Of a stretch of 43,047 nt of DNA, positions 1 through 43,047 are shown piece after piece. Below the pieces are notes generated by a model. The model saw only the letters and a list, made by a program, of their open reading frames with translations, did no database searches and was not told where the DNA came from. Both the position numbers and the translations under genes were made by a program. The stretch is from Collodictyon triciliatum (taxonomy: Eukaryota), in assembly GCA_043381765.1 (NCBI GenBank), contig JBHJMP010000852.1, forward strand, positions 1 through 43,047. The letters run 5' to 3'. Numbering within the stretch: position 1 is the stretch's first letter; each line of letters starts with the position of its first letter.

Positions 1-7
1 ACAGACT

Positions 8-3000
8 ATGCCGCCTTCTCACAGCCACGGAAAGCACCACAAACAGACTCCTTTTGCCTCAAAACGAACTACGTACAAAGGTTGGCCTGGGTCGCTTCTT
101 TCTCTTTTTTTTCTTCTTTCTCTTTCTCTTTCTCTTTCTCTTTCTCTTTCTCTTTCTCTTTCTCTTTCTCTTTCTCTTTCTCTTTCTCTTTCTCTTTCTC
201 TTTCTCTTTCTTTCCGTCATTAAACATTATGGAGACTGATTCAAGTGTGGTATTTGTTTTCCGTTCAATATATGTACTTTCTCCAGACGAAGGAGAGCGT
301 ACAAGCTCAACCTCTGGCTTTCACGGGACCCGCGGATCTGTTGCGTTCGTTGAGGAGAACGTCAAAGAGGCCGGGACTGTTTCACCCTCGGTAGCAGAAC
401 TTTTTTCTCTGTTGTGGAATGTGAGTAAGAAATGCCTATGGTGAAGTTATATCATCATAGAAAGAAGATGATTGATATTTATGAGTTTACTCATCAAATG
501 GTGGAATATGATATCACACGAGCCTAATGTTTTAATTTGCTTTTCGGTGCTTATTCCTTGTTGGAAATAAAACGATTTATTTAATTATTTATTTGTAGAA
601 ATCATCCGAAAAGTTTGCCTTTCCCATTCCTCAAACAATCCTTCTTGATGAAGATGGCCACATTTCGAGTTGGCTTTTTACGTCAAAGGTTTGATTCCAC
701 TTCTAGTCTAGTTAAAATCTGGTGATATATCGATATTGATGTTGATAGTGATATTGTTTTCTTAAAAGAAAAAAGTGGTAGTTCTCCTTCGTAATGAAGT
801 AAAATGTCCAAAGGTTTCTGGATATATCTAAAAAGTATGGATGTTTTTGTTCATATCATTATTTTCTTACTAGGATGGCCAAACATTGAAAAAGTCTTCT
901 CACAAAACGACGGTTTCGGCTTTTCGAGATTCTCTTGTTCACGAGTCAATGTCAGATGGGTCAAATATTCACCAATACGTGTGTGTTGCGTGGAAAGGTG
1001 AACTGATTTCTCATCACTTGAGAAAAGAAAAGATCTGAAAGCTCATATTATCTTACTTTTTTTTTCAAATTGCAATTTAAAATAATGTATTGACATGTTC
1101 TTTTGAGTGTTTGGGAATCCTAAATTTGACTCCTTTTTTCAAAATGCAGATGGAGATTCAATTATTATGAAAGGTAATGAGTTTTTCTCATTATGTGAAC
1201 AGCTTATTTTGGTGGAAGAAGGGAGCGATGATGCTGTGTTGAATGATTTACCGAATGCTTTACAAGCATATATTCGCCCTTTATTGGACCAGAAGTAAGT
1301 AATCGTTGAGCAAATATCAACTCATATTTTTTCTTGGCAAGATGCCAGAGGAACTGAGAGTAAAGTCTCTTCTGGTAATATTGAAATTGACTCTTGCAGA
1401 ACTTACGCGGTATGATTATCATATCTTTAAATTTGTCACTTCAGATACATAGCGACGTACAGTGTCGATTCCAAAGGAGAAATATCTTGCGAAGTTAGCT
1501 GCAAAAAAATCTATCCGAGGTATTCGCCTCGCATTTGTGATAATCTTGACGCTTTTTATTTCTCTAATTGGTTCGTGTATAGTGTAAAAGCGTGGACACT
1601 TATGATTAATTGAGAGCACTTAAGATAAAATCGTAATAGCAAGACCCAGACCACATCGTTATTTACGTCGGGTGTTACCCCGTCAGGTTTGTTCGTAATG
1701 CGAATGAGAGCTACACTCACCTCTCTGTAATAGTGTCTGAATATCGATGGCCGTAAAGTTTCGTCATATTATGTTCATTTATAATAGCATCTGCCGTTTC
1801 AGACGTGCGAAACGCGATGATTTATATACTCCAGTACCTTGGGTGCATACATGAAATAGTGAGTAATACGTTTTCTTTCATTCACAGGTATCTGTGTATA
1901 TTTTTTTGTGCATGTTTTATGAATTTATTTTCATACGTAATAAAAGTTTACGTCACTTGGCAGAATCCCCGTCTTTTGGTTGCAGAGTTTATTCAAGATA
2001 ATATGGGCCGAGTATTATTATATTTTTATAACTATACGATTTCTTTCTTGTAAATGAACCAAGAACTAAGGTATTTCTAGGCTTGGTTAACCGAAAAGAC
2101 GACAATGTACTTACTGTAAAGCGTATTCAAATAGCTATTTCTGCTTTGTATTACAAGGGCACAGTATGCACGACCCATCCGACACTCTCCAATCACTGGA
2201 ACAGTATATTTCCACATTTCCATTCCATAATACTTGGTTCATGTACGGGTGCCTTTATCTGATTTTGATGGCGAAAAAAAAAAACACTGATGTGCTCTAG
2301 CATTAAAATGTCAGCTCCATTTTATGTTTTTTTTTTATCTCTAATCCTATTTAAATTGTATTGCCCCTTTACAACAGCCTGCCAATTCACGGCCTCCGTC
2401 TGTGGCCATTCCATCTCTTGATTTTCGCCATTTAGGAATGGGAAGTCGCTCTACTAGTATTTCATCTCTGTCACAAAGAAACCCACCACGCTCAACTTCT
2501 CGCTCTAATATGGCGTATACACCACATACGCCGCACAGGTCAGTGATGATAATTATTTCGCAAGAAAAAATGAATGTCATTGTGTTATATCCATCATACA
2601 TGTTGTAAATTTATTTTACTTCCTGGAAAAAATAATAATATCACAGCACAAATAAAATTTTATCAGAGCCAAGTAGGTGGAAGTATATGAACTATAACAC
2701 TTATAATTCATCCCCTTCAGTGAAAGACCTCACACAGCTCCTCCACAATCCACTGTGAATGATTATGACTATAGTAAGGGTATAAGTTCGTCTCATAGGG
2801 TAAATGAAAATGATGTAATTCACCGCCTTGATGAAAGAAAATCGATGGAAACCCTGTGTTTTATACGAATATATACTCATTTTCGGCCTGGCGTGTAATT
2901 TCAATTTTCTTGTCCATTTAGCACCGCTCAATCCCCGCGACAGGTTCCTCAAGTCGCGGTAATAACAATAACCTCGTATTGGAACTTACGATGGAGATTG

Positions 3001-4041
3001 ACGCCTGTAAGGTACACCTGCTATTAAATCGCAAGCAAAGCGTAGGCGTATTTGCTAAGCCGCACTATACAATAGGCACAAATTGCGAATGTTTTTCGAG
3101 ACCTTGCCTTATACAATGAAAAACTTCGTGTGAGGACAGAAGAGGCTAATAAAGCCGAGACTGAGTACATGAAAATGAAGCAAGAACTTGAGCTTATCGC
3201 TGCTGAGAAGCAGGAGCTGACGAACACGCTCTCCCAAGTATGGACCGAGGCGAAGCAACAAGCACAAGTGCTAAAGAAGAAGGAGCTTTTCCTCCAAGAA
3301 CAAGAGAATAGGCTGCAAGCGGTAATTCAAGAGAAAGATTCGCTCGCTCGACATTTGTCGGATGTCATTGTGGACCTTAAAGGCAAGCTGCAGATTCAAT
3401 CAACCAAGATGAGTGTCTCTGTTACCGATGGCCGCGAGATAGAGCAGCGCATTCAGGAAGTCCAGGCGCAGATTAATGAGGTCAGGGAAGTACGGGATAC
3501 CGAACAACGGCGAGTGGCTGAGCTTCAAACAGCACTTGCGACCAGGGAGCGGGAGCTGCGCCTGAAGTTGGACAGAGCAGACCGATTCAGAATAGACCCT
3601 ACCCGAAAAGAAAGCAGTCCAAGAGCGAAAGCAAACGCCTCGTGGGCGAAAGGAACATCCCAGCCACAGACAGGCAGCACCAAGAAAATCCCGCCATCCA
3701 TTTCCACAGGCCTGGGTGGCTCCATGGCATCGGCTACATCTGCTGCATCACCCACAATCAGCCCGACTGCAACCTACGTAGGACTAGCCAACCAGCTCAC
3801 GCCAAGACAAGCTGCGAACTATCCCTCTGGGGTGGCACAAGAGGCAGATGAAGACCCTGATGATGGCAATCTCAGTCCTACTTTGGTTGCCAGAGCAGCC
3901 CCAGTCTTTCGCAGCTCTATAGCAGCCGCATATTCGGACGAGGACATACGCCAAGACCCAAACACGCGCCCTATTGTTGCTTCCAAACGGGATTTGCTTG
4001 ATAGGCGTGCATCTCCTCTCCCTTTGGCAGAAAACGAGTAA
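8..4041 (+). CDS. Multi-exon uncharacterised protein: divergent ATP-grasp-like N-terminal region, coiled coil and low-complexity C-terminus
   Basis: Phase-consistent GT-AG exons: 8-80 (MPPSHSH..TYK), 287-420, 599-688 (FAFPIPQTILLDEDGHISSWLFTSK), 873-997, 1150-1293 (LQAYIRP), 1445-1519, about 1964-2011 (LVAEFIQDNMGR) then AWLTE, and a last exon 3076-4041 (coiled coil, TAA stop). Exons between 2540 and 3075 are ambiguous, and the 5' end could extend past the window edge. Confidence 0.65.
108..213. repeat. (TCTCTT)n microsatellite in intron 1 of the first gene
   Basis: Direct reading; about 100 bp. Confidence 0.95.
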
Positions 4042-4496
4042 GCGCCAGGCTTCATTAATGGGCCCAAAAGGGGCCGCCGTCGCTCCTGTTGTATATTCAC
4101 GCACTGTCATCCTTGCAGCAACGGCCTCCGGTTGAGTCTACCGAAGCTGTCTGTCTTTGGTTGTGAGAGATGTCTGGAAAAATTCGGTTACCGAGCCAAT
4201 CACACATACACCGCTAGTGATTTCTATCAATAAAGGCGAAACTGAAATGTATTTATTTGTTGCACATGCGTTTGTTTCTTTCTTGCTGGTGTTGTGTTTA
4301 TCATATCTTCTCTGCCATGCCAAGCGGCATCCTGTCTATCCCCTCAGGGCATAAGAAAATGTTGCAGCGTGGGTCCTTACGAACGAACTGACATGTACTC
4401 CTCTGCACAGATTCAAAATCGAAGTCAGTAGCCACATTTTAGTGGCATTCTTACAAAAATAAAAATAGGCACGAGAAGCTATACGTGTATTTGCTT

Positions 4497-7388
4497 TCAA
4501 CGAGGATTACCATTGCTGACATGGCGTGTCTCTTGGAGGTTCTTCCACACAAACAGGGTACATGGCACTCCAATCAGGCAGAAAATAAGGAAAGTGGCAG
4601 ACTACACGAAACAATGTGTTGATTTTTGTTCAAGAAAATGATACGCAGCAGTAAGTAAAAGATAATCATATATCAATATGCCTCCATGGTGCAATGGAAT
4701 CAACATCATTATCAAATACCGGTCCGATGCCAGAAATCAAAGAGGGGAAGGTCAGGGTCAGTAACAAATTCAGCATCCATTGAACAAAATTCATGAAGGA
4801 TGTTGCCTTTGCACGAAGTTCGTCATCGTAAAGCTCTAATCAGCAAATAGAGATGAGATTAAATAATCCCAGATAATTTATGAGCATCGTGTCATGAGCG
4901 AAAGGTGAGCGTGCACATAATTTTACGTGCCTGATAGGATGACAAAGAACAGTGGTCCCGGCTGCAGGATGAAAAATAAAACAAAAAATTAGGAAAAGGT
5001 TGGTTTTAAACGAGAGAAAAATTCAGCATGAGTGGATTGTTAATTAAAAAGAAAAAATATCTAATAAACGAACCCCAATTTCAAAACCGAAGATGAATAT
5101 GGCAAGACTAATACGCAAGTGTATCGATTGGATCAGTACAGAGTGCCCAGTTACAATCACACTTCTTTTTTTTTAAAAAAAAAAAATCCTTGAGGAATGA
5201 GTGGTACGCATAGGATATACCTGGGGATGGCGAGGCCAGCCTTATCATCATCCAAAACAAAAAAGGCAAGAGCCATTCCAGCGTTTGCGATGGTCATCAT
5301 CAGAAGTCCTAAAAAAAAAAATTATGTAAAAATGTAAAACAAAATAATGTAAAAATGTAGTAAAAAAAAAACGAAAGTATAAAATTGCAGAGTGAGAGCA
5401 TTGTTGAGGAGGGACAATAACACGCAAAAGGACCACAAAAAAAAAAAATAGCTGTGGTAAATGAAAATTTTCACTATACCATAGAGCAGCAGAGGCTTAC
5501 GACCAATTCTGTCAACAAGATATAAAGAGACGATGACACTGATAAAGTTCCAAAATCCGACAACTGAAACATGAGGTACATAGATCGTTATTTATATTTT
5601 GCTTTTTGTAAATCAGCAGCAAGGCAACATGATGTGCGTATGAAATAATGTCCCATAAAGTGCCTCACAGGTCGTTGCCAAGACTGATTCTTTGATACCA
5701 GCATCTTCAAAGATTTTCGGTGCGTAGTAAATAATGGCGTTGATTCCTGTCAACTTTGGTGGTTTCAAAAGCTTGTAAGAAAATAAAAGGATGGAAAATG
5801 TGTACATGGAATTCGAGATGGTTCCAGATAGCATATTTGAAGTAACCTGATTGCAAGCAGCCAGGCAAATACCGATGAAAAATTCATTTCTCCTGTCAAG
5901 CAAGGGTCTATATTCGTCCAAGAGCGACTTCCTTTGATATCAAAAAAAAAATCACAAACATGATATGCATTTTATTACATCCACTAATTAAAGGAGAGCT
6001 GCATGGCTACATGATTGAACTCATCAACGATTTGGTATGGTGATAGGAGAGACACAGTAGAAAGAAATGAAGTTAGCTTACTGTTTGGAGTTCAAAAGAG
6101 GCTCGGCCGATTGTCTAAAGTGATTCATCGGACGTTTTGTACCAAAAATTAATGGAAGGAATCCGATTAGAATCGCGGACTGAAAATACCAGCAATACTT
6201 TTTATTGTCGTTCATTTGTCATTTATTTTCGTGTAATAAATATATTCTTCTTACAGGGACTCTGTCGATTTCTTGATATACGCGCCGCTTTCTGGGAGGA
6301 AGAAAATGGCCAAGAGAATAAAGACTCCGGGGATGGAACCGAATCCTAGCTGGTATCTATACAACAAGGAAGCAAATTCATGTAAGTAGCGGAGTTGAAC
6401 AGGATGAAAGTATAAACGTACCGATAGTTGTCCTTATCGCTCAAGTAGCATTCATCTGGTTTGTCCAGCTCGCAGAATCCGAGACCAGTCAGGTAAGCAA
6501 TGAATATTCCGCAACAAATAGAAAGTTGAAAGATGGTTCCCATTTGCCCGCGAATGTGCTCTTTGATTAGGACATATATTTTAAGAATGAGAAAAAGTAA
6601 TCAAGTAATTAGCAAGGATGGCTTTAAGCCAATTTGCACTAGAACAATAAGGGAAAAGCATGATGGCACCACTTTCATTAAGTTGAGAATGAGAAAAGGG
6701 TTTAAAAATACCGGGCGATAATTCAGCAACGTAAGTAGGAATCACCACGGAGGCGATACCTACAGAAATACCGAGTACTCCACGAATCACACAAAAGAAG
6801 GCAAAGTCAAACTCGTTTGCCAAAAGGATACACGCAACGACGCAAATCTAATGATATGTCCAAAATGCAGCCCCATCGTTTAACCAAAGAAATATGACAT
6901 GAATCAAAAATGAAAATGAAAAAAAAAAGCACCCTAAGACGGTTTCTTACAGAGTCTTCAATTATTATCTGGTAGTGTATGCAGTACTTCATCATCTCTT
7001 TCTTCTTTTTTTTTTTGATAGATTATAAAACATGTCTATTGAGAGCAAGTACTAACCAGCCCGCAGATCTGAATCGGTAGGCGGCGACCATACTTGTCGG
7101 CAAAGGCGCCAGAGGTCGAGGCACCAAGGATAGCACCAAACAGAATCGTGGCTGTGGAAAGGCCCTCTTGGAAGCCAGACAGGTCGTACTTTTCCCTATG
7201 GCGTGTATGTGTGAATCTCTGTCCTTCGCCATATGTCAGTTTTTGATCATCCGCTTCCATGTGGGAGCTCGGTGATCACACTATTTGTTTACGCTCCCAG
7301 AAGGCAGACAAACTGAAAAAAAATGTGATCGGAGCATAAAGGAAGAGCAAGGGTGAGAGAGTGAGAGTGAGAGTGAAAGTGAAAGTGA

Positions 7389-7436
<48 letters not shown>

Positions 7437-7627
7437 AGGGGAAGGGGAGGAGAAAGGGCTTTGTGGATATATCATGAGACAGACTTTATCATTTCGCCGA
7501 CATTTGCAATGATTCCAGTGTTGTAGCCAAAGTTAATGCCTGCTGCGCACGAAAGAAGCCCAGCTACTGTTAGGATCAGCTTCGGAGAGTCCATTCCTGG
7601 GTGCTGGTTGCGCCTATGCTTCGTCAT
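4497..7627 (-). CDS. MFS sugar porter (GLUT/Sugar_tr family), about 12 exons
   Basis: Spliced translation gives family motifs FGYNTGII, ADKYGRR, VIPTYVAELSPEHIRGQMGTIFQL, LPES, QLTGINAIIYYAPKIF, VDRIGRKPLL, GPGPLFFVILSELYDDELRAKA and QETR. TGA stop at 4497-4499; start at 7627 or 7594. Confidence 0.92.
4836..4930 (-). other. GC-AG intron in the sugar transporter gene
   Basis: Only the donor TCAG|gcacgt gives the phase-1 junction that restores ILS-E-LY; the nearby GT (gtaaaa) is in the wrong phase. Confidence 0.75.
7353..7436. repeat. (GAGAGT)n microsatellite, intronic
   Basis: Direct reading. Confidence 0.9.
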
Positions 7628-9144
7628 TCGAGAAAGAAATGAACGAATAAATGAATCAATGTCAGTTCCCTCTGCTCATGCCGCGCCATTGTGGAGTTTG
7701 GATGAAGAGAAAAAAAACAGTGCCGCATTTCTTGACTTCTCAGAATGAATCAAAGAATGTGATATGTCAGTGAGAAACATCAGGAATTAAAGGGTTGTGT
7801 TATTCTTGTGCTATTGGCTTCTTGCGGTGTTATCGGCATCGGATAGTCGGATGTGTTTGAACCAACAGCCACACATATCATGTTTAGGTTGCGATAGCTT
7901 TGCTTCAAAAAGAGCGCCTCCGCCTCTCTCGATGACTAGTTGGCTGGCTTATTGGAGGACGCGACAGAGTGGCCGAGCGCAGGCTGCTTGGATAACTTTG
8001 CTGTGCGTGTGAAGCGGAAGTCAAGTGTTCTTTATTTTTTATTACTATTTTTTTTTTTTTTTTTTTGATAAAGGGTTGTGAGTTGTGTGTGGCTTGTCAC
8101 TTCGGCTTTTCTGGAATTCCTTCTTCTGGCGATGTGTTCGGTGTATCTCCAAACAAAAAATGTGACAGGCGCCACCATTCAATGTGATCATCCAATTTTG
8201 TGCATTTATTTTAGATTATCTAGAAAGGGTATGTCATTTTTATAAGAAGATTGTATTGCATATATGGATTTTATAATATAATTCAGTAAATTTTCTAATT
8301 ATACCTTTTAAGTGGCTCTTAAGCACTAAAAGACCTAATAATAATTATAATTTTCTAGAAAAATGTTACCAACAACAGTTTGACGCATTCATTCTGTGAT
8401 TCTGCTCCTACGCAGCAAATCATCTTCCGCACTTTGCTTTACAAGATTCAAGAATCTGGACATCGCTTAATTGCCCACCGAAGCCAGAAAGCCACTTCTT
8501 TTTTCTTCCCACACAGCCTCAACGCGAGTACACTGGATTACAACCTAAGTGGCTGGGGATTTGTAGGGAGTCTAAAGAAGGTGAGGTTCTCTACAAACAA
8601 AACAGACCTTGGTTCTTCAACCACAACGCTCTTGTAAAGGCACAAGGGACTAGCTTTCACAGTGCGGAGCAGCTGCGTTCTCCTAGATCTTCGAAAGGGC
8701 AAACAAACCCCACCCACCTACTTTGCTTTCCCTCTGCCACTGCTCCCTCAACAACCGCAAACATTCCACAAATGTTCATTCAAAACTGGAAACGATTTGA
8801 AATGATATCGATCCTTCCAGAAAGTGGTGAATCACAAAGGCATCTCCGAAAACCCAGGAATCAGAACGCAACTTCGATGTGCCTCGGGTTATGAGACTTG
8901 ATGGAATCTGCAAGAGCACACAGAAAGGAACCGATTCCTCTGAATAAAGCCAAGACTCTTCGCAAAGTGGGGAGAAATGGAAAACTTTGCATCGGTGGGG
9001 AAAGCTGCCTCGATCAAAGCTTATTCACTTATGCGTTGCTTGGCTAACTTCGCCCTTTCTGTCTTGTATAGTTACTTCTCTTGTATTCGTGTTTGCTGTA
9101 CACGAGCAAGCGTTTAACATCCACAGAAGAAAAACAAAAACAAA

Positions 9145-14547
<5,403 letters not shown>

Positions 14548-15096
14548 TATTCGCAACGCACTCCTTACGGTACCCGTTCAATCTGTTTATGCAAATGTCA
14601 ACCACGCCTCAACCGAGAATCGTCACCTTTTGCTTCTTTTTTTCCCCCCTCATTTTCCCCTCATTGAACACATCGACAAATACATAAAGTGCTGCTAAAG
14701 GAAGCCTCCTTTTTTTTCTTCAGTTTTTTTTTCCCCCTCTTCTTTTTCCTCTTCATTTCTCTCGGTACATGACAGAGAATGCTAACCCAGTCGATAAAAG
14801 CCCAGCATTAGTGGAATTAGATTCTTTTGTAAACATATCACAACTCCTAACCAGCCCATTATGCACAAAGAAAGCAGTGAAAAGATGTCTTTGAAAAGGA
14901 GGAAACAATAATCATTTTATTGCAAGTTGCGGGTGGTCAAACCTCAATGCCGGTCGTTTTTTTTTATCTTCTCTCCTTCTTTCGTTCCTTTTTAAGCTTT
15001 TCCGCCTTTTTTTTTTTTTTTGGAAGAAAAAAGTATTGGTGATGAATATTCAGTATGTCAAGCGATGTCTAGATGTAGATGCATACATTCTGATTG

Positions 15097-15133
<37 letters not shown>

Positions 15134-15180
15134 TCGGTACAAGAGGAGATACGGGCTGTGGTGATTAAGCAGCAGAGCGC

Positions 15181-16064
15181 CTAGAACGTATCCAGCGTGG
15201 CAATGGCAGAGCAGAATGCCTGGAATGCAGACATGGGATACATAAAGTCCATTCCGTAGCTGCCGTCCTGCAGCCGGCCCACCTGGAGAACAACGTCTGT
15301 GCAGAGTGCGCAGGACTTTATCACTTGGCTGGGCATACATATATGTATATTCATGGCGATATAAATCGCAAACGATTCTGCGTCTTGGATGGCACAGAGT
15401 GGGAAAGACACATAGACGTACTTCGGATGGTCCCGATTTCGATTTCCAGCTGGAAGTTGCGATTGGAGGGGACGCGGGGGCGGCCATAAAAGTTGTGGAC
15501 GTGCGTGTTGCTTTCTAATGGGTTGGATGGAAATATTTTATACATCTGGGCTTCTCGAATCCTGATATGGTGGCAATACTCCTGCCGCGGTGGATATTCT
15601 CATCGCTGTTGCTTTGACTTTTTCTACCATAATCATAACTTTCTGCTGTTATAAACGTTGTTTGTTTTGTTATCCTCTTTTTTGCTTGTGTTCTTTTTGA
15701 AAAAAAGAAGAAAATAAGGAGCTTCTTTTGGTAATCACATCACTCCTCGATTTTAAATGAACTCACTCGCGTGCCACGTCGGAAGCCGGGCGTGAAGAAT
15801 CATAATGTCCGGGTCTTCGCCGTGTCGGTCGAATCGTTTCTTGAGGCTTTCGGATTTCCTCATCGGCACGATGGACAAGTGTTGGTTGTTCAGAATGATT
15901 GGAATTAAGACAGTCATGTTTCTCGGGGCTTTGTCTGTCTGGTTATATTGTAGGACGCAGATATAAGTGATTTGGTCGGTTGGTGGGACGGGTGGGCTAT
16001 GATAAATATATATAACGAAAGATAATGAGAGCAAAGTAATCAAACGATATATAGAGTGATGGCT

Positions 16065-16158
<94 letters not shown>

Positions 16159-19100
16159 CAAAATGAGGGAAATGAGATAAGAAAGAGAGCAGCCTTTGGT
16201 CGAAGTTAAAATGATGAAGGAGACGCACAATCATCACCATCCCGAGCTCAGATCTACACGTGCTGATTGCCATGTCTTGGTTCGTGCGAGCGGGGTTGGA
16301 CCCTTTGTCGTATATGTTGTATGTAGTGCGCCGAAGATTTCCCCTGTCGAGAACAAGTTTTGCCGAATATAATAGAAGGAGGAGATAAAAAAAAGCCAAA
16401 TCAATTAACTTAACCTGTGTGTAAATGTATCTTTAATACATATATATGGTCTGCTGGCTCTTCTCTTTTAATTGACTAATTTTTTTTAATGGCATTCACA
16501 GCACACCTACCGAAGCTTTCCCAAATAATTGGGGTGTTTTCGTCGAACATAATTGTTGGTGAGAATAACAGCAAAGTTTGACGTCCTGCTGTTTATCTAT
16601 TTGTGATAAAAAAAAATAATGAATGAAACGACATCCTGTGGTAGAAAAACAGACATACCGAAAATAAAAATATAAGGAGGTAAAACTGCTTGCAATGGTC
16701 ACCTTTTTAAAAGCGGTCAGAAGATACTTGTTGTTTACTTCATCATACAAAGTATACGCCGTATGCCCATCGATTTTTTGTTTTCGAATAGTACATTCGA
16801 AAAGGGTGTTTGGTCCCGGTCTATTAAGATTTTATGAGAATCACAACCAGAGTAAAATGAGTTCTGTGTATGCATCAGAGGAGTGGAGACATTTCAGTAC
16901 AATTCAAACTGGGAATGTTCACGCTACACTTTGAATCGAATAAAGGAAAAAAAAAACTGGGAATGTTCTGCTCATAAACCAAACAAAATTACATTAATCG
17001 TGCACACAATCTACAAAATATTAGAGAATGATATGAATCATGGCGATATATATATAAAGGGAACATGATTATTTCAAAATGAAACCTCATAACGAATTCC
17101 TTCAGTTGCTCAATGTCAAATGCGAGTGCATTTTGGAAGCGAATAGCTTCTTGCTGAGCCAATCCGAATCCACCTTGGACTTGCAGCGAGAGAGGACGCG
17201 AGCTCCCGGGAGACCTCTCTTGTCCCAAAACACCTTCCGATGACTGTGGATGAAAGCCCACACCGGAACCGACTTGAGTGTTTTCCATTTGGCGCGGCTT
17301 CCTTGTTAATGGGTTTATATTTGTTTGTGTTTCCGCGATTTCCCCTTGTGGGATTTCAACAACTTCGGTGCCTGTGTTGCTCTGCAATTGAACGACATCG
17401 AGTGATGGAACTGATATCGGCTCCGGAACTGGGATTGAGACTGGTTCAAGATGTAATTCTGTGCCATGACTATCATTAGCGCTTGAGTGGACAAGAGCTT
17501 CTGTCGGCAGTTTTTCGCCTTCCTCGTAAACCTCATTTTCGATCTGATTGCACACGTGATATATATTTAAAGCATGAATATCATTCATTTGGTGTACGAA
17601 CTGATCAAAGAAACTTGATGGAAAGTATAAAAAAGTTTAAATAAAATAGTCCTTTTTTTTTGGATAATATCGACATACTTTCTGGTTTGTTTCGGCCTCA
17701 GTGGCTGTCTGATTAGCTGCTTGTTTCTCTTGATTATGGATGCGTGATGGAGGACGCGGACTAAAATCGTCTGAGTCAGTAAGAACTCCAGTCGGATGTG
17801 AGTGTGGTCTATGCTCGCCTTCCACAGGTTTGGTAGGGGACTTTGGCTCATGTTTCTGAGCATTTTCTTTCTTTTCGTGATTATTCTGGTTTCCCGAATT
17901 CGAGTTGAGGAAGGATAAGGGCGGGACGTTCGAGTAAGGATTCCGGAGAGGAAAGAAATCCTCTCTCTGAACAGACTCTCTCGCAGAAGTTGGTGGAGGA
18001 GGCAATGAATCCCTGGGCGAAGCTATTGTGGTTGAAGTCACCTTTGATGGAGGGTAGGGGGATAGTGCAGATTGATTCTGATGTGCTATTGACGAATACT
18101 GCACAGGTCGCGAGTTTCCTGGTGAAACAAACCCACTGGGAAGGCTGCTTATCGGTACTGCGGCAGGCGCTTGAGTGTAGATTGCACGCGGAGCCGTCTC
18201 TGCATTTACTGATGAGCCCGTGTGCAAGTTTGACGGACGCGCAAGAGAAACATATGAGACAGGCTGGTAGCTGCGAGGCGTTGGCGCCTGTGATGAGTGG
18301 ATGATAAGCGGAGGAGAAAACGGGCGGGTCTCGGTGGTATGATGCGCGTAAGTGCGAGGATTGTGTCCAACCGACGAGGCAGCAGACGACTGAGTCAGGG
18401 TTGCAAAGGACCGGGCCGTGGCCGTGGTGATTGTGGATTGCGTGGCCGAGTACTGGGAGGAAGAAGCGGTCAAGGGAGACGAGTACGCAACCGGGCGAGT
18501 GTTGTGTGGAGACGTGAATGACAGGCGCGGAGTGGCTGATACCATTATTGCACTGGCATTTGTCGGAGCCGCAAGTCTTGCACATTCAGGGAAGTTTGAG
18601 GACTTGGCAAAGTCCGCCGCTGTTTGTCCACGTGAGTCACGGATGGCCGGATTGGCTCCGTGGCTGAGAAGCAGTGTCACTGTTTTCTCAAAGCCGCCCG
18701 CGCAGGCCAAATGCAGTGGGGTTCGGCCTGTGTTGTCGGGCTCGTTCACAGAGACCTTGTGGGAAAGTAGCGCCTTGCAAATCAGGTCGAAGCCGTATTC
18801 AGATGCGATGTGCAGAGGACTGAGGCCGTGGCTGTCGTGCAAGTCTGTGCGAGAACCCATCTTGAGGAGCAGGTCCACAAGAAAAAGGTCATTTGCGCGT
18901 GTGGCGTGGTGGATTGCTGTGCTCTTTGTGTCATCTACTGCGTCAATCAAAGCTCCGCGGTCTTTGAGGAGTGCGCAGACTTCGCCGCTGGTGCCGCGGA
19001 CGGCGTGGTGGAATGGAGTGAACCCGCCATAGCCTGGTGTGTTTGCATCGGCTCCGTGCGATAACAGGGCTTGGCTGGCTTCCAGATATCCAGAGTAGGC

Positions 19101-19893
19101 GGCCTGTTGCGAGCATAGGTGGTTGAGGGAGATTTTGAAAAGCGCGTTTAAACCTCATGTTTAGGATATATACTGTTTTTATTTAGAATGGCAAAAAAAA
19201 AAATAATAATTATCATTCGATTTTTATGTTATTGAATATGTAGATGATTTATTTTCAGTCATGCTACTATATTGATTTGGATTATTTTAAAATAATAACA
19301 ATAAATAAATAAATAAAAAGAGTTCTCGCCCTTAGTGATTGGTTGTATCAATAGACATCAACCGTCTCCTACCAAGTGAAGAGGTGTATCCCCGAATTCA
19401 TTCGTGCAGTTCGGATCAGCGCCATTCTCCAAAAGCTTCTGGATGAGTGAAAGGGCATTTGTTTTCGTGGCAAAGTGGAGAGTGGAGTTTTTCCTCTCGC
19501 CAACGTGGTTTTTGAATCCTCGCTCTTCTAGAACGTCTTGTGCAGCCTTGATATCACCGTCCAGGATGAACTGATGAACTCTGCCAAAAAAATATGTCAA
19601 AAATCATGAATGTAGCTAAGAAAAAAATAAAGTGAGTGGATATGGCTTCCAAAGGAAATGGGAAAGAAGGAAGAGTGTGGACTTTATGCTTTTTGTTAAG
19701 CAGGTGGTCTTACGAAAGTATCTTCAAATATACCTGGTATTAAAGAAAGAAAGAAAAGAAAAGAAAAGAAAGAAAAGAAAGAAAAGAAAGAAAAGAAAAT
19801 AAATGATGTGTTTTGCTTTCTCACAAAAAGATCACCAAACCTGCGGACATAAACATCGTCCTGTCCAACTGGAGCTTTTTGACGCTGACTCAT
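15181..19893 (-). CDS. Ankyrin-repeat + Ser/Pro/Thr-rich linker + C-terminal Tubby domain protein (about 10 exons)
   Basis: Ankyrin repeats (STLHFA, GDTPLHLAA, GFTPFHHA, STAIHHA, GLSPLHIA, GRTPLHLAC) splice in phase through the linker exons into Tubby motifs: RPGPNTLFECTIRK, YLGKLRGN, YNIYDKGSNP, RSELG, KAPRNMTVLIP, HNFYGRPRVPSNRNFQL, LQVGR..YGMDFMYPMSAFQAFCSAIATLD*. Confidence 0.85.
16066..16155. repeat. (AG)n microsatellite, intronic
   Basis: Direct reading. Confidence 0.95.
16921..16953 (+). mobile_element. Ultra-short retroposed element with poly(A) tail and 15-bp target-site duplication
   Basis: AAACTGGGAATGTTC(16906-16920)-acgctacACTTTGAATCGAATAAAGG-A(n)-AAACTGGGAATGTTC(16954-16968); same core at 35286-35311 and 41035-41059. 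Confidence 0.8.
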
Positions 19894-20357
19894 TTGTCTG
19901 TCCCTAACGATGCTTCTAGCAAAGTGCGCTATGATATTTTTTTTTTAAAAAAAAAAAAAAAGAAAAGAAGATTGTCTGCCTGTCTGTCTGTCACCATTTA
20001 AAAGGCCGTCTGACACTCTCTCTTCCAAACTTCCTCTCACAAACACAACAAGCACTGACCGATCGTGAGCAGACAAGCGAATCTACCACAAACACACAAA
20101 AAGGGACTCGAACGTGCCGAGTTTAACATGTCATATTTGTACATTCAGCTCTTCGTCTCCAGAAAAGGTATGGACAGACAGGAGGCTGTCGGTTCTGTGA
20201 GGCGGTGAGTCGAATCGCGGATTGCGCTCCATAGAATGACCCCAAAGTGTTTCTTTTTCCAGCTTGGTGAGATGGAAGGTGATGGGATGTGTGTGATGGA
20301 GAGTCTTTGTAGGTGGATTGTCGCGTTTAAGAGGTTTATTAATAGAGTTTTGGCGGA

Positions 20358-22236
20358 TTACAATTCGGTCACTTCTCCGTTGCTCCATCGGCAAACCAAT
20401 TTGATTTTGAACTCTGCCATCTTGACTCCAAAGAGCTCCTTCATGGGTACAAGAAAATTGTGATTAAAGGAATATGGAATGCAACGCGTCATTCAAGCCT
20501 TGAACATTTCTATACCTTCTCTGGGATGATAGTTTGTGGCAGAATAAAAAAAAAAAAGTGATATGATTTAGAAAGGGGAAAGGAGGAATATGAGGCTGGC
20601 ATGTCTATTTACCAATAGTCTGGCTTGGTCTGCTGTCAGGACGGTTCCGGGTTGGCACACTTCGTATAAATAATCGCAATGCACAACCCCTTGTAAATAA
20701 TGACGATGATATTTGCGAAGATGTTTTCAAATTAGTTTATGATTCTTGCATATAAATCAGCTATTGCTTGAGAAAGAAGGGACGAAAGGTATCTTTTATT
20801 TACAAAAAAAAAAAAAGCAACAGATAAGAATAAAGATAGGCTACCTGATTTGAGAGATGAAGGGAGCCCAAGCTTGCGGAGATGGGGTTCGATTGAGTGG
20901 CCAAACTGAGGAAGAGGTCCGGCTTCGACTGCAAAGCGTTCAGTGGCTTGGAATCCACAGCGAGCAAAGTCCATTTCAGAGTACTCATCAAAGAACCTTA
21001 AATGAGAAAATAAGCGTTTATGGTCCGGCTTGGTTTGGTTCCGAGCAAAGCAGAGGTTCTTTGAAAGAACGACAAGAGTTGGACTGCAAGATATAAGCAT
21101 TCAAATTATCAAGAACNNNNNNNNNNNNNNNNNNNNNNNNNNNNNNNNNNNNNNNNNNNNNNNNNNNNNNNNNNNNNNNNNNNNNNNNNNNNNNNNNNNN
21201 NNNNNNNNNNNNNNNNNNNNNNNNNNNNNNNNNNNNNNNNNNNNNNNNNNNNNNNNNNNNNNNNNNNNNNNNNNNNNNNNNNNNNNNNNNNNNNNNNNNN
21301 NNNNNNNNNNNNNNNNNNNNNNNNNNNNNNNNNNNNNNNNNNNNNNNNNNNNNNNNNNNNNNNNNNNNNNNNNNNNNNNNNNNNNNNNNNNNNNNNNNNN
21401 NNNNNNNNNNNNNNNNNNNNNNNNNNNNNNNNNNNNNNNNNNNNNNNNNNNNNNNNNNNNNNNNNNNNNNNNNNNNNNNNNNNNNNNNNNNNNNNNNNNN
21501 NNNNNNNNNNNNNNNNNNNNNNNNNNNNNNNNNNNNNNNNNNNNNNNNNNNNNNNNNNNNNNNNNNNNNNNNNNNNNNNNNNNNNNNNNNNNNNNNNNNN
21601 NNNNNNNNNNNNNNNNNNNNNNNNNNNNNNNNNNNNNNNNNNNNNNNNNNNNNNNNNNNNNNNNNNNNNNNNNNNNNNNNNNNNNNNNNNNNNNNNNNNN
21701 NNNNNNNNNNNNNNNNNNNNNNNNNNNNNNNNNNNNNNNNNNNNNNNNNNTAAAGTTGCATAATCGAAGCGAAAGAAATATAGGCTATTACTTGCTGGAC
21801 GAAAACTTTTGTCTGATGTCCTTCAAAAATATGTTTCGCATATTTTCAAAACGGAAGACATAGATCTGAGAGAATCGATCGGCAGCCTCGCGGACGTTGT
21901 GGAGAAATTCCTCCTTGTGTTCGCGTCCCTTCGTCTCGGTCTTTGTCAAGGCAACTGGTTTCAAAAAGTAGTTTTTATTTATTTATTTTTTGTTGTTAGC
22001 TTTGTTTTTTGTTTTTTGTTTTTTGTTTTTTGTTTTTTGTTTTTTGTTTTTTGTTTTTTGTTTTTTGTTTTTTGTTTTTTGTTTTTTGTTTTTTGTTTTT
22101 TGGTTGCTAGTTTTGCAATATGCATGCACACATATGCCCTGGTATTTTCAAAGTATGTTGTGTGCCCTAGGTGCGCTTTAAGAAAAAAAAATGGGAAGAA
22201 GAACCAACCAACTCTGTTTTTTTTGGACTTTGGCAT
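20358..22236 (-). CDS. MRT4: mRNA turnover protein 4 (MRT4/MRTO4), 60S biogenesis factor; middle exon(s) lost in the gap
   Basis: MPKSKKNRV|VALTKTETKG..IYVFRFENMRNIFLKDIR, DFARCGFQAT, FGHSIEPHLRKLGLPSSLKSG, VCQPGTVLTADQARLL|ELFGVKMAEFKI; TAA stop at 20358-20360. Confidence 0.92.
21117..21750. other. Assembly gap (634 N)
   Basis: Run of N. Confidence 1.
22001..22102. repeat. (TTTTTTG)n repeat in MRT4 intron 1
   Basis: Direct reading. Confidence 0.95.
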
Positions 22237-23775
22237 TTTTGCTGAGCAGTCGTTTTGAGGCTTTTTTTTTTCTTCGGTGCTTCTGGTTGGCTATTTGAAA
22301 GTTAGAAGATGGGGGCAACACAGGGTTTTGTTTCTGGGTGTTAAGACAGAAAAAGTGAAGGTTCTTTCAGGTCAAAGTCGTCGAATGTCCGAGTCTCTCA
22401 CTGCCAGGTTGGAGGTTTGTTCGGGCGATCACGCGAGGTAGACTCACTGTAAAGACACAGCAGATCCAGAGTGGTTCTTTGTGAGGACAGCCGCAAAGCC
22501 CACAGATTATTGTTGCGTGCTACTCGCAACAGAGATGCAGGTTATATTATGTATCCAGAATTGGGATTGTGACCACAGCATAAAGGAATGGGCGTGTTGG
22601 ATTTAATATGATATATAAATATTGTATAACTGCTAAAATATATCAGCATTACATTAAATTTTGTGATTTAAAGCAAATTTATGTAATAGTATTTTTATTC
22701 CAGATCATTATATTAATGGTAATTTATATACGATATATTTTCTATCATACTAAATACAAATGAGGATTTCCTGAAGGAGCCGATGACGACGAAACAGGTG
22801 AAGTAGATACAAAGACACATCTATATGTGGACACAAAGATCAAAAATGTATATGAAGAAAGACATATTCTTTTGTGGAATAAATAATAATCCTCATTTGA
22901 ACTATTAGACCATAAATGGACTTTGAATTCAATTCTGGAAACTCTTTTTGTCTACTTAGTCCATTTAAGGAACAGAAGCAACTTGTAGTGCATTTCTATT
23001 ATAGGATTTATGTTCCATACAAAGAATAAAGGTTCATTTATAGAAGTATCTTATTCTGTTTTGGCGAAGTCTTTTGCAAAACGGTACGCCAAATATATTG
23101 AATAAGACTTATTATGGGTCAAATGCAAAGGATGGGCGCAGATTAGGAAGTAGATGATGAAACAAGATTATTGCTTTTCCGTCCAATTTCCAATATTCCG
23201 CAAAAGGCACCTCAGACAAATATACAGAATATTCACTTAAATAGGGTTTTCCTATTGAAATAAAGCTGTGCTGTTGTTCTTTTGTATGAATTCAATGAAT
23301 AGTTAGATTGGTTCCGAAATGGCCATATCGTAGCAGCTCCTAATGTGGATTTCTATTCGCAGAAATTCGCAGGAAAAGGATGCAGGTATGGGAAAACAAG
23401 CGGTGACACAAGCTCCCAAACATGGCACCTGATTTTGGATTCTCTGCCCGTGTGGTTGAGAAAGAGAGAAAAAAAGAATTTCAGAGGAATTCAAACAAAT
23501 AGCCAAAGGAAAAAAAGCCGAAAAAAATCTCGACAAGAAACTATGAAATTCGGTCAGAATTCTGGAAATCGTGTTTTATTCTCCAAGCAACACAAACGAA
23601 ATAACGTGGAAACCAAAGACGAAAGACAAAGCCCAAGACAGAATTCTGGCGTAATACATATCATCTGCCATCAGAAATTCTGCGGAAAACAATCGAGTCG
23701 ATCTATATAATCAATGCATGAGAGGTGGCAGATTGTTGGCATCCATGTGAGTGACATCAATGCCGCGTTCGCAGC

Positions 23776-24822
23776 ATGACGGAAGAAGGAACAGTCCGCC
23801 AAAACCAAGACGCGTGTGGATGTGCATGCATGCATGTATATAAATCTCGAAGCACGACATCCGGTAGAGAGAGCGAGAGAGAGAGAGTGAGAAGCCTGCG
23901 CATATGCCACCAAACATGTGTGTCTCGCAGCATTGAGAAGCAACATGGGCGGCCAGTAAATCACCGAGAGAGATGTATTGATATATATATTGAGAGACTG
24001 ACTCACCAAGATCACCCAAGACCCAGCACAGTACAACGCAACACAACACAACACAAGACCATGGCCATGACCGCAGCACACGCGCTGATCCCAACGTCGA
24101 TGCAGATTTCGCTGCGGCAGCTCGACCGAATCGCCGCACCCTTCCGGCTGTCGACCCTGACGCTGGCCGTGCCGCCAGCAGCGTCTGCAGAGTCTCCAGG
24201 GAGCGGCACAACCGCAAGCACACAGCAGCCACCCGAGCCACAGACACAACCACAGGGACAGCCACAGCCACAGCCACAGGGACAGCCACAGTCGCGCAAC
24301 AAGCCGCGGTTCTGGACGGAGGCGGAGGACCGAGGGCTGTGGCGGGCGGTGGAGCGGCACGGGGAGCGGGGGTGGGGGGCGATTGCGGAGGCGGTGGGCG
24401 GGGGGCGGAGTGCGGACCAGTGCAGCCAGCGGTGGCACCGTGTGCTTGCGCCCGCCATCCGCCGCACGGAGTGGACGCCCGCGGAGGACGCTGCGCTCGG
24501 GGCGGCCGTGGCTGCGCTGGGGCCGTCGGCGTGGCGGGACGTTGCGCGCCGCGTGCCCGGCCGCACGGATCAGCAGTGCCGCGCCCGCCACCGCCTGCTG
24601 CGCTCCCACCGCGGGCCCCACCCGAAGCGCGCCGCCCACGCCCGCAGGGACTACGTGGACCGCGTCGTTGCCGGCCGCGCACACGAGCCCATCCTCGTCT
24701 GGCACCTGCGCTCCACCCTGCAGCCACAGCCACAGCCACAGCCACAGCAACCGCCACAGCCACAGCTGCAACCATTGCCACAGCCAGACCCTCGCATGTC
24801 TCTCCGCCACATCCTCAATTAG
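23776..24822 (+). CDS. Intronless two-repeat (R2R3-type) Myb transcription factor with Pro/Gln-rich tracts
   Basis: FWTEAEDRGLWRAVERHGERGWGAIAEAVGGGRSADQCSQRW and EWTPAEDAALGAAVAALGPSAWRDVARRVPGRTDQQCRARH. The real start may be the ATG at 24061, where the GC-rich sequence begins. Confidence 0.9.
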   Translation: MTEEGTVRQNQDACGCACMHVYKSRSTTSGRESERERVRSLRICHQTCVSRSIEKQHGRPVNHRERCIDIYIERLTHQDHPRPSTVQRNTTQHKTMAMTAAHALIPTSMQISLRQLDRIAAPFRLSTLTLAVPPAASAESPGSGTTASTQQPPEPQTQPQGQPQPQPQGQPQSRNKPRFWTEAEDRGLWRAVERHGERGWGAIAEAVGGGRSADQCSQRWHRVLAPAIRRTEWTPAEDAALGAAVAALGPSAWRDVARRVPGRTDQQCRARHRLLRSHRGPHPKRAAHARRDYVDRVVAGRAHEPILVWHLRSTLQPQPQPQPQQPPQPQLQPLPQPDPRMSLRHILN

Positions 24823-24942
24823 ACCCCTCCCTCTGCCTCCCTTCCCTTCTCCTTCTCCCTCTCGGTCGCTGCACATAAACACATCATCAGCCACATTGAC
24901 TGCCACAGCAACCGCCACAGCAACCGCCACAGCCACAGCCAC

Positions 24943-27608
<2,666 letters not shown>

Positions 27609-28386
27609 ACAAAATGGAAAGAAAACGATTTATTTTCCTCATTCAAATCCTTCTTTTTGTTTTTTCATTTTAAAATCTTAACCTTTCTTTTGTCCCTTAG
27701 CGACATACTAACAACGCCTACAAAACGAAACGATATGGAGCTGCCTGCCCACACCTAGTTCCCGCAAAACGCAGACCAGAATCGGGGTAATCAGCCTGGT
27801 CCAACGAATTCTTCTAAATGTGGACAATCTGAACGTTAGTCTAAATCACTTCCCGTCAATGCGTCGATTTCTTTGGTTTATTCACTCGCATCGCTGCCTG
27901 AGATTTCTGCCGCTGAGCCCGAACGCGCAGTGCAGCGGATAGATGTGAAAAAGCACTCGTGACACAGGCCAATGACGAAAACCAAATCATGCGTAGAAGA
28001 GCTGATTGCATCAAAACGCTTTTTTCTTTTTTTTACTCTTTCCCTCCGTTCGTTCGTTCGTTCGTTCGTTCGTTCGTTCGTTCGTTCGTTCATGGATCTT
28101 TAGCTTCTTAAGTTCCTTTTTGTTGTTTTGTTGTTTTGTTTCTTAGTTTCTTTGTTTCTTTGTTTCTTTGTTTCTTTGTTTCTTTGTTGGTTTGTTTCTT
28201 CATCATTTCAAATGAGTCCGTGAGCGACATTCTTTTACAGCTGGTGGGCTTTATTTGCGTGATCGAACAAACGCCGCCAGCCACGTCCCAGACTCTAACG
28301 AAATCGCTGGGTGGGAATCGGGACTGCCCTTCGATCCACTTCACCTTTTCAAGAATGAACAGCTCCAATCCTTTCTCATCACTCTT

Positions 28387-28486
<100 letters not shown>

Positions 28487-28723
28487 ATAAGTCACCGGGC
28501 TTAAGAAGAAACCGATCGAGTCAACAAAACCTCATTTCTTTGCTGCGTCTACTTTGGTAGACTCGTTCCTTTTGTCATCCTTATGTGTTGTGCTTTTATT
28601 GATTGACAACACACGCAAATAAATCCATATGATGTGTAAAGAATGAGCAGAACTGTCTCAACAGTTTCTGACTATCATACCAGCTGATCATTTTTGTGCT
28701 TGCAGAAAAGAGCTCAGAAGAGA

Positions 28724-30772
<2,049 letters not shown>

Positions 30773-31250
30773 GTCAATATCTGGCGGGTGCTGTGCCTTC
30801 TGATTTTCCCCCTTTCTTACCCTCCCTATGCCTTATTTTTAATTTCCGCATCAATCGTTTCCTATTCTCCTTTCTTTTTCCACACATATCACTCGAGTTT
30901 AGTCGGGTCGCATGGGAAGTCTCCGACATTCTTTATTCTTTTTTTTTTATTTCTTGCTAGTCCATCATTACGGGGTTGTGAATCTGAGAAACGGAGACAT
31001 ACCCAACAACATATTTCGCATCTTTTTCTCTGGCTGCATGCACTAAACCTGCATTTGAGGAGAGAAACGGCCCTATGTGTTTGCGTTGTCAGACTATTCT
31101 GATATTTGACTTTTTTTTTTCTTGCGATACGTATCAGACCCTGCCAGCCCTATCATAAAAAAAAAACCCTCAATATTTCTTTCCTTTAAACCAACTCTAT
31201 GAATTTGATAAATTATAGTGAGCACATCTCCTACAATTTTTGTTGTACTC

Positions 31251-31283
31251 TTGTTTTGTTTTTGTTTTTGTTTTTGTTTTTGT

Positions 31284-31331
<48 letters not shown>
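31251..31331. repeat. (TTTTTG)n/(TTTTG)n repeat
   Basis: Direct reading. Confidence 0.9.
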
Positions 31332-31732
31332 CAAATAAATGAGCATGGACAATACTCGATGAATTGGAATTTTTGCCTTGGGCGGTTGGCATTGGCAAGT
31401 CGGTATAGATAAAAGCAAATAAATCAGTTTGATTATTTTTTCTTTTCTTTCTTTTTTTTAAAAAAAAATCTACAATTGCTTGGGCATATGCCTCCTTTCA
31501 GGAATCCATGACGCCATGTATTTATATCATGGACACAGCCGACATCATGTTTTTCTCTCAACTTTACGCAATATTACTGTCATTAGCTGAATTAACCATC
31601 AAGAAAAAGAAAGGACTTCACAGAGGATCCAAAATATTGGTCATTCGGGAAACTGTCCCAGTCAGCATGATTTAATACTTAAGCTACTAACTGTCTGAGA
31701 AATCACAGACGGCCATGTACCTCAGGCTGAAT

Positions 31733-34762
<3,030 letters not shown>

Positions 34763-35285
34763 TTCTGCAGTGGATTGATAGTCCTTTAGCCATATGATTA
34801 GCACGGGATAAGTTAAAAGATAATTCGCTCACTCGAAAGAAACTTTGAAGATACCGAAATGGTTCTGTTTTTTTTCCAACTGTGTTAGTGACCTTAGCAT
34901 GACACATTGAGTCTGTAAAAATGGAAAGCAAGGAGGCACAATGATTCATTGTCAAAGTCGAATACCACACCTCTGGGGTTCCTTCAAAATACCCATTTTC
35001 TTGCACAAGGGTTGTTTGTGTTTGTTCGATTGCGATCTATGGCGCTTATTTCCTTGGGTGTCAAGCGTCAGAAGAAATGAATGTTGGTAATCATACCATA
35101 TCTAGACAAAGCGCACAGCAAAGGAGTTTGAGCCGCTTCCACCGTTCTTCATGGCGATATGAATGTGGTTGCTGATGTAGAACTAATGTTGAATTACTGA
35201 TATTGGATTTTATAGAATCAGTATTTATAAATTTTGTTAATAATTCTCAGATGAATTTTTACATTATTATATTAACTAAAGAATT

Positions 35286-35311
35286 TTTTTTTCCTTTATT
35301 CGATTCAAAGT
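35286..35311 (-). mobile_element. Ultra-short retroposed element with poly(A) tail and 14-bp target-site duplication
   Basis: TTAACTAAAGAATT(35272-35285)-T(n)CCTTTATTCGATTCAAAGT-TTAACTAAAGAATT(35312-35325). Confidence 0.8.
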
Positions 35312-35965
35312 TTAACTAAAGAATTATAAAATAGGTATGTACAATTAAAATCTGAGGTGGCTGATATTCAAAAAGACGAGCGTTGAAAAAATCGGCCATA
35401 CTTCTACATTTGGGAAGACGACATGGAAGCAACGAAGTAGTTCAATTCTATTGTGTGGCTGAAAGAGGATTTCCACAATAAGATAAGTGAAATCGAACTG
35501 TATATGGTAAACAATTATATGACGCCATCATGGAAGCAAGAAATTTTTCCTTTTCCGAATGGACAGCGGGTTGAGAACAACAAGCAAACTACAAGAAACT
35601 GAAACACGAATGATTGGCAAATGATTGACAAATGATCAAAAACCGTGTTTATTTTCTGTTCAAACAACCACTTTTCTCTTTCTCTTTCGTTTTTTACACA
35701 AATATATATATATTATATTACGCGCAGATAAAACTAACGATTGCAGTCTTCCCTCTCACCATCACCCCAATGCCGCGTAAAACGAAGGCGGCCCGCACAA
35801 CATCTTCCTTCCCTTTCGCCCACTCCGTTTTCCTCTTCTCCAACACCTCAACCAAACCACCAACGAATCCAGCAAACACACCAACGCATATAACTCCACC
35901 CACCACCATCCACTAGAAAACGCCAAACAACGATATCGCAAACACCATCCCATCCCATCCCACCC

Positions 35966-36110
35966 CACACAAACACAAACACAAACACAAACACAAACAC
36001 AAACACAAACACAAACACAAAGACAAAGACAAACACAAACACAAAGACAAACACAAAGACAAACACAAAGACAAACACAAAGACAAACACAAAGACAAAC
36101 GCAAACACAA
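35966..36110. repeat. (ACAAAC)n/(ACAAAG)n repeat immediately upstream of the HMG gene
   Basis: Direct reading. Confidence 0.9.
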
Positions 36111-36135
36111 CAAACCGACCAACGAAGCAGCCAAG

Positions 36136-37062
36136 ATGCACCGCCCCACGCACGAGCAAACGCTGCCGCCCATCTCCGCCCTGACGATCGCCCTGACTGC
36201 CGCCCGGTCGCCGTCCCTGCCCCTGCCCCTCGCGTCCACGCTGCTCCCGACACCGCCCCCCGCCTCCTCAAAGGATGCCGCACTCTCCTCTGACTCCTCT
36301 GACTCCTCAGACGCGGAGACCGAACCCCACCACCACCCTGCCGAGGCCGCGGAGGCAACACCGCTCGGCAGCCGCTTCATGGCTCTCGACCTGCTTGCCG
36401 CCTGCGTGGCTCATCACGCCCGCAACGACGACGCTGCCACACACACCGCCCCGCCGCTCATCTGGGAGCCGCCCGCCCACCCACAACCACAGCCACATTC
36501 GCAACCACAGCCACAGCCACATTCGCAGCCACAACCACAGCCACAATCGCAACCACAGCCACAGCCACAGGGCAGACGCCTCCCTGCACTGTCGGCCCGG
36601 TCTGTGCGGCGATTCGAGGCGGTGTATCGGCTGCAGCCGAGCGGGGAGGGGCGGACACCCGGGGCGCTGCGGACAGCGGGGATTGTCTTTGTGGACGAGA
36701 CGCCGCGAGAATGCGACAGCAACAGCAACAGCAACAGCGATGCCAATGCCGATGGAGAGAATGACAAGCCAAAGCCAAAGCAAAAGGAGAAGGAGAAGGA
36801 GAAGGAGAAGGAGAAGGAGAAAGGCAAAGGCAAAGGCAAAGATGGGCCCGTCTTCCCGCTCACGCCCGTCCTCGGCAAACGCAAGATCAACGCGTTTCTG
36901 GCGTACACCACCGTCCACCGCAGACACCTGCGCCTGCGCGACCCGTTCATGCACGAGACGGAGCTGCTGCGCCTGGTCTCGCGCCAGTGGAGGGCCATCC
37001 CGCCCCACGAGCGCACATACTACGAGGATCTTGCCCGCTCCATGAACAGCGACCGCCTCTGA
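36136..37062 (+). CDS. Intronless HMG-box transcription factor (C-terminal SOX/MATA-like HMG box)
   Basis: 308-aa ORF ending KRKINAFLAYTTVHRRHLRLRDPFMHETELLRLVSRQWRAIPPHERTYYEDLA; PQ, NS and KE repeats. Confidence 0.85.
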   Translation: MHRPTHEQTLPPISALTIALTAARSPSLPLPLASTLLPTPPPASSKDAALSSDSSDSSDAETEPHHHPAEAAEATPLGSRFMALDLLAACVAHHARNDDAATHTAPPLIWEPPAHPQPQPHSQPQPQPHSQPQPQPQSQPQPQPQGRRLPALSARSVRRFEAVYRLQPSGEGRTPGALRTAGIVFVDETPRECDSNSNSNSDANADGENDKPKPKQKEKEKEKEKEKEKGKGKGKDGPVFPLTPVLGKRKINAFLAYTTVHRRHLRLRDPFMHETELLRLVSRQWRAIPPHERTYYEDLARSMNSDRL

Positions 37063-37267
37063 CGCAGACACCATCCCATATTTGTCCCGCTCGGGCATGC
37101 CATATATGTCATCCGCCGCCAAAGCCCGCTCCTCCGACTCTTCTCTTTGTTTCATGAGAGCCACTCTCGTGCAGCCTCTCTCTCTATACCCCACCGTGGA
37201 TATACTTACTTCCACCCATCCATCTATACATATTCACACACGAAATCGTCGGTTTGTCAAACATGTT

Positions 37268-37614
37268 TTATGATGTGGCGGGTGCTCTGTGAGGGTCATC
37301 GTAGGGAACTGTCTTTTGCGGTTGCTGTCGCTGATGGTGGTGGTGTTGATTCAGGCCGAACGGCAAGGCTGCTTGCATCGCGAGTCCGTGGGATTGTCGC
37401 AGCAGAGCAGGTTCGCTTTCGCCATCGCCCTCGGTCTCTGCAGATGCTTGTGCCTTGTCGTCTTCTCCGTCATCGCTGTAGTCGCTATCGCTTTCGTCCT
37501 CGGAGCTCTGCGACGAGATGGAGAGGAGAGGAGAGGAAAGGAAAGGAAAGGCTGTGATTATGGTACATCATGGTAGACGATGGGAATGGAACGCCAGAAT
37601 AATATATATATGTT

Positions 37615-37675
<61 letters not shown>

Positions 37676-40600
37676 TTTCAGCAAGTGCGCAGAGCAGTGG
37701 ACTCTGGTTGCTGTCATTTTCTTTTGTCTGTCTCTTCCGAGGGCATATGTCAATTGAGAGCGGAGCTTGATTGTAGAATGGATGACTACATCAGAGAGTC
37801 GCGTCTCTGGTGGGATGTATGGGGTTAGGTCTCTGGGCAGGGCCACACCAATCTCCTGAAGGTAGTTGTCGATGGCCCAAAGCTTCTTCTTTAGCCGTGT
37901 CACCATCACGACTGGGTTCATTCTCTGCGTTTGTTCAGACCCAAATCCCCCTGATGACCGCGCAGTGTCGCTTTTGTCCCTTTCGAACACATATAATCAC
38001 GTCAGTACATTACCGGAGTGCTGAATTCAGTTAAGTTCAAGATAAGGAATGAAAGAAAAAAAGATCCATAATATTTCTTATCAAGTAGTAATCTTTTACT
38101 ACTCTATTTTTTTTCCATACACCCCTGCATCTTACACTTATTTTTCACACACTCCCCTACTTTAAAGATTAAGATTGGGCTCATGAGACTAAAATATGCA
38201 TAGAGTGAAACCTTTCTATTTCCTTCATACGCGTTGGGGCGAATGCTAAAGGACTAGTACCAGCCCCATTATCATTAAATATTGTTCTTGGTGTGCTGGC
38301 ACTCGTCATGGAAACTAAGTTGCCTCTAAATACATGAAATAAAAAGTTGATAGCAAAGCTATACCAAGACTACAGGCACACTCAGCCCTGATTTTGTATA
38401 ACAAAGATTGCACCTTATGCATTCTTCTTTCTTTCTTGATAGAGAAATCACCTTTCGTACGATTGATAGTCAAAAAACTCAGAGGGACACGGGGTTTGGA
38501 GGAATGGTGCATGCGGAGTCCATCGGAGATAGTAATTCACCCAAAGAGTGATGGCAATCGAATGTGGATTAGGTACAAGAGGAGGAAGTGAAATATTCTG
38601 GGCCACAAAAGGTTGATGCGGAACATATCTTGGGTTTTTGTAAAGAGTTTCCTGTATATAAATTGTCAGTAGGGGCTCTTCATGATTTACTCTCAAATAT
38701 GGATGCGTTACTGGAGTGAGATTGATGCAAATGCATATGAATTTAAGTTGGGGGTTACTTTATTTTGATACAAAAATGTCCACAGGGAATCGGTTTTTGT
38801 TTTTACATCTGCCTTGCTCCGTTCTTTCTCATTATCGTACAAAAATGTACCGAATCTATATTATGTGAATTTTTTTTATTTTACTTTAACAATTAATTGC
38901 GTGTGAGATTCATAATAGTCAGGAAAAAACTCGCAAGACACTATTCAACTGCCATTCTATATTTCTTATGCATTTCTCTTTTAAGATAGTATAACTTTAC
39001 CTGCATGAATGTATATGATCTAGTATATGAACAAGCATTAATTCGTTGAACTCAAATGCGTGTGGGTACTGAACGGAAATTTGCCAAACACAATCGATAA
39101 ATTGAATAAAAATTGGTGACCTCTGTTCATCTTTTCGATTCCTAAGAGTATAGAACTGTTTAGTTTTATAACGAAAAAGCAAAAGAAACAAAGCAAAGCA
39201 TAACAGAAAAGGATAGAAGAGAAAAAGAGAAAAAGAGAAAAAGAGAAAAAGAGAAAAAGAGAAAAAGAGAAAAAGAGAAAAAGAGAAAAAGAGAAAAAGA
39301 GAAAAAGAGAAAAAGAGAAAATAGAAGCATTCATGTACGAATTGATTGCTCTTCGAAGGGCATTTTTTTCAAGAATTTTACTTCAATATACTTTAGGATT
39401 ACCGGCTTCCGTGTCCTATTCTCTGAAAAAATTTATGTCCAAAAGAGCACCATTCTTTTTCAATAAGCCCCATAAAACCGATAACCGTCCGGTAGTACGA
39501 ATCCATGCAGAGCATAGCTAGACTTGTTAATTGAGGTGTTCTGCGGATAGGAGAAATATCTCAATGAAAAGTTAAAAGACAAAAATAAAGGAGAAAAAAA
39601 AACCTATCCCATCCATCGCTGCAGTGCACAATCCCTGTGTTTCCTTCTTCAACTAGCTTGATCATCTTGCTGACAGACGTCAATATGATTCTTATATGCA
39701 GTAGCCATTGGGTTTCATGTACAGATGAGTACCAGTGCTGGCACTTGCTCAATCGTGGCGGCTCACCTACAAAATCATACGATAAAAAGGCGGGACTAGT
39801 GTATGAGTTGCACAAAGCAAATAAAAAACAATAAAATAAACTAAAATAAAAAATTAAATACACAAACCATGGAGAGCATCAGGCTCGTTCATCGAGTTTC
39901 CATAATTGAGACATATCTGTTCAAAAGGTGGGTCTTTTTGAGGAATTGAGTATAATTAATAAATCAAACACATTCCGCCATAGCATACCCTCCTCAGTTT
40001 TCGATATGACTTGCGAACGACATGGATGTTCTCTATGTTCATGAACTCCACGGTCAAATTTGCATAATTACTTTTCAATTCAGAACCCTCTCCTTTAACC
40101 TGATAGCATGTTGTGTATATCCATTAATTCGGAAAAAGGTAGTTGATCATGCTCAGTTACAAGACATAAAAAAACAAACAAGCAAAGAAACAAACAAGCA
40201 AAGAAACAAAGAAACAAAGAAACAAAGAAACAAAGAAACAAAGAAACAAAGAAACAAAGAAACAAAGAAACAAAGAAACAAGCAAAGAAACAAACAAAGA
40301 AACAAGCGAAGAAACAAGCAAAGAAAGAAACAAACAAAGAGAGAAACAGACAAACACACAGACAAGCAGATGAATAACTATTTCTAAGTGCTATGAAAAT
40401 CGATGATTATTCACCTGATTACCCAAGGCGTTTATCCGAGGTCTGCAATCGTAGACATAAATCATTTTTGAAGAGGGATTTGTCTAAAAAAATGCAGGCA
40501 GATTATGAATTTCAGTCAAACATGGGGGTTACAGAAGAATACGAGGTTCTGTATGATCCAGTTCATTGAGAGTCAATTACTTTGTGAATCTCGTTTATCA

Positions 40601-42778
40601 ATAGTTCGTCAGACAGAGACCTATTAGCAGTAATTCCAACGCGTGGTTGACTACAGCGCAGAATAGCAGCCTTTCAAAAAGTAACTGTAAGAATAACTTT
40701 TCCTTCCCCTGACCCTTACCCATCCACTATTATGTAATCTATTGAAATCGATAATTATCCAAATATCAAACCGAACATAATTCTCTTACATCATTCACAG
40801 GATGTTTCCAACACAAAACAGGAATACGCCCTCGACTTCTATACTGCGAAACTAACTCTAGGATGGAGTCATCCACGCTTGATGGTACAACCAAATGGGG
40901 AGGATATGATGAACATATCTGCAAGTATAAAACCAAATGATTAGCAACAGTGCGTCGTTTTCCTTCTAGATAAGCGCTGATTTATAATTCTTTCTACATA
41001 TACATAACTTTTCTATTTATTTTTCTTCAAATACACTTCGAATCGAATAAAGGAAAAAATTCGTCATATACAACACATTTCTCAAATGTGTAAATCAAGT
41101 AATCAAGCGCGCCACTTAATTACCTTATATTCTGAGTTAACATATGAAATCCGCCATCTGTTTGTTGATGGTAGCCGAAAGCGTGAATATTCTGTCCTTA
41201 TATCACCCAGTTCCCACCCATTGAAGCTTCTCGCTTCTTCAAATTGAATAAGGTTTGGTAGTGCCGGAAAAAAAATGCGTCCTGGAAATGATCTATGCAA
41301 ATTGAAGCTTTTAAAAAGACACATCTACATATTGAGTTATCTTATCAGCGAACACATTTAAAGCAAAGATATATTTGATAATATCTCGGTGCAGCATTTG
41401 ATTCATCTATTATCTTGAGAAAAATATTGGAGTGCATTTGTTTAATACACCAGGAGAAATAAGGGGCACTTAACAACGTTTGAAGTTAACTCACAAACTT
41501 TTAATTCTGCTACAAGCCTCTGACCGATTAGACTTTTCCCTTGGGAATAAGAATCGGAGAAAGCGGAAATCCTTACATATGATTTCAAGGCCATACATGG
41601 ATTTCTTGTCATATGACCTCCTCCCTATCTACGATGATAATCGCCTCAGTTAGCAAGTCACTGCTAAACGCAAGCCAAATCCAACCGACCAGGATCCAAA
41701 TATACAGTCTCTTTTATATGTTTTTTTTTTTTAAAAAAAGAGGCACCTTCTTCACTCTCTCAATAGACGCCATAGTAACTGTACAATAATCTATGTCCAC
41801 TTCAAGCATCTAATCCCCCCAAAAGCAGCATATCAAATGACAGTAACCATAATATGAAATGCATACATGGTATTATTCATAAAAAGACTGGCACATTCTA
41901 AAAATATGATAGAAAAGCATTAAAATGGTGGCCATACATCCAGAGGGGTGCTCGATATGAATCCAAGTCTATAGACGGTTACATACAAATAGCCATTCAT
42001 TCTTCCCCCACGAAGAGAATTAATGAATTGGACCGCGTAGTACGCAACAATTTTTTCCTCCTCATACAATCGAACAGACGATGCAATGCTCTCTGAAGGC
42101 TGCATCAGTTGAAAACAATAATGATTATTTCGATATGTGAAAGAAATACACGTTTTATTTTTTTCACAAGACACATGTTTTAAATTCATTCTGGGCAACA
42201 ACATAGATGTCGATATGGACACATAGGAGACAATGAAAGAGCCAAACAGGATTCGAATGTCTGACTCTCGGATAGGCTGAGCCAGAATACCGCTTGCCCG
42301 GCAGATCTGTTAAGAGTTACCCGCGATGTTATTATTTTTCAAAGAAATATATCAACAATCTACAAAGTAAAATAAATATGCAATTAAGTCGAGTAAAAAT
42401 AAAGCAAAAGCAAAAGCAAAAGCAAAAATCAACAAAAAAGTATGCAATATATGATAAATTAAAAAAAAAACAAGCAGAATGAAACCGAATAATAAGGAGA
42501 AATATCGAACGAAGCAAAGGGAAGACCCTTCATGAAAGCATATAAAATAAAATAAACCCGGTGGTGATGCGGCTCCAGGTTCACCCTCCATCAACTTTGT
42601 CAATCCTGCTGCTTTGCCGCTTCTATGTGGCGCGTCCTCCTGATTCTCACAGCAAATCACCTCACCGAAGACCGAGCCACAGGCGCAGCGAAACACAAGC
42701 ACTCAGTCTTCCGGGTTGTGAATGAACCGCTTTTGGTACCTGAGCTTTCCTCCATGTTCGCCTCATCAGCCAATGTCC
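37268..42778 (-). CDS. Myotubularin-family phosphoinositide 3-phosphatase (PH-GRAM + catalytic domain); 5' exons unresolved and possibly beyond the window
   Basis: [77 protein letters not shown], intact active site [48 protein letters not shown]; acidic last exon ends at TAA 37268-37270. Confidence 0.9.
37619..37673. repeat. (TG)n microsatellite, intronic
   Basis: Direct reading. Confidence 0.95.
39217..39321. repeat. (AAAAAGAG)n repeat, intronic
   Basis: Direct reading. Confidence 0.95.
40168..40365. repeat. (AAAGAAAC)n compound repeat, intronic
   Basis: Direct reading. Confidence 0.9.
41035..41059 (+). mobile_element. Older copy of the ultra-short poly(A)-tailed element
   Basis: ACTTCGAATCGAATAAAGGAAAAAA flanked by ttcttcaaataca (41023-41035) and ttcgtcatataca (41060-41072), 11/13 identical. 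Confidence 0.7.
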
Positions 42779-43047
42779 TAATGAGGTATGAAAACACACA
42801 CATCAAATCACGCTGTCGCAAACCGCAATCGAATGATGCTGTTCCATCAATAACAATATGGCTTCATATCCAACCCATTTCAATTTTTACAACTCATATA
42901 ATTTATATTCGTTAAGAAAAAAAAGAGAAAAAAAGACACCGCTTCAAAGAGTCAACGAAGGCTACTTGGTTTCCACATTTTGTGGAGCTTTATCGAATGA
43001 AAATAATTTTGTATGAATCTCTTCTGCACCTTCCTATTTACCGAATC

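Follow-up and report, generated by a model that had tools for sequence, protein, structure and literature searches.

The question raised by this locus is what kind of element leaves poly(A)-tailed insertions only 19-25 nt long, each set between its own short direct repeat, in the 43,047-nt stretch of Collodictyon triciliatum DNA analysed here (contig JBHJMP010000852.1, positions 1-43,047, forward strand; hereafter the window). A first-pass annotation had proposed a candidate minimal retroposon. We consider instead, at a probability of roughly 0.7, that these stubs are dead-on-arrival, extreme 5'-truncated copies that a poly(A) LINE has left by target-primed reverse transcription (TPRT), and not an element of their own.

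The core 17-mer, TTYGAATCGAATAAAGG, has five matches with up to three mismatches in the 43-kb window, against an expectation of 0.57 and a maximum of 3 in shuffled sequence, and 0 of 100 shuffles reached five. Three of the five are exact (16930-16946, plus strand; 35293-35309, minus strand; 41037-41053, plus strand), so that the recurrence of a core followed by an A-tract, as first annotated, holds for three exact and one or two degenerate copies. When an A-rich 3' side was also required, four real matches remained, whereas 30 shuffles gave 0.07 on average and never more than 1. These two comparisons already refute the reading that an AT-rich word recurs by chance, in favour of which only the weak fifth match can be named.

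Read site by site, four copies (c1-c4) have a common order: target-site duplication (TSD), no or one extra A, LINE-like tail, A-run and the second TSD. Copy c1 (16906-16968, plus strand) has a perfect 15-nt TSD, AAACTGGGAATGTTC, at 16906-16920 and 16954-16968; between them lie an extra A at 16921, a 25-nt tail at 16922-16946 and an A-run at 16947-16956, the final three A of which overlap the downstream TSD. Copy c2 (35272-35325, minus strand) has a perfect 14-nt TSD, AATTCTTTAGTTAA, at 35312-35325 and 35272-35285, which enclose a 19-nt tail (35293-35311) and then nine A (35284-35292), two A being common to the tail and the TSD at 35272-35285. In c3 (41023-41071, plus strand) the TSD-like repeats at 41023-41034 and 41060-41071 match at 10 of 12 positions (TTCTTCAAATAC/TTCGTCATATAC), an alternative duplication being a 23-nt pair at 78% identity; the 19-nt tail at 41035-41053 has one T>C change and is followed by six A at 41054-41059. 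The match to the LINE also takes in the TAC at 41032-41034, which gives 3 nt of microhomology at this junction and makes the tail readable as 19-22 nt. Copy c4 (11516-11563, minus strand) has the TSD AGCTTATAGAGGTAG/AGCTTATGGGTAG at 11549-11563 and 11516-11528, matching at 13 of 15 positions with a 2-nt indel, an extra A at 11548 and a decayed 19-nt tail with three changes at 11529-11547. With no changes and perfect TSDs, c1 and c2 are young; c3 is older and c4 is the oldest. An uncertain fifth candidate (31959-31993, minus strand) consists of a 19-mer with four mismatches at 31975-31993 and then an A-rich stretch, and has no recognisable TSD; it may be an old copy, since four matches with an A-rich 3' side were found where the null mean is 0.07.

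The first-pass annotation placed each copy between its own unrelated direct repeat, and this is borne out by the perfect 15-mer at c1 and by the 150-nt flanks of c1-c4, for which 12 of 12 pairwise comparisons fell inside the shuffle range. The four are therefore independent insertions. A scan of the window for an A-run with a perfect repeat of at least 11 nt returned c1, c2 and one low-complexity case, with none in reversed controls. A relaxed poly(A)-plus-TSD scan again gave c1 and c2 only; shuffled windows give 0-3 matches each, and at this control rate decayed retrocopies beyond c1 and c2 are possible.

The origin of the tail is indicated by L002, a metagenome contig of 1157 nt whose minus strand terminates in ...CGCTACACTTTGAATCGAATAAAGG followed by 10 A. 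A metagenome scan for the tail pattern gave eight loci, with an A-tail in L002 only, the other seven being unrelated chance matches. The pattern had no matches in a viral contig collection, and its ten matches in a genome contig collection were bacterial chance matches, none of them (0 of 10) with an A-tail. The tail and A-run of L002 are identical to c1 at 35 of 35 positions, while identity to the L002 end is 28 of 28 for c2 and 27 of 28 for c3. The core as first delimited fell short at c1, where the identity includes six further element-derived bases upstream of it. Upstream of the tail, L002 continues for at least 1,020 nt, through a 3'UTR of about 93 nt and then into an ORF, a 202-aa part of which matches Pfam zf-RVT at 32.4 bits (cut-off 27.5). 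It is this continuation of the same tail into a coding element that speaks against the proposed minimal retroposon.

The ORF of L002 is 97% identical (182/188) to P0140, a protein of another contig, which continues through a 1-nt frameshift of L002 into the next frame (81/86). At about position 593 of L002 one G is absent that is present in most contigs of four public runs; its loss splits the ORF2 frame, and L002 itself is therefore a dead copy. A word-indexed protein search with the LINE ORF gave no matches, and its Atlas neighbours are zf-RVT/RVT_1 clusters. In a full HMMER search against 1.84 billion representatives there were 14 matches; four of these are proteins of 1226-1275 aa that aligned at their C-termini, and all four have Exo_endo_phos and RVT_1 domains. 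These long relatives are distant, at 29-38% identity, and the recovered protein part of the L002-type family is the C-terminal zf-RVT only, so that it is from relatives at about 30% identity that we infer an endonuclease/reverse transcriptase architecture for this family. Because the core is identical to the L002 tail, because an ORF with zf-RVT lies upstream of it and because relatives of that ORF carry endonuclease and reverse transcriptase, the core is, as judged from sequence, the final 19-25 nt of a LINE 3'UTR.

Further evidence for the parent element comes from the contigs of four public runs (X1, X2, X3 and X5), which were placed on L002. The numbers of contigs matching its LINE part were 336 (X1), 300 (X2), 83 (X3) and 33 (X5), with likeness to L002 ranging from more than 99% down to less than 90%. 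Across the four runs 27-28 of 30 bins on L002 were covered (28 of 30 in X1 and X2), which amounts to the whole LINE part of about 1 kb; the 3' flank of L002 itself (bins 1-78) was covered in none of the four. Among the best-supported ends, beyond which there are 162 further loose ends, a large variety of sequences follows the A-tail (loose ends before L002 101-105), and AT-rich 5' break-offs occur about 400 nt (X2) and about 730 nt (X5) from the tail. From the cover and the break-offs together it follows that longer copies of several lengths exist and that the family is abundant. Long copies reaching a reverse-transcriptase-type ORF, for which the first-pass annotation had suggested looking, are thus found both in L002 and in the contigs of four runs that cover its LINE part. 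Summed contig depth drops from the 3' end inward by about 20-fold in X1 and X2 and about 3-fold in X3, and is flat in X5; we do not count this gradient as evidence, since contig depth cannot rank the parts of an element. A continuum of 5' lengths is only partly shown, as contig depth is no length histogram and 162 ends lie beyond the best-supported ones. Runs X3-X6 contain a fraction of 0.11-0.13 of the words of window positions 14000-20000, a value that is uninformative on habitat or strain.

We note that contigs of X1 and X3 have the last approximately 42 nt of the element in common and then, at L002 152-154, run into a different, GC-rich sequence, which may represent a second subfamily or a non-autonomous partner. 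A reading built on such a sequence is that another parent shares the last 25-45 nt of the LINE, either as a SINE-like partner or as a LINE subfamily with a different UTR, and that the stubs are truncated copies of this parent. The GC-rich ends, in three contigs among the best-supported ends and about 42 nt from the A-tail, would fit that proposal and look more like a variant UTR. No such parent was seen in the window, c1 matches L002 over all 25 nt, and even with a second parent the stubs would remain truncated tails from the same machinery; we regard it as unlikely. Under the preferred reading, truncation of the L002-type LINE itself, the inserts are colinear with L002 and stop where this element, which encodes a zf-RVT protein, has its 3' terminus.

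Another possibility is that a tiny RNA of about 20-25 nt with an A-tail is transcribed on its own and propagates itself as a discrete retroposon. Such an RNA would be expected to leave 5' ends that cluster, as they do at -19 in three of four copies, and stubs that are denser than longer copies, as they are in the window (four against none). However, a sequence of 19-25 nt is too short for a Pol III A/B-box promoter, no Rfam RNA family was matched anywhere in the window, the sequence is the terminus of a coding LINE, and one copy begins 6 nt further upstream in register with that LINE. These points make the proposal very unlikely. Nor are the stubs SINEs in the usual sense. A SINE has a head with a Pol III promoter, derived from tRNA, 7SL or 5S, and behind it a body of 80-500 nt; some SINEs end in the same 3' tail as a partner LINE, whose proteins mobilise them. 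Like tail-sharing SINEs, the stubs are short non-coding inserts that end in a LINE tail; unlike them they have no head and no body. In inserts of 19-25 nt plus an A-run no Pol III promoter and no tRNA, 7SL or 5S head was found, nor any Rfam match in the window, and on both counts, the lack of room for a promoter and the lack of an Rfam match, the stubs are not SINEs.

The mechanism that we propose for the truncated LINE copies is TPRT that ends early. A LINE endonuclease would nick a T-rich target site; the nick sites read from the four copies are TC/AAAC, AT/AATT, TT/TTCT and TT/AGCT, loosely L1-like (TT/AAAA) at n = 4. The freed target 3' end would then prime on the short A-tail of the element (7-10 A), the primed structure being what is seen in the copies. 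Reverse transcription would cover only the last 19-25 nt of the 3'UTR of about 93 nt, the part visible as identity to L002, and the short cDNA would be end-joined to the upstream target end, as suggested by 5' junctions that are blunt, carry one extra A (c1 and c4) or have 3 nt of microhomology (c3). A staggered second nick would give the 12-15-nt duplication. The early end would most plausibly come from run-off on an RNA of which trimming has left only the protein-covered 3' end, or from a preferred fall-off at the boundary between AT-rich and GC-rich sequence. TPRT by a poly(A) LINE had been invoked in the first-pass annotation and is supported by the A-tail, by variable TSDs of 12-15 nt and by the identity to the 3' end of an element carrying a zf-RVT ORF.

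The same inserts could in principle be double-strand-break filler, that is, fragments of LINE cDNA or RNA that were end-joined without endonuclease-dependent TPRT, and their very small size and the extra A at two junctions would suit such an origin. Break repair is not expected to produce 12-15-nt duplications in which the A-tail always abuts the 3' copy, and all copies stop exactly at the LINE 3' terminus. We therefore rate filler slightly lower still than a self-propagating RNA. The copy-specific duplications, perfect at 15 and 14 nt in c1 and c2 and decayed in c3 and c4, together with the A-tail, agree with TPRT.

What distinguishes these LINE copies is where they stop. Tail lengths in the window are 25, 19, 19 (19-22 with microhomology) and 19 nt, and about 19 nt for the doubtful fifth site. 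The first-pass statement that the 5' ends lie close together is accordingly upheld: they fall at -19 in three of four copies (one of them readable as -22 to -19) and at -25 in one, with none shorter or longer in this window sample of n = 4-5. No match in the window to the upstream 1,021 nt of L002 was better than E=2.4, and there is thus no copy longer than 25 nt. A scan for tail suffixes of at least 5 nt followed by at least five A gave no copy with 6-13 nt of tail; of its nine sites three are c1-c3 and the other six match 5 nt only, four of them inside a (GAAAAA)n array and none with a recognisable TSD. A limit of detection was accordingly rejected as the reason why no shorter tails are found, since that scan gave no short TSD-flanked copies. 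Under exponential truncation with a mean of 100-1000 nt, the probability that four of four copies are at most 26 nt long is 3e-3 to 4e-7. With 21 positions available, at least three of four 5' ends would coincide with a probability of 0.009, and all four tails would lie within 19-25 nt, given a range of 5-25 nt, with a probability of 0.012. The clustering is real in this window, with n only 4-5, and smooth random truncation leaves it unexplained; we treat it as a lead, because the sample is tiny and the window was chosen for this pattern. Since young (c1, c2) and old (c3, c4) copies are all stubs, the behaviour has persisted over time.

One explanation offered at first for the common end was a reverse-transcription stop at a CTTT...AAAG stem. 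This was rejected, as the folding energy of the 36-nt insert is only -0.3 kcal/mol and shuffled sequences fold equally well, for the insert (z +0.38) as for the last 70 nt (z +0.31) and the last 160 nt (z -0.48); a structural stop is an unlikely cause of the early end. The LINE ends in 19 AT-rich nt, upstream of which the UTR is GC-rich, and this boundary, together with the extra-A junctions, would be consistent with a trimmed RNA on which synthesis runs off or with a preferred point of fall-off. Either a preferred stop or a trimmed RNA template is thus a possible cause. We suggest tentatively, as a doubtful extension of the truncation model, that the LINE may mainly yield stubs of a defined length, 19 nt and in some cases 25 nt, because the template is trimmed or cut to a fixed 3' fragment or because the enzyme is programmed to stop early. 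Possible origins of such a fixed fragment would be the footprint of a bound protein or small-RNA-guided cleavage.

As to known systems, the stubs resemble mammalian 5'-truncated L1 copies in having an A-tail, an AATAAA that runs into that tail and variable TSDs of 12-15 nt, and in 5' junctions that are blunt or have extra nucleotides or short microhomology (PMC2912911, PMC11702581). For human L1 5'-truncated junctions, the first of these studies gives extra nucleotides in 14.6% and microhomology in about 80% (PMC2912911), and extra nucleotides are also described at L1 and Zorro3 junctions (PMC2912911, PMC3510499). The parent's relatives, like L1, encode APE, reverse transcriptase and a C-terminal zinc-binding domain. 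Size is the main difference: de novo human L1 insertions have a median of 712 bp (PMC11702581), whereas the copies in the window measure 19-25 nt, three of them with one start base, and have A-tails of 6-10 A.

Short processed pseudogenes of human mRNAs (at most 300 bp) are another point of comparison. For these, Terai et al. (2010, PMC2831318) proposed that truncation or degradation of the RNA precedes or accompanies its reverse transcription, which is also the reading favoured here for the stubs. Like the stubs they are very short, contain the RNA 3' end only and have an A-tract, and their TSDs are about 15 nt; unlike the stubs they derive from mRNAs in trans and are mostly 100-300 bp (PMC2831318). 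The stubs in the window come from the LINE's own RNA, are about 10 times shorter and have a recurring end. Within the literature collection searched, there was no LINE with a usual product of less than 30 nt and no paper with the core sequence. The stubs are of a known kind, the 5'-truncated LINE copy, from an unnamed LINE family, and as that family acts in a known way we drop the idea of a minimal retroposon.

The copies lie among multi-exon genes or domain matches for a sugar transporter (5.6 kb, minus strand), HECT (12.5 kb, plus), Tub (15.8 kb, minus), ankyrin (17.6-19.2 kb, minus), a cap methyltransferase (25 kb, plus), Aa_trans (33 kb, minus), an HMG box (36-37 kb, plus) and myotubularin/GRAM (39-42.3 kb, minus). 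The ankyrin ORF had generic ankyrin matches only in a word-indexed protein search, in which the Aa_trans exon had no matches. As first annotated, the copies are intronic or intergenic, none overlapping a Pfam-matched exon; c3, on the plus strand, has myotubularin-like exons on both sides, and as their gene is on the minus strand it runs antisense to them. Relative to the nearest gene with a Pfam match, three of the four stubs lie antisense (c1 to ankyrin, minus; c3 to myotubularin, minus; c4 to HECT, plus). Such placement would keep the AATAAA of the stub off the transcribed strand, and n = 4 is too few to test it.

Other features of the window were noted in passing. At 9234-9297 (minus strand) a 32-nt insert and an A-run lie between two copies of AAAAAATAAGAAA, possibly a further ultra-short insertion, of unrelated sequence; it may be due to chance, since this A-rich repeat does not pass a complexity filter, and if it is real, stubs are not specific to one RNA. 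Long perfect microsatellites are unusually many, with 44 TRF rows in 43 kb, including (TTA)33 twice, (GA)45, (ATATAC)19, (TTCATTGT)37 and (ATT)37, at sites such as 12551-12648, 16066-16155, 25454-25569, 25842-26134, 30542-30640 and 34182-34292. Two GC-rich islands (23671-25973 and 35762-37557), with a GC content of 0.56-0.57 in surroundings of about 0.36, stay open in most of the six frames, contain hexamer and 24-mer repeats (CCACAG-type) and adjoin the matches to the cap methyltransferase and the HMG box; probably they are coding exons rich in repeats.

Each stub puts an AATAAA signal and an A-run into genes. The density of stubs in the window is 93 per Mb (95% interval 25-238), and if defined stubs are indeed the main product at 93 per Mb, they would far outnumber all annotated copies and be invisible to standard repeat annotation. 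As insertions of less than 30 nt escape such annotation, the activity of LINE endonuclease and reverse transcriptase may be undercounted. For L1 there is still debate over what causes 5' truncation, and if the -19 end holds genome-wide, the stubs would provide a natural read-out of where the template RNA or cDNA synthesis ends in TPRT.
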